Positions 1-64,000 are shown, counted from the first letter of the stretch. The stretch is 64,000 nt of DNA from a bacterium (GCA_963662285.2 CAXXMV010000003.1:128001-192000), one strand, 5' to 3'. Made by a program: numbers and translations. The notes: generated from the sequence alone by a model not told the origin.

Positions 1-233
1 TTGCCGTCAATCAGCCACATATTGGTATCCATGTGGAATATATCAACCTGTTGTTTTATCATTTTGATGTCGGCCATAGTGCGGGCGACTTTGGCGCGAA
101 TCTGGGCGTTGAGAAAGTTTGGTACAGCAATGGCGGCCAGGATGCCGATGATGGCGACTACGATCAGAAGTTCGATTAAAGTAAAGCCAATATTTGAGTG
201 TATGGATTTTTTTTCTAAGTTTGAAAAATGCAT
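1..233 (-). CDS. Prepilin-type N-terminal cleavage/methylation domain protein (pilin/pseudopilin-like), 5' part only, runs off the window
   Basis: Not in the ORF track. Manual translation from ATG at 233: MHFSNLEKKSIHSNIG|FTLIELLIVVAIIGILAAIAVPNFLNAQIRAKVARTMADIK..., a canonical G^FTLIE class III signal. Confidence 0.92.
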   Translation of the reverse strand, partial: MHFSNLEKKSIHSNIGFTLIELLIVVAIIGILAAIAVPNFLNAQIRAKVARTMADIKMIKQQVDIFHMDTNMWLIDG

Positions 234-258
234 AGTATTTTTCTCCAGGGAAGAAAAT

Positions 259-287
259 GGGGATGAATCAGTGAACGATTCATCCCC
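259..287 (-). terminator. Intrinsic terminator of paralog 1
   Basis: GGGGATGAATC-N7-GATTCATCCCC stem with an A-run on its left (U-tract on the - strand). A near copy lies at 2186-2214. Confidence 0.75.
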
Positions 288-345
288 CAATTACTCATCT
301 TTTGTTCAACGATGTAGCAGTCAATTAACGTAACAACGTTAATTT

Positions 346-1785
346 TTAGTATAGCGTCCAGTCTGTTACAGGCGTTCCTTTGTCTACGGTTACGCGGACG
401 TTATCAACGACCCAGAAACCTTCCATTTGATCAGGATCGGCGCCTTTGGCTGCAAAGCGGAAGATGACGCCGCTTTTACCGGCAGCTTCAGGAACTTCAA
501 AGTAATGATGGGTGAAATAAGGAGATTCCTCGTAATTCGTCAAAGCTTCGTGATAAGTGAAGAGGCGGGTGAAATTAGCGCCAGAGTCAACGCTGTAGAA
601 AACTTCATAACGGGCAATACTATTACCAACCAGCACTTCTGAATCGAAATCCATGTAAACGGCGGCAGCGTCGCTAAGATCGAGAGTTGGAGTATCGAGG
701 TCAGCGCCTTGATCTACATCTTCGGCCAACATACCTTCTTGCCACATGGCGTAACCCTGACCAGCCAGCATGAGTACCCATCTGCCATCAAGCGTGCCAT
801 TAGGATTAAGCAATTCATCAACTTCTGTGGCTAGGTCAATAGTATATTCGTAGAATTTTGCATGGTTGAGTAGGTCGATATCAACGAATTCACCGTTTTT
901 CTCTTTAAGAGGACCTTCATCCAAATACCATAGGCAGCGTACATCCCACTTTTGATCTTTTGCAGGAGTATTGCCCCATTCGGCTGGAATGCCATTTTCA
1001 AAATCTTCAGAAAGAACAGTTTCTGCGCCTAGTGGAGCAGGGGTAGAATCAATCACGAGGTCATCGATAGCAACCCACCATGCATCGGCTGGTTCAAAGT
1101 AACCAAAACGCAGGCGAACTTCAGCTTGATTGGCTGCTGCGGCTGGTAATGGAAAATGCACCCGGCCATGAATTCCGTCAAAACTCAAAAATTGATTGGC
1201 GCTTCCCAGTTCTGGATATCCACCTGAGAAAGCTGCGCCGTCAATGCCATTATCCCAGCCTTTGATGGGGCGTTGTGGTTCAACGCATTGCCAGATGGGA
1301 AGCCAGGTTGCGCCGCCATCAATAGTGACAGCAAACTGGAAGACGCATTCGCCGTTGTTATTTGAATCAACTTCGACATTGGCGTGCATCCAGACTTCGC
1401 TGGCGCCGACTGTGCTGAAAACTGGCGTTAATGCCCAGATTTCGGATTCTGAGCCAATATTGTCAGAACCGCTGCCAGCATCAGAGTCGGCCATTAAGTA
1501 ACCGCCATCAGAAGCAGTACCATCGGCTTTAGGTGGATTGATAAAGCCTGTGTCGGTTCCAGGACCATCCTGGCCTTCAGGCCATTCTGGAGCGATAATG
1601 AAGTTACTGCCAACTTCAGCAACAAATTCGTTTTCAGTAAATTCCCAACCACGGGATAGTGCGCCGACGGTGCCTCCCGTGTTAAAATCGTCTTCGAAAA
1701 AAACTTGAGCATTACTTTGAGGTACGCACAATATGAGAGCTGCGAGACTAGTTAAAGCGAAAATTTTCAGAGATGTTCTTATCAT
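346..1785 (-). CDS. Secreted acidic protein with two MAM/cleaved-adhesin-like beta-sandwich domains and C-terminal TPVTDWTLY tail (paralog 1, 479 aa)
   Basis: Start moved to MIRTSLK (ATG 1785, GGAGG upstream), which gives the same length as paralog 2. Sec signal ending SNA|Q; FEDDF/SEDFENGIP and WxxDxV motifs. Domain call is by motif recognition only. Confidence 0.8.
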   Translation of the reverse strand: MIRTSLKIFALTSLAALILCVPQSNAQVFFEDDFNTGGTVGALSRGWEFTENEFVAEVGSNFIIAPEWPEGQDGPGTDTGFINPPKADGTASDGGYLMADSDAGSGSDNIGSESEIWALTPVFSTVGASEVWMHANVEVDSNNNGECVFQFAVTIDGGATWLPIWQCVEPQRPIKGWDNGIDGAAFSGGYPELGSANQFLSFDGIHGRVHFPLPAAAANQAEVRLRFGYFEPADAWWVAIDDLVIDSTPAPLGAETVLSEDFENGIPAEWGNTPAKDQKWDVRCLWYLDEGPLKEKNGEFVDIDLLNHAKFYEYTIDLATEVDELLNPNGTLDGRWVLMLAGQGYAMWQEGMLAEDVDQGADLDTPTLDLSDAAAVYMDFDSEVLVGNSIARYEVFYSVDSGANFTRLFTYHEALTNYEESPYFTHHYFEVPEAAGKSGVIFRFAAKGADPDQMEGFWVVDNVRVTVDKGTPVTDWTLY

Positions 1786-2185
1786 GGATAATCCTCCTAT
1801 TTTATTATACTTATAGTCTTTCTTTACTTCATTAAGGCTGTTCGTTGAAACATTGATGAGAAACCAAATCATATTAATTTGAAAATTTAACATAATTTTA
1901 ATACTGATGGAAGTAGAAAATACAAAAAATCAGAAAACATTCGATCTAGTGGTGGATGGATATATTACCTCGCTTTCTGTAATATTCATTAGATTAAAAG
2001 AATATATTTTGTAAATCGCTCTAGTCGGCGGTTATGATGTGAAATATTTCTTTAATTATCACATGAGAAGAATATATAGCGGAAATGTTTTGGCTTTATA
2101 AAGGGGATGTTTGATTTGTGTGATTTTTCGTGAGAGGGAGGTGGTTAAAAGGAAAATCAGTTATTTTTTAAACCGGGAAGAAAAA

Positions 2186-2214
2186 GGGGATGAACCGTTT
2201 CCCGATTCATCCCC
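2186..2214 (-). terminator. Intrinsic terminator of paralog 2
   Basis: GGGGATGAA...TTCATCCCC stem preceded by AAAAA on the + strand. Confidence 0.7.
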
Positions 2215-2286
2215 CATACTCATCTTTTGTTCAACGAAATGACTGTTAATAAGAGCGATTCTTAAAATAACGTGCTTTAATCCGGG

Positions 2287-2320
2287 TGTTTAAAGTCCCC
2301 AGAAGATGGGACTTTAAACA
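2287..2320. repeat. Perfect 13-bp inverted repeat in the 3' region of paralog 2
   Basis: TGTTTAAAGTCCC-cagaagat-GGGACTTTAAACA. Confidence 0.8.
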
Positions 2321-2382
2321 AATCCAAAGTTATCAATGCGCATATATTTTTGTTAACCGCTATAACCATAAAAACGTTAATT

Positions 2383-3822
2383 CTAGTATAGCGTCCAATC
2401 TGTTACAGGAGTTCCCTTGTCAACAGTTACGCGAACGTTATCAACAACCCAGAAACCGTTCATTTGGTCAGGATCGGCGCCTTTGGCTGCAAAGCGGAAG
2501 ATTACGCCGCTTTTACCAGCAGCATCAGGAACTTCAAAGTAATGATGGGTGAAATAAGGGGATTCTTCGTAATTCGTCAAAGCTTCGTGATAAGTGAAAA
2601 GGCGGGTGAAATTAGCGCCGGAATCAACGCTGTAGAAAACTTCATAACGGACATCGCCATTACCAGCCAGCACTTCGGAATCGAAATCCATGTAAACGGC
2701 GGCAGCGTCGCTAAGATCGAGAGTTGGCGTATCTAAGTCAGCGCCTTGATCTACGTCTTCGGCCAGCATACCTTCTTGCCACATGGCGTAACCCTGACCA
2801 GCCAGCATGAGAACCCATCTGCCATCAAGGCTGCCGTTGGGATTTAGAAATTCGTCAACTTCTGTAGTAAAGTCGATGGTATAGTCCATGGATGCTGCAT
2901 GGTCAAGGATGTCGATATCAACGAATTCGCCATTATTTTCTTTGAGAGGACCTTCATCCAAATACCAAAGAGCTCTTACATCCCAAGCTTGAGTCATCAA
3001 TGGAGTGTTGCCCCATGTTGCCGGGATGCCATTTTCGAAATCTTCAGAAAGAACTGTTTCTGCGCCTTGAGGAGCAGGATTAGTATCAATCACGAGGTCA
3101 TCTAGAGCAATCCACCATGCATCGGCAGGTTCTAAGTATCCAAAGCGTAAACGAACTTCAGCTTGGTTAGCTGCTTCGGCTGGCAATTGGAAATGCACCC
3201 GGCCATGAATACCATCATAACTTAAAAATTGGTTAGCGCTTCCCAGTTCGGGATATCCGCCGGAGAAAGCTGCGCCATCAATGACATTATCCCAGGCTTT
3301 AATGGGGCGTTGTGGTTCAACGCATTGCCAGATGGGCAACCAAGTGGCGCCGCCATCAATAGTGACGGCAAACTGGAATACGCATTCGCCGTTGTTATTT
3401 GAATCAACGTCAACATTGGCGTGCATCCAGACTTCACTGGCGCCTACGGTGCTGAAGACGGGCGTCAAAGCCCAGATTTCAGATTCGGAGCCAATGTTAT
3501 CAGAACCGGAACCGGCATCTGAGTCAGCTATTAAGAAACCGCCATCTGATGCAGTACCATCGGCTTTAGGTGGATTGATGAAATCTGTGTTAGTTCCAGG
3601 GCCGTCTTGACCTTCAGGCCATTCTGGAGCAACGATGAAGTTACTGCCAACTTCGGCAACAAATTCGTTTTCTACAAATTCCCAACCACGAGCAACGGCG
3701 CCAGCGGTGCCGCCTGTATTAAAATCGTCTTCGAAGAGCACTTGAGCATTACTCTGAACTACGCCCAATGTAAGAGCGGCGATGCCGGATAATACTAAAG
3801 TTTTCAGAGATGTCTTGATCAT
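2383..3822 (-). CDS. Secreted acidic MAM/adhesin-like protein with C-terminal TPVTDWTLY tail (paralog 2, 479 aa)
   Basis: Colinear with 346-1785 and highly similar over its full length; GGAGG RBS; Sec signal peptide. Confidence 0.85.
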   Translation of the reverse strand: MIKTSLKTLVLSGIAALTLGVVQSNAQVLFEDDFNTGGTAGAVARGWEFVENEFVAEVGSNFIVAPEWPEGQDGPGTNTDFINPPKADGTASDGGFLIADSDAGSGSDNIGSESEIWALTPVFSTVGASEVWMHANVDVDSNNNGECVFQFAVTIDGGATWLPIWQCVEPQRPIKAWDNVIDGAAFSGGYPELGSANQFLSYDGIHGRVHFQLPAEAANQAEVRLRFGYLEPADAWWIALDDLVIDTNPAPQGAETVLSEDFENGIPATWGNTPLMTQAWDVRALWYLDEGPLKENNGEFVDIDILDHAASMDYTIDFTTEVDEFLNPNGSLDGRWVLMLAGQGYAMWQEGMLAEDVDQGADLDTPTLDLSDAAAVYMDFDSEVLAGNGDVRYEVFYSVDSGANFTRLFTYHEALTNYEESPYFTHHYFEVPDAAGKSGVIFRFAAKGADPDQMNGFWVVDNVRVTVDKGTPVTDWTLY

Positions 3823-4319
3823 TGATTGTCCTCCAATAATTTATTGTACGTCAAAAATCTGATAAAACCTGTCGTTAAAACAAGGATGAGTAATGTATAA
3901 CATATCATAATATAATATTCTTAACTATTTATTATTACATATATGAATACACTTTACGAGTTATGCAAGGGGGAATATATTAATTTTTCATTAAAAATAC
4001 ATTAGAATAACGGTAAATTTATGGCTTAAAGTAAAATATATGCTTTTTGCATTAACAATATGTAATCAAATTGGCAATATTATATGCGACCATGCCTTTA
4101 ACAAGATAATCAACCAAGTGAATTGGGGATTGGGTATTCAATATTCGAGGTTTTTGCATGAGTGCTAACAACAGTTTCAGGATAAATGAGATTGTTTCTA
4201 AATAGTAATGTTAGTTTGCAGTAGTTATCTAGAGGGAGATATAATATAAAATATCATGGAATGTTTTATTGCAAATTTCTATTAAGAAAAAAAATAGTGA
4301 TATTACCCGAAAAAAGTGA

Positions 4320-4348
4320 TTGACAACGTAGAAATGATAGAGTATATT
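4320..4348 (+). promoter_or_regulatory. Sigma70-type promoter
   Basis: TTGACA (4320-4325), 17-nt spacer, TATATT (4343-4348), with an A-tract upstream. Confidence 0.75.
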
Positions 4349-4354
4349 TATAAG

Positions 4355-4573
4355 TAGATCGACGGATAACAGATCCGGTTTCGATAAGGATTGAGCGCCT
4401 TAACAGCTCTGCGTGGGCAATGTGGCTAATGCCATGAGCCGCGAGAATAGGTCCCTAAGGGGATTACGAATATATTGTTAACTAAGGTGAAAGAGAGGTC
4501 ATACAGCGTGGAAGAAACGCTTATAGACTTTTGAGAAGGAGTCGTTCGAAACTGAATGACTCCTTCTTATTTT
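4355..4573 (+). ncRNA. Putative structured non-coding RNA of unknown family
   Basis: A GC-richer island in an AT-rich spacer, bounded by a near-consensus promoter and a terminator. Several hairpins can be folded by eye; no convincing ORF. Confidence 0.6.
4534..4573 (+). terminator. Intrinsic terminator
   Basis: AGAAGGAGTCGTTC-gaaact-GAATGACTCCTTCT followed by TATTTT. Confidence 0.8.
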
Positions 4574-4615
4574 AAATGAATTATTAATATATCTTTACAA
4601 TTGTAAAAATATATT

Positions 4616-6526
4616 CTATTTTACTATATTACTTGTTCCAAGTAATGCATTCAGCGTGTGATTTGCAACGCGTATTACGTATTTATTATTGTCTTTCATA
4701 ACTGCCTGTAGACTGGTAATCGAAGGACGAGCCATCTCTCCAATATTGTCTAGCGCAATTGCCGCGTTAAGGCGAATCCATTCTTCTTCACTTTTTAATA
4801 GTTTTTCCAAAACAGGAAGCGCTTTTTCAGGTTGATTCATGCGGCAAAGAGCGCGAGCTGCTGCGATTTGTACGCTGCCGGATTGGTCGCTGAGGGCTTC
4901 GGTTAGAAGAGTTTCCGCTTTTGATGCGTCTGAGCCAAGGTTGCCCAGGCCAATGGCGCCCCAATAACGAACTATCGAATCGACGTCGTTCAATGCTTCG
5001 ATAAGACTATTGATGCCTTTGGCGCCTTGTTCTGGAAGTTGGGCTGCGGCAATGGTGCGTTCGATTAATGCGTCTCCGCCAGTTTGCCGGGCAATGGCGT
5101 ATTCACTACCGAATTTTTTAGTGCGCTCGCGGATTTCCGGTTCGGGAATAAAACCTATGTCTTTGGTCTCTTTGACCCACTTTACATGAGCCTTACGCAT
5201 ACGTTTAAGAATATCTTGGCATCGGGGCGACTTCGCTAAGTTATTGGTTTCGTGGGGATCGTTTTGCAAATCATACAGTTCTTCCAAAGGCTTTTGCGGC
5301 GCCATGAATAGTTGCGCTTGGGGTGGTAACTTTCCTTCAGCATGAACCCGGCGGATTTCTTTCATGGTGGCGCCCTTTTCGGGGGTGTTCATGTATTGAT
5401 AGTAGGTTTTGTAAGGTTCGTAGTTACGGATGTACTTGTAGCGTTTGTCGCGAACCGCACGGATTATGTCGTAGCGTTCATCCATGCGGTCTCGTGCGCC
5501 ATATATGTAGTCGCGTGGTCTGGTGAGGTTCTCTCCTAGAAAAGCGCGTCCCTGCATGTGATCGGGTATCTTGATTCCCGCCAGGTTAAGAACGGTCGGG
5601 GCGAGGTCGACGAAACTGACCAGTTCGTCATTGGTTGAACCGGGTGCGCCAGGTTTAGGGCTGCGCAGTTTTTCAGGGATGTGAACGATCATTGGTACGC
5701 GCAATCCAGAATCGTATAACCAGCGTTTGGCGCGGGGCAAACCAATGCCATGATCGGAGAAAAAGATAACGATAGTGTTATCCGTTAATCCATCATCATC
5801 CAATTGCTTTAGAATTTCCGCGACCTGCATATCCATAGCGGTAATCAAATCGTAGTTACGCGCCCAATCTTTTCGGGTGATCGGGGTATCTGGATAGTAG
5901 GGGGGAAGGGTGGTTAATTTTTCTGGATCATGCTTTTGGTCATCAGAAAGGTTTTGGGTTGCTTTGTTATATAATTCTTCGCTGGCGATGCGGCTTTCAT
6001 GAGTGGTTACGAAATTGAAGATGGAGAAGAATGGTTGGTCTTTATTTTTGCGGTAGCGCCAGTGGGCTTTATTATCGCATTGATCCCAGGCCGATTTTGG
6101 GTGATTGAACTGATAATCAGTCTTGGCGTTATTGGTGCAATAATATCCTGCATCACGCATGTATTCGCTGAAGCATTTGATGTGGGGCGGGGGAGTCGCT
6201 TTGCAGCGCATGTGATGCGAACCTAGGGTGGTTTGGTATACTCCGGTAATGATGCATGAGCGGTTGGGAGCGCATACTCCACATACGGCGTAGGCGTTGG
6301 TATAGCGAACGCCATTGCGGGCGAGACGGTCGAGAGTGGGCGTGGTTGCGTGAGGATCGCCGTAACAACCCAGGTGGGGGCTGATATCTTCACAGGTGAG
6401 CCATAGAATATTGGGCTTCTGGCTATCATCTTGACTAGCCAGCGTATTGTGCGCTATCGATATTGATGCGGCGCTCAGGCTGGTTGTTTTGAGAAAACTT
6501 CGTCGGTTTAGATTATTGAGTTTCAT
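4616..6526 (-). CDS. Tat-exported sulfatase with C-terminal HEAT repeats
   Basis: NRRSFLK Tat motif; KPNILW; CAPNR formylglycine motif; SDHG; EELYDL; HEAT-like C-terminus. Confidence 0.92.
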   Translation of the reverse strand: MKLNNLNRRSFLKTTSLSAASISIAHNTLASQDDSQKPNILWLTCEDISPHLGCYGDPHATTPTLDRLARNGVRYTNAYAVCGVCAPNRSCIITGVYQTTLGSHHMRCKATPPPHIKCFSEYMRDAGYYCTNNAKTDYQFNHPKSAWDQCDNKAHWRYRKNKDQPFFSIFNFVTTHESRIASEELYNKATQNLSDDQKHDPEKLTTLPPYYPDTPITRKDWARNYDLITAMDMQVAEILKQLDDDGLTDNTIVIFFSDHGIGLPRAKRWLYDSGLRVPMIVHIPEKLRSPKPGAPGSTNDELVSFVDLAPTVLNLAGIKIPDHMQGRAFLGENLTRPRDYIYGARDRMDERYDIIRAVRDKRYKYIRNYEPYKTYYQYMNTPEKGATMKEIRRVHAEGKLPPQAQLFMAPQKPLEELYDLQNDPHETNNLAKSPRCQDILKRMRKAHVKWVKETKDIGFIPEPEIRERTKKFGSEYAIARQTGGDALIERTIAAAQLPEQGAKGINSLIEALNDVDSIVRYWGAIGLGNLGSDASKAETLLTEALSDQSGSVQIAAARALCRMNQPEKALPVLEKLLKSEEEWIRLNAAIALDNIGEMARPSITSLQAVMKDNNKYVIRVANHTLNALLGTSNIVK

Positions 6527-6551
6527 GGCGGTTCCTTATTGATATGGTTGA

Positions 6552-7370
6552 TCATGTAGGGAATAGGCGTTCCATATCGCTCTGGTCGGGATTTCGTCCA
6601 TATTCACAAATTTCGAAAGCTTCGGCGAATTGAATGGTTTTGGCTTTGTCGGCGCCATATTGTTTACTTAGCGTGTCACGGGAGCATTCCGTAATCTGAG
6701 TTAGAAATGGCGTCCATATTTTAGGAAGCCATGCTCGGCGATCCGCATCCTCTTGGGGGACTGGTTCTGTAACTTTTTCAACATAGGGCAGCCATTCATA
6801 GAATTGCGAGCTATGGCAATGCATCATATCCCATTTTTTAGTCATAACGTCATCAACGGATATGGCTGCATCAGGTTGAAACGAATATGGCTTCTTGAAT
6901 TGATCCCAAAAATAGAAGAAAAATGGATTCTTGGTTAATGGAGCAGCTTCAGGGCAAATGGGAGGAACTGTAACCAGGTATGCTGAGTCCTGTACTAATG
7001 AACCGGTGTAGCGGTGGTCAGGGTGGTAATCGTTGGGGCGGTGCGAAAAGACTACATCTGCTTTCCATTCCCGAATCAAGCGAATAATCTGGTTGCGGGC
7101 TTCGAGAGATGGCAGCAGTTCTCCATCGTTAAAATCAAGCACCTCATATTCAATGCCCAGGATCCGGGCGGCGTTCTGGGTTTCCTTTAATCGTATTTTA
7201 GCGAGATTGTCTCTCGTTTCGATGTGGTGTCCGGCGTTTCCATTGGTGACAGATACGAATTTTACTGGATATCCGAGAGAGACGTATTTTGTTGCAAGGC
7301 CTCCGCAAATGATCTCGCAATCGTCAGGGTGCGCTCCAAAAGCGATGAGGCGAATTTTATCTTCAGACAT
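6552..7370 (-). CDS. PIG-L/LmbE family deacetylase
   Basis: AHPDDxE and HPDH motifs. Confidence 0.92.
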   Translation of the reverse strand: MSEDKIRLIAFGAHPDDCEIICGGLATKYVSLGYPVKFVSVTNGNAGHHIETRDNLAKIRLKETQNAARILGIEYEVLDFNDGELLPSLEARNQIIRLIREWKADVVFSHRPNDYHPDHRYTGSLVQDSAYLVTVPPICPEAAPLTKNPFFFYFWDQFKKPYSFQPDAAISVDDVMTKKWDMMHCHSSQFYEWLPYVEKVTEPVPQEDADRRAWLPKIWTPFLTQITECSRDTLSKQYGADKAKTIQFAEAFEICEYGRNPDQSDMERLFPT

Positions 7371-7521
7371 AGTTGTTAACCTTGAAAGTATATTTGATAA
7401 CGGTACTGGATATTATGCGCTATATGAGTACATGAATCCAGATAGATGGAATGTAGGGGTAGTCTTGGCGCCAGTTTTGTATATTAGCGTGAGGGTGGTT
7501 GATGGGAGAGGGTGGATTTTT

Positions 7522-7552
7522 GGTGGGTCGGTGAGGCGCAACCCACCCTACG
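7522..7552 (-). repeat. GTAG-type REP-like palindrome, family A (degenerate)
   Basis: GGTGGGT...ACCCACCCTACG, i.e. GTAGGGTGGG on the - strand. Confidence 0.7.
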
Positions 7553-7592
7553 CATAACCCGTATTAGGCGTTCCATATTATTAGCATCATTT

Positions 7593-10097
7593 TCACTTGG
7601 GCGGTTTTTCTATGAAATTGATTTTATAATTGAAGGAGTAACTCATATCATTATCCAGTATGGCTGGTTTTGTGGTCAGGTTTAGATGCGCCAGGGGGTA
7701 GCGGTCGCTCCACCAGAACGTAGGTTCCTGGTATTTATCAGGATCATAAGAGATTTTGACGCCATATTTTTTCTTATAGTTATAGAGAGCGTATCCGCCG
7801 CCTGCGGCATTCTTTAATAGACCGCTGTTGGGGCCTTCATCGTCTTTCCAGTCTTGGTTAAATTTGATCCACTTATTATCAAGAATGAAAGCGCCGACTT
7901 TGTCGCTGTCGTTGGTGGGTAAACCAGTGTTTATTTCGGGACGCACGCGGAACTGGTATTCTTTGGATTCATGGCCTTTATGATTGACTTGCGTTTCAAA
8001 TGATATAGTTTCATTTTGTAGGGCGATCTTTCTAGTGATGATAGAGCCGTCTTTTAAGGTTTTAGATAATAGTAATCCTGAATCTTGTTCACTTATCGAA
8101 AATTCAGCGGGGGCATTATGGTCGTAACCTTTTTCGCCCAGTTCCTGGAGGGTTGAATAATCAAACAAGTTTCTGAGGCAGCGAAATTCGGGTTGCATCA
8201 GGATATGCTTTTGGCTTGGTTTGTGAAATAACTCAACAATTTTACCGTTATCATCCGGCAGTATAATCAGGCGCCAGGTTTTATTCTCTAATGTTTCTGC
8301 TTTGAATCCATCCTTTGTAGTTTGTTGGAGAATTTTGTAATAATGGTCGATGGGCTGCCATTCTTCAGCTCGGGTTTGTCCGTGTTTCTTGGTGAGTTCA
8401 ATATATTTTGAGACGATATCGCCATATTTCTCAGGGAAAACGACGCGAAGTTTGTGGTTTTTGTTCTCCAATTGTCCGCCAGTTTCGAGCACTGATCGAT
8501 AGGCGCAGATTGAGGCTTTCTCTACCCGGTTGCGAATGGTTTCGTTTTCGGCTTTTTTTAGCGCTTGTTGGAAGAACCTGAAAATTCTGTCTGATGTTTT
8601 GGCGTTTAATCCCAGTTCAAACGGGGTGGGGAAGCAGGTTGGTTCGTAACCGGCTTTCTCTGCGTTGTCGTGCAGGAAGGTCAGATACTTAATTATGGTG
8701 TTGCCAGCTTTGCCGTAATGCAATTTACAGAATTCTTTGGCTAAACTCCAACTATCCAGTTGAGGATTCCACAGGCAACGCGACATGACGTAATTCCTCA
8801 AGTCGCACATTTCACCTGAATTTCCATTGCCGTTGGCCTGCATGAAAATGCCTTTGACATTGTTCTTGAGGAAATATTTTATGTTGGGTCCAATGGCGCG
8901 CAGGTTGGGGAAGGGAAGATCGTAAAACCTGAAATTGGTGTTGTAGTGCCAGACCCAGATATCATTACACATGCCGCCCCAAATGTCCATATCATTGCAG
9001 AACTCACGATTCTTTTCGCTTTCTGGATTATCCAAAGCGTAGAGCGTACAGCATTCGATGCTGCATAGTTGGATTTGAACGTTATGGCGTGGTTTAATGG
9101 TTTTGGGCGGTTTGCGGGTGTACCAGTAAGAAAGAGTTCCAATTTTTACATTGGGGTATTTCTTTTCGACGCGTTCCGCTACGGCGTTGACCAAGGCCAG
9201 ATGCGATCCCATGGGAGTTCCTTCGCGTTGGTTGATCGCCTCGCATTTGTCGCAACGGCAATAGGCGGCGTTGTCGTTTTGGCTCACGCTGTAATTTTTG
9301 AGAGTGGGATTTTTGTCCAGTTCTTTAATAACATTCTGCGCTACTATCTCAATCACTTCAGGATTGGTTACGCATAGTTCCGGGCCGCCGCCTCCCATTT
9401 CCAATTTTCGTTCTCCATCAACCAGGGCGAAATATTCGGGGTGATCTTTGCCGTATTTTTCAACTGGCAATAAATGATTAAACGAGTGGCTAATCAGATT
9501 CTGCCGCGTAACGCCGCCGTATTTTTCGTCATGAGTCGTGGTGTTGACGCGCAGACGGGCGGCTAAATCCTGATGATCCGCGTTTTCTTTGTAATAACTC
9601 CAACGGAAGGTGAATGACGGTTTGTATGACCATTCTTCGCAGGGGATATTTTTTTGTGGATTGTCGGGAATGTACGTGTGATCGAAGGTCAGGAATCTGA
9701 TGTCCAGGTAACGTTCCATGAATTCATACACGCCGTACAATGTTCCCCGTGGTCGTCCACCGGCTATGATTATATTATCTTTGGTGATGCGTATGCGGAG
9801 TTCTTCTTCATTGAAGCCTTCTATATCAAAGCCAATGGCGCTGGAGCGCATGGCCGGGCTGGCGCCGATGAAAATATTATGAGTGGGATCGCCTGGCGCT
9901 TGCTTGATGGGCAGTTCAAAACCTGCGGCTTTTTTTATCAGGGCTTGAAATTCATTGGCGGCGTATTGTTCGCTTGGGATGGCGTCTTCCGCAGTAATAA
10001 TAGTCCATGATTTCAGGTCGGATAATTTTATGGTATCCTTGGCTGATGCTATATTGCTGATAAAAAGTAAGGTGAATAATACTATCCAGCGATGCAT
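7593..10097 (-). CDS. Secreted DUF4838 domain protein (putative glycoside hydrolase)
   Basis: Signal peptide; GGRPRGTLYGVYEF N-terminal domain; HPEYFAL, LCVTNPEV and CRCDKC motifs. Confidence 0.8.
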   Translation of the reverse strand: MHRWIVLFTLLFISNIASAKDTIKLSDLKSWTIITAEDAIPSEQYAANEFQALIKKAAGFELPIKQAPGDPTHNIFIGASPAMRSSAIGFDIEGFNEEELRIRITKDNIIIAGGRPRGTLYGVYEFMERYLDIRFLTFDHTYIPDNPQKNIPCEEWSYKPSFTFRWSYYKENADHQDLAARLRVNTTTHDEKYGGVTRQNLISHSFNHLLPVEKYGKDHPEYFALVDGERKLEMGGGGPELCVTNPEVIEIVAQNVIKELDKNPTLKNYSVSQNDNAAYCRCDKCEAINQREGTPMGSHLALVNAVAERVEKKYPNVKIGTLSYWYTRKPPKTIKPRHNVQIQLCSIECCTLYALDNPESEKNREFCNDMDIWGGMCNDIWVWHYNTNFRFYDLPFPNLRAIGPNIKYFLKNNVKGIFMQANGNGNSGEMCDLRNYVMSRCLWNPQLDSWSLAKEFCKLHYGKAGNTIIKYLTFLHDNAEKAGYEPTCFPTPFELGLNAKTSDRIFRFFQQALKKAENETIRNRVEKASICAYRSVLETGGQLENKNHKLRVVFPEKYGDIVSKYIELTKKHGQTRAEEWQPIDHYYKILQQTTKDGFKAETLENKTWRLIILPDDNGKIVELFHKPSQKHILMQPEFRCLRNLFDYSTLQELGEKGYDHNAPAEFSISEQDSGLLLSKTLKDGSIITRKIALQNETISFETQVNHKGHESKEYQFRVRPEINTGLPTNDSDKVGAFILDNKWIKFNQDWKDDEGPNSGLLKNAAGGGYALYNYKKKYGVKISYDPDKYQEPTFWWSDRYPLAHLNLTTKPAILDNDMSYSFNYKINFIEKPPK

Positions 10098-10206
10098 GGT
10101 ATTGAATCCTTTTCAGGTATTTTTAACTTTAATATCATATTGTTAAATCAAAGTAACAAATATTATTGACAATTGCAAGCGGATGACAAAAAACTGAAGA
10201 AGAATT

Positions 10207-11379
10207 GTGGAAAATATAATGAACCGAATTGAATCTGTAGTGCGGTTGTATGTTGTCGGGGGATTTTTGGGAGCGGGGAAGACTACTGCCTTGACTGCGC
10301 TTGCAGCCCACTTTATTAGACAGAAGAAACGCGTGGCGGTTATCACTAATGACCGGACTGATGGATTGGTGGATAGCGATATCATGCGAACCTTAGGGAT
10401 AAATTACCGTGAAATTTCAGGCGCCTGCATCTGCGCCCGGTTCAGGGATTTTCTGAGTGCTGCTGATGCGTTGTTGGAGAAGCATCAACCTCATGTCATT
10501 CTGGCTGAGCCGGTAGGATCGGCGGCCGATTTGATATCCACCGTCATCAGGCCTTTACGCGCTTATACCCAAAACCGTTATGAAATCATGCCGTTGACTG
10601 TTCTGGCTGATCCAGTGCGGGTCTGTGAAATGCTGGGTGATGAGCATAATCCTGATGAAGAAAGCGCGTGGCCTGAGGATATTAAACAATTATATGATAG
10701 GCAATTGAGTGAAGCGGATCGCATTTTGATGACCAAGACTGATGCGGTTGATGAAGAGACCATTGCTAAATCTCATGCCATATTAAAGAAACTTTATGCT
10801 ACTCAAAATCCATTGATTGGCATCCAAACATTTTCGGCGTTAACCGGGGAAGGTCTGGTTGAATGGCTGCAAGCGCTGGATGACTTTGATGCGTCGAAAT
10901 CGTCTGAGATTAAGAACTCTGATCTTGATCACTCATCAGCCGAATCTGCTTTGGGATGGGTTAATCTAGAGGTTAAATTGATCCCCCGGAATGAGGATCA
11001 TGACGTTGACGACAGTTTGGATGGAGTGGCATTGATACAGGGCTTTTTTCATCGGTTGCATGAGCGGATGCAAGGCGCCCCTATCGGGCATTTGAAACTC
11101 TTCGCTTCCATGAATAATAAATTGCTCAAAGCCAATGTGGTGGATTGGCGCAGGGGATATCAAATAGAAAATATGAATGCTTCTGAATTTGTTGTTGATA
11201 AATCGCATATCAGGATTAACCTACGGGCGGTTATGGATCATACGCAACTTGAGCGGATTGCCATTGATTCAGTTTTCGAGGCTGCTGGTTTTCAGAATAG
11301 TACGGTTGAAGTGATTAAATTATTGTCGGTTAAGCCGGATCGTCCGGAACCTACTTACCGAATTGGTCGCTTAACTTAA
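10207..11379 (+). CDS. CobW/HypB/UreG-class (G3E) P-loop GTPase, metallochaperone-like
   Basis: GGFLGAGKTT, ITND, GACIC, EPVGS, TKTD and a C-terminal GHLK motif. Confidence 0.85.
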   Translation: MENIMNRIESVVRLYVVGGFLGAGKTTALTALAAHFIRQKKRVAVITNDRTDGLVDSDIMRTLGINYREISGACICARFRDFLSAADALLEKHQPHVILAEPVGSAADLISTVIRPLRAYTQNRYEIMPLTVLADPVRVCEMLGDEHNPDEESAWPEDIKQLYDRQLSEADRILMTKTDAVDEETIAKSHAILKKLYATQNPLIGIQTFSALTGEGLVEWLQALDDFDASKSSEIKNSDLDHSSAESALGWVNLEVKLIPRNEDHDVDDSLDGVALIQGFFHRLHERMQGAPIGHLKLFASMNNKLLKANVVDWRRGYQIENMNASEFVVDKSHIRINLRAVMDHTQLERIAIDSVFEAAGFQNSTVEVIKLLSVKPDRPEPTYRIGRLT

Positions 11380-11388
11380 GTTATTCTT

Positions 11389-11637
11389 GGTGGGCTACGC
11401 TTCGCTTTTAGCCCACCCTACGCGTAGGTAAATTAAATCAAGGGCTGACTGCATTGCGGTCTTGACCTGGGCGGCCATGCTCTCCAGTGGGAGAGGGGAT
11501 AACTCGGTTAATTTTATGACATTGCCATGAAAGGCGCCCCTACGATTTCGAATAAAAAAACCTGTTTATCCTTAAATCCTGTAAATCCTGATTCAGACAA
11601 AACAACCCCCCTCTAACTCCCCCCAACTTGGGGGGAG
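11389..11637. repeat. Mosaic repeat cluster: REP-A (11389-11422), family C (11437-11470), BoxC-like D (11480-11499), REP-B (11524-11544), AAATCCT tandem (11568-11600), C/G-rich hairpin (11606-11637)
   Basis: The A, B, C and D units each match copies elsewhere in the window. Confidence 0.8.
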
Positions 11638-11647
11638 AATGTAAGGC

Positions 11648-12904
11648 TTAGATTTTTATGGGGATTAACCTTTGGTTTTCATCGAATTCCATATCATATA
11701 GATCGGATATGCCGGAGACGTTTGGATGATTCTTTAATTCTGGTAGTAACGCTTCAGAGGCTTCGATTCGGGTCAGACTCAAGGTGTCTCTAATACGGAG
11801 CAAGCGCACTTTTTCTGTAGAGATATCGCCGATGGAAATTAGCATTTGCTCCATCATCTCGCGGTCGGTATCGAAATGAAGGGGGATGTTAGAGCAGACG
11901 GTGTTGCGTGATGTTACGGCGTTGAGGTAAGTGAAGCGTTTGTTAATTTTGTTAACCAACGTTGTGCTGCAGAAATCGGCCAGACCTACTCCGACCGCGT
12001 TGCCCATTGATTCCGGCGTAATATCCATTACCGCAAGACGGGTTATGTTTGGATTGTCCGGCCAATGCCGATTGATGCGGTATCGTCGTCCGGTGATATT
12101 AGGATCGATTCCCACGCCGCTTATGTTTTTGCCTAGGCGGTCGATTATCAGAATGTCCGCTTCCTCGACTGGAAGCGATGGCATGAGTTTTTTTGAGTAA
12201 AGTAGAAGTTCTTTTTCCCTTAACTCAATGTGATCGGGTGGTATGGCTTCGATGGCAGCCGTCTGGTGATATGCGTTTTCTATAATGGCTATGCCGCATA
12301 ATATTTTACCTGTTGCTATGACCTTGCGGGCGATGGTCTGTACCAAGTAGTCGTATGAGTGACCCGCCGTGCGGCTGTGGAAAGTTTTGGCGCCATCAAT
12401 TTTTCCCATACCAACCGTAATCATTTTCATTAATCCGCTCTCTACTTCGCCAGTGAAATCGGTATGGGGTTTTATGCGGTTGATAACCACCACGCCATCT
12501 GATTCAAAAGCGGTTTTTGCGATATTGACTGGTAATCCGTCTACCGTTTCACCGATGCAGACCGTCTCCATAGAAGCAAGTATGGGGACATCCATTGATT
12601 CCGGCGTGATGTCATAATCAGACAGAATATGCAACTGACCTTCAGAGGTTGCTCCGCCGTGAGAACCCATGGCGGGAATGATGAATGGCTTGCCGCCCTT
12701 TTGGCGGATGGTTTTGATAAGAGTTTTGAGCATATCCGCCATGTTGCTGATGCCCCGGCTGCCGGCGGTTATGGCAATTCGTTTTCCTGAGATTTTATCA
12801 TCAGAAACGATGCCGTTGAATGAATTGGATATCTCTTGTTCGGTTGATTCTACAAATGGTTTTGGGAATTTTTGATCGATTCTGGCTATGCGGGGAAAAT
12901 TCAT
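11648..12904 (-). CDS. LarA-like N-terminal (DUF2088/DUF362-type) protein
   Basis: IAITAGSRGI, PAMGSHGGAT, NRIKPHT, SGLMKM and GKNISGVGIDPNITGR motifs. Confidence 0.8.
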   Translation of the reverse strand: MNFPRIARIDQKFPKPFVESTEQEISNSFNGIVSDDKISGKRIAITAGSRGISNMADMLKTLIKTIRQKGGKPFIIPAMGSHGGATSEGQLHILSDYDITPESMDVPILASMETVCIGETVDGLPVNIAKTAFESDGVVVINRIKPHTDFTGEVESGLMKMITVGMGKIDGAKTFHSRTAGHSYDYLVQTIARKVIATGKILCGIAIIENAYHQTAAIEAIPPDHIELREKELLLYSKKLMPSLPVEEADILIIDRLGKNISGVGIDPNITGRRYRINRHWPDNPNITRLAVMDITPESMGNAVGVGLADFCSTTLVNKINKRFTYLNAVTSRNTVCSNIPLHFDTDREMMEQMLISIGDISTEKVRLLRIRDTLSLTRIEASEALLPELKNHPNVSGISDLYDMEFDENQRLIPIKI

Positions 12905-12935
12905 GGTTTGGTTCTTTTCTGGGGTTTTGGATATC

Positions 12936-13024
12936 GGGCGCCCATAAAAGGCGCCCCTACGTTTGTAATTGCGGGCATTGATTATTTCACCCTCACCCTA
13001 GCCCACTCCCGTGGGAAGAGGGGA
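12936..13024. repeat. REP-B (12936-12961) plus BoxC-like D unit (12990-13024)
   Basis: GGGCGCCCATAAAAGGCGCCCCTACG and CCCTCACCCTAGCCCACTCCC...GGGAAGAGGGGA. Confidence 0.8.
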
Positions 13025-13041
13025 CAAGAATATTTTATACA

Positions 13042-14379
13042 TTAGTTGAAAAGTTGATAAGCCGAACGGGCGGCCATGTATCCTATGGAGGCTACGCTGA
13101 TCCATAGAGTGGCATCATACAGAATTGACGGGCGTAATGCTGCAATGGCGTTGCGATAGCGGAATACCAGCGCTTGATAGGCAACGACCAGTAAATATAT
13201 AGTGTTGCTGATTCCCATCAGAACCACCAGAAAGAGAGGTTTTTGGATCAGCAGGAAAATCGTTCCGCTTATGAGAGGGAAAACCCATGCCATCACTGCG
13301 ATGGATCTGATGCGTTGTTTGGGATCATTCCAGTCGATTATACGGAAGAGGCCAAAAGCGTCAGTCCATAGTCGGGAGAAGCCTGCGGTGTTGGAGAAGA
13401 TGGTTGAATAGAGAACAGTAAACGCACAGATCATGAATACATTACGCGTTCCTTCTCCCAGCGATTCGGTGAACAGGTTTGATAGTTGAAGAATTAATTC
13501 ATTACCGTCGGCTATAGTTGCCTGGGTTGATAGTATGGCGGCGCCGAGAATGTAGAAAGCGCAGGTAGTGATAGTGTATATCACCATAGATACTAAAGCG
13601 TCAAAGGTCATGACGCGTATCCAGCCCCGCGCCCGTTGCGCCCATTCCGGCGACCCGTCATTGGGGCCGGTCCAGGCGGCGTAGCCTTTTTCGATGCACC
13701 AGTAGGGATAGGTGGTTATTTCGCCTGAAGCGACGCCGGTTATGCCAAAGGCGGTTAGTGCGAATACAAGCGCATTAGACGGAAGATGAAAGGTTAATCC
13801 ACTGGCCAGGTCACTCAGTGAAAATGCATAGTCCGTGCTTTGGATGGCGAAGACGCAATAGAGGATAGCCGAGGCAAACAAGACGTTGAACAAGGTTGCG
13901 ATTTTCTCTATCGGCCCATACTTGCCATGAAAAACCAGCAGGCCAATGGATATCACTATTATCATAGACCATGCCTCGGTCGAGATTGACGGGAACATGA
14001 AAGCGGCGGATTGCGCGGCGCCGCCCAGTACGCCTCCCTGACCGGCGAAATTGCTCAGCATGAATAGTACGCCGCAATAGACTGACCAATGAACCTTGGA
14101 TATCTTAAAGCGGCCTACTTTGTTCCAGGCCTGGAATGAGGGCAGGCCGTGTGATATGCAATAGCGGCCATATTCCAATTGCACGGCGACTTTGACCAGG
14201 CAACCGAGAAGAATGACCCAGAGTAATGTATATCCTGCTTTAGCGCCAAGTGATGTTGTGGCGATTAATTCACCTGATCCAACGATGGCGGCGGAGAGGA
14301 TTAAGCCCGGGCCTAGGTAGCGCAGAGACGAGAAGAATCCGGTGGGTGGATTTTGTATTTCAGAATTGGTTTGGTTCAT
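13042..14379 (-). CDS. Nramp-like family transporter
   Basis: LGPGLILSAAIVGSGELI motif and about 11 hydrophobic segments. Confidence 0.82.
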   Translation of the reverse strand: MNQTNSEIQNPPTGFFSSLRYLGPGLILSAAIVGSGELIATTSLGAKAGYTLLWVILLGCLVKVAVQLEYGRYCISHGLPSFQAWNKVGRFKISKVHWSVYCGVLFMLSNFAGQGGVLGGAAQSAAFMFPSISTEAWSMIIVISIGLLVFHGKYGPIEKIATLFNVLFASAILYCVFAIQSTDYAFSLSDLASGLTFHLPSNALVFALTAFGITGVASGEITTYPYWCIEKGYAAWTGPNDGSPEWAQRARGWIRVMTFDALVSMVIYTITTCAFYILGAAILSTQATIADGNELILQLSNLFTESLGEGTRNVFMICAFTVLYSTIFSNTAGFSRLWTDAFGLFRIIDWNDPKQRIRSIAVMAWVFPLISGTIFLLIQKPLFLVVLMGISNTIYLLVVAYQALVFRYRNAIAALRPSILYDATLWISVASIGYMAARSAYQLFN

Positions 14380-14437
14380 GTCGATCTAACCTTGGCTGTT
14401 CTTTGTGAACCAGGGGATGTTTTGAAATCGAAAGTGA

Positions 14438-14475
14438 TTGCATCAAGGGCTGACCGCGATGCGGTCTTGCCCTTG
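14438..14475 (+). repeat. Family C palindrome
   Basis: TTGCATCAAGGGCTGACCGCGATGCGGTCTTGCCCTTG. Confidence 0.8.
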
Positions 14476-14555
14476 CCACCCGGTCTTAACCTATATGATC
14501 AACAATGATCTTAATATATTCAGTAATTATTATCCACCTTAATAAAACAAAAACC

Positions 14556-14588
14556 ACCGCCGGGTGGTAACTGTCTCCCGGCGGCGGT
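14556..14588 (-). terminator. Intrinsic terminator
   Basis: ACCGCCGGG...CCCGGCGG stem with an A-rich left flank, downstream of the 14625-15227 gene. Confidence 0.6.
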
Positions 14589-14624
14589 ATCATATATAAG
14601 GAGTAAAAAGCAATATCGACCAGA

Positions 14625-15227
14625 TTATTTTACTGATTGTTTACTACCAGGGTACTTTGTTCCCATAAATGATGTAAAGGATGAATGTTTATCAGAAATT
14701 TCAACAGTTACTGAATTCGAGGTAGCGTTGCATGTTCGTTGATTTTGAAAATCTGTAAATGAACATGTTGCTGATATGACGTATTCACCGCAGATAGACA
14801 TATCATAATACCTGTTGATCAAGCGATGATTTTCCAGTGTTTTTCCCGGACTCAAAGAAATCATTTTCCCTGAACTGATTAGTCCCTTGTTTATTGGATC
14901 ATTTTGGATTTTACTCATATACTCGGTATAAGGCGCCTTTTTTCCGTTTCTAAAGACCGATAAATGAAAATTTCTGCAAAACTCAGATCCAATGGGAACA
15001 TCCGTAGTGACATCGTCTATATTTTTTATGGCTACAGAAATTAAGATTGGTTCAGCTGGCCCGTATTGTTTTTCTTCAATAGCAACTTTTAATTGAAGAA
15101 AATTACTATTTATATGTGTAGAAGGTAAATCAGGTATTTCTGCTTTTGAACCTTCATCACAAAAATTGATAGTTTGAATTCCGATTACAATAAAAACTGT
15201 TAATACTAAATAAGCAATTTTGTTCAT
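14625..15227 (-). CDS. Hypothetical secreted beta-sandwich protein (AT-rich)
   Basis: 200 aa, N-terminal hydrophobic signal, GAGG RBS, Ig-like pattern ending SNSVTVEI. Confidence 0.7.
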   Translation of the reverse strand: MNKIAYLVLTVFIVIGIQTINFCDEGSKAEIPDLPSTHINSNFLQLKVAIEEKQYGPAEPILISVAIKNIDDVTTDVPIGSEFCRNFHLSVFRNGKKAPYTEYMSKIQNDPINKGLISSGKMISLSPGKTLENHRLINRYYDMSICGEYVISATCSFTDFQNQRTCNATSNSVTVEISDKHSSFTSFMGTKYPGSKQSVK

Positions 15228-15322
15228 GATTACCTCGTATTTTTAGCAGACGCCAAGGACAAAAAGAATGCCGCAGAGCATGAAATCTCTGCGGCCATAA
15301 ACGAAGTGTAAAACGAAATCGG

Positions 15323-16624
15323 TTATACGATTTCTGGAACAACGAATTCTCCACGGTAGTTGCGTTTGAGGAATTCGTTGGCGTAATCGTTATTTCTGAA
15401 GCGTTCGGTTGATGGATCGAAATCAAGCGTATCGCCTACGCGGAAGGCGACATTACCTAGATGAGCGATAGTCGATGAAAGGTGTATAGTTTCAACAGGT
15501 CCGTTTTGATCGGACATCTTGCGGCTGCGGATTGCTTTATGGAAGTTAGTGAAATGGTCAATTTCGTCACCTTCTTTTCCTTTTGGACCGGGTTCATTCT
15601 TACTGCCCAAATAGGTTTCGAATGAATTATATCCCTTGATAACCATATAACCTTTTTCGCCATAGAAGATATTACCGACCGTGGCGCCGCTTTCAGAATT
15701 GGTGTTCCAGGGACGAGTTTCGAATTGGACCATCTTGTTGAGTCTGGTGTACTTGTAGAGAGTGGAAAGCAGCTCGGGAGTTTCCTTGTCGTCATCCCAC
15801 AGGAACTTACCTCCCATTGCGCATACTTTGTCAGGATGGGTCTCTACACCGAGTCCCCAGAGGCACATATCGGTTTCGTGAACGCCCTGGTTGCCGACGT
15901 CGCCGTTGCCGAAGTCCCAATGCCAATGCCAGTTATAGTGAACCAGATTTTCGGTATATGGACGCCACTGCGCAGGTCCGAGCCACAGGTTGTAATCGAT
16001 GTAATCTGGAACCCATTTAGACGGTTTTCTGCCAATTGACGGTCTAGTGCGGTAGCATAGACCACGAGCTAGATATGGTTCGCCGATGACTCCCTCGCGC
16101 AGCAGTTGGACGGCTTGTTGCAGAGCCGGGGAACTACGCAGCTGGACGCCATGCTGGACGATGCGTTTATACTTATAAGCCGCTTCGATCATCTTGCGGC
16201 CTTCATATATATTATGCGATCCAGGTTTTTCTACATAAACGTCTTTGCCCGCCTGACAGGCCCAGATTGTTGCCAGAGCATGCCAGTGGTTGGGGGTAGC
16301 GATGCTGACGGCGTTGACATCCTTATCGGCGAAGACGTCGCGCATGTCGACGTATGTTTTGACATCTTTGTTGTAGGTTTTTTTGAACTCGCTAGCGCGT
16401 TCGGCCAAGACGTGTTTGTCGATATCGCACAAGGCGACGACTTCGACATTTTCGGATGACTGATGATTTCTGATATGTCTTCCACCGCGTCCATGTATAC
16501 CGATTACGCCTATGTTAATCCGGTCATTGGCGCCGGCCCATGATTGGGACGTCCCAATCAATTGACCTGCCGCTAAAGCGCCCGCTGTACTTTTTACAAA
16601 TGATCTTCGGTTGACATTTCCCAT
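15323..16624 (-). CDS. Tat-exported Gfo/Idh/MocA oxidoreductase
   Basis: NRRSFVK, IATPNHWH, DVYVEKP, WLGPA and NQGVH motifs. Confidence 0.93.
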   Translation of the reverse strand: MGNVNRRSFVKSTAGALAAGQLIGTSQSWAGANDRINIGVIGIHGRGGRHIRNHQSSENVEVVALCDIDKHVLAERASEFKKTYNKDVKTYVDMRDVFADKDVNAVSIATPNHWHALATIWACQAGKDVYVEKPGSHNIYEGRKMIEAAYKYKRIVQHGVQLRSSPALQQAVQLLREGVIGEPYLARGLCYRTRPSIGRKPSKWVPDYIDYNLWLGPAQWRPYTENLVHYNWHWHWDFGNGDVGNQGVHETDMCLWGLGVETHPDKVCAMGGKFLWDDDKETPELLSTLYKYTRLNKMVQFETRPWNTNSESGATVGNIFYGEKGYMVIKGYNSFETYLGSKNEPGPKGKEGDEIDHFTNFHKAIRSRKMSDQNGPVETIHLSSTIAHLGNVAFRVGDTLDFDPSTERFRNNDYANEFLKRNYRGEFVVPEIV

Positions 16625-16814
16625 TTTGTTCTCCCATAAATATATTGCTTCTGATAGCGTTAACGTTAATCTCTCAATAATAAATTAGCAGATTCAATGA
16701 ATGTCGGAAAGGTTTGTAGAATGATATCGTTGGACGTTAATTACATTTATTGTAATATGGTTGTAACCATCAGTTTTTCTTTTCAAAATAACGTGCAAGT
16801 GGAATGCGGCTGGA

Positions 16815-17561
16815 ATGATGCGAAAGAAGAAATCCAAGATTATCAAGAAATCATTTACTGAGAGTGACCTTTATGAACCGATACATGGGTATTTGGTTAA
16901 ACATGGATATACGGTGCGCAGTGAAGTGCTGGATTGCGATATAACCGCCGTCAAAGGAGATGATCTGATTGTGATTGAGTTGAAAAAGAGTTTTAATGCT
17001 TCTCTTTTGATTCAAGCGACCCAGCGGCAGAAAATTACTGATTCGGTCTATGTCGCTATTCCTTATCCTAAAGAGGGGATTCGCAATAAAAAGTGGCGGC
17101 GCATCCAGCATCTGCTCAAACGTCTTGAATTGGGTTTGCTGCTGGTTACATTGCAATCAATCAAACCTGCCGTCGAGATAGTTTTTCATCCACTGCCTTT
17201 AACGCGACAAAAAAGTACCAGTAAAAAACGGGCGGTTCTCAAGGAGATTGATGGTCGTTCGGGGGATTATAACCAAGGGGGTAGTTCTGGTTGCAAGATA
17301 GTCACGGCATACCGGGAAAACGCCATTTTTATCGCCTGCTGTCTGGAGAAATATGGTCCGCTGGCGCCCAGGGATTTAAGGAAACTGGGCACGGGCGATA
17401 AGACTCAGGCTATTTTGTATAATAATCACTATGACTGGTTTGACCGGGTGGAAGTCGGCGTGTATGCGCTCAAACCATCGGCGATGGTTCAAGTTAAGGA
17501 ATTTAAGGAATTGTGTGATCTGTATAGCAAGCAGATTGAGAAAATAGAAATAGAAGAATAA
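16815..17561 (+). CDS. DUF2161 family PD-(D/E)XK-like protein
   Basis: ESDLYEP, SEV.DCDI, ELKKSF, TAYRE.A and N.Y.WFDRV motifs. Confidence 0.85.
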   Translation: MMRKKKSKIIKKSFTESDLYEPIHGYLVKHGYTVRSEVLDCDITAVKGDDLIVIELKKSFNASLLIQATQRQKITDSVYVAIPYPKEGIRNKKWRRIQHLLKRLELGLLLVTLQSIKPAVEIVFHPLPLTRQKSTSKKRAVLKEIDGRSGDYNQGGSSGCKIVTAYRENAIFIACCLEKYGPLAPRDLRKLGTGDKTQAILYNNHYDWFDRVEVGVYALKPSAMVQVKEFKELCDLYSKQIEKIEIEE

Positions 17562-17640
17562 CAGTGTAAAAGCCTATCTAGGTCAAATGTTTTATGTTAA
17601 TTTCGGGATGCATTAATAATATAATAATGAGGAAAAAATT

Positions 17641-18729
17641 ATGAACGATGTCATTAGTTCTAAAGCCACCCAACGCCTGACTTCGCTCGACGCGTTTCGC
17701 GGCATAATCATGATCTCTTTGATCTCGCATGGATTTGGATTTTCCGCTTTTGAGGGACATTCATTTCTGGGTTTTCTCGCTCGTCATACCGAGCATGTGG
17801 AGTGGAGCGGGTGCGTATATTGGGATCTGATCCAGCCAGCCTTTATGTTTATGGTTGGCGTGGCTATGCCATTCGCATTCGCCAAAAGGTTATCCCAGGG
17901 CGATTCTCATGCCAAGATTTTTATCCATTCTATACGCCGTTGTTTTAATCTGGTGCTGTTGGCGGCGCTGTTTTCTTCCATCCATAGCGGATCGCCCACC
18001 TGGAACCTGGTTAACGTGTTACCCCAGATCGCCTTTGGTTATCTGGTGACAATGTTGATCTTGAATATGGGATTAATGACGCAGGGCGTGATCGCACTGT
18101 TGATCGTGGTGATATATACCATTGTCTGGATTATGTATCCCGGCAACAGTCCTGACGGTCCCTGGGCGATGGGCAATGTCAACATGGGGTCTGATTTTGA
18201 TTTATGGCTGATGGGCAAACATTACAGCGGCTACTGGATCGCTTCGAACGCCATTCCTTCGACATCGACGATTATTGCGGGCGCCATGTGCGGTAAACTG
18301 ATTGCCAGCGACCGTTCCCACAAAGAGATTATGAAGATTTTCGCGATTGCGGCGGCGGTATTGATTGCCTCCGGCTGGTGTCTCAGTTTTTATATTCCGA
18401 TCATTAAACGAATCTTGTCAGCCTCATTCGCCTTGTACTCGACTGGTTGGGCTATCCTTTTCTTATTGTTCTTCTATTGGTTTATTGATGTGCTGGGTTA
18501 TAAGCGCTGGTGCTTCTTCATGGTGGTGGTTGGTATGAACTCCATAACCGCTTATGTGATCTTTCAACTTTTCCGTGGATGGATCAACAGTTCCATCCTG
18601 GTTTTCACTAGTTTTATTATCACCCCTATGGGATCTTACGGAACTGTACTGCAGGCGTTTCTAGTGCTTGGCGCGCAATGGTATATTCTTTACTTCTTCT
18701 ATAAGAATAAGATATTCTTTAAGGTTTAG
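17641..18729 (+). CDS. Membrane acyltransferase (DUF5009/heparan-alpha-glucosaminide N-acetyltransferase-like)
   Basis: RLTSLDAFRG, DLIQPAFMFMVG, PIIKR and VVGMNSI motifs. Confidence 0.88.
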   Translation: MNDVISSKATQRLTSLDAFRGIIMISLISHGFGFSAFEGHSFLGFLARHTEHVEWSGCVYWDLIQPAFMFMVGVAMPFAFAKRLSQGDSHAKIFIHSIRRCFNLVLLAALFSSIHSGSPTWNLVNVLPQIAFGYLVTMLILNMGLMTQGVIALLIVVIYTIVWIMYPGNSPDGPWAMGNVNMGSDFDLWLMGKHYSGYWIASNAIPSTSTIIAGAMCGKLIASDRSHKEIMKIFAIAAAVLIASGWCLSFYIPIIKRILSASFALYSTGWAILFLLFFYWFIDVLGYKRWCFFMVVVGMNSITAYVIFQLFRGWINSSILVFTSFIITPMGSYGTVLQAFLVLGAQWYILYFFYKNKIFFKV

Positions 18730-18757
18730 GATATGAGATATGCGTAGGTGGTAATGT

Positions 18758-18797
18758 GGTGGGCTACGCCGCTTTGCGGCTTTTAGCCCACCCTACG
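18758..18797 (-). repeat. REP family A
   Basis: GGTGGGCTACGCCGCTTTGCGGCTTTTAGCCCACCCTACG. Confidence 0.85.
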
Positions 18798-19580
18798 CGC
18801 TACGCGATAATTGAAAGGAATGATTATGTTTAGATTGATGATTCTTCTATCACTTTTCGCCATATCGTCTTTTAATTGTTTTGCGTCAGATATTTATGAA
18901 ATTGATGTTATTTTCTATGATAAACAATACCCGAATACTAGTGCGAATGCTGATTTTGTTAATGAGAAAGCAGCATTGGCGGAACAAGCGACCAATAAAG
19001 AATTTAAAGAATTATTTATGAACAATTCAATGAATGCAATTATAGTTGATAAATTTGGATACGACTATAATGTTCCATTTAAAGGATATATTGAAATTAC
19101 TGACGGTGAAATATCACGATATCGCTTCGAAGGTATAACCCCGTCAGTAGATATGTCAGGTGAAAAAGTTTTTAATTCACCTAGAATTTCATATGACCTT
19201 TATATGAAAGAATTGCACGATGGAAAAGATTTATATAGAGAAATAAAAACAAATAATGCGCCTGATCAAACTAATAAGGCTGTTTTTCGCAATCAAGATG
19301 TAACTAAAAATAAATTTTGGGGATATTGGGGTAATTATGTGACTAGATGTAATCAATTAAAAAAATACAATGCTATGCTTAGTGATGAATCAATACCTAT
19401 GGTTGAAGATTCATCTTTTTTTAAGTACCAAATTAATAGTGACATCAGTTTAAGCGTGCTGAAAGATGAATCGACTGCCTTTTTGAGTTCAAACAATGAC
19501 GAAGGAGAGAAGATAATTACACAGTGGTCACATCTAAAAAATAAGATTGATTTTCTTGTACCTGAAATCATTATATTTTT

Positions 19581-20971
19581 GCCTCTTCAAAAAAATCTGT
19601 GGGTGAAATTTGGTTCTGGTAAATCGCCAAGTGTATGATATAAGGCGATTTCCAGCGCTTTGTAGGTTCGAAAACCGTACGCCATTTTGGTAGTCACTTT
19701 GGCCTTGTTGTTTAAGCCTTCCACCACTCCAGAAGAAAACTCCTTTTTCGCCCGAAACCAGTTCAAAATCAGTTCGCGATGGTTGCGCAGCATCTTGGCC
19801 ACTTTCTTCATTGGTTCGATTCGCGAGCGCATGGTTTTAGTACACCACTGATCCATGAAGCGTCCAGCCCACCATGCTGATTTATATTCCCAGAAAAATT
19901 GAAATTCCTCTTTGAGAAGATAACTTCTCACCGTGCGCAGATTATATCGAACCACGTTGGCTAATTTATCGACCTGCTTGACTGTCAAATTATCCGGGCG
20001 TTTCAGAAACCACCAGCGACTTCCTTTTAATACCGGTTCTAATCCCTTGGCCTTCAATTCACGGGATTCTCCAGCGCGGACTTGATCTATGGCTTTGTTC
20101 ATATGAGCCATGATGTGAAACCGATCCAATACATTCAGCGCGCTTTTGGCTTTTTTGCGAATGACTTTGAGATAAGCTTTCCACATATCACTGCACACAA
20201 ATTCCAATTTTTTTGAACGCTCTTCCCCGAACCATCTGAAGAATTTCAACAGTGTTTTGATCTTTCTTTTTTCCCCGATCCACAGCAGCCGTTTGCAATT
20301 CTCATTGATTTGATATACCACTGTCACATACTGATGGCCGCCGCCCCATTGCATTTCATCGATTCCAATGGCGGTGATTCCTTCCAGGTTCACATGCTGG
20401 CGGCCCCATTCTACCGCCCGTTCAACCGAATGAAAAACATTGTACCAACTTGTTTGAAATGCTTCCGCCACTTGGCTCCAACTCATCCGCTTGGCCCAGC
20501 TCGCCAAGAACCATTGATAGATATGCGTTAATTCATGTTTACCATCGGCCCAAGGTACCTTTTCAACTTTCACTCCACAGCGGTGACAATTCACGCGGCG
20601 CATGGCATAGATCAGGAATACGGTTAATCCCCATATCGGGATAAACTCAAATCGGCGCGCATCTAATCTGTCATAACCTGATCCTTTTTCTCCGCAGCAT
20701 GAACATATCGGGCGGCTTTTGACATGAGCACGGACTTTTACCTCTATGGATGTTTTACCATTCCATTCACCAAATTTGCTAGAAGCATATACATACCCCT
20801 TGATTTTATGAACACGATTGAGGATTCTAATGACATCCATCCGGTTTCCTCCTGGTTGATGATTTTTCGCTGATTTCATTCTTTCAGGATAAGAGACCGG
20901 ATGTCTTTTTTATACCTCTACTATTCGAAGTATTTTTGCTATCATTCACCCACAGATTTCTTTATAGAACC
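19581..20971 (-). mobile_element. Complete ISL3-family insertion sequence (1391 bp)
   Basis: Imperfect terminal IRs GCCTCTTCAAAAAAATCTGTGGGTGAA / GGTTCTATAAAGAAATCTGTGGGTGAA; 8-bp target duplication ATATTTTT at 19573-19580 and 20972-20979. Confidence 0.95.
19587..20840 (-). CDS. ISL3 family transposase
   Basis: CSCCG/CHRCG zinc finger, IGIDE, CSDMW, DRFH, SSGVVEGLNNKAK, AYGFR. Probable start MDVIR at 20840 (AGGAGG upstream). Confidence 0.95.
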   Translation of the reverse strand: MDVIRILNRVHKIKGYVYASSKFGEWNGKTSIEVKVRAHVKSRPICSCCGEKGSGYDRLDARRFEFIPIWGLTVFLIYAMRRVNCHRCGVKVEKVPWADGKHELTHIYQWFLASWAKRMSWSQVAEAFQTSWYNVFHSVERAVEWGRQHVNLEGITAIGIDEMQWGGGHQYVTVVYQINENCKRLLWIGEKRKIKTLLKFFRWFGEERSKKLEFVCSDMWKAYLKVIRKKAKSALNVLDRFHIMAHMNKAIDQVRAGESRELKAKGLEPVLKGSRWWFLKRPDNLTVKQVDKLANVVRYNLRTVRSYLLKEEFQFFWEYKSAWWAGRFMDQWCTKTMRSRIEPMKKVAKMLRNHRELILNWFRAKKEFSSGVVEGLNNKAKVTTKMAYGFRTYKALEIALYHTLGDLPEPNFTHRFF

Positions 20972-21174
20972 ATATTTTTAGATAACTCAGAACAAAAATT
21001 CGATGTTATTCGATGCGAGAAAATTGAAGGTGATAACGATGTATTATTTGAAATTCCTGACGATGCAGTGGAAGCAGGTTTTGTAGAAGCAAAACAAAAT
21101 TAGAATTTTTAATAAAGAGCACATACGCATTGCATGGAAGCATCATCACGATAAGTGTTGGTTATAATATTGGT

Positions 21175-22197
21175 TTACGATAAAACGGCTTTGATATTTC
21201 TGACGAATTCCATGACGTCGTCTGGAGTTGTATCGAATGAGGTCATCCAGCGGACTTCGGAGGCGGCTTCGTTCCAGACGTAGAAAAAATGTTTTTCCTG
21301 CAATTTGGGGATAGCATCTTTCGGGATGACCGCGAAGACGCCATTTGATTCGACCTCTTGAGTCAGTTGTACTTGGGGGATGCCGCTTACTTGCTCTGCC
21401 AGTAGTTGCGCCATATCATTGGCTTGTTTGGCGTTTCTGAACCAAAGATTGTTGGTTAGGTAGGCGTGGTATTGAGCCGCGATATAGCGCATTTTTGAAG
21501 TTAACTGCATGCCCTGTTTACGCACGTATTTGAAATTGGTTGACAGGCCTTTTTTTAGAAATACGATGCACTCGCCAAACATCATGCCGTTTTTGGTCCC
21601 GCCAAACGAGAGGATATCCACGTCGACATCGGTCGTCATTTCACGAAGACTTGTTCCCAGATGCACCGCCGCATTACATAACCTGGCGCCATCGACGTGA
21701 AGCAGCATATTATGCTGATGGGCGAGAACTGCAATATCTTTAATCTCATCCAGTGTGTATACGGTTCCAACTTCGGTCGCTTGAGTTATAGAGACTACTT
21801 TGGGTTGTGCATGATGCTCGAAACCAAAACCGTGCAGATGATATTTGAAGCCTTCCAGTGATAGTTTTCCATTGGGGGATGGTGCGGTCAGTAATTTACA
21901 TCCCGTAAAATGCTCAGGGGCGCCGCATTCATCGTTGTGGATATGGGAAGACTCGGCGCAAATTATGGAATTATAACTATCAGTAACCTGCTTCAGGCTG
22001 AGAACATTGGCTGCGGTTCCACCAAAAACAAAAAAAGGGTCGGCGTCATCGCCAAAGCAGGCTTTGATTTTCTGTATAGCTGCTTTGGTGTAGGGATCGT
22101 CTCCATAGGCAATGGCGTGTCCGGTGTTGGCTGCGGCTATGGCGTCCATCACCTCTGGATGAACGCCGGAATTATTATCGCTGGCAAAGCTTCTCAT
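21175..22197 (-). CDS. ltaE: Low-specificity L-threonine aldolase
   Basis: FASDN, GGTAAN, HVDGARL and SFGGTKNG (PLP lysine) motifs. Confidence 0.9.
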   Translation of the reverse strand: MRSFASDNNSGVHPEVMDAIAAANTGHAIAYGDDPYTKAAIQKIKACFGDDADPFFVFGGTAANVLSLKQVTDSYNSIICAESSHIHNDECGAPEHFTGCKLLTAPSPNGKLSLEGFKYHLHGFGFEHHAQPKVVSITQATEVGTVYTLDEIKDIAVLAHQHNMLLHVDGARLCNAAVHLGTSLREMTTDVDVDILSFGGTKNGMMFGECIVFLKKGLSTNFKYVRKQGMQLTSKMRYIAAQYHAYLTNNLWFRNAKQANDMAQLLAEQVSGIPQVQLTQEVESNGVFAVIPKDAIPKLQEKHFFYVWNEAASEVRWMTSFDTTPDDVMEFVRNIKAVLS

Positions 22198-22257
22198 GGT
22201 TGTTTGATATTCCTGTTATTATTTATGTATTCATTACACCTTATATGGGGTGGTTTG

Positions 22258-22353
22258 ATCAAGGGGTGGATGCAATGCGGTCTTGCCCTTGAAGCACATT
22301 GAGTTTCCCCGGTTTGTACTGTATTGCGGGCGCCCACGAGGGGCGCACCCTAC
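22258..22353. repeat. Family C (22258-22291) plus REP-B (22328-22353)
   Basis: ATCAAGGGGTGGATGCAATGCGGTCTTGCCCTTG; GGGCGCCCACGAGGGGCGCACCCTAC. Confidence 0.75.
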
Positions 22354-22428
22354 TTTTCTGGATATTTGTTATATTTACAGTATGTTATGCGTTATTATAT
22401 AAATGTTACTCCATGGGAGGGGTATATT

Positions 22429-25400
22429 ATGAGTGGTCTATCGGGCGGCGTATGGCGTCTTATTTTTGTTTATTGTTTAATGGCTTATCCGGTTTTGGCT
22501 GATGGGATTGATCTTTTGCAACGGTATCCCACAACATTAACTGAAGTAACTACGCAGGATTTTGCCTGGAATTTTAGCAAAAATGATATCTTTGAACTAT
22601 CTGAATTTAATCTTACCGTAAAAGATTCGTTAGAAATCAAACTTGATGCAGCAGATGTCGGCATCGGCGTTTCAGAAAATGGCGCTGTCTGGGCCGCGGT
22701 TATCCCCCGTGCAACTGGAACCATACTCAGTGAAGCGGCGCCCATGTCTGAAATCGTAGCTCATGTCTGGCTTCGATTTAATCCCTCTGAAATTGTTAAA
22801 CTTTTCCCGCCTGATACTGTCAAAGCGTCCGGTGATGCTAAGACCTATAACCGGATGCGTCAAATATGCGATTTGCGGTTTCGATCCAGTTATCACCGGG
22901 GCAATAACGCCTTGATTCCTGCGGTTGGCGTTTATGGCGTGGATGTTGATGTAACTGAAGGCCAGAGACGATTCTTTAGCATTGATCTGAACAAGAAAGA
23001 GGTAAAACACTTCCCCGATTTAAACAAAGCTATATCAGTCAAACGCATTTCCCAGAATGATGCGGAACTTAGTTTCGATATGATATGGAATGCTTTTGAC
23101 CGGGATTACGCTATGTTCGTGATCCGGCCTGAGGTTGATTGGGACGCCTTGAAAGTGCAATACCGTCCCTTGGCCATTGAGTGCAAAACCGCTTATGATT
23201 TTGCCTGCGTTTGCGCGGAGATGTTGGCTCACCTGCGCGATTTGCACGTCTGGGTGCGTATAGGGAGCGACAGCATCCCGGTGTTCAACAGGCCCCGTAT
23301 ATTGAACGCTAATCCACAGGCGATTCCTTCTATTGTTGGTGAACTTGAAAGAGCCAAATCCGTGCAATGGGCGGTGACTAAAGATAAAATTGGATATATC
23401 GCTATCAATTCATGGAGCGACCAGAAGGCGCCCAAGAGTTTTGAGAAGGCCATCGCAACTATGGCTGATACGAGGGGGCTGATTGTTGATGTCCGTATGA
23501 ATGGCGGAGGTAGTGAGACTTTAGCAATGCCGGTCGCCGGGCGGTTTCTGGTTGAGGAAGCGACTTACGCTTATAGTCAATACCGCAGTGATAAATCTGA
23601 TCGCACTGCACTTTGCGACATGATAGCGAGACGCGTTAAACCAGCTGGAGACTGGTGTTATGACCGTCCGGTAGTGTTGTTGATCGGACAGAAATGCCTG
23701 AGTAGTAATGAGGCTTTCGCCGCCATGATGGACCAGGCGCCGCAGGTTACCTTGATGGGCGACCATACTGGAGGTTCCAGCGGCAACCCCAAAATGATAG
23801 AAACGCCGATTGACGTGCGGGTCAGCGTTCCGCGCTGGCTCAGTATATTGACCGATGGGAAGCCGCTTGATGAACGCGGCGTGCAGCCGGATGTGTTTTT
23901 TGACGCTCAGCCTGACTCATTCACCAATGGCGATGCATTGCTCGAAGCAGCTTTAGAGCGGTTGCGTGGGTTTGATCTTCCTGAAGAACCGATTGATATT
24001 CCCGTTGTTGAAGAGGCGCCGCCGGATGAGATTGCGCAACAGCAATCTTCAAGCGGCATGGCGCAAGGTTCGACTGGCCAACAGCCGCCTTCATATATGT
24101 ATCTTGATCCTTTATTCGGCAATGAAGAGGTAGAACCGGACTATGAAATTATGATCTCTTTTGATCAGCTGATGAAGCCGGATTGCGTCCAACTGCAATT
24201 TTCTAAAGGCGGAGTGCGTGCGGTGAAAGATATTTCGTATGATGAAGAGACTTATGGCTTTACTATGCCCGTGCAGTTTGAACCAGAATGCGAATTCGAG
24301 ATAACCATTCCCGCAAATGGCTTCCAAACTATAAAAGGGGCTGGTTCGTCCCGGATGGCTTGGACTTTTAAGACGACATCTTTTGAACCGGATAAGGAAG
24401 CGCCTGATCCGAAACTTATAGCAGTTGATCCGCCCGAAGGTTCTACCGTCTCGCGCATTACGCATCTGCGTTTGCAGTATGACTGCCCAATGGCGCCGCG
24501 CAGCGTTTACTTGCAATACACCGGAGGCAACAAAAAAGCGAAAGCGCAATTATGCCCGGATGTGCAGTATGAATCTGAAAGCAATACTCTTGTGTTACCA
24601 ATAATTTTCCCCTCTGATTGGGATGGAGAAATATTACTGAGCGGATTGCAAAGCAGAGCGGGGAAGCCAGCTGATGCAGTAAAACTTAAATTCAAGACTA
24701 GCGACCAAATGTTTTCTGAGTCGTATTTGAAAGAATTTGAGCAGACTGAGAAGGAGAAAGAACTGCTCTCTTTATTAGCCTCTATAAAGAAAGCCCGTAC
24801 GGCGATTAAATCACTGGATGAAACGGTTCAGCGCATTGCTTTGGGAGGTTTAAGGAAATTTGGATTCACTGAGTTGCGCGTCCAGTCGGCCAGTTATAAA
24901 GTGCAGGGCGCCAGCCAGTTTGTCGCTGATATCAGTGGTTACATGGCAGAGCCATTTTTTATCGGTTCCACTGGTAGGCGTTATTGGCAGTATTCCAATG
25001 AATCAGGCAAAAAATCGCTTCAGGGTTGTTTTCCCGATGAGGTCAATGAGGTTGCATTAAGCGTATTTGATCCCTTTGGTTTAACATCTAAAACTATTGA
25101 TACCGTCATGAAAGACAATAATCTGCAATACCTGGGGACTGAGCAATTGATAGACCGGGATGTGCATATTATTCGCGCTTGGCGGGTAGTGCAGCGCAAC
25201 GGTCAAGACTTGCTATGTTTGGATCGCTGGTTTGTTGATCAAGAATCTTTTCTGCCATTACGAATGCTACGAGCCTCAAGCGATGGGGCATGTTTTATAT
25301 ACGTTTTCCAGATTAACCATACCAATGAAGAATATACCACTACTGATTTCGCTCCAGCCAAGGTAACCCGGATGCCTATGACATTTGAAGAGGGATTGGG

Positions 25401-25512
25401 TGAAGGTTTCGACTCGCGGTTTATCCATGTGATGGATGGCAGCGATGGCGACTTCCAGGTTGACTGGGGTAAATCCGGGGTGGATAAATATGAAAGCGTT
25501 GGATTGAATTGA
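22429..25512 (+). CDS. Secreted multidomain S41-family peptidase with Ig-like and LolA-like C-terminal regions
   Basis: Start set at MSGLS (GGAGG upstream). LRDLH, IGYIAI, LIVDVRMNGGG, SSNE, GDHTGG and GVQPD motifs are S41-like; the C-terminal domain calls are tentative. Confidence 0.8.
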   Translation: MSGLSGGVWRLIFVYCLMAYPVLADGIDLLQRYPTTLTEVTTQDFAWNFSKNDIFELSEFNLTVKDSLEIKLDAADVGIGVSENGAVWAAVIPRATGTILSEAAPMSEIVAHVWLRFNPSEIVKLFPPDTVKASGDAKTYNRMRQICDLRFRSSYHRGNNALIPAVGVYGVDVDVTEGQRRFFSIDLNKKEVKHFPDLNKAISVKRISQNDAELSFDMIWNAFDRDYAMFVIRPEVDWDALKVQYRPLAIECKTAYDFACVCAEMLAHLRDLHVWVRIGSDSIPVFNRPRILNANPQAIPSIVGELERAKSVQWAVTKDKIGYIAINSWSDQKAPKSFEKAIATMADTRGLIVDVRMNGGGSETLAMPVAGRFLVEEATYAYSQYRSDKSDRTALCDMIARRVKPAGDWCYDRPVVLLIGQKCLSSNEAFAAMMDQAPQVTLMGDHTGGSSGNPKMIETPIDVRVSVPRWLSILTDGKPLDERGVQPDVFFDAQPDSFTNGDALLEAALERLRGFDLPEEPIDIPVVEEAPPDEIAQQQSSSGMAQGSTGQQPPSYMYLDPLFGNEEVEPDYEIMISFDQLMKPDCVQLQFSKGGVRAVKDISYDEETYGFTMPVQFEPECEFEITIPANGFQTIKGAGSSRMAWTFKTTSFEPDKEAPDPKLIAVDPPEGSTVSRITHLRLQYDCPMAPRSVYLQYTGGNKKAKAQLCPDVQYESESNTLVLPIIFPSDWDGEILLSGLQSRAGKPADAVKLKFKTSDQMFSESYLKEFEQTEKEKELLSLLASIKKARTAIKSLDETVQRIALGGLRKFGFTELRVQSASYKVQGASQFVADISGYMAEPFFIGSTGRRYWQYSNESGKKSLQGCFPDEVNEVALSVFDPFGLTSKTIDTVMKDNNLQYLGTEQLIDRDVHIIRAWRVVQRNGQDLLCLDRWFVDQESFLPLRMLRASSDGACFIYVFQINHTNEEYTTTDFAPAKVTRMPMTFEEGLGEGFDSRFIHVMDGSDGDFQVDWGKSGVDKYESVGLN

Positions 25513-25526
25513 GGATTTGGAATTCT

Positions 25527-25603
25527 CCCTCACCCTTTCCCTCTCCTGTCGGGAGAGGGGATGTGTTGAACGTGAGTAGTTGCATCAAGGGCTGAACGCA
25601 TTG
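25527..25603. repeat. BoxC-like D (25527-25561) plus truncated family C (25580-25603)
   Basis: CCCTCACCCTTTCCCTCTCC...GGGAGAGGGGA; TTGCATCAAGGGCTGAACGCATTG. Confidence 0.78.
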
Positions 25604-25724
25604 CTCTCTTTTCTTGGTATCCGATAGTATATATTATGATCTTGCGCAATAGCACTCTTCCTTATCCGTGCCCAGTGCCTTGTCGTGCGATTTATATGTT
25701 ACCATGCTTCAAAATATATTTCTT

Positions 25725-27215
25725 TTAAATCTTCTTTTCAAATTGTTTAAATTTACTTAAATCATACACCATATAGTCAATATAGTCTATTTCATCTTTA
25801 TAAATATTTTTCAAAATACATTGGCTTTCCATTTTTCCAATTTCCTCAAGCGAAAAGGATTCATTGTTTCTACTAAGTAGAAATTCTGATAACTTATCTT
25901 TGTCTTTTGAGTCTATAAAGAATATAACTTTATCTGCGCTTGCTCTGTGTTGTTCCTCAAATGCTTCGCTTGGCAGGTGGATTACTTTTACATATTTGAA
26001 TTCTCCACGCTTTGTTCTTATGACTACTTGATGATTGTGAAATTTTTGGAATTCATATTTATTTACATCTATAATACGAAAAAAATTACAACGAATAAAT
26101 TGGCCTCTAGATTTTAAGTCATAATATTCTGTGTATTTTATAAAATCAATCGTGGCTTTATAGTATTCTTTGTTTTTTTGGGGGGCTTTTTTTTCTAATT
26201 CTACTAACCTTTCCACTAAATTGCTGTAACCTTTGTTTTGCCATTTTGTTATCCAGTCAAGTGTCAAATAGGGTGAAGCACTTTTTAAATCTTCTTTGAG
26301 ATGTTTGAGATAGAGTGGAACAACAAGTTCTTCATTTAGTTCATGTCGAATTTGTTCATTAAGGAATGATTCTCCAAATGAGGCACCAACCCATTTTTGT
26401 GATTTTTCAAGTTTCGCTGCTTCAATAATTGCATCGCCTATAAATGTATTAGTAGCTTTATGCATAATTGCTTCACCAAAGCATATACTTCCACGAAGTG
26501 GAATCCCCAATTTTAATGCCTCACACATTAAATCTGCGCACTTTGCTGTAAAGGGAGATGCGTGATTATCCGTTGCTGTTGTCCATAATAAAATTGTGTC
26601 ACTAAAATAAGCATACTTTACTGGAACATAAGTCGTTCCTAATAAATATTGATTGAATCCAACTTTTACCTTTTCAAAAGATTTATACCCTTTTTTTAAA
26701 ACCGATAAATTGATAAGGTTTTGATATAATTCTAGTACGGCTTGGCTTCCTATTTTTGTTACAAGATTTGAAAAACCTAAAACATCAAAAAATGCAACAA
26801 AATAAAGTTGAGGTGTCAAGACTTCTTCAAAATCACACTCTGTTGTGGGGGGAATAGTTTCGTTAATATTGACAAATTCAACTTTATCACCAACATGTTC
26901 CCGTTTACCTGCAAATACTACAATACACTCTATGTCAGTTTTATCTTTAATCCCATTTATTGGAAGTTTTCCCAAGGATTCAAAGTAATCAAATTCACTT
27001 TCTGAAATTCCAAGTAGATCTGCAAATGTAACTGGGAATAAGAAATCAACAATTGTTTTTCGTTGGGTTTTCGAGTCATACTCAGTTTTATCCCACTGTT
27101 CCTTACAGTGTTGGATATATTCTTCACGTGTCAGTCCTCTTTTTTCGTAAGCTTTAAGATCAAGATATTTTTTAATTAAGTTTTCTGAAAATTCCATATC
27201 CAATTCTTCTTTCAT
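25725..27215 (-). CDS. AT-rich protein with a central class III nucleotide cyclase-like domain
   Basis: VAFFDVLGFS, YFSDTI, GIPLRGSICFG and FIGDAIIEAAKLEK motifs. Start uncertain (27215 or 27197). Confidence 0.72.
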   Translation of the reverse strand: MKEELDMEFSENLIKKYLDLKAYEKRGLTREEYIQHCKEQWDKTEYDSKTQRKTIVDFLFPVTFADLLGISESEFDYFESLGKLPINGIKDKTDIECIVVFAGKREHVGDKVEFVNINETIPPTTECDFEEVLTPQLYFVAFFDVLGFSNLVTKIGSQAVLELYQNLINLSVLKKGYKSFEKVKVGFNQYLLGTTYVPVKYAYFSDTILLWTTATDNHASPFTAKCADLMCEALKLGIPLRGSICFGEAIMHKATNTFIGDAIIEAAKLEKSQKWVGASFGESFLNEQIRHELNEELVVPLYLKHLKEDLKSASPYLTLDWITKWQNKGYSNLVERLVELEKKAPQKNKEYYKATIDFIKYTEYYDLKSRGQFIRCNFFRIIDVNKYEFQKFHNHQVVIRTKRGEFKYVKVIHLPSEAFEEQHRASADKVIFFIDSKDKDKLSEFLLSRNNESFSLEEIGKMESQCILKNIYKDEIDYIDYMVYDLSKFKQFEKKI

Positions 27216-27300
27216 CCAACTGTGATTGTACTCTGTGCCAAGATACCTTGAGACACCTAGCCTGATTACCTCCAAGTGGGAAAGGGTACGCTTGAGATGT

Positions 27301-27345
27301 TTGCATCAAGGGCTGGACACAATGCGTTCTTGCCCTTGGCGCCTG
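27301..27345 (+). repeat. Family C palindrome
   Basis: TTGCATCAAGGGCTGGACACAATGCGTTCTTGCCCTTGGCGCCTG. Confidence 0.8.
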
Positions 27346-27368
27346 CTCTCCTTGGCACCCGTATCGCT

Positions 27369-30107
27369 TTACTGCCATCTGTTCTTAAGTTGAACCGGTT
27401 CAATTACAACTCCACAGAGCATTGCTTTATCTACTATTGGCGTAAGTATAATATCTAATTCTCCATCAGATATTTCAATGGGATATGATAGGATAAGAGC
27501 CTGATTGCCTTTGCCTGCCCGTTGTACGATATCGATGCGCTCTTTTACTAGAGGTATTGGTGAACGCTTATCCCGTGGAGTCGTCATAATACGTAGATCG
27601 AATACTCTTTGTCCCGATTGCGTAAATTTTGGATCAGCGAACAACAGGTTGAGGTTATATTTTCCCGCAGGTAGATATTCGGCTTGGAACGGCGTTGGTT
27701 GAAGGCGGGCGGTTTTGTTGCAGATAATGCCCGTACTGCAAATTTCCCTGGTTGATGCATTCAGACCAGTGATCTGATTATCCGTTTGGAAGGTTTGCAG
27801 CCCGGTCTCTTTTTTTCCCAGACCAACCCACCAGTCGGAGTTCTTATCAACCATGAAGGTATGATGTCCTGAAGCCTGGGCTAGAGGGTCATGTTGGGTT
27901 GGTTGGTAATTGATACGGATCGGTTCGAGCTGCAGCGCTTGACGCTGCGCCATGAAATATGGCATCCAGCGCAAATTAAGTGAAACCAATACGCCCTTTT
28001 CTCCGGTTGATATGCCGCCCAGGGATGATAAGCGGGCGTAATCCTTGATAACCGCTTCGGGATCGCATCGCTCAAGCGCATTGTACATTTGGGCGATTTG
28101 AAATTTTTTGGCGTATTGCTTACAACTGTCCAACGCCGTTTGGCTTTCATAGAAACGGATGCAGAATTTTTCCAGCATTATATAGTATTGAAAGCGTTCC
28201 TTCGCTTTATCGTTCATTAATGATGGATCAACATTTTGCAGAAGCGCCAGCCGCCCCCGGCATCCCTTGATCATGGCTTCAGCATCTTTCAATGGGAGGT
28301 CTATAAAACGGTCAGTGGTTTCACGGCCAAACATGGGGCCTTCAGTTACCCAGCTATTTAGATATTGACCCATATTTATGCGGTAATCTGGTCCGAAATT
28401 GCTCTCAGCCATATTTAAGCAAGTCTCTTTAACTGGTTCGTCTTTAGTACGGCGCCAGACCTGTTGCGCCATATTTTTGAAATAAAGATCAAGCGGACGG
28501 GTAGTCCAATGGATAATGCCCAGGCTGGTGAACTTATTCTGCTGCATGTAAGAAGCATAGTTGGCAAATGGCGTATAAGGGCGTCCGATGTAAGTATGGT
28601 CGTCATGATGCGCCCAGACGATTGGCGCGACATCCCGTTTCCGGCTGGTCTGCGCTACTTGGTTGGTTACGTCTTCATTGGTCAGGTGAACCGAATAATC
28701 CAGCGGCAGCAGTTTAACCTCTTCGGGCAGGAAGGTATGAGCATCTGGCAGGAAATCGAACCCCCAACTTCCAGCGGATAGGGAGACGTCATCGCGTCCG
28801 ATCTCTTTCAATATGCTTCGCATGGCCTGCGCTATCTTGCCTATAGCGAAAAGGCTGGCGCTTTCCATTGAGTCTTTTACTTCCGGCTTTTCTTTAAGGA
28901 TGGCTTGGTATTGCTCTTTCCAATCATTGGGGAAATCTTCCTGTTTTATGGCTCTCCAGATAGTCCAGGGATTATTCATGCTGGCGCGGCGGAACCAGAT
29001 GGCTATTTGATCTATCTGAGGATAATGATTCAGCAATGCGCTGATGCGTGATTTATAATAGGCGTATCCTTCTGGCGCGTCGGGATTGGCGACCTGCGCA
29101 TCTTTAACCTTAATTCGGGCATGATCCGGCAGGGTGTTGATGATGTTCTGTGGATTTGCGCTATAGGTATCAACGTCTATAGCGTATATAACGTCCATAC
29201 CTCTGGATTCAGCGAAGGAGAAGGTCTTTTGCATTAAACTTATGGCCGCTGAGCTGCGTTGCTCATCTGGAACTTGCGCTGCGCTCGAACCATATACCGG
29301 ACTATCAAAAACACCTTTCCCACCGATTATCCGTCGCACGTCATTGACGTGTTGCGCTCCCCAATCGCGTCCTTTTTGAGTTGTGGTGAGATAGCCGACA
29401 GGTTTTTGTAAACCGTTATGGGTGAATGTCGCTATGGGATTATTGCCATAGGCGTGAACCATGATGGCGTTGTATCTCATCTTGGATAGTTGGGTTATCC
29501 ATTTCCGCCAGTCATCAAGGTCCCAGGATGAGCAGCCGCTCATGAAATTGTGCCAGTTGAGGACGAAGCGTTCGGCGAAGATGGGGCTGTCTTTGAGGTT
29601 CCATGCCGCAAAATCGAATTTAACATTTTGGGGCGAGGGCGCTGCGTCGTAGGATAGATAAAACCCATAACCCAGTTCTTCCAGTAAAGCGTAAACTCCA
29701 TATAGCGTTCCGCGCGGATCCGCCCCCGCTATGAACCCAATGTTTTTATGATTAACTTTGGCCGTTGTTACAACATAACTATCAGTGATCTTTAAATCAT
29801 TTACGGCAATATAATCGCGTATTACAGGCCTGTTTTTGGTCCCAATAACTATGCATGAATCTTGCGGCATGTTGTTTTGGATGGAGAAATCGGCGTTGGG
29901 GTAAATAGTTTTCAGGCAACGACTCAGTTCATCAGCTGCAAAGCGCTCTAACTCACTAGCCGGGCCTGGGACTACTATAGGGATGTTTTGTTGGGGGATA
30001 TGCGCTGTTTTATGTTGCGCTGGAACGCATGAATATAAAAATGCTGTGTATAAAGCAAATAAGAAAAATAAGCCAGATTTCTTGATGAATTTTTTTTCCA
30101 TGACCAA
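27369..30107 (-). CDS. Large lipoprotein, putative glycoside hydrolase with C-terminal malectin-like domain
   Basis: LYSC lipobox-like; GADPRGTLYGVYALLE N-terminal domain; LLFADP...GQRVFD malectin-like motif. Confidence 0.7.
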   Translation of the reverse strand: MVMEKKFIKKSGLFFLFALYTAFLYSCVPAQHKTAHIPQQNIPIVVPGPASELERFAADELSRCLKTIYPNADFSIQNNMPQDSCIVIGTKNRPVIRDYIAVNDLKITDSYVVTTAKVNHKNIGFIAGADPRGTLYGVYALLEELGYGFYLSYDAAPSPQNVKFDFAAWNLKDSPIFAERFVLNWHNFMSGCSSWDLDDWRKWITQLSKMRYNAIMVHAYGNNPIATFTHNGLQKPVGYLTTTQKGRDWGAQHVNDVRRIIGGKGVFDSPVYGSSAAQVPDEQRSSAAISLMQKTFSFAESRGMDVIYAIDVDTYSANPQNIINTLPDHARIKVKDAQVANPDAPEGYAYYKSRISALLNHYPQIDQIAIWFRRASMNNPWTIWRAIKQEDFPNDWKEQYQAILKEKPEVKDSMESASLFAIGKIAQAMRSILKEIGRDDVSLSAGSWGFDFLPDAHTFLPEEVKLLPLDYSVHLTNEDVTNQVAQTSRKRDVAPIVWAHHDDHTYIGRPYTPFANYASYMQQNKFTSLGIIHWTTRPLDLYFKNMAQQVWRRTKDEPVKETCLNMAESNFGPDYRINMGQYLNSWVTEGPMFGRETTDRFIDLPLKDAEAMIKGCRGRLALLQNVDPSLMNDKAKERFQYYIMLEKFCIRFYESQTALDSCKQYAKKFQIAQMYNALERCDPEAVIKDYARLSSLGGISTGEKGVLVSLNLRWMPYFMAQRQALQLEPIRINYQPTQHDPLAQASGHHTFMVDKNSDWWVGLGKKETGLQTFQTDNQITGLNASTREICSTGIICNKTARLQPTPFQAEYLPAGKYNLNLLFADPKFTQSGQRVFDLRIMTTPRDKRSPIPLVKERIDIVQRAGKGNQALILSYPIEISDGELDIILTPIVDKAMLCGVVIEPVQLKNRWQ

Positions 30108-30215
30108 TTGTCTCTCTTCTGAAAATATACCGATATAAATTTGTTGTACTGATCATATTACGAATGCTTTATGTATTGAAAGGGGTAAGAACTTTTCATG
30201 TTGAAGTAAAATGAA

Positions 30216-30255
30216 AAAAGCCCTCAAACCTGAATTGATGGATTTGAGGGCTTTT
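30216..30255 (-). terminator. Intrinsic terminator (possibly bidirectional)
   Basis: AAAAGCCCTCAAA...TTTGAGGGCTTTT. Confidence 0.78.
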
Positions 30256-30275
30256 GATAATTAATTGAAAGTCTA

Positions 30276-32324
30276 TTAGTGAATAGGCCAGTTTGGAACA
30301 GGTACTGGTACGGTTTCATCGAACCAATAGAATCCCGTTGATGTACCTATGACTAAATCATCCCAATATAGTACATTGACGGTTTCTCCATTTAATCCGG
30401 CGCTGTAGAGGGCCCAGGTGTTGGTTGGTACGTCGAATTGATAAACGTCCTGGTCTACTCCGACATAAACTTTTGATCCGGCGTCATTGGTTTCTATGGC
30501 GGTAAAATGACCGCCGATTGGAGCTCCGGGCAGCATGGTTAAATCGGTTTCCCCGATAACATTTAATCCAGAAGCATCATATTCAAGCCGCAATACGATT
30601 CCGGTTCCCGGATTAATTTGCAGGGTCATATATTGGAAGGACGGATTGACCGGGTCTTGGGCTAAGTCAGTGGCGATGCCCATGTAGGGGCCGCTGGTAT
30701 TAACCACCTGTTGCCAGGTGGCGCCGAAATCGTCCGTTACCCATAAACCCGTGTTGGTGGTAGAAGGGAAATCCCGTTCATGGCCGACAGCTGCGTATAT
30801 TAAATGTGAACCTACGACTTCAATCGCGTTTGGGAATACGGCGCTCAGGTTGGTAATAGTCCAGGTTTGCCCACGGTCATCGCTGCGTAAGATGATTCCA
30901 TCATTGCCCTCTTCGGTGAAACCTAAAGACGCATATACCGTGTTGCTTCCAGCGGCGTGATCAATATCGCTGACCATAGAACGGCTTTCTATCGGAGATG
31001 CCATCCAATGGAATACCTCTCGCCAGGTTAAGCCGCCATCATCCGTCTTGTATATGGACTCATTGTTGTCGCCAGCCAGAAATTCTGTAGTACTGTCCAG
31101 CAGTATAGCAACCGCTGATAGGGGAGGGCCGCCGTTCCCTTGGGGGAAGACCGGATAATTCCAGTCAGCTGGCGTAGGTGGTTTTTGAAATACGTTAGTG
31201 ATAGCAAGACCGCTCTTACTGGCGACTATGGCGACGTCTTTAGTGAATTTATCTACATCTACATCATAAACGCTTACTGCTTCTATACCGTTATTGCGCT
31301 CTTCAAAAGTCATTCCTCCGTCGAGTGAAACAGAGACGCCGACATCGCTGGCGATAAAGATAATGTTAGGATCGTCGGGATCGAAAGTCAGTGCTCCATC
31401 ATTGACATGGGTTCCGCTGATGGTGTCTGGATGAGGCGCCCAGGTTCCGCTGGCGACATCATAGGTGTTAGCGGTAGTCCACATCAGGCCGCTGTGGAAT
31501 TGAATCTGCTGGGGATAGCGATGCTCGAATGAAAGAGGCGTAATATCTACCCATGTCGCTGGATCAAGAAAAGATTGGTTTTCGTATATAGTAGCTTGGG
31601 CGGAATCTCCCGCAATATAAACGTAGCCTATATGATTGGGGTCTTCAGCTATAACTTCGATAGAAGTTGTTATGAGAGGCGGCAGCGTGACAGGCGCCCA
31701 GGTCGCACCGGCATCGACCGAAACAAAAAGGGCATTAGTTGCAACGGTAGGATGCATCATATCATTCATTACGGCGAATATAGTGTTTGGATCGCCGGGC
31801 CGCGAGGCCATAGAAGATATTCCCATATCTGGAGGGGATGGATTAACGATATGTTGAGTCCAGTCGGCTGGATTGCCTGTGGGATTAAAATACGCTACGC
31901 CGTTGCTGCATCCAGCCATTAAACGGGTTCCATCGTGTTGCAGTGATGTGATCATTTCTCCGGTATAAACTGGCGTTGCTGGATTAAGAATTGGCGTCCA
32001 TGTAAGTCCATCTCCCCCGTTGGAGCGCCAAATTTCCATTCCATTTACTACTACGTATACATAATTAGAATCTGTAGCCAAACCGTAGGTATCTTCGTTA
32101 AAGATTGATAATGTCCAGTTAAGGCCTTCATTGTCAGTGTAATAGAGCGCATTGGCGCCCATGACATCTGCATAGATGCGGTTGGGCGTTCCGGGAAGGT
32201 CGAAGGCGGACATGTGTTCAATCATACCGCCGAACAATCCCAGGTTTTTTCGAGCCGCTAATGAAGCGAAAGCAGTTTGAACCGATAATGCAATGACGAG
32301 GCATAGAGCGATGCGTTTAATCAT
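30276..32324 (-). CDS. Secreted BNR/Asp-box beta-propeller protein with C-terminal VPVPNWPIH tail
   Basis: Signal peptide AFA|S; many SxDxGxTW Asp-box repeats. Confidence 0.85.
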   Translation of the reverse strand: MIKRIALCLVIALSVQTAFASLAARKNLGLFGGMIEHMSAFDLPGTPNRIYADVMGANALYYTDNEGLNWTLSIFNEDTYGLATDSNYVYVVVNGMEIWRSNGGDGLTWTPILNPATPVYTGEMITSLQHDGTRLMAGCSNGVAYFNPTGNPADWTQHIVNPSPPDMGISSMASRPGDPNTIFAVMNDMMHPTVATNALFVSVDAGATWAPVTLPPLITTSIEVIAEDPNHIGYVYIAGDSAQATIYENQSFLDPATWVDITPLSFEHRYPQQIQFHSGLMWTTANTYDVASGTWAPHPDTISGTHVNDGALTFDPDDPNIIFIASDVGVSVSLDGGMTFEERNNGIEAVSVYDVDVDKFTKDVAIVASKSGLAITNVFQKPPTPADWNYPVFPQGNGGPPLSAVAILLDSTTEFLAGDNNESIYKTDDGGLTWREVFHWMASPIESRSMVSDIDHAAGSNTVYASLGFTEEGNDGIILRSDDRGQTWTITNLSAVFPNAIEVVGSHLIYAAVGHERDFPSTTNTGLWVTDDFGATWQQVVNTSGPYMGIATDLAQDPVNPSFQYMTLQINPGTGIVLRLEYDASGLNVIGETDLTMLPGAPIGGHFTAIETNDAGSKVYVGVDQDVYQFDVPTNTWALYSAGLNGETVNVLYWDDLVIGTSTGFYWFDETVPVPVPNWPIH

Positions 32325-32476
32325 AAGGTTTCTCCCGAATTTAATTTATTTAATAAATAATTTATATATAAATAATATATAAAACAAGATAAATGCATAT
32401 CTTATTAAAATAATAACTGAATAAATAAGAATCGGAATAAAAAAAACGGAACATATTTAAAATTATTGTATACATT

Positions 32477-33211
32477 CTAAAACCATGGCGACCCATTAGC
32501 GCGGCGGATGTGGATATCGTCCAGCATAGCGTTATTGCGATGAGTTAGTAGAAAATGTACGATTTCCGCAATCTCTTCAGGTTGGATTAGACCTGATGGA
32601 TCAAGATCGGGACGCATTGATTTGACCATATCGGTATACACTCCACCCGGATTAATTGAGTGAACTCGAATGCCGAATGATTTTACTTCTTCAGCTAATA
32701 CCTTTGTGAAACCTAACAAAGCATGCTTTGAGGCAGAGTATAAGGATTGTCCCTCATATCCTTTATGAGCAACCACTGAACCAATTTGGATAATCGATGC
32801 GGCTGGTGATTTTTTTAATGCAGGAAGACATTCACGGCACAGAATGAATGGCGCCATGGCATTGACTGCGAAAAGGCGGTTCCATTCTTCATCGGTTGAT
32901 TGATCAAATGTTTTTTTGATGGAGGCGCCGGCATTATTGATCAGGATATCGATTTGACCATACGCTTGCAGCGCCTCTTGGGCTAAATGTTTAACTTGAT
33001 CAGCTTGCGCTAGGTCGCACGACAAGGATTCAACGGCGCCATTTTTGCTTTTAATCTCTGATACGGTTTGTTCCAGATTTTGCTTTGAACTTGCGCATGC
33101 GATGATTCTCACTCCCGCACTGGCTAATTTTAAGGCAATGGCTTTCCCTATTCCTCTGCTGGCGCCGGTTATCAGGGCTGTTTTGTTGGATAATGGATGA
33201 GTGTTCGTCAT
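32477..33211 (-). CDS. SDR family oxidoreductase
   Basis: TGASRGIG, NNAG and YSASK motifs. Confidence 0.93.
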   Translation of the reverse strand: MTNTHPLSNKTALITGASRGIGKAIALKLASAGVRIIACASSKQNLEQTVSEIKSKNGAVESLSCDLAQADQVKHLAQEALQAYGQIDILINNAGASIKKTFDQSTDEEWNRLFAVNAMAPFILCRECLPALKKSPAASIIQIGSVVAHKGYEGQSLYSASKHALLGFTKVLAEEVKSFGIRVHSINPGGVYTDMVKSMRPDLDPSGLIQPEEIAEIVHFLLTHRNNAMLDDIHIRRANGSPWF

Positions 33212-33597
33212 TATTTATAACTCCAATTAAATAAATATGTAATGCGTACTATAGATTGTAAAGGTAAAGCAATGAATATAATATTTAAGTTGTATTATTA
33301 AAATAAAGTCTCATTATATTATTCAGTTCTAATTAATCAGATAAAATACTCATTAATTATAATAAATAAACTGTTTTATAAATTTGTCTTTCTAGTACAA
33401 TTATATTTGATGAAACTTTGTTAAATATAGAATATCTTAATTCTATAGATCATATTTGAATGATATGCATTGTCGAAGTGAAATTGTAACTCGCTGTTAT
33501 GGAATATAAATTTATTTTGATTCTGGAAATTAAGTAAAAATCAAGTATTGAATATAATAAGTAGAATAATAATCGTGAATTATTATGGTGTTTTAAT

Positions 33598-34509
33598 ATG
33601 AAAGTAATTATTGCTGATGATGATGCCACAACCAGGTGTTTACTCGAAAACACGATGAAAAAGTGGAATTATGATGTTGTTTCCACTACTAATGGTTTGG
33701 AGGCATTGGATGCATTGTTGCAACAGAATGAATCATGTATGGCTCTTCTTGACTGGGTGATGCCTGAAATTGATGGAATAGACGTATGCCGGTTAATTCG
33801 TGAAAAGCCGAAAGAACATGCCTATCTTTACATAATTATGTTGACTGGGAAACAAAGAAAAGAGGATGTTGTTGCGGGATTGGAAGCTGGCGCCGATGAT
33901 TTTTTAATTAAGCCGTTCGATTATGAAGAACTGCGTATGCGTATGCGCGTGGGTTTGCGCATCCTTGAATTACAGGATCAACTGACGGAAAAAGCCTATT
34001 ACGATCAACTGACCGGTATATATAATCGTATGGCGATTATGCAAATCCTCAAGCGGGAATTGGCGCGGTCAAAACGTTCTAATCAACCTCTCAGCATCAT
34101 CATGATTGACCTTGATCATTTTAAGCAAGTGAACGATACATATGGGCACTTAGGTGGTGATGCGATTCTTAAAGGAGCCGCGTCTTGTATGAGTGATGCG
34201 ATACGAACTTATGATTCTCTAGGCCGTTATGGTGGAGAAGAATTTTTGATTGTTGTTCCGGGTTGTAGACAAAATGAAACAAGAAGCCTGGCCAAGCGAA
34301 TCCAGGATAATCTTGCAGATACTGTCTTTGAATATAATGGTCAGGAGATAAGCATTACCGTCAGCATGGGCATCGCCGACAATCGTTGCATTGGAATCTC
34401 TGATATAGATTCTCTAATTCGTTTCGCCGACGAAGCGCTTTATCAAGCAAAAGATAATGGAAGAGACTGTTTTGTACTTGCTCCTGCAATATCTGTTCAT
34501 GAGATTTAA
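33598..34509 (+). CDS. Response-regulator diguanylate cyclase (REC-GGDEF)
   Basis: ADDD, LDWVMP, KPF; DLDHFKQVNDTYGH; RTYD I-site and GGEEF. Confidence 0.93.
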   Translation: MKVIIADDDATTRCLLENTMKKWNYDVVSTTNGLEALDALLQQNESCMALLDWVMPEIDGIDVCRLIREKPKEHAYLYIIMLTGKQRKEDVVAGLEAGADDFLIKPFDYEELRMRMRVGLRILELQDQLTEKAYYDQLTGIYNRMAIMQILKRELARSKRSNQPLSIIMIDLDHFKQVNDTYGHLGGDAILKGAASCMSDAIRTYDSLGRYGGEEFLIVVPGCRQNETRSLAKRIQDNLADTVFEYNGQEISITVSMGIADNRCIGISDIDSLIRFADEALYQAKDNGRDCFVLAPAISVHEI

Positions 34510-34535
34510 TAACTCATTGTTTTTTTAATAATCTT

Positions 34536-36170
34536 TTAACGAAACGTCACGAATAAAGCCGTTGATACGCTCATCATAACTATCCACCAGAACATTAAAT
34601 TCCGTACGCCCCCATTCAACGAACGCTCAGATTGAGGCAGTCTAGCCCAACGCGAATTCCATATCGCATCAGGATCATACTGTTCTTGTGGATTGCGTGG
34701 GATAAGATAGGTCGAAAGAACCAGCGCAATAAAACAAAAGGCCCAACATATCGCCGCCCGGTTTAATAATGGGCTGATAGCGGCTATCCATTGTACTTTT
34801 TCGCCGAGGTTTACAGTTAGGATGATTAATAGAATTCCTATGACAATGCCGAAAACCAGAGTGAAAACCGCAGCCCGGCCATGCGCTTTGCGCCATAAAA
34901 AGGCCGCCAGGAAAATAACCGATATCGGTGGAGCGAAAAGCGCCGCCATATCCTGGATATAGATGAAAATTCCTTCTTTCCATAACAACAGAAATGGCGC
35001 TAGAGCGGTTCCGATCAAAATGATTATGAAGGTGGTCCAACGGCCTACTTTAACCAACGCCTCTTCAGATGCGTTGGGGCGTATGTAGCGTTTGTGGACG
35101 TCCATCGCCCATATTGTTGAGGATGAATTCAATACGCTGGAGACGGTGCTCATTATGGCAGCGATTAACGCCGCCAACAGGATCCCTTTGCCTGCCGAGG
35201 GAAGTAAATCATTGACCATTTGAACGTAAACAGCGTCTCTAACCAGCCCCGGACCGTATTTTGCAAAAGCTATCATGCCGGGGAAAACGATGATCAAGGG
35301 CAAGAAGACTTTGAGGAAGGCGCAGCCGATAACGCCCATCTTGGCGTCCCATTCACTTTTGGCGCCCAGGCATCTTTGGATATAAAACTGGTTGGTTCCC
35401 ACATACCACATGGAAAGCGTCAGCCAGAAGGTAGCCACTCCCGTCCAGGGGGAAAGTTCGTGATTGGCGGGCAGGATCAAACTAAAACGGGTCGCGTCTG
35501 CTGCGATATTTGCATCGATAACAGTTTGGAAATTTCCAACGTCTTTCAGTCCGAGAAACAGTAGTATTACTCCGCCCGCAATCAGGATGGCTACCTGTAG
35601 AACGTCTGTCCAGACTACTGACAGAAGACCGCCGTATATGCAATAGGCGGCGGTCGCCGCTGAAATCAATAAAATGCTGCCTACGAATCCTGCATTGATA
35701 TTCTCCATTGGTTGTTGAAGAGCCATTTCAAATATGATGCGCCCGCCCGCGTATAAGGCGGGAGTCAATACTACCAGCACCATGTGCGAAAGAGTCAGGC
35801 AGGCGAATACCGAACGCGTCGAGGCGGAATAACGCTTCTCCAGAAATTCGGGAATAGTATAAAGTTTTTTTCTATAAAAATAGGGGAGGAAAATCCACAG
35901 CAGAACAGAGTAGGGAATAAAATTGCCCCACTCGTAGGTTGCCGGCGCCAACCCGAAGGCGTAGGCTGAACCGATCATACCGATGAAATGTTCGGTTCCG
36001 ATGTTGGAGCCGGTCATAGAGAGCGATACGGCGTACCAAGGCAGTTTGCGACCCGCCAGGAAATAATCGTCGATCCGGTTTTTCTCTTTGCGGGCCACCC
36101 AGAATCCTAATCCCAATGTAACAGCGAAATATAGTATTGCTATGGATAATATAATCTGTATTTCGTTCAT
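34536..36170 (-). CDS. Sodium:solute symporter (SSS/SLC5)
   Basis: DYFLAGR, SNIGTEHFIG, TIPEFLEKRY and YGGL..VVWTD motifs. Confidence 0.93.
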   Translation of the reverse strand: MNEIQIILSIAILYFAVTLGLGFWVARKEKNRIDDYFLAGRKLPWYAVSLSMTGSNIGTEHFIGMIGSAYAFGLAPATYEWGNFIPYSVLLWIFLPYFYRKKLYTIPEFLEKRYSASTRSVFACLTLSHMVLVVLTPALYAGGRIIFEMALQQPMENINAGFVGSILLISAATAAYCIYGGLLSVVWTDVLQVAILIAGGVILLFLGLKDVGNFQTVIDANIAADATRFSLILPANHELSPWTGVATFWLTLSMWYVGTNQFYIQRCLGAKSEWDAKMGVIGCAFLKVFLPLIIVFPGMIAFAKYGPGLVRDAVYVQMVNDLLPSAGKGILLAALIAAIMSTVSSVLNSSSTIWAMDVHKRYIRPNASEEALVKVGRWTTFIIILIGTALAPFLLLWKEGIFIYIQDMAALFAPPISVIFLAAFLWRKAHGRAAVFTLVFGIVIGILLIILTVNLGEKVQWIAAISPLLNRAAICWAFCFIALVLSTYLIPRNPQEQYDPDAIWNSRWARLPQSERSLNGGVRNLMFWWIVMMSVSTALFVTFR

Positions 36171-36173
36171 TTA

Positions 36174-37430
36174 TTATTTCCCATTGAATTCACGCACTGC
36201 ATCGATCATAGCGATAATATTATTAACAGGCGTGTTGGCCTGGATATTGTGAATCGAGTTGAAGATGAAGCCGCCCTGTTGGGAGAATATCTTACAGCGG
36301 GATAAGGTCTCTTCCCTCACTTCTTCCGGCGTTCCGAAAGGCAAGGTTCGCTGAGTATCTATACCTCCACCCCAGAAAACAATTTTATCGCCATACTTAT
36401 CTTTTAGATGCTGCGGATCCATTCCTGCTGCTGAGCATTGGACTGGATTGAGGATTTCGAAGCCTGACTGGGCGAAAACGTCGATGAAGGTTTCTACTGC
36501 TCCACATGAATGTTTGAAGCATTTCCATGATGTATTTTTATGTATCCAGTCGTTGATCTGTTTGTAGTAGGGCATATATAAATTTTTGAAAGTATTTACC
36601 GAGCAAAAGGTAGATTTTTGGGTTCCGAAATCGGTTCCACAGAGAAATACCGCCTGAACCGCTTCGCCAACTATCTGGTGAATTTTGGCAAGATTCTCAA
36701 GCGCATATTCACATTGCTTTTCGAATATCTTATGGATGTAATCCTGCCGGGCTGCGGTGGACATATACCACTCAGCCACATCACGGATTCCTTTGGGATG
36801 TTTTAGAAATGGTCCTGGAACAAGAGCGATATCTCCAAAAGCAGTTCCTCCGAAGCAGGCGATAACTGCTTTTCCGCTGTTTTCTACACGTTTCACTTCA
36901 GCGGAGAAATGATTTAAATCTTCATCAGAAAGCGGGCCGAATTCTTCCAGATTGTCTTCGGGATTCAGATTAGCGTCATCTATAGGTTCCTGGCGGATAA
37001 TCGTATCGAAAAAGTAGCCCTCTTTGGGCATTCTTCCACTAGGTGGAGCGTTTACGTCGCCCTGCGGGTATATCAATATATCGCCGTTTTTATCTTCTAT
37101 GGTATTGAAATGTTCTGAAACCAGGACTTCTAATCCTTGAGGAGTTCGCCAGTTTTTCCAGTTTTCGTTAGGAAAGCCGAACATGGTGCAACGGGGATAT
37201 ATGCCGCACACATCAATTCCCATGGCTTCTTGCAGATCGTCATCTATCCAACCGAGCATCTGATATGGCTCATGTACTTTAACCGGAATTTTTTCGAGTC
37301 CGTAATAATCTCTCAAAGCATCAACGCAGGATACATGGATTCCGGTTACTGCGGTTGATCCGAAATCCACTGGAACTTGACCGGTATTTTCGTGATTAAG
37401 CGCAGCTAGAACTTTATCTTTACTATTCAT
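36174..37430 (-). CDS. Uroporphyrinogen decarboxylase/MtaA-CmuA family protein
   Basis: GTDFGTQ, KHSCG, NPVQ, FWGGGIDTQ and HNIQ motifs. Confidence 0.87.
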   Translation of the reverse strand: MNSKDKVLAALNHENTGQVPVDFGSTAVTGIHVSCVDALRDYYGLEKIPVKVHEPYQMLGWIDDDLQEAMGIDVCGIYPRCTMFGFPNENWKNWRTPQGLEVLVSEHFNTIEDKNGDILIYPQGDVNAPPSGRMPKEGYFFDTIIRQEPIDDANLNPEDNLEEFGPLSDEDLNHFSAEVKRVENSGKAVIACFGGTAFGDIALVPGPFLKHPKGIRDVAEWYMSTAARQDYIHKIFEKQCEYALENLAKIHQIVGEAVQAVFLCGTDFGTQKSTFCSVNTFKNLYMPYYKQINDWIHKNTSWKCFKHSCGAVETFIDVFAQSGFEILNPVQCSAAGMDPQHLKDKYGDKIVFWGGGIDTQRTLPFGTPEEVREETLSRCKIFSQQGGFIFNSIHNIQANTPVNNIIAMIDAVREFNGK

Positions 37431-37587
37431 GATTCTTTTTCCTTAAGGACTCGAACGCAATATTTCTTATGAAATTATGAAAACTATAAATATAATACGA
37501 TAAAACGTATGTATTTATATACCCCGATGAACCATGTTATTGTGATTGAGCGACTCGACTAAAGTAATCTGGATGGATAATTATACT

Positions 37588-37791
37588 ATGCGTTATTCGC
37601 TATAATTTTATCTATTCAGTAGACAAGCATCCATGTTAATTATTGGTTTGGCATTGATCTTGTGTAATGTGGACATTTCTTTTGCCGACGTTTCAAGTAC
37701 AATTAATTTTGAAGATATTACAAGATTATTCAGTAAAAGGATCGCAGCTAACTTACGATCAATCCAAGGACCAGTTACTTATTCCAAATAA
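37588..37791 (+). pseudogene. Possible remnant of a secreted-protein gene
   Basis: MRYSL*FYLFSRQASMLIIGLALILCNVDISFA|DVSSTINFEDIT...: signal-peptide-like, with an internal stop and an early end. Confidence 0.3.
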
Positions 37792-37902
37792 GCATGTAGC
37801 GTTACAACATGTTCTTCTTTCCTTAAGTTTGACGGTCTAATTCATTGACCATATATTATGGCTTGGTCTCTTCCACGTTAGCGTTTATTTTAGGTATTTG
37901 TT

Positions 37903-38256
37903 ATGCATGAATTATCAATTGCTCAGGATATTTGTGAATCTGTTGAACGCACCGCTATAGAAAACAACGCTGTTCAGGTGAAGACGATTAGAATTTTGAT
38001 GGGAGAGCAATCTCATCTCGAAAAACGCAGTCTGGCTTTTTGCCTCGAATCAATAGCTCAAGATACAGTGCTTGAGAATGCCAAGATTGAATTTATTCCC
38101 AACCAAGCCGATATGGAGTGTCCCAAATGCGGACGCTTTCCATTATATGATAAAAAGGGCGGGGAGATTTGCCCAAAATGCGGCGGCGCAGCCAAAAGCC
38201 TGCCGCCGATGGATATTTACATACAGGAGTTAGTGCTCGATGTCGAAGACGATTAA
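37903..38256 (+). CDS. hypA: Nickel metallochaperone HypA
   Basis: MHELSIA N-terminus and two CPKCG motifs. Confidence 0.93.
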   Translation: MHELSIAQDICESVERTAIENNAVQVKTIRILMGEQSHLEKRSLAFCLESIAQDTVLENAKIEFIPNQADMECPKCGRFPLYDKKGGEICPKCGGAAKSLPPMDIYIQELVLDVEDD

Positions 38257-38893
38257 GTTGGAAAAAAAAGTATTATCAAAAAGCGCTGAGATAGCTAAAG
38301 ACCTGCGCAAGTTCTTTAAGGAACGCGGCATATTCGTGATTAACCTGATTGGTTCTCCCGGAGCAGGGAAGACCAGTTTTCTCGAATCATTGGCATCCAG
38401 GGTTAAAGGTCAAGCAGCTGTTATCGAAGGCGATCTGCAGACCGACGAAGACAAACGACGGATTGAAAAAGCAGGACTGCCCGCCTATGAGATCAATACA
38501 ATTGGCGCCTGCCATCTGGACGCCAAGATGATTCAGGATGCCTTGGAGGAATTTCCTCTAGGTGAGATCAAATACCTGTTTATTGAGAATGTCGGCAACC
38601 TGGTTTGTCCCGCTGGTTTTGAAATTGGAGAAGATTTTAAGGTGGCCATAATTTCAGTTACCGAAGGTGACGATAAACCGGCCAAGTATCCGGTTGCCTT
38701 GAGAAATTCACGAGCTATGGTGGTTACCAAAATTGATCTGCTGCCTCATTTACGATGCGATGTGGAGCGGATGAAACGCGATGCGCTTGTTTCAAATCCA
38801 GACCTGGAGATTTTCGAATCCTCAGCCTCAACCGGCGAAGGGATAGATTCTTTCATGGAATGGCTAGCCCAACAGGCCGCATCAAGGGAATAA
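38240..38893 (+). CDS. hypB: Nickel incorporation GTPase HypB
   Basis: GSPGAGKT, IEGD, GACHLDA, ENVGNLVCPA and TEGDDKPAKYP motifs. Confidence 0.95.
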   Translation: MSKTIKLEKKVLSKSAEIAKDLRKFFKERGIFVINLIGSPGAGKTSFLESLASRVKGQAAVIEGDLQTDEDKRRIEKAGLPAYEINTIGACHLDAKMIQDALEEFPLGEIKYLFIENVGNLVCPAGFEIGEDFKVAIISVTEGDDKPAKYPVALRNSRAMVVTKIDLLPHLRCDVERMKRDALVSNPDLEIFESSASTGEGIDSFMEWLAQQAASRE

Positions 38894-38911
38894 TAAAGAT
38901 ACTTGAATATA

Positions 38912-38949
38912 ATTGGGTGGTTGGCAAGGGCTAACCACCCAATATTTTG
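38912..38949 (+). terminator. Intrinsic terminator after hypB
   Basis: ATTGGGTGGTTGGC-aagg-GCTAACCACCCAAT followed by ATTTT. Confidence 0.72.
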
Positions 38950-39141
38950 ACTCAACGCTTTCCCTCTTTCATTTGAAGAGGGTTTTTTATTTTAATATGT
39001 TCAAAGACTATGTATGACATGTTTCCCGGGTTGACGTAACAGTCGCCATGTTGGAAGATAGTATTCCAATAATGAAAACAAGATTGATTATTGCTCCAAT
39101 AAATGGCTGTAACGCTGAGCAAACGAAAATTAGGTGGTTCT

Positions 39142-42100
39142 ATGAATAATAACATAAGAATTATGTTTCAAGGAATGTTGTTATTGTTGTTGTTTACGGT
39201 GGGTTTTGCGCCGGGCGCAATTGCTGGAGATTTAGATTTTAGCGACCCTGTTAATTTTACGCCAGCGCCGTCCAATGCGATTGGATATCCTAGCCGGGAC
39301 GCTAATCTGGATGCGCTGCCCGGTTTTAAGAATCCGCCTCCAGGATATGGCGAAATACCGTTTTGGTGGTGGACTGGTGATCCACTTGATGTGGATAGAT
39401 TGATCTGGGAACTAGACCTGTTGCAACAGAAGGGCATCAGCGGGGTGCAGGTTAACTATTCCCATGATGATACGCCGGGTATGCCTACTTCTGCGATGGA
39501 GCCTCCTATTTTCAGCGAGGATTGGTGGGCCATCTGGGGCCGGATCGCCGATGAATGCCGTAAGAGGGGTATGGGGATTGGCTTAAGCACTTATACGCTC
39601 GATTGGCCATACGCGGATGATCTGTTTAGGCGAATATTCTATTCAAATAAGAAACTGAATGCATTTAAGCTAAATCCTCTACCGCGTAAACGTCTTAAAA
39701 CTGGAGAATCTGTTTCTGTTGATGCTCCTGCTGATTTAATTGCCGCGCGCGCATATCGAATTGAAAATGACATTCTATGTCAAGGCGGTATTAACTTGAT
39801 TCAGCATATCAGCGATGGCCGCCTTTCCTGGACTGCTCCAGAGGGAGAATGGGAACTGTGGCTGGTTCAAGCTGAACGGCAAGACAACACGATAAATCCC
39901 TTGATGGAAGGAGTAGGCGAGATAGTTATTAATGACTTTTATCAGAAATTCCAGGATGCTACGCCTAACAAGTCGCCTGAAGGATTGAATTATTTCTTCA
40001 ACGACGAACTGCATATTGGCGCTGGAACTCATGTATGGAATGCTGATCTAGCTGAAGAATTCAAGAAACGCAAAGGTTACGACCTGTTAGATGTATTGCC
40101 CGCCTTATGGAGCGACATAGGCGCCATGACGCCCAAGGTGCGTATGGACTACGCCGACGTTCGGATGACGTTGATGGAAGAGCGTTATTTTAAGCCAATC
40201 TACCGTTGGCATGCCTCGCGAGGCCTGATTTTCGCTTGCGACTCTGGTGGTCGCGGCTTGCGCCCCAATGAGTTTGGCGACTATTTCAGAGCCACGCGTT
40301 GGTATAGCGCACCCGGTCACGATACTCCAGGAGGTAATGCCGATCTGATCAAGGGCAAAGTCTCCTCTTCTGTCGCAAGTCTCTACCGCCGCCCACGGGT
40401 ATGGTTGGAGGGCTATCATAGCCTGGGCTGGGGAGCAACGCCGGAACGGTTGATGTTCGCCACCCGCGAGAATTTTTTGTATGGTTGCACGCTGCTCAAT
40501 CTGCATGGATTATATTACAGTACTCATGGCTCATTCTGGGAATGGGCGCCGCCTAGCTACCATTTCCGTATGCCCTATTGGGAACACATGGGCGTGTTCT
40601 TAAAATATTTTGACCGCCTTTCGTATTTGCTGAGCCAAGGCGCATTTGTATGCGACGTTGCGGTGCTATATCCTGTCGCCCCGTTTGAGGCTGGGCTTGA
40701 TGGAGCAAAAGCAACTCAAACGGCCTTTGATACAGCCCGCGCTCTTATGGCCGCTGGTATAAATTTTGAGTTTGTGGATGCCGATTCGTTATCCCGCGCC
40801 CGGATTCGTAATGACCGCTTGGAAATTACTGATTCGTCATATCGCGTACTCATCTTCCCGTCTATGGAAGCTGTGCGTTGGTCATCACTGCAAAAAGCAG
40901 GTCAATTCGCTAAGTCGTGCGGCATGGTGTTGAATATTGGCGGGCTTCCATTAGCCAGCGATCATAATGGCCGTGATGACAAAGAATTGGACGACCTGGT
41001 GAATGTCTTGTTTCCATCCCAGAATCGCCTGGCCAAACCGGACGATGCGCCTGCAATGATACTGAGCGCATTTACTCCCGATACACAAGCAGATAAAACA
41101 GTTCGTACGCTGCACCGTAAAATCGGGCAGCGTGACGTATATATGGTAATGGATGCAGCCAAGAATTCTGTAGTCGAATTCCGCGCCAAGGGAAAGGTTG
41201 AATTATGGGATCCCTGGACTGGCGTATCTCGACCGCTGCGTGTTCTTGGCGAGACGGATACTGGAACGAAAGTGGAGTTGCCGTTGGAAGAATATGAGGC
41301 TCAGATAGTCGTGTTTACTCCTGGTCAGATGCATGTCAATCCACCAAAGTTTACTGAACGGTCGGTGCAGAAAATCACCTTGGATGGAGATTGGGAGTTT
41401 GAATTGAAACCGACGATGGATAACCGCTATGGTGATTTCCGGCTGCCGGTGGTTGATAAGATCATCGGGGCGGAAGCGCGTATTTTCCGTCACGCCGTTG
41501 AGAGTGGTGATGTTTCAACATGGAAAACGCCTGATTTTGATGATAGCAATTGGGAGCGCGACGCTTATGATTTCGGCCCGCAATTCTGGTTGCTCGGACC
41601 GGTTCCAGCCGATTTGGCGGATGAAGAACTTGATGTCCGGCTGGCCAAACTTACGAAGATAAATCCACAAGAAGCGGTTACAGTTGGCGGCAAGTCGTTC
41701 TCATGGCGTTTATATGATTTCTCCTGGCGTCAGGGGTTCGAAGGCGATCCCGGCCACCAGGGTTGGCATGGTTTGAAAGAAAAAATTTCTGATCATTTTC
41801 TATGTATTGGGAAAATTGAAAAAGCATATCACGAAAATAAATATGCACCTGAAATAGAGGGTGGTCGTTATTATCTCTGGACCAGCGCTACGGTTGACCA
41901 ACAGACTATGGCCCGTATAGTTGCCAGCGCCCAGCATGATGGAGAGAAGCCGCATGCATCTGAGGTATTGACTCCGGCATCTGTTTTTCTGAATGGAGCA
42001 CGGGTCGATAACATGCAACAGGCAGTGTCTCTGCATTCCGGCGTGAATCCTATCCTGGTTCGATACGATCATGCAGGCCGGGGATATTTCGTATTGCAAC

Positions 42101-42807
42101 GCGACCAGAATGACGCGGAGGCGTTGAAGCGCACTCCATTGGCCATGAGATGGTTTGATGATTCTTCGGTGATTCCATTCGATGTGTATGCTGGCGTCAA
42201 GCCCGCAGAATGGTTCCGTTTTACTGCTCCACCGGGATTACGTTCTATGATGGTTCAAGCAAAAGGTAAAGTAGAGGCTTGGGTGGATGGTAAAACTATG
42301 CATGATGGCGGGCAAGGACGTTTTGAGGCGGTTGCGCCTGTGCGGCGTGAATCTGTGGTTGCTCTGCGCGTAATGCCTGATACCGGCGTCAGCGGCGCGG
42401 CGGTTTTTCCCGAACCGATACAATTGGACTGCGGTTCTGGCATCACCTCAGTCGGCGACTGGTCGAAGAGAGGCGCGTTGGAGTGCTACTCCGGCGGCGC
42501 ATGGTATCGCAAGAGTGTGACGCTGAAACCGGAGCAGATGGGCGATAGTATAACGCTTGATCTCGGAAAAGTAGTCGCCACAGCTGAAGTTCGCGTTAAT
42601 GGTAAAGCGGCGGGTATTCGCGTAGCCCCTCCCTGGCGCGTAGATATATCGAAATTAGTGAAGCCTGGCGAGAATCTGATAGAGGTGCTGGTATTCAATA
42701 CGCTCGCCAATCACTATTTGACCATTCCAACCCGCTACCGGGGTGAATCGACTTCTGGTCTACTCGGACTGGTTACTCTGGAAATTGCGACAAGTAATGA
42801 TCGTTAA
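39142..42807 (+). CDS. Secreted GH106-like glycoside hydrolase (alpha-L-rhamnosidase-like)
   Basis: FKNPP...PFWWW, YFFNDE, VWLEGY, ELWDP and LDLGKV...VNG...GEN motifs. Start set at MNNNIR. Confidence 0.78.
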   Translation: MNNNIRIMFQGMLLLLLFTVGFAPGAIAGDLDFSDPVNFTPAPSNAIGYPSRDANLDALPGFKNPPPGYGEIPFWWWTGDPLDVDRLIWELDLLQQKGISGVQVNYSHDDTPGMPTSAMEPPIFSEDWWAIWGRIADECRKRGMGIGLSTYTLDWPYADDLFRRIFYSNKKLNAFKLNPLPRKRLKTGESVSVDAPADLIAARAYRIENDILCQGGINLIQHISDGRLSWTAPEGEWELWLVQAERQDNTINPLMEGVGEIVINDFYQKFQDATPNKSPEGLNYFFNDELHIGAGTHVWNADLAEEFKKRKGYDLLDVLPALWSDIGAMTPKVRMDYADVRMTLMEERYFKPIYRWHASRGLIFACDSGGRGLRPNEFGDYFRATRWYSAPGHDTPGGNADLIKGKVSSSVASLYRRPRVWLEGYHSLGWGATPERLMFATRENFLYGCTLLNLHGLYYSTHGSFWEWAPPSYHFRMPYWEHMGVFLKYFDRLSYLLSQGAFVCDVAVLYPVAPFEAGLDGAKATQTAFDTARALMAAGINFEFVDADSLSRARIRNDRLEITDSSYRVLIFPSMEAVRWSSLQKAGQFAKSCGMVLNIGGLPLASDHNGRDDKELDDLVNVLFPSQNRLAKPDDAPAMILSAFTPDTQADKTVRTLHRKIGQRDVYMVMDAAKNSVVEFRAKGKVELWDPWTGVSRPLRVLGETDTGTKVELPLEEYEAQIVVFTPGQMHVNPPKFTERSVQKITLDGDWEFELKPTMDNRYGDFRLPVVDKIIGAEARIFRHAVESGDVSTWKTPDFDDSNWERDAYDFGPQFWLLGPVPADLADEELDVRLAKLTKINPQEAVTVGGKSFSWRLYDFSWRQGFEGDPGHQGWHGLKEKISDHFLCIGKIEKAYHENKYAPEIEGGRYYLWTSATVDQQTMARIVASAQHDGEKPHASEVLTPASVFLNGARVDNMQQAVSLHSGVNPILVRYDHAGRGYFVLQRDQNDAEALKRTPLAMRWFDDSSVIPFDVYAGVKPAEWFRFTAPPGLRSMMVQAKGKVEAWVDGKTMHDGGQGRFEAVAPVRRESVVALRVMPDTGVSGAAVFPEPIQLDCGSGITSVGDWSKRGALECYSGGAWYRKSVTLKPEQMGDSITLDLGKVVATAEVRVNGKAAGIRVAPPWRVDISKLVKPGENLIEVLVFNTLANHYLTIPTRYRGESTSGLLGLVTLEIATSNDR

Positions 42808-42840
42808 TGTATGAGATTTATTTTATTGCGTGAGTGGTTT

Positions 42841-42934
42841 GGGCGCCCACAAGGAGCGCCCCTACGAGGGGATTGGGGGATTTGTAAGTATTACGATTTT
42901 CCCCTCACTTTTCCCTCTCCCGGTGGGAGAGGGA
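42841..42934. repeat. REP-B (42841-42866) plus BoxC-like D (42901-42934)
   Basis: GGGCGCCCACAAGGAGCGCCCCTACG; CCCCTCACTTTTCCCTCTCCC...GGGAGAGGGA. Confidence 0.8.
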
Positions 42935-43005
42935 TTTTGGTGTATGGGGTGGATCTTTGATGAGTCGATGAGGCGTGATCCATCCAATGCTATGGTGGTT
43001 GAAGA

Positions 43006-45191
43006 TTATTGTTTTGCAATTACAAATACTGATTGCAATGGTTTTAATTCCAGTTTGACTTTAGTTATATTAATTCCATCAATTTTTGAATATTCAGTTT
43101 TAGTTGAACTTATTTCTCCCGTATGAGGATTCCACATTTCGGGCATTAGGCGTCCACGGATTTCCGCTTGAGTCGAGACTGATTTTTTACCTAGATTAGC
43201 GAAGAAATAGATGTCGCGTCCCTGATACACTTTATGGATATAGCGCAGTTCTGCATGTGGTTTGAAAGTGACGTCATATACATTAGCCATACTATCCAAT
43301 GTTTTCCGCATGGTTTCAGCGGTTGGATTGTCCAGGAAAACCGCTTGGCCGCCCTGGCTATTGTTTGATATTTTTGCATCGCCGGGGAATATCTCTTGGA
43401 TTGTTTTTATTACCTGCTGGTCGCATCCGAATTCTGCTGATTTTGATGGTAATACGCCAGTGGCAATAATCTTGCCTCCCTGGTCGTAGAATTGTTTGAT
43501 CTTTTTAAGATTGCTCCAGAATATGGTTTTGTGCGCTGGTACAATCATTACCATGTAGGATTCATGATTAATTGGATTATCGAGAACAAGCGTATCATCT
43601 TCCATGCGGCATTTTTCATTCAAGACCTCTGGATGGATAAAGGTGAAGTCGCGGCAGACCTGGGTTGATAGCAGCTCGCTTATATCAACATAATCGGCTT
43701 CGGGGACTTCGACGCCTCCCTTGTAGTGCCCCAGTGAACCATCCAGGTAATGTCCCGCCTGTAGGGTGGCGATGGGATACAGCACGGCGATATCAGCGAT
43801 ATGTCGGCCATGATTTTGCAGCATGACATTGAGGCGGCTGACGTAGCGGTTGTATTGCGTCAGTCCATCTGCGTACTTTGGATGCCTCCAGGATAGTTCC
43901 GGCTTAAAGGTAACCTTGGCGTCATCGTACCACACAGCGTGGGGTATGATCTGGTTGATGCCTTTGGTGTATTGCTCCATGGCTATGGTATATATCTCAT
44001 CCCAACTTATATCGCCCATGGCGCCGTAGGTTTCGGACATCACCAGGGCTTTATCCCAGTTGTAGGCTGCGGAACTTATGATCTTGTAAAAACGCTCCGC
44101 CGGGCGGTCGCCGCCTATCTTATCCACTCCGGGAATATCCTGATACTTGAAGCATTTCATTAAATCTCCGGAAACGCTGACTGGATTAATAACCTCTTCC
44201 TGATCCTGATGACCAGTGACCGTAATCCCATGTTCATTGCACACTCCTGAACTACTTTGGGGAATCCTGCGGCGAATAATTCTGTGCGGAAACCTAAGAG
44301 ATAGTTACGCGCCGCCTGGGTTTGCTCTCCGATATCGTACCATAGGGCGGGGTAGTATGGCGCCGGATCGAAGCCATGAGCGTCTTGAAATTTTTGATTG
44401 AATTCGCCCGTCCAAATACGTCCTTTAGCCCGGTACATGGTTGTTTCATCGAAGAAGGTTCCGTCAATTGTCGTTCCGAAATATTCCTTAAAATGGTCAT
44501 AATAGGCTTGATGGGTCATTTGCACGAATTGAGAGACGGCTTTTGGATCAAGGTAGTCGACATTGGGATCGCCGTCTTTTACGCATAGAAAAAGCATCAC
44601 TTTCCAGGCGCCTGATGGGGCAGTCCATTCGATTTTACCTTTTTTGACCAGTTTTGTGATATCTATGCGTTGTTTGGTCTTCATATCCATCGCCACGACG
44701 CTCATTAATTTTCCCTGAGGAATATCAGTGGAAAACGGGCCAGGGCCGCTGATATCCCATTCGTGTTTATCCAACCGTTTGATGGTTGAATCCGGGTGAA
44801 GATTGGCGAATCGGGGGATGCCGTCGCCGTTGATGGCGCCGGCGCTGCCGCTGGGGAAGCCGTATTCATCATAGATGCACATGGTCATTCCCAGTTCTTT
44901 GGCCTGTTGCAGCGCTGTGCGGTAAATATCGAAATAGGCTTCGGTGAGGTATTCAGGCTTAAAATCCTTTCCAAAGGGCAGGATGCCGAAACCGCCATAG
45001 CCGCATTTGTCACGGCTGAAGCGCATTTGTTCAATAATACCCTCAGTGGTAACGGTAGTGTTATTCCAGAACCACAACGGACGTGTGGCGTATTCCAGCG
45101 GAGGATCGATAAAATCCTGTTTTATGTCTGCGGCTTGTGCGATGTTTATGGTTAATAGTAATAAGATTATAAGACGTGGTATGATACGCAT
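43006..45191 (-). pseudogene. GH106-like glycoside hydrolase split by a 1-bp frameshift near 44242
   Basis: The two ORFs are the N-terminal half (FIDPP...PLWFWN, YDEYGFPSG, FFDE) and C-terminal half (TGH, PGVD, MSETYG). The junction CAG GAG TG TGC AAT GAA CAT reads QEWCNEH if one G is restored. Confidence 0.82.
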
Positions 45192-45312
45192 GAAATCACC
45201 TTTATTTTAAGCATGTTAGAGTAGTTGGCATTATAACGGTTTATTTTCTCATATTTGCATGATATAAGTCAACTTGTAGGCGGGCGCCAATGATAAAAGG
45301 ATTATTTTCGAC

Positions 45313-46578
45313 ATGACTGATAAAAATACATTATTTTCCATTGTGCTTTTCATTGTTGTCTTCGCTGTTTGTTCACCGAGTTATTCCAAAACCATCGTAA
45401 TTCCCGGCGATGCCGCTTCTGTTCAGGAAGCGGTGGATTTGGCGGCGGATGGCGATTTGGTTCTCATCCAATCCGAGGCGGTGGATTTGTGCGTGGAGAA
45501 TTTCGTGGGCGGGCTGCGGATCGTCGGCAAGGAAATTACCATTTCCGGGAGGTCGGCGGAGAATAAAACCTTGATCAACGCGCAGGGGATCGCGCAGATG
45601 TTTGGGGAGGAGTATCCCTATCCCCGTTCTTCCCGCACGTCATCGATCTGGATCGAGGACGCAAGCGTTACGATGCGTGGGCTGCGAATGTCCGGCCCCT
45701 TGAAAATCGTGGGGGGAACTGCGGCGACGGCCTGTTATTACGGCGCTCCCATCTACGTGGAATCGGGCTCCCTCTGTCTGGTTGACTGCGATCTGACCTG
45801 CAACATCGAAAGCCGTTCCAACCTTCGCATCGAACGCTCGTCGATTCAGGGCTATTCATATCAAGACGCTCAATATGACGCGCAGAATACGGACGAACCC
45901 TGTTTGAGCGTACTCGGCGGCGAGAGGATCATCATCGATATCGTCGACTCGACCGTTGATTGTAATAACGACCGAGGATACAACGGCGTTCTTTTAGAAG
46001 GATCGTCCGGCGCTGAATTTTACCTATTGCGCAGCGTGATACGAGGCGGGAGTTTTGACGACTCAACCGCGAACCGAGTTGCGATTCCGTCCAAAAAGGG
46101 TGGTTACGGATTCACCGTTCGAGATTGCGAGAACATTCGACTCGCCTTTGACGACGGAAAAGTTTACGGGGGAGAAGGAACACCGATGAACGGCCAATGG
46201 ATGTCGCAACATCAAGACGAATCCGAACTGTACGCCGGAAATGGCGGCGAGGGGCTGATGCTGGAAAGGTCGACTGGTTTTCTGGAAGGAGGAACCTTCA
46301 TCGGTGGTAATGGAGGAAACAGCACGCCGATGTTGGAGAACCATGGGTTTAGGATGTATATGATACCGGGCGGCGACGGTGGTTATGGGATATCGCTGCG
46401 GCAATCTCGCTTGTCCTATGGTAACGTTATGGCTCAAGGCGGCAGCGGCGGTTTGAGCGTTGTTTATGAAGGGATTCAGTTGCCAGCGGGGAATGATGGG
46501 GAGAGGTGGCTTGTTGATGATAGTTCGGAAGCGATTCCGCTTAGCGGCATTGTGGATTGGACGTTATTATTTAAATAA
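45313..46578 (+). CDS. Secreted Gly-rich beta-helix-like protein with C-terminal SGIVDWTLLFK tail
   Basis: Signal peptide; IPGDAASVQEAVDLAADGD (pectin-lyase-fold N-cap pattern); GGxGG repeats. Confidence 0.75.
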   Translation: MTDKNTLFSIVLFIVVFAVCSPSYSKTIVIPGDAASVQEAVDLAADGDLVLIQSEAVDLCVENFVGGLRIVGKEITISGRSAENKTLINAQGIAQMFGEEYPYPRSSRTSSIWIEDASVTMRGLRMSGPLKIVGGTAATACYYGAPIYVESGSLCLVDCDLTCNIESRSNLRIERSSIQGYSYQDAQYDAQNTDEPCLSVLGGERIIIDIVDSTVDCNNDRGYNGVLLEGSSGAEFYLLRSVIRGGSFDDSTANRVAIPSKKGGYGFTVRDCENIRLAFDDGKVYGGEGTPMNGQWMSQHQDESELYAGNGGEGLMLERSTGFLEGGTFIGGNGGNSTPMLENHGFRMYMIPGGDGGYGISLRQSRLSYGNVMAQGGSGGLSVVYEGIQLPAGNDGERWLVDDSSEAIPLSGIVDWTLLFK

Positions 46579-46809
46579 AAGAATTTAGTAAATGTTCAGC
46601 GTAAACAGATTATGTTCGGATGAATTCCGAAAATCGGTCTTCAAATAGAAGCGTTAGAGCCTCGGTTAGCCTGACGCCTTTTTTTGCTCTGGATAAACGG
46701 AAAAATCTATGCGGATGTTTTTTAGTTTGGGATGGGTGGAGTTTATGAAGATTTGGTGTTCACGTTTTGCTGTAAATCACTGAACCCCTTACGTTGAGTA
46801 AATAAAACA

Positions 46810-46837
46810 CAAAGGGGATTAATTTCCATCCCCTTTG
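46810..46837 (-). terminator. Intrinsic terminator
   Basis: CAAAGGGGAT...ATCCCCTTTG with an A-rich left flank. Confidence 0.65.
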
Positions 46838-46866
46838 CTGGTAATAGTCTTATTAGATATGTGCGA

Positions 46867-47565
46867 TTAATCGGTGATCGGTTTGTAGAAGATGTTGCGG
46901 TACATAACTTGGCCGTGGTTGCCTTGGAGATAGGTGGGCCCTTCTTCGATGACTTGGCCGCTTAATGCAGATCCTGTCACGCCTTCGATTTCGACATTGT
47001 CAAGAATCCTGGTTCCGTTATGGAAGACGGTGATTCGGGGTTTCTTGATCGCTTTGCCATCTTTGGCTATGGCTTTGTGGAAAATTGCATGGAAGCACTG
47101 CCATTGGCCCGCTGGTTTCGAGGCGTTAACGCTAGCTGCTACTTTGTTGTAGATTCCGCCGCAATCGGTTATAGCCGGTTTTTCTTTTCCATAACTGTCC
47201 AGTACCTGAATCTCATACTGACCGATCAGATAGACGCCGCTGTTGCTGCCCTTGGGAACGAAAAACTCAATATATAGTTCATGGCTCCCTAGTATTTTGT
47301 CGCTTACCAAGTCGATGCCGTGTTTGCCTTCTTCCATTGGTGGGATATTGATCAGCACACCGTTGATCGAGGTCCAACTCATGATGTGGCTGTCGTTGGG
47401 TTTCACACGGGTATGCCATCCTTCAAGTCCCTTACCTTCATACAAGGATTTCCATTCGCCGCCTTTGGGAGGAGACGTTAATCCTTGATTTTCCGACGCC
47501 ATTACAGCGGGGAGAACCAATGCCGTAATTAATACTGCCGCGAATAACAAATATACTTTTTTCAT
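46867..47565 (-). CDS. Secreted DUF1080 (3-keto-disaccharide hydrolase-like) protein
   Basis: NSGVY, YEIQVLDS, GGIY, GQWQ and LQGNHG..YRNI motifs. Start set at MKKVY. Confidence 0.9.
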   Translation of the reverse strand: MKKVYLLFAAVLITALVLPAVMASENQGLTSPPKGGEWKSLYEGKGLEGWHTRVKPNDSHIMSWTSINGVLINIPPMEEGKHGIDLVSDKILGSHELYIEFFVPKGSNSGVYLIGQYEIQVLDSYGKEKPAITDCGGIYNKVAASVNASKPAGQWQCFHAIFHKAIAKDGKAIKKPRITVFHNGTRILDNVEIEGVTGSALSGQVIEEGPTYLQGNHGQVMYRNIFYKPITD

Positions 47566-47738
47566 AATCCTCACCATTCTGATTTTTAGTAGAATCAAAC
47601 GTATTGTGAAATCATTACTTTGTACATAAAGGATAAACTGTCCCTCACTAATATTCAATCCATCCTGATATAATAAGACTTACAACTAAGTGCAATCTCG
47701 AACTGACTAACCTGCATGAATCTCTTTTGCCATGTGAA

Positions 47739-47959
47739 TCAATGTTGATGATTATTTTTTATTTGATCAACCAGGTCGAGAGTTAATTTGTATTCTTCCC
47801 TGATGCGCAATGTCTTGCGGATGGCGGAATAACTGCGCTTGATATTTTCTGAGCGTAATTGTTCTCGTATATCATCGGCGGAAGTGCTTTGGTTCACCCA
47901 AATGATATGAATCAGTTTGGTTTCCAGTCAGTTAATATGGATTTTGAAGGCCTTGGCAT
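47739..47959 (-). pseudogene. BlaI/MecI/CopY-family repressor remnant (frameshift plus internal deletion)
   Basis: AAGGA RBS. Restoring one G after the TGG codon gives MPRPSKSILTDW[E]TKLIHIIWVNQSTSADDIREQLRSENIKRSYSAIRKTLRIREEYKLTLDLVDQIKNNHQH*. Confidence 0.7.
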
Positions 47960-47976
47960 TGGTTATCCTTTTATAT

Positions 47977-47990
47977 GTTACTTAAGTAAC
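47977..47990. promoter_or_regulatory. Perfect 14-bp palindrome, candidate operator
   Basis: GTTACTTAAGTAAC, 17 nt upstream of the BlaI-like start codon. Confidence 0.5.
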
Positions 47991-48157
47991 GTTATATAAT
48001 ATGATTGTGGTTTTGTTAAGTTAAATTAAATATTTATTTTTTTAAAACTATAATTTACAAAATAACGTCGATGATTGTATGATAGACTTACTCAGGTTAG
48101 GTTTATTAATCTAATTATTGTTGATTATACGTTTTCAAAATTTATGGAGGAATTGCT

Positions 48158-49039
48158 ATGCCTCAGGAAACGGCTGGGATTAAGGATTTCTATCAATCGG
48201 TGTTGACTCATTTGGATGAGGGAGTGTATTACGTAGATAAATCCCGCCAGATTCTGTATTGGAATAAGGGAGCGGAACGGCTTTCTGGGTATTCACAAGA
48301 TGAAGTGGTAGGGATGTATTGCCATGATAACCTGTTAGAACATGTTGATGAGAACGGGGTGTGTCTCTGTTTGAATTCCTGTCCGTTAGCGGCGACTATT
48401 GAAGATGGCAAAAAACGTAAAGCCAATGTGTTTCTTCATCATAAAAAAGGGCACCGCGTACCCATAACCGTGCAAACGCTTCCAGTGCGTAATGCTGAGA
48501 GTGAAATCTTTGGAGCGTTAGAGGTCTTCTTGGAGAATCCCGAGAAGGTCAGTAATGACGACAAGATGAAGGAACTTGCCAAACTGGCTTTTTGGGATAA
48601 CTGTACGGGATTGCCCAATCAGAATTACCTAATGGTGAAACTCAAAGCCGTATTGGAAGATATGAAGCGATGCAAAACCCCATATGGCGTTATTATGGAG
48701 AGGATCGATAATTATACGCAACTGGGTGATTCATTTTCTAAGACTATTGTGGATCGCGTGCTCAATACCGCTGGTAATACCTTGCAGAGCAATATTACAT
48801 CATCCAGCGTTGTCGGACGTTGGGATCATCAGACTTTTCTAATCATTACGCCATCCATTAACTTGGAGATGATGGAAATGTTAAGTCGACGGTTGGCGCG
48901 TTTAGTGGAGCAATCTACCTTTACGGTAGATAAGAAAACAGCCAAGGGCCAATTGGCGTTCCGTTTCGCTTCGCTTGGAGAGGCCAGTAACGAAAAGGAA
49001 ATGCTGGAGCCTTTATTGCGTTTGCCTTATCAGAAATAA
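48158..49039 (+). CDS. PAS sensor with degenerate GGDEF domain
   Basis: WNKGAERLSGY PAS motif; DNCTGLPN; GRWDHQTF in place of GRWGGEEF. Confidence 0.82.
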   Translation: MPQETAGIKDFYQSVLTHLDEGVYYVDKSRQILYWNKGAERLSGYSQDEVVGMYCHDNLLEHVDENGVCLCLNSCPLAATIEDGKKRKANVFLHHKKGHRVPITVQTLPVRNAESEIFGALEVFLENPEKVSNDDKMKELAKLAFWDNCTGLPNQNYLMVKLKAVLEDMKRCKTPYGVIMERIDNYTQLGDSFSKTIVDRVLNTAGNTLQSNITSSSVVGRWDHQTFLIITPSINLEMMEMLSRRLARLVEQSTFTVDKKTAKGQLAFRFASLGEASNEKEMLEPLLRLPYQK

Positions 49040-49151
49040 TACATAAATCATATCTATAACTAAAATGAATCAGATAAATGGAGATGATAAAATGTTTTTT
49101 TATAATGATTAGGTTTCACTGAAGGGTGGAGTAAAGCTAAGCAAAATATTA

Positions 49152-49224
49152 TGAGGGATGTGGGGCTCGAACCCACGACCCTCTGCTTAAAAGGCAGATG
49201 CTCTACCGACTGAGCTAATCCCTC
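49152..49224 (-). tRNA. tRNA-Lys (anticodon UUU), CCA not encoded
   Basis: GAGGGATTAGCTCAGTCGGTAGAGCATCTGCCTTTTAAGCAGAGGGTCGTGGGTTCGAGCCCCACATCCCTCA folds as a cloverleaf. Confidence 0.97.
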
Positions 49225-49312
49225 AATTATGCTTACAAATTAGTTACTACAAGGCGACATTATAATCTCTGATTGAGTTTAAGCCAGCCCCAAGAACAAC
49301 ATTTTGTGTATT

Positions 49313-49828
49313 TTATCTTCTGACAAAGCGGGCATCGCCCCAAATTGCATGATCGGAGTTTGATCCATCTCCCGCATCGAATGCTTCCAGCCTTAATTCG
49401 CCAATCCACTTTACGTTTACATCTACCCGGTAGGCAGGGGAATCAGCCTTGATAACAGGGCTTTTATATAGAATTACGCCATCACCCCAAACCAGAAAAA
49501 CAACCGAGGATGGTCCAACATCATCTATTTCATCACTAATACCAATATCGGCGACAAAATTAGTGTATCCCGGAGGCGTATAGAGTTTAATAATGCTGTT
49601 GGCATGCATGGCCAGACCTTTGGGGTAGGTCTTTTCGTTAATAATTAAACTCTTGTTTCCAATAGAGACATCTCGCAACGGTTCAGCCCAACTCCATGTG
49701 ACGACTTCCCAATCTTGTATATCGCTTAGATAGAGCTCTTTGAAGGGGAAACTCTGCCATACCACAACCAGTAACACGATGCAAAGCCCTAACAAAAGTC
49801 CGGTGCATATTTGTAAGATATTTTTCAT
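49313..49828 (-). CDS. Membrane-anchored NPCBM/NEW2 carbohydrate-binding domain protein
   Basis: YLSD, YPKGLAMHANS, SVVFLVWGDG and DHAIWGDARF motifs. Confidence 0.88.
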   Translation of the reverse strand: MKNILQICTGLLLGLCIVLLVVVWQSFPFKELYLSDIQDWEVVTWSWAEPLRDVSIGNKSLIINEKTYPKGLAMHANSIIKLYTPPGYTNFVADIGISDEIDDVGPSSVVFLVWGDGVILYKSPVIKADSPAYRVDVNVKWIGELRLEAFDAGDGSNSDHAIWGDARFVRR

Positions 49829-49938
49829 AGTTATTCTTCAGATAATATATAAATTTTTTTCTATTTCCATCATCTATTTAAGCCCTTTATTCGTCAAGCC
49901 GTAATCTCAAAATTTATTTTTTTATGATTAATAGTATT

Positions 49939-50742
49939 TTACTCATCAGACAGTGAGAGTTCTTTATCAATCATTTCCCGGTAATCAATTGATAGTTTCA
50001 GTCCAGCGAATCGTCCATATACGCGTATCAATTGATCTGTCTTAGTATCAAAATACAGTTTGGTTATCGACAAGCGGCGTTCTTCCAATTTTTGCGGCAA
50101 AGGTTCTGATTCCAAGAGGTAATGATAAGTAATGAGAAGGTACTCGTTCACTATCTCTTCTGAGAAGGGCGCCCCTAAATGCTTGATTATCTCATTGCGT
50201 TTAGGCAGTTGGCGTTTGAGTTTAGCCAGATTATCAATATTACCGTGTACCTGACGATTTTTCTTGTCTACTTTAGCGCCGCCCAGAGAACGTAAAGACA
50301 TTTCCAGAAATTCCGCTGGAGCGATTTGCATAAGAATGGGTGAAAGCGTTAACGAATGCATCATTTTTTGATTATTGAATTGCATCATGAATGAAATATC
50401 AGTATCTGATTGAGCGACTGGTAGATTGTTTGAGTCTAATTTCTTGAAAAGATATGTCCAACTCTCTTCATATCCCATTTTTTCTATTATTGATGGCGGC
50501 AACTTTGATAATGTTATAATATCTTCGTTATATATGACTGGTTTGTTAAAATGAGCGGTGAATGAATCTGTCACTTCAACTCTGACGAAGCGGTCGAAAT
50601 CGGCAAATTGTTTTTTTAATGACAGCAGACGAAGATAGACGCAGCCAGACAGGCTTAAGATTGATAAACCAAGTATGATTACAACTATACTTCGAACAAA
50701 ACGGCTCGATGGATATTGTGAAAGACGAGATGGAGACAGCAT
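49939..50742 (-). CDS. Hypothetical lipoprotein
   Basis: LSGC lipobox after a hydrophobic stretch; AGGAG RBS. Confidence 0.7.
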   Translation of the reverse strand: MLSPSRLSQYPSSRFVRSIVVIILGLSILSLSGCVYLRLLSLKKQFADFDRFVRVEVTDSFTAHFNKPVIYNEDIITLSKLPPSIIEKMGYEESWTYLFKKLDSNNLPVAQSDTDISFMMQFNNQKMMHSLTLSPILMQIAPAEFLEMSLRSLGGAKVDKKNRQVHGNIDNLAKLKRQLPKRNEIIKHLGAPFSEEIVNEYLLITYHYLLESEPLPQKLEERRLSITKLYFDTKTDQLIRVYGRFAGLKLSIDYREMIDKELSLSDE

Positions 50743-50857
50743 TAATACTCTCCTATTGTGCTTGCTTAAAATAACTTGATATTGCTAGTTTGCTTCAATC
50801 AATAAAAAGTTATACGATATATATAACGATTATATTCGGACTTTTGTAATAAAAAAA

Positions 50858-51226
50858 ATGGAGACCATAATGGTGGATGCAAAAACTCAAACCGGTTATA
50901 TAGTCAAACATAAAGATAACGTCGAACCTATCCCGTGTCCATGCGGTTCAAGTACGCGAATCATAACCAAAGATGATACTCCCATAGCTGGATTACATGT
51001 TACTCATATCCAGGATTCGAAGAAACATTACCACAAAAAGACTACTGAGATTTATTATATTTTAGAAGGCTCAGGTCATCTCGAAATTGGTGATGATAAA
51101 GTGGAATTAACTCCCGGTACTACCATCTTAATCCATGCCGGTACTCCACACCGGGGTTATGGTGATTTCAAGACTATTGTGGTTCCCATTCCGGCTTTCG
51201 ATCCATCGGATGAATATTTTGATTGA
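50858..51226 (+). CDS. Cupin domain protein
   Basis: HYH...EIYYILEG and GTPHR motifs. Confidence 0.88.
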   Translation: METIMVDAKTQTGYIVKHKDNVEPIPCPCGSSTRIITKDDTPIAGLHVTHIQDSKKHYHKKTTEIYYILEGSGHLEIGDDKVELTPGTTILIHAGTPHRGYGDFKTIVVPIPAFDPSDEYFD

Positions 51227-51283
51227 TATTGTTTAATGTAATCTTGGTAATGGCTCTAATCATATAGTTCACTGGAGGGCAAT

Positions 51284-52978
51284 ATGTTTTTAATTAACCG
51301 TTTTTGGTTTAGTCTTTGTTGTTTAATTATCTTAATAATCAGCAGTTTCCAAAATCCCGCCTTCGGAAGCGATTCAAAATCTCTGAAATCGGAAAATATC
51401 AAGCAATTACGGCAAGAACTGGAACAGGATATTATTAATGCGCAGCCCGATATTATTCAGAAAATGCGCATTGGAGAGCAATGGCTGCAAGCCTTTGAAA
51501 ATGTTCTGGCCAACATTAAACATAGTAAATCAGAAGGTTTATCGGAATTGATTTTAACCTGGAATCAAATTGAACGTAACAATGGACCGAGTTCCTTGAT
51601 TACTCAGCCTGCCATAGTATTAAGAAGCGAAATATCCCTCAACGCTATTAATCTCAAAAAACTACGTGAGTTGATGCCTGCAGTTGAAAAACTAGCTCGC
51701 GAGCTGGTTTATGAACTTGAAGCATTAGACCGTATTGAACGTTATCGAAAGCGCGAACTGGAAATATCAGTTATTGATTCAAGCGGTAAACCTGTTGTTG
51801 ACGCCAAAATCTCCATCAATCAAACCAGGCACGCTTTCCTGTTCGGATGCAATATCTTTACGTGGGAAGATAAGAATACATCGCATCAGAAATTGTACCG
51901 CAAACAATTCGCTGAGCTGATGAACTATGCTACCTTGGGATTTTATTGGAGTGGTTACGAACGTAAGCCGGGGCAGACGCAGATAGAACGCTGGATGAAG
52001 GTCGCCCAATGGTGTCAGGAGCAAGATATTCAAACCAAAGGGCATCCTCTAGTGTGGAATTATAGCGACCCTGCATGGTTGCCGGATGATTTTAAGAAAG
52101 TGCATCAATTGCAACTAGATCGCATCAATCGCGAGATGACTGATTTCAAAGGCTTGGTTGATTGGTGGGATGTGGTTAATGAAGTTACTAAATTCGATAG
52201 AGAATCATTTAAAGAGAACTCTCCCAAATTAACTAAAATGTGGGGCGAATATGGGCAATTAGAATTTGCCCGGCAGTGTTTTATTCTTGCGCGGAAAATT
52301 AATCCTTCATCTTTTTTGTTGATCAATGATTATGAATTGCGTACGCGTGAGCAGGCTGCTAACGATTCAGGTGACCAGATATCGAAAAACAAAATTTACG
52401 AGGATGTGATTGATTCATTAGTTGATGATGCAGGTAAGCCGCTTTACGATGCTATCGGCATCCAATCGCACATGCATGACGGCGCCTGGTCAACCGGGAA
52501 AATATTGAAAACCATCCAGCGTTTCTCTGAATATAATGTTCCACTGCATTTCACTGAAACCACCATCGTATCGGGTCCGGGGAAATGGGAAAAATGGCAG
52601 GAAACAACTCCACAGGGAGAGCAGCAACAGGCTGATGAAATTGAACGGGTGTATCGCACCATCTTTTCTATGCCTGCGGTTGAAGCGCTGACTTGGTGGG
52701 ATTTCTCTGATTATAAAGCTTGGCAGAGAGCTCCAGTCGGTTTGCTGCGCAAAGATAATTCTGCTAAACCGGCATATCATTGTTTGATGAGATTGATTAA
52801 AAAAGATTGGTGGACGCAAGAATCGAAGAGAACTGCTGATAATGGACAAGTTGGAATTCGAGGTTATCTTGGAGATTATATGGTTCAAGTTAAGACTAAG
52901 GACGGTAAGCAAATAGAAAAGAAAATTCAACTTTTGAAAGCTCAAAAACCCAAGCGAATCACAATATCGATTGAGTAA
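51284..52978 (+). CDS. GH10 family endo-1,4-beta-xylanase-like hydrolase
   Basis: KGHPLVW, WDVVNE (acid/base), INDY, IGIQSH and HFTE (nucleophile) motifs. Confidence 0.9.
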   Translation: MFLINRFWFSLCCLIILIISSFQNPAFGSDSKSLKSENIKQLRQELEQDIINAQPDIIQKMRIGEQWLQAFENVLANIKHSKSEGLSELILTWNQIERNNGPSSLITQPAIVLRSEISLNAINLKKLRELMPAVEKLARELVYELEALDRIERYRKRELEISVIDSSGKPVVDAKISINQTRHAFLFGCNIFTWEDKNTSHQKLYRKQFAELMNYATLGFYWSGYERKPGQTQIERWMKVAQWCQEQDIQTKGHPLVWNYSDPAWLPDDFKKVHQLQLDRINREMTDFKGLVDWWDVVNEVTKFDRESFKENSPKLTKMWGEYGQLEFARQCFILARKINPSSFLLINDYELRTREQAANDSGDQISKNKIYEDVIDSLVDDAGKPLYDAIGIQSHMHDGAWSTGKILKTIQRFSEYNVPLHFTETTIVSGPGKWEKWQETTPQGEQQQADEIERVYRTIFSMPAVEALTWWDFSDYKAWQRAPVGLLRKDNSAKPAYHCLMRLIKKDWWTQESKRTADNGQVGIRGYLGDYMVQVKTKDGKQIEKKIQLLKAQKPKRITISIE

Positions 52979-53121
52979 TTTTTTATGGTTGATGCTTTCT
53001 GGAAATACGAATAACAACGTTCTACGGAACCCTCTATAAGGGTAGATTTATTCACCCCAATAAGAGTATTGTATTATGAGAATGTGATACTACTAATTCT
53101 TGAAGTAGGAGTCAAATAAAG

Positions 53122-54405
53122 ATGAGCAAAGGCAAAAATTTAACAAGGCGGGATTTTCTAAAGAAATCCACGTTATTTGGGGCAGCTTCTTTTTCATTCT
53201 TAACTGTTCCACGCCATGTATTAGCCCAGAGTGGATTCATCGCTCCCAGCGATGAATTAACCAAAGCGGTTATCGGCGTTGGCGGTATGGGACAAGGGCA
53301 CTTACGCTATGGCGGTTCAAGGTTAGTGGCCGTGTGCGATGTGGATGAGAACCACTTAAAAAGCACATTGGCGAAACTCGATGATAGCGAAGTGAAGGGA
53401 TATAAGGATTTTCGCGAAGTATTGGAACGACCGGATATTGATATCATCCACATTCCCACGCCTCCACATTGGCATGGATTAATTTCCATCGCGGCTTCTG
53501 AAGCCGGTAAAGATATCTGGTGCGAAAAACCAATGACGCGCACTATCGGCGAAGGACTAAAAGTGGTTGAAGCAGTCCAACGCAATGGCAGCATTTTCCG
53601 CTTGAATACCTGGTTCCGTTTTAAGGATACTTTTTATGGATTCGGTACGCCCGTCCGTCCTATCAAGAAATTGGTTGACAGCGGTATGTTGGGATGGCCT
53701 TTAAAAGCAACCGTCAGCGGCGAGACTGGCTTTGATTGGAAATTCAACTGGAGCGGTCAAACAAACCTGATCGCCCAGGATATTCCAAAAGAACTAGATT
53801 ACAACTTCTGGTTAGGCCCAGCGCCTTACAAACCATATCACCCGCACCGCGTCCATGGCACTTTCCGTGGTTATTGGGATTATGACGGCGGCGGCCTGGG
53901 CGATATGGGGCAGCATTACCTTGACCCGGTGCAATACCTGTTGGGTAAAGATGACACCAGTCCAATCGAGATTGAAGTCGACGCTCCACAGCAGCATCCA
54001 GACGCGGTAAGTTCATGGCGCCGCATCACCATGAAATATGCTGATGGATGTCAGATTATTCTGGATGGCGACAACAAGAACAAAAATGTTCCTTTCCTCG
54101 AAGGTCCAGAAGGAAAACTCTACAAAGGATTCCGTTCTAACATCCCCAATATTGAAAAGAAACTGGCGGCTTTCCCTGATCCTGAACCGCAGATTACCGA
54201 TTTTAGCAACGCTGTCCGGTCACGCAAGAAATTTGCTTTGAATGAATCGAACGGTCATCGTTCATGCACCTTGATCAATCTGGGTAAAATCGCTGTCCGG
54301 TTGGGACGTGGATTAAAGTTTGATCCCGTAAAGATGGAATTTATTGATGATGACGCTGCCAATCGTTTGATTTATCAGCCTATGCGCGCTCCATGGCATC
54401 TCTAG
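53122..54405 (+). CDS. Tat-exported Gfo/Idh/MocA oxidoreductase
   Basis: TRRDFLK, TPPHWH, CEKP and DMGQHYLD motifs. Confidence 0.93.
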   Translation: MSKGKNLTRRDFLKKSTLFGAASFSFLTVPRHVLAQSGFIAPSDELTKAVIGVGGMGQGHLRYGGSRLVAVCDVDENHLKSTLAKLDDSEVKGYKDFREVLERPDIDIIHIPTPPHWHGLISIAASEAGKDIWCEKPMTRTIGEGLKVVEAVQRNGSIFRLNTWFRFKDTFYGFGTPVRPIKKLVDSGMLGWPLKATVSGETGFDWKFNWSGQTNLIAQDIPKELDYNFWLGPAPYKPYHPHRVHGTFRGYWDYDGGGLGDMGQHYLDPVQYLLGKDDTSPIEIEVDAPQQHPDAVSSWRRITMKYADGCQIILDGDNKNKNVPFLEGPEGKLYKGFRSNIPNIEKKLAAFPDPEPQITDFSNAVRSRKKFALNESNGHRSCTLINLGKIAVRLGRGLKFDPVKMEFIDDDAANRLIYQPMRAPWHL

Positions 54406-54440
54406 AACATGGTATTGAACATTAAAGGAGAGAATATTTC

Positions 54441-57400
54441 ATGATTCGATATAGGAAATTTAAAAATATAATAGCGTTAAGCGTTGTTGCCTTACTCTTG
54501 GCGATATCAGTTAACGCTGCTGAAAAACCGTTGGATAATATACTTAAAAATTATCCCGCCAAAGACGCGGCTCAATTCAAAAGCGCTAATGCTCAATTGG
54601 TGCAATTAGGCCAGGATGGATTGGTTGACCTGTGCAGCCGTTTAACTCCAAAACAGCAGAGCGGCGACGAGCAGGTGCGTTTTGCGATTAACGGATTGAC
54701 CAAGTATGTCAAATTGCAGAATGATGAATCAAACCGCAAGGTTGTTGTGCAAGCGTTTCTTACCTCATTGAATAAAACCGATGACTATGAAACCAAAGCA
54801 TTCTTGATTCGTCAGATTCAGTTTATCGGCAAAGAAGAAGTCATCGCGCCGCTGAGCCGCTATTTGACTGATGAGGTTTTATGTGAACCGGCGGCCAATG
54901 CGCTGTTTGCGATCAGCAGCCCTGAAGCATCAGCCGCATTGCTTTTTGCTTTACCTCAAGTGAATGACTCATTGAAACCAACCATCATAAAGACGTTGGG
55001 CGACTTACAGAGCCGGGCCGCCTCATTGGCCATTACGCCATATACTGAAAGCGACGATCTGAATATCCGATTAATGGCTTATTATGCTATTGCTAATATT
55101 GGCGATCCTTCCGCCTCCAACCCATTAAAGCGCGCTCTAACCAAGACATCGGGATACGAGCAGACTCAAGCCATTTCCGCTTATCTGTTATTCGCCAATC
55201 GACTGGCGGAAGCGCAGGCTGAAGATAAAGCGCTCACTATTTACCGTAGTCTATTAGATACTTATTCTTCTGCTGAAGATATCAGAATACAAAATGCGGC
55301 GTTGTCGGGCATCGCAGCGATTGAAGGCGACAATGCCTTGCCTATGTTATTGGATGCTATGGATAGTCCATATAAATCCTATCGAAATGTTGCGCTTAAA
55401 ATTGCGCAGACAATTCAAGGCAACAAAGCAACCTGGGCGTGGATAGAAAAATCCAAATCAGTTTCTCCTGAAGTCCGGGCTGAAATATTGACTTTGCTAG
55501 GTAAGAGAGGCGACAAGATTGCTTTGCCGGTTTTATTGGAAGCGCTAAATGATGCAGATATCAACGTCAAATTAGAAGCGCTTGCAGCTTCATTTACTTT
55601 GGGTGGTTTGGAAAGCGTTCCCTATTATTCAGGTCTGTTGCAAACCGATAATGTAGATTTAATCAACGCTGTCAAAAATACCCTGCTGCAGGTACCGGGC
55701 GACTATCTATTAACCACTATCAGTTATGTGTTGCCCAATGTTCCGGTTCCCGCCAAGGTTGCCTTGCTGGATATTATCGCCCAGCGTAAATCTGAAGCAT
55801 CGTTCTATGATGTTATGACCTATTTGGAAGATGAAAATGCTTCAGTCCGTTTGGCTGCCGCTAAAGCGCTGAAGGATATTGGTACAATAGACCAACTGCA
55901 AGACTTGGTCGCCCTGTTTGATATTGCTTCGATTGACGAAGCCAAAGAGATCGAGAATGCAATTTTCGTCATCGTCGATGCTCAAGGTTCTAATCTGGAG
56001 AAAGTTGATGCATTGAAAAATGCTTTTAGCGCTGTCGCAAGAATGGATCAGGGGCATCTTATCAATGTTTTAGCCCGCATTCGCGGTGAATATGCATTGA
56101 AAGCCGTTGTTCCATTTTTGACCTCTCCCAACCTTAAGCAACAAGCAGCTGAAGCGGTTGTTCAGATTGTCTGTCCTCAGGAAGGCGATGGATTTGGACT
56201 GTGTACTAACCAGGCCTATGACGCCTTGACTGGAGTTTTGCCCTTGCTTAGCGATGAGTTGGCCGAAAGAGCCAAAAAACATCTTCCAGCGTCATTGCCT
56301 GAAGCTGATGACGAAGGATTCGTTTCTATCTTTAACGGCGAAGATATGAATGGTTGGATTTGGGATAATAGTTGGAAAGGTGGAGACAACGGTTATAAGG
56401 TTGTTGATGGAATATTGCAATGCGACCCGAAAAAAACAGGCGCCGGCAATATTTATACCGACCGCGAGTACAGCGATTTCATCTTCCGTTTTGAATTTCA
56501 ACTACCTGCTGAAGCCAACAATGGAGTGGGCGTACGCGCTCCAGTTAGTGGAGATTCTGCATATAACGGCATGGAAATCCAAATTCTGGATCACGATCAT
56601 CCAACCTATAACGGGATCAAACCTTATCAAGCTCATGGCTCTGTTTATGGCATCATTCCAGCAGAACGCGGTTATTTGAAACCTACCGGAGAATGGAATC
56701 AGGAAGAGATCAAGATTGATGGACGTTGGGTTACAGTTACTCTAAATGGTCATGTGATTACTGATGGTCATTTGGATAGAGCGCGTATGCCGAAAACTTT
56801 GGATGGCAGAAATCATCCCGGCGCCGCACGACCCATAGGACATCTTGGCTTCCTGGGGCATGGTCATCCGGTTGCGTTCCGTAACCTGAAAGTTAAAGAA
56901 CTCAACAAGGAACCTAAACGTGACAATGTTCCTCCCGCAGGTTTCACTGCGCTTTTCAATGGTAAAGATTTAACCAATTGGAAAGGCCTGGTTGCTAATC
57001 CTCCTAAGCGCGCCGCAATGTCCAAAGAAGAATTGGCTGCTGCTCAAGAGCAAGCCGACCAGAGAATGCGCGACCATTGGCATCCATTTGACGGTATGCT
57101 GGTATTTGACGGCAAGGGAGATAGTCTTTGTACAATCAAAGATTATGGCGATTTCGAACTGTTGGTTGATTGGAAGATTAAGGAAAAAGGCGACAGCGGC
57201 ATCTATCTACGAGGATCGCCCCAAGTACAAATCTGGGATACTCAAAACTTTAACCTGGGTTCCGGCGGCTTGTACAACAACCAGAAGAATCCTTCCAAAC
57301 CAATATGTGAAGCGGATAACCCCATAGGTGAATGGAACTCATTCCGCATCATCATGGTAGGTGAGCGGGTTACAATTTATCTCAACGACGTATTGGTAGT

Positions 57401-57524
57401 TGATAACGTGATCCTGGAAAATTACTGGGAACGCGACAAACCGATTTATCCGACCGGACAAATTGAATTGCAGAATCACGGTAATACTCTTTACTTCAAA
57501 AACATCTATATCAGGGAATTGTAA
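54441..57524 (+). CDS. Secreted HEAT-repeat protein with two C-terminal DUF1080 domains
   Basis: About 600 aa of HEAT-like repeats, then FNGEDM..W...EIQILD and FNGKDLTNW...ELQNHG. Confidence 0.88.
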   Translation: MIRYRKFKNIIALSVVALLLAISVNAAEKPLDNILKNYPAKDAAQFKSANAQLVQLGQDGLVDLCSRLTPKQQSGDEQVRFAINGLTKYVKLQNDESNRKVVVQAFLTSLNKTDDYETKAFLIRQIQFIGKEEVIAPLSRYLTDEVLCEPAANALFAISSPEASAALLFALPQVNDSLKPTIIKTLGDLQSRAASLAITPYTESDDLNIRLMAYYAIANIGDPSASNPLKRALTKTSGYEQTQAISAYLLFANRLAEAQAEDKALTIYRSLLDTYSSAEDIRIQNAALSGIAAIEGDNALPMLLDAMDSPYKSYRNVALKIAQTIQGNKATWAWIEKSKSVSPEVRAEILTLLGKRGDKIALPVLLEALNDADINVKLEALAASFTLGGLESVPYYSGLLQTDNVDLINAVKNTLLQVPGDYLLTTISYVLPNVPVPAKVALLDIIAQRKSEASFYDVMTYLEDENASVRLAAAKALKDIGTIDQLQDLVALFDIASIDEAKEIENAIFVIVDAQGSNLEKVDALKNAFSAVARMDQGHLINVLARIRGEYALKAVVPFLTSPNLKQQAAEAVVQIVCPQEGDGFGLCTNQAYDALTGVLPLLSDELAERAKKHLPASLPEADDEGFVSIFNGEDMNGWIWDNSWKGGDNGYKVVDGILQCDPKKTGAGNIYTDREYSDFIFRFEFQLPAEANNGVGVRAPVSGDSAYNGMEIQILDHDHPTYNGIKPYQAHGSVYGIIPAERGYLKPTGEWNQEEIKIDGRWVTVTLNGHVITDGHLDRARMPKTLDGRNHPGAARPIGHLGFLGHGHPVAFRNLKVKELNKEPKRDNVPPAGFTALFNGKDLTNWKGLVANPPKRAAMSKEELAAAQEQADQRMRDHWHPFDGMLVFDGKGDSLCTIKDYGDFELLVDWKIKEKGDSGIYLRGSPQVQIWDTQNFNLGSGGLYNNQKNPSKPICEADNPIGEWNSFRIIMVGERVTIYLNDVLVVDNVILENYWERDKPIYPTGQIELQNHGNTLYFKNIYIREL

Positions 57525-57545
57525 CCATTGATTAGGTTGTTTTTT

Positions 57546-57580
57546 GGTGGGCTACGCTATCGCTTTTAGCCCACCCTACG
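57546..57580 (-). repeat. REP family A
   Basis: GGTGGGCTACGCTATCGCTTTTAGCCCACCCTACG. Confidence 0.85.
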
Positions 57581-57595
57581 ATTAGGTTTAGAATG

Positions 57596-57640
57596 AAAAA
57601 ACGGACGCTTTCTTTATCAAGAAGGCGTCCGTTCTGTTTA
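57596..57640. terminator. Bidirectional terminator between convergent genes
   Basis: AAAAAACGGACGCTTTCTT...AAGAAGGCGTCCGTTCTGTTT. Confidence 0.75.
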
Positions 57641-57676
57641 TACTATTGATAATATGCAAATCTAATCGACATAAGA

Positions 57677-57717
57677 CAGGCGCCAAAGGAAAGACCGCAT
57701 TGCGGTCAGCCCTTGAT
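57677..57717 (-). repeat. Family C palindrome (reverse orientation)
   Basis: CAGGCGCCAAAGGAAAGACCGCATTGCGGTCAGCCCTTGAT. Confidence 0.8.
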
Positions 57718-57745
57718 CAAGCCACTTAAAATAAAGAAGTTATTA

Positions 57746-59599
57746 CTATTTAACCGGAACGCACCGGATCACGAAACCGCCAGTACCGGGAACATCAAAC
57801 GAGAATGTTGATCCCTGTTTGACCGCACTGCGTTCAATTTTAACTTTGGTGCGAGAATCGCTCTTCAAGTCGTCCGCATAAACGCTGGCTTTATAGTCGT
57901 TGTCGGCGTCAAGAAAATCCAATGTGACATCCATCTTACGTTGATTTACATTAGTTAGACCAGCGACGAACCATTCATCGCCGCTGCGACGGGCCATGAT
58001 GATGTATTCGCCAATTTCTCCAGCGATTACGCGGCTTTCATCCCATACGACTGGTAGGTTATCAAGCAATTCTATCTCCGGTTCACCCTGGTAATATGAG
58101 GGATGATCGTACCAGAACAGGAATTGCATTGGGCTGTACATTACGACTGAAGCCGCCAGCTGATGGGCGTGGGTATTCTTGATGCGGTCGTTGTAGTAGC
58201 AGATAGTATAGTCGCCGGCGCCAGCGGGGTAGCGGGTGAAGGGCAGGGTAGTGTTATGAGTGGCGGTAGGCATGTTTTCGTTGCCCTTTATGCCTTCCTG
58301 GGTCAATAAGTTGGGATAAGTGCGGCTTAATCCGGTTGGCCGGTATGAATCATGAATATCGACTATCAAATGATGCTCGGCTGCTTTGGCTACAGCATCC
58401 TTGAGCCATTTCATCTTTGACTGAGGCCCGACTGCCACAAAACCGAACTTTACGCCTTTTAATCCCCATTTCTCATACAAAGGGAATATTTCGTCTGAAT
58501 ATTTATCCAGTGCAATACGGTTTACATAGACCGTAATGCCAACGCCGCGTTCTTTGGCGTATTGTATCAGATAAGGTAAATCGATAGCGTCAATAGGCAC
58601 GCGGGGATCCGATGAGGGATCGCGTTCCTTGCCATACCAGCCCGCGTCGAGATGGATGTAATCGATATTGTGCTTCTGGGCGAAATCGATATAGGCTTTA
58701 CCGTCTTCGGTATTCAAGCGGATGCAGCGCATCACGGTTCCCGGTTTGATCCATGATGCATCATCAATAGCGCAGGGGGCGTTCAGGTTCATCAGTAAAT
58801 AATTCTGCTCTACCAATGCTCCGGCATGGCTCGCCAGCATAACTACCCGCCAGGGAGTTTCAAACGGCGTTAATCCTGTCGCTTCGCTGCCCAAACTGGC
58901 AATTAGGGAATTGGGCGCGCTTGTGTCTGGAGAGAGCCACATGCGCGGGTAATCGTAAACATCGGCTTCCATAACGCAGGCGTAAGGTCCTCCGGATTTC
59001 AGTTCGACGGTCAAGGGAGTTTCGCATTTAGGCTTTATCGATTGAATAGGAGTTATCAGGTAATCGCCTTCGGTTCCATGTTCTTCCCAAGCTTTGAAAT
59101 TATCGCTGAAACGAAACTGGGTCTTTTCTTTTATAATATTAATAGATTTCAAGTGGTCTTGTTTTGGAAACACATAACGGAAGGCTAAGCCTTCGTTGTA
59201 GGCGCGAACAATTAATTGGCATAGGCGGTGCGGCGCAGCAGCTTCTACCAGATCGATACTTAATTCATGGTAGGAATCTGGAATAGCATCTCTCTCGCCA
59301 TAGAGCAGATCGATAGTCGAATTTTTTTGACTTCGTGATGTTGATTTGATGGAGACTTTATCCAGCCAATCATCCTGCTCAAAATCAAATCCCAGTTGTG
59401 AATTCTGGATTACTGATTGTTTTTGAAATGTTAGATCATAAAGTGGGACGCCTTGCTTATCTAACTTCAGTAGGAATTCGATTGCCTTGTCTGGAGAATT
59501 AAGCATTACCGAATCAGCGGCTTGTGAATAGGTCGCAGCGTTTATAAAAATTAGTATGCCCGCCAGCAAAGTGGTTCTCTTGTGAATATAATGCTTCAT
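57746..59599 (-). CDS. GH97 glycoside hydrolase
   Basis: RAYNEGLAFRY, TPWRV, SWIKPG, LDAGWY, PTGLSRTYPN.LTQEG and WDES motifs. Confidence 0.92.
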   Translation of the reverse strand: MKHYIHKRTTLLAGILIFINAATYSQAADSVMLNSPDKAIEFLLKLDKQGVPLYDLTFQKQSVIQNSQLGFDFEQDDWLDKVSIKSTSRSQKNSTIDLLYGERDAIPDSYHELSIDLVEAAAPHRLCQLIVRAYNEGLAFRYVFPKQDHLKSINIIKEKTQFRFSDNFKAWEEHGTEGDYLITPIQSIKPKCETPLTVELKSGGPYACVMEADVYDYPRMWLSPDTSAPNSLIASLGSEATGLTPFETPWRVVMLASHAGALVEQNYLLMNLNAPCAIDDASWIKPGTVMRCIRLNTEDGKAYIDFAQKHNIDYIHLDAGWYGKERDPSSDPRVPIDAIDLPYLIQYAKERGVGITVYVNRIALDKYSDEIFPLYEKWGLKGVKFGFVAVGPQSKMKWLKDAVAKAAEHHLIVDIHDSYRPTGLSRTYPNLLTQEGIKGNENMPTATHNTTLPFTRYPAGAGDYTICYYNDRIKNTHAHQLAASVVMYSPMQFLFWYDHPSYYQGEPEIELLDNLPVVWDESRVIAGEIGEYIIMARRSGDEWFVAGLTNVNQRKMDVTLDFLDADNDYKASVYADDLKSDSRTKVKIERSAVKQGSTFSFDVPGTGGFVIRCVPVK

Positions 59600-59775
59600 A
59601 ATGATTTGTTCTCCCTATAAGTATTGGAACAGATTTATGTTTTCTAACTATATTTATAGCATTCGGTTAGTTGATATTAATAGGCGTGTGGATTGAATAT
59701 TCATCATTTGATGATTGGGCGGGATTGTTAAATTGGTTGTTGAAAGGAATTTATATACGAATGGATGAACTTAAA

Positions 59776-60612
59776 TTAAAAAACGCCTTGAGAATCATCA
59801 ATATCATCATCCCAGTTAAAATCACTGATTTTAACTGATTCTACAGCCTTCATCACTTTCAATTGGCTGTAAGCGGCGTGTGATACGCAAAGATATGCCA
59901 GTCCCCAGCCTGGATTAATCAACATATAGGGATGGTAGGTTCCAATCACTTCAAAATAGGCGTAGGCGCTATCCGTCACGAGGAATATCATGAAAGCAAT
60001 CACTAATATCAACCATGGTTTGGCCACCGGAGACTGCCCTAGGGAAAGAAATGAGAATGCCAGATGCAGGCAGAAATAAGCCAGTAAGGTGTCAAATACT
60101 GGATAGTAAAGATAAAAAATACGCATCCAAAATGTCTCATCTGGATCGGCTAAGGTTGGTTGAATAATAAAAACAATATTCAAAATAACCAATATGGCGA
60201 ATACTCCATTGGCGATCCAGAAATTTTTACCGAAGTGAAACAGTTCATTTTTATTGATCAATCGTTTAAAATTCCAAAAACTAATTACATAACAAACCGC
60301 GCCCGCCATAATGAAATAATCGGCTGTATTGGGAAAGCTAACGACTTCACCGGATATGAACTCCTGAGTGCTATACCAAACATGGCCGATGCCTTCTCCC
60401 AGCAGACCTATAGCAAATAAAAGCCAACTAATGCGAACTGCATCACCGGATTGGAAACGTTTGACGATGCGGAATAGACAACATGAACCGATAAGGCAAA
60501 CCAGCGCTATCACCCCGTCGTTGAATGCTTCAACAGAATTTTCCGGCATGAGCCGAAAGGTAAAGATCGATCCCATGACCACAATATATAATATGATAAC
60601 CAAAAAAGGCAT
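59776..60612 (-). CDS. Integral membrane protein resembling a stand-alone membrane sensor domain
   Basis: 7-8 TM segments; WLLFAIG, FPNTADYF, YYPVFD and TDSAY motifs; acidic tail; AGGAG RBS. Confidence 0.75.
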   Translation of the reverse strand: MPFLVIILYIVVMGSIFTFRLMPENSVEAFNDGVIALVCLIGSCCLFRIVKRFQSGDAVRISWLLFAIGLLGEGIGHVWYSTQEFISGEVVSFPNTADYFIMAGAVCYVISFWNFKRLINKNELFHFGKNFWIANGVFAILVILNIVFIIQPTLADPDETFWMRIFYLYYPVFDTLLAYFCLHLAFSFLSLGQSPVAKPWLILVIAFMIFLVTDSAYAYFEVIGTYHPYMLINPGWGLAYLCVSHAAYSQLKVMKAVESVKISDFNWDDDIDDSQGVF

Positions 60613-60626
60613 TACCGGATTATCTC

Positions 60627-60866
60627 CTATTTAGCGGCTGGTTTATTCGCGATCCCTTTTAATAAAAGGCCAACTTGCTGCGCGTGATCCGAGCCAACGA
60701 ATATATGGATATTATTTGCCAGATATTGGCCTATATCAGGCAAATCTTCTTGCGTAAGTTGTTGTGGAGGACGATTGACCCTAGCCGAGTAATTCAAAAT
60801 CAGTCTGCGCGCTGGAGCGTGGCCGATAATGGGTTCTAAAAACAAGTGTAATTTATTAGCAAACAT
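60627..60866 (-). CDS. Small helical hypothetical protein (79 aa)
   Basis: AAGGA RBS; lies 14 nt upstream of, and co-oriented with, the membrane protein gene. Confidence 0.65.
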   Translation of the reverse strand: MFANKLHLFLEPIIGHAPARRLILNYSARVNRPPQQLTQEDLPDIGQYLANNIHIFVGSDHAQQVGLLLKGIANKPAAK

Positions 60867-60961
60867 TATTTTCCTTATCCAGATTTGAATTAACTATGGT
60901 GATGAAAATAAATTGCTTATGATTTACTTAATATCTGTTATGAAAATATGAAATTTTTATT

Positions 60962-60999
60962 ATGGCCCATTCCTCATTTTATTGAAAGGAATGGGCCAT
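60962..60999. terminator. Hairpin downstream of pfp, probable terminator
   Basis: ATGGCCCATTCCT...AGGAATGGGCCAT. Confidence 0.7.
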
Positions 61000-61040
61000 G
61001 ACTTTAAAACACGATTTTGCTTTATTGCACAATAGACTAA

Positions 61041-62264
61041 TTAAACTTTATCCACTGATGGTGCAAAAAGTTTGGTTGCCATTGGCGCTGGTCCCATGAT
61101 TGGCAGGACGTAATGGCGGAAGGCTTCAGTTACATTGTTGCCTTCAGCGTTGATGTATTCATCGGCCATAGTCTTTGTTTTGGCTGCGATATCAGTTAGT
61201 GGAACCAAGTCATATTCAACTGCGTAATCGCCAACCCGTTTGATTACTACGGAACCGTCAATGTTGTGCCATACGGCGAACTGAACCGCTTTTTCGCCAA
61301 CTTCACGGGCTTCATGCTGATCAACGGTTGAAACGCAACCCAGGAAGCTGCGGGCTGGATAACCAAGCGTATCTGCGCGAACCCGCTTGATAGGAAGATT
61401 TTCTTTAACCATATTAGAAAGCACGTCGCCCAGAGCGCCTGTACCGGATAGTTGAACGTTGCCGTGAGCGTCTTTTTCGGCATTACCGACAATGCTTACA
61501 ACCAAGGGAACTTCTTTGCCGTTTTCGTCTTTGTCGCTCCAGATGCCTTCCGAAGCGGCCACGATGCAGCGTCCATACTTTTTGTAGGTCGCATCGACGT
61601 CTTTGATGAATTGGTCTTTATCAAATCTACGTTCCGGGACATAAACCAGATGCGGGCCATCGTCCGGGAAATTGCGGTAGGCTGCGGCGGCCGCAGTCAG
61701 GAATCCGGCGTGACGACCCATGACGATAGCGATGTAAACGCCGGGAAGGGCGCGGTTGTCCAGGTTCACTCCGGCGAAGGCTTGAGCTACGTATTTAGCC
61801 GCAGAACCGAATCCCGGGCAGTGATCCGTTACAACCAGGTCATTATCGACGGTTTTGGGGATATGTACGCAACGAACTTCATAATTTTCTTCGATAGCGA
61901 ATTCATTGACCAGACGGCATGTGTCTGATGAATCGTTTCCACCGATGTAGAAGAAATAACGTACGTCATACTTTTTGAATACTTCAAATATCTTTTTGCA
62001 ATATTCCTTGTCCGGTTTGTCGCGGGTTGTGCCTAAAGCGGAAGATGGAGTCTCTCCAACCATTTCCAGATTATGTGAAGTGGCTTGGCTGAGGTCGACG
62101 AATTCCTCATTGATGATTCCACTTACGCCATGACGGGCGCCGTAAACATGAGTTATCTGGGGAAACTTGCGGCATTCCAATGCTGCTCCAACCATGCTTT
62201 GGTTAATAACGGCGGTAGGTCCGCCGCCTTGGGCGATTACTGCTTTTCCGATTAACTGGGACAT
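61041..62264 (-). CDS. pfp: 6-phosphofructokinase, probably PPi-dependent
   Basis: GGPTAVIN, GGNDS (Asp typical of PPi-dependent enzymes), PKTVDND and MGR motifs. Confidence 0.88.
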   Translation of the reverse strand: MSQLIGKAVIAQGGGPTAVINQSMVGAALECRKFPQITHVYGARHGVSGIINEEFVDLSQATSHNLEMVGETPSSALGTTRDKPDKEYCKKIFEVFKKYDVRYFFYIGGNDSSDTCRLVNEFAIEENYEVRCVHIPKTVDNDLVVTDHCPGFGSAAKYVAQAFAGVNLDNRALPGVYIAIVMGRHAGFLTAAAAAYRNFPDDGPHLVYVPERRFDKDQFIKDVDATYKKYGRCIVAASEGIWSDKDENGKEVPLVVSIVGNAEKDAHGNVQLSGTGALGDVLSNMVKENLPIKRVRADTLGYPARSFLGCVSTVDQHEAREVGEKAVQFAVWHNIDGSVVIKRVGDYAVEYDLVPLTDIAAKTKTMADEYINAEGNNVTEAFRHYVLPIMGPAPMATKLFAPSVDKV

Positions 62265-62613
62265 TATCTACTCCTGTGTTTTATTAATGTTATATTTAAA
62301 TTATAAACAGTTTTCTCTGTTTTTATTGTTTAATCATTAAGAGTTGAGTTATGCTTTGAATCAAAGAAATATCTATTCAGCCTTATTATTAAGAAATATA
62401 TTTCTAATTTTTAACGAGCTACCTTAGCTTTATCATGCAAAGCAATCAAGTTCCGTGATTTTTATAATTATATTTTTAATTATTTTAGTCGATCATTCTA
62501 ATAATAATGATGCCTACAGCATAATTTATCCTCGATATTCCGTAAGAATCCACTATATTTACAGGAAATACTTATATAAGATAGATTCAATTATTTTGGG
62601 GAGGTACTATTTT

Positions 62614-63219
62614 ATGAAAAAGGGATTTACTTTAATCGAACTTCTGATTGTGGTTGCCATCATTGGTATTCTTGCCGCAATTGCTGTTCCCAACTTTTTA
62701 AATGCTCAAACCAGGGCTAAATTAGCCCGGATTGAGTCTGACCTGAAGTCATTATCCACAGCTTTAGCAATGTATAAAATGGATAATGGCCATGCGCCCA
62801 GGGATAACTTCCCAAACCATGGCTGGTTTTATTCCTATGCTCTGCTCACATCACCAGTAGCTTACATGAGTTCGGTGCTGCCGGATGTATTTCAAGCCAA
62901 GGATGTTTTGGCAGGCTCGGTGGATCATCGTATTGGAGGGCCAAACGGTCCTTTGACTTATGATTATGGCACTGATGTTTATCATGAATATACTGGCTCC
63001 GCCAAAAATAATAATCACCCCTGGTATAAAGCATGGAAAAATTCTGAATGGAAAATCGGCAGTTGCGGGCCGGATTGCGCATATACCAATGTGAATTTCA
63101 TTTTCGCTGGAGGTGGATGGTTAACCGGGAATTATTACAATGTCAGCAACGGCCTTATTTCGCCTGGCGATATCTTCCGGTGTGAAGAATTCTTTGAACG
63201 GGATCGACAAGGTGAATGA
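62614..63219 (+). CDS. Prepilin-type N-terminal cleavage/methylation domain protein
   Basis: GGAGG RBS; MKKG|FTLIELLIVVAIIGILAAIAVPNFLNAQTRAK; LTSPVAY, SCGPD and YNVSNGLISPGDI motifs. Confidence 0.92.
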   Translation: MKKGFTLIELLIVVAIIGILAAIAVPNFLNAQTRAKLARIESDLKSLSTALAMYKMDNGHAPRDNFPNHGWFYSYALLTSPVAYMSSVLPDVFQAKDVLAGSVDHRIGGPNGPLTYDYGTDVYHEYTGSAKNNNHPWYKAWKNSEWKIGSCGPDCAYTNVNFIFAGGGWLTGNYYNVSNGLISPGDIFRCEEFFERDRQGE

Positions 63220-63250
63220 TGCTTCCTGCGTATTTATCTAAGTAAACCAA

Positions 63251-63296
63251 ACAAAAGGCTTGTCAAACACATATTTGGCAAGCCTTTTGTAATTTC
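63251..63296 (+). terminator. Intrinsic terminator
   Basis: ACAAAAGGCTTGTCAAA...TTTGGCAAGCCTTTTGT. Confidence 0.75.
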
Positions 63297-63389
63297 TTCT
63301 TGTCTCCTCCCCCTCACAAAAATATTCTTTAGGATAAAATAATTCTCCAACCGCTATCGCCAAATACTCTAACAGGAGATTGAATAAAT

Positions 63390-63854
63390 ATGAGCACCCC
63401 CGAAATATTCGCTGAAAGAACAGGGAAAGATCAGATCGAGGAAGGAAAGCAATTCGCTCCCAAATTTGATGACAAAGGATTAATCACAGTTGTCACGCAG
63501 GATCATAAAACTGATGAAATTTTGATGGTTGCATTTATGAATGATGAAGCGCTGAAGAAAACCATCGAAATTGGAGAAGCGGTCTATTTCAGCCGCAGCC
63601 GTCAAAAACTATGGCACAAAGGCGAAAGCAGCGGCATGATTCAGAAAGTCAAAGAAATCCGCACCGATTGCGATCAGGACGCCATTATTCTTAAGGTTGA
63701 AATGGTCGGCGGCGCATGTTGCCATGTTGGATACCGTTCATGCTTCTACCGTTCCGTGCCTTTTGGTAAAGATCAATCAACCAACGCGCCATTGGAATTG
63801 TCTTTCACTGAAAAAGAAAAAGTATTTGATCCCAAAGAAGTTTATGGGAAATAA
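63390..63854 (+). CDS. hisI: Phosphoribosyl-AMP cyclohydrolase
   Basis: [20 protein letters not shown] and [10 protein letters not shown] motifs. Confidence 0.95.
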
Positions 63855-64000
63855 TATATTTCCATTTACCCTTTAGTAATAAATCGACGCCAAGGGCTGA
63901 TAATACTACTCTTGGCGTCCACATCTTCTCTTCTTCTTCAAAACTATTCCAATTTTTCACCAAAAGATTCCGTCATGATGATATTAAGTGTTTGTGAATC

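Follow-up and report, generated by a model that had tools for sequence, protein, structure and literature searches.

A conserved, structured small RNA family with a mini-ORF signature at the foot of its terminator hairpin in a little-known bacterial lineage

The window analysed here is a stretch of 64,000 nucleotides of bacterial DNA (GCA_963662285.2 CAXXMV010000003.1:128001-192000), and all positions are counted from its first letter. Between two minus-strand genes, one encoding a 479-aa protein with a weak, sub-threshold match to Reelin subrepeat B and the other a sulfatase with HEAT repeats, lies a small transcription unit on the opposite strand, which diverges from the first gene and converges on the second (Table 1). 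Its promoter matches 11 of 12 consensus positions and is the best promoter-like site in 3800-4700, although such sites as a class are not enriched there (9 found against 6.0 +/- 2.4 in shuffles). Only one terminator-like site was found (1 against 0.3 +/- 0.5 in shuffles). The stretch 4354-4573 folds at -78 kcal/mol against -53.5 +/- 3.9 for 200 dinucleotide shuffles (z = -6.3), and none of the shuffles folds as well. An earlier note, made from the sequence alone, had described an independent, structured RNA with its own promoter and terminator at this position, and that observation is confirmed.

Table 1. Features of the small transcription unit and its neighbours, in window coordinates.
Feature	Position	Strand	Remarks
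Neighbouring ORF (weak Reelin-subrepeat-B match)	2383-3822	-	
A-run just upstream of the -35 hexamer	4310-4315	+	Possible UP-like element (function inferred); A-runs precede the -35 hexamer in orthologues and paralogues as well
Sigma-70-type promoter	4320-4348	+	TTGACA-N17-TATATT; both hexamers kept in G005 and G017
Predicted transcript	4354-4573	+	About 215-220 nt; start predicted 6-9 nt after the -10 hexamer, end in the T-run
P1, 5' hairpin	4358-4385	+	ATCGA-CGGAT/ATCCG-TCGAT; GGAT/ATCC changes to GGAC/GTCC in G005 and G017
P2 hairpin	4393-4409	+	GAGC/GCTC with the 9-nt loop L2 (4397-4405); all 4 pairs show changes on both sides (GAGC/GCUC, GGAC/GUCC, GGGC/GCCC, GGGU/ACCC, AGGG/CCCU)
P3, two-part hairpin	4412-4443	+	Outer stem 4412-4416/4439-4443, internal loop, inner stem 4422-4426/4431-4435; compensatory changes in 5 of 5 outer and 3 of 5 inner pairs
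P4 hairpin	4450-4465	+	GGTCCC-TAAG-GGGATT; most conserved element; GUCCC-N4-GGGAU exact in 10 of 23 aligned members, 95% of cells paired
Strand complementary to L2 (candidate pseudoknot)	4476-4488	+	9 possible pairs with a bulge; duplex z = -3.3 against shuffled loops
Shine-Dalgarno-like GAAAGAGAGG	4489-4498	+	9 nt before the GTG; complementary to the 16S 3' end ...CCUCCUUUCU
P5 hairpin	4494-4531	+	Conserved core 4506-4509/4517-4520, loop GGAAGAA; outer part specific to close relatives; seen in the MFE fold; compensatory changes in 4 of 5 core pairs; stem holds the start codon
Putative mini-ORF	4508-4534	+	GTG (4508), seven codons and TGA (4532-4534), MEETLIDF*; the TGA forms the lowest pairs of the hairpin
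Terminator hairpin and T-run	4532-4573	+	17 pairs (4532-4569) with conserved base GAAGGAGTC.../...GACTCCTTC; T-run 4570-4573
Neighbouring ORF (sulfatase with HEAT repeats)	4616-6526	-	

The RNA matches no family in Rfam 15. At gathering thresholds the window holds only a tRNA (49152-49224), and a search of 4150-4700 ranked by E-value returned eight far-sub-threshold matches, none of them credible, with best in-region scores of 16-24 bits against cut-offs of 47-90. Eight loci with other members of the family gave nothing either, except for a chance miRNA hit on a palindrome. A divergent housekeeping RNA can also be rejected, given that the same genome (7.29 Mb, 8 contigs) carries ordinary 6S, small SRP, tmRNA and RNase P RNA genes on other contigs, all above cut-off (66.3, 69.8, 201.8 and 311.2 bits, respectively). 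Searches of plasmid and phage collections returned no match.

BLASTN found one copy in the own genome and orthologues at 76% identity in 2 of 40 related genomes (G005 and G017), and in the three-way alignment the -35 and -10 hexamers, the body and the terminator are all kept. A first covariance model (R1) pulled in more distant members, while its weak hits in three further entries (L022, L023 and L024) looked like chance and were dropped. A second model (R2), built from ten sequences and including the 3' hairpin, finds members in 17 of 19 other genomes of the same bacterial family, in 0 of 6 genomes of other families of the order, and in 0 of 15 genomes of all other families of the phylum (35 genomes in all); the two family genomes without a match are 82-86% complete. 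An exact-pattern scan of 185,579 species genomes returned 11 loci, of which six belong to this lineage and five are chance hits in unrelated MAGs that R1 does not match. Of 16 loci returned by a metagenome scan for the hairpin motif, five are full-length members, whereas the rest are hairpin-only sequences from other contexts. The family is therefore real but phylogenetically narrow.

The predicted structure is supported by comparative data. On 23 members aligned to R2, 90% of cells form standard pairs, against 38-49% when partners are slid by 1-3 columns; 24 of 35 pairs show changes on both sides, and none of 500 shuffles reaches the observed values. The alignment was fitted to the model, which favours it, and the members are related by descent, so that these and all other counts given here overstate independence. 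P1 covaries among close orthologues but is replaced by unrelated hairpins in distant members, where 14 of 23 sequences have z below -1.5 on partly cut segments. Of the helices proposed in the note, 4358-4385 (P1), 4451-4464 (P4) and the core of 4496-4530 (P5) are real, and 4407-4445 is real as a two-part hairpin (P3a and P3b). In contrast, the proposed long-range closing stem between 4396-4405 and 4476-4489 is replaced by the note's own alternative, the short P2 hairpin with a loop-to-downstream pairing, because the GAGC/GCUC stem covaries. The same relation between L2 and the downstream strand holds with quite different sequences in the related genome G009 (eight perfect pairs) and in member L073, yet over 21 members own-partner duplexes are only modestly better than swapped ones (-5.14 against -4.42 kcal/mol, permutation p about 0.02), and the pseudoknot is plausible but not settled.

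R2 also found four further, weaker members in the own genome, which thus has five. Three of these are near-identical copies, two in tandem on one contig (C1) and one on another (C6), and the fourth is a different copy on C1. All four lack P2-P4 altogether and share with the window copy the 5' hairpin, the promoter style (an A-run, then a -35 hexamer beginning TTG) and the 3' part. This constant 3' module reads GAAAGG, hairpin P5, a linker of constant length, and a hairpin whose lower eleven pairs are almost invariant in sequence across 23 members (5' arm GGAAGGAGUCA, itself SD-like; 3' arm UGRCUCCUUCC, anti-SD-like), while its upper part covaries. The hairpin motif occurs only twice in the 7.3-Mb genome, the other instance (contig C2, position 1608204) being an ordinary terminator between convergent genes. 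The module ends in a short U-run, which is weak or interrupted in several members. Other genomes hold one to about five members, and in the related genomes G013 and G010 two P2-P4-type domains stand in tandem before one 3' module.

Reading the 3' module in frame reveals a short ORF in nearly every member. Among 34 sense-strand members from 18 genomes, 31 have a stop codon directly against the hairpin (TGA 13, TAA 11, TAG 7) and 30 have an ATG, GTG or TTG 5-10 codons upstream in the same open frame, whereas the antisense strand of the same hairpins gives 11 of 34 and 1 of 34, respectively. The frame survives differences in P5 loop length that are not multiples of three: with 7-nt loops the start (GUG or AUG) lies in the P5 stem and the ORF has 8 codons, with longer loops an AUG lies in the loop and the ORF has 9-10 codons, and in a third group the AUG lies in the 3' strand and the ORF has 5 codons. 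The peptide consensus is x-[DE]-[TA]-P-[PT]-[DE]-x-stop, with Pro at -4 in 23 of 31, Pro at -3 in 18 of 31, and Asp or Glu at -2 in 18 of 31. Variation has a period of three and is highest at third codon positions; the three near-identical paralogues keep Pro-Pro through CCA CCA, CCA CCG and CCG CCU, and two related genomes, G006 and G019, differ by AGG against CGU, both Arg. The GAAAGG-type motif lies 3-13 nt before the start and is complementary to the 3' end of the organism's 16S rRNA, ...CACCUCCUUUCU, and genes in the window commonly carry SD-like sites (21 of 35 against an 11.5% background).

There are exceptions to this pattern. Three members read into the hairpin and stop in its loop. 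One genome member (L086) and its metagenome relatives (L094 and L102) keep the in-frame E-T-P-[PT]-D-G-stop but have no ATG, GTG or TTG start. The window copy and its two nearest orthologues lack Pro-Pro (T-L-I-D, A-L-A-E and T-L-V-E). In the predicted fold of the window copy, the SD-like motif and the start codon are buried in P5. In addition, ACG-CCA-CC is partly the 3' strand of P5, and CACC can pair with an upstream GGUG, so part of the conservation could be at the RNA level. Two other frames were considered and rejected. The 15-codon ORF starting at ATG 4435, whose conservation the note had named as grounds against its reading, is not conserved, as the ATG is present in 3 of the 10 aligned homologues. 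A second ORF starting at the RUG in the 3' arm of the hairpin lacks its start in several members, has downstream frames that are not conserved, and lies about 15-20 nt from the SD-like arm.

The RNA appears in RNA libraries. Seven RNA runs share words with the stretch, and four of these, each from a different study, were compared with it. Three metatranscriptome assemblies each hold one contig of 151-178 nt, 95-99% alike, which cover 4366-4543, 4366-4540 and 4388-4538, while the fourth run holds short pieces within 4380-4498 with adapter sequence at their ends. Nothing covers the promoter, the flanking genes or the region past the hairpin, although the uncovered parts of 4200-4700 carry no information. 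Contigs cannot show strand, ends or level, and DNA can contaminate RNA libraries; still, cover confined to the predicted RNA in independent studies is a fair hint that close relatives express it as a short species.

The genomic context does not fit a classic cis-acting leader. The genes downstream of the strong homologues are unrelated to each other (ceramidase-like, BNR sialidase-like, a MurB operon, ThrRS, an MFS transporter, or a convergent gene). By rough ORF calls, the next gene is co-oriented in 12 of 26 loci and convergent in 14, and one of the convergent calls conflicts with a Pfam-supported co-oriented gene, which makes it 13 and 13. About half of the loci have nothing co-oriented to regulate.

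The interpretation offered in the note, a novel sRNA, ribozyme or RNP scaffold, is partly supported. The RNA is an independent, structured and conserved gene, is not a leader of its neighbours, and is none of 6S, SRP, tmRNA or RNase P; however, nothing points to a ribozyme or an RNP scaffold. The note missed that the RNA belongs to a multi-copy family with a constant 3' module, and that this module looks like a translation unit. The RNA is thus probably not purely non-coding, but a leader-peptide-type switch or a dual-function small RNA.

We consider a stand-alone, leader-peptide-type, ribosome-sensing switch the best reading, albeit one we hold to be about as likely as not. In this view, the 5' domain, which differs between subfamilies, and P5 would decide whether a ribosome can load on the mini-ORF; P5 buries the start codon, so the upstream domain may gate ribosome loading. 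A ribosome that reaches the stop codon would have to unwind the lower part of the hairpin. To place the stop codon in its A site, a ribosome must hold roughly the next 7-10 nt in its channel, which here is the SD-like 5' arm, so that translation to the stop and an intact hairpin would exclude each other. Translation would therefore set whether the hairpin forms, and this in turn would set termination, the stability of the short RNA, or read-through into whatever lies downstream. In most members the peptide carries [TA]-P-[PT]-[DE], a slow-to-translate motif placed so that a paused ribosome would stop just short of the hairpin, and in one study PPD was found only among EF-P-dependent pause sites (PMC4140641). 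For the window copy, which has no co-oriented downstream gene, the output would be the short RNA itself or read-through antisense to the convergent sulfatase gene. Our analysis establishes the gene, its conservation, its structure, the sequence signature of the mini-ORF with its stop codon in contact with a conserved hairpin, and its presence in RNA libraries, whereas translation, termination and every step of the switch are inferred. The model does not explain why the stem must have an SD/anti-SD-like sequence.

The strongest alternative, although unlikely, is a purely non-coding, trans-acting small RNA family, in which the variable 5' domain would recognise targets or bind a protein, the constant 3' module would serve as a chaperone-binding platform plus terminator, and the mini-ORF would be a by-product of RNA constraints. 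The members are stand-alone genes with strong promoters and terminators, occur as several paralogues per genome and are restricted to one lineage, about half are convergent with the next gene, and members without a start codon keep the module. Hfq is encoded in the genome, and the purine-rich AGAAAGGAAGG, which is accompanied by a hairpin with a short U-run, resembles the A-R-N repeats of Hfq sites, although Hfq binding is only inferred from this resemblance. On the other hand, the site before the hairpin is always a stop codon in 31 of 34 members, uses all three stop codons and is never a sense U-G-G, and the preserved frame across non-triplet loop differences, the synonymous changes in Pro and Arg codons and the antisense control also argue against this reading.

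Less likely still, though compatible with the mini-ORF model, the 5' domain of the window subfamily might be a ligand-binding aptamer of an orphan riboswitch that switches termination in response to a metabolite. It is a compact multi-helix domain with conserved junctions, covariation in P2-P4 (on the model-fitted alignment) and a candidate pseudoknot, and the tandem domains in G013 and G010 recall tandem aptamers. However, there is no consistent class of downstream genes, half of the loci are convergent with the next gene, no Rfam aptamer matches, and other subfamilies replace the whole domain but keep the 3' module. A similarly doubtful possibility is a tiny protein-coding gene whose peptide of 5-10 residues is the functional molecule, perhaps a precursor for modification as with mccA, with the long structured 5' UTR only tuning expression. 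SD, ORF and terminator do form a complete gene layout, conservation is seen at peptide level, and several scattered copies occur per genome; yet the last residues vary freely with no fixed C-terminal residue, the immediate neighbours of the 9 loci examined by Pfam hold no modifying enzyme, and the invariable stop-to-hairpin contact and conserved stem sequence are not needed for a plain gene. A CsrA-titrating sponge or a repeated or mobile terminator element is very unlikely, since, although CsrA is encoded in 35 of 35 genomes of the phylum, GGA-containing purine runs are present and the family is multi-copy, only 2-3 GGA sites per RNA are conserved and the about 5 GGA in the 220-nt window RNA are by our estimate near chance (Csr/Rsm sponges carry many, mostly in hairpin loops), the family is limited to one family of bacteria while CsrA is found throughout the phylum, the hairpin motif is rare in the genome, plasmid and phage collections hold no match, and neither terminal repeats nor identical copies with target-site duplications were seen.

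A further reading goes beyond the best explanation and, while we deem it improbable, is not excluded by the evidence. The SD, a mini-ORF with a [TA]-P-P-[DE] pause motif, the stop codon touching an SD/anti-SD-mimicking hairpin and the U-run could constitute a modular, ribosome-arrest-based regulatory platform, which evolution has fused to several different structured sensor domains and scattered as stand-alone units. Each unit would read out translation capacity, for example EF-P or prolyl-tRNA status, gated by its own sensor domain, and its output would be a stable small RNA or conditional read-through, including antisense transcription into convergent genes.

Regulatory RNAs of candidate phyla that are known almost only from metagenomes are close to unexplored. 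Literature searches on RNA motifs and noncoding RNAs in Omnitrophica, and on Hinthialibacter as a merely presumed lineage name, listed nothing on RNAs of this lineage, which, judged from listings and titles only, is weak evidence of absence from print. The family is well supported and its plan is unusual, with interchangeable structured 5' domains joined to one constant module that looks like a translated mini-ORF locked against a sequence-conserved hairpin. If the module senses ribosomes, it would be a compact and portable translation-coupled switch and would extend leader-peptide logic from operon leaders to stand-alone RNAs. The invariant contact between stop codon and hairpin, together with the Pro-Pro-acid motif, makes this idea directly testable in vitro.

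Among known systems, leader-peptide transcription attenuators of the trp, his and pyrBI type likewise place a short SD-led ORF directly before an intrinsic terminator, so that the position of the ribosome could decide whether the hairpin forms; at the sequence level the RNA described here has this layout. It differs in having no run of regulatory codons tied to a pathway, a large structured domain upstream, a terminator stem conserved in sequence and, in about half of the members, no co-oriented downstream gene, and no alternative anti-terminator pairing was recognised by eye in the alignments. In the mccA transcript, a tiny ORF of 7 codons is followed at once by an intrinsic terminator, and ribosome binding governs termination and stabilises an abundant short RNA (PMC4231749); our family lacks the fixed C-terminal residue and, in the neighbours examined, adjacent modification genes, but has a long structured 5' domain and many scattered copies. 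The mgtA and mgtCBR leaders combine a structured sensor RNA with a short proline-containing ORF whose translation alters downstream termination, yet they are true 5' leaders of fixed operons and act through Rho, whereas the units described here are often stand-alone with an intrinsic-type hairpin. In arrest-peptide switches such as SecM-secA and MifM-yidC2, a slow or stalling peptide motif lies upstream of a hairpin that sequesters an SD-like sequence, here the 5' arm GGAAGGAG, but in our family no conserved start codon or gene is served by that arm, the peptides are far shorter, and the window copy lacks the Pro-Pro motif. Finally, while there is no sequence or Rfam relationship to dual-function or attenuator-derived small RNAs such as SgrS/SgrT and rnTrpL, and while we are not aware of a counterpart to the modular plan of a constant 3' module with interchangeable 5' domains, the family would share with them the principle of a small independent RNA that both folds into a functional structure and carries a short translated frame.

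The RNA gene is flanked by an AT-rich spacer of about 500 nt (GC about 0.30-0.37), which separates it from two adjacent paralogous ORFs, each with the same weak, sub-threshold C-terminal match to Reelin subrepeat B (24.6 and 24.9 bits, respectively, against a cut-off of 27). The only Rfam match in the window is an ordinary tRNA gene (76 bits). At the predicted start of the RNA itself, a GUAGA-like sequence follows directly after the -10 hexamer. Many paralogues and orthologues begin in a similar manner, and this might represent a conserved initial transcribed sequence.

Locations of the additional features in the window, in the same genome and in related genomes
Feature	Sequence	Position	Strand
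Paralogous ORF, 515 aa	window	346-1893	-
Paralogous ORF, 479 aa	window	2383-3822	-
GUAGA-like 5' end of the RNA	window	4354-4358	
tRNA gene	window	49152-49224	-
Second-subfamily paralogue, tandem	same genome, contig C1 (locus L078)	602677-602860 (L078 3678-3861)	
Second-subfamily paralogue, tandem	same genome, contig C1 (locus L078)	603080-603235 (L078 4081-4236)	
Second-subfamily paralogue	same genome, contig C6 (locus L080)	86895-87052 (L080 3896-4053)	
77-nt palindrome	same genome, contig C1 (locus L078)	L078 3459-3535	
Tandem P2-P4-type domains	genome G013 (locus L025)	1260-1640	
Tandem P2-P4-type domains	genome G010 (locus L020)	about 1390-1825	

The same genome also contains three near-identical paralogues of a second subfamily, two of which are arranged in tandem about 220 nt apart. 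Each has its own promoter-like site, and their mini-ORFs read MIEDTPPTK, MIEDTPPKM, and MIEDTPPTH. Just upstream of the tandem copies, a near-perfect palindrome matches the mir-5879 model equally on both strands (38 bits against a cut-off of 97), which is surely a chance hit on a long hairpin.

In two related genomes, G006 and G019 (loci L018 and L019), the genes downstream of the RNA are co-oriented BNR_2 (sialidase-like) genes with signal-peptide-like N-termini, which start about 45-50 nt after the hairpin and for which no obvious SD-like sequence of their own is visible. In G013 and G010, two P2-P4-type domains stand in tandem ahead of a single 3' module, an arrangement reminiscent of tandem aptamers.
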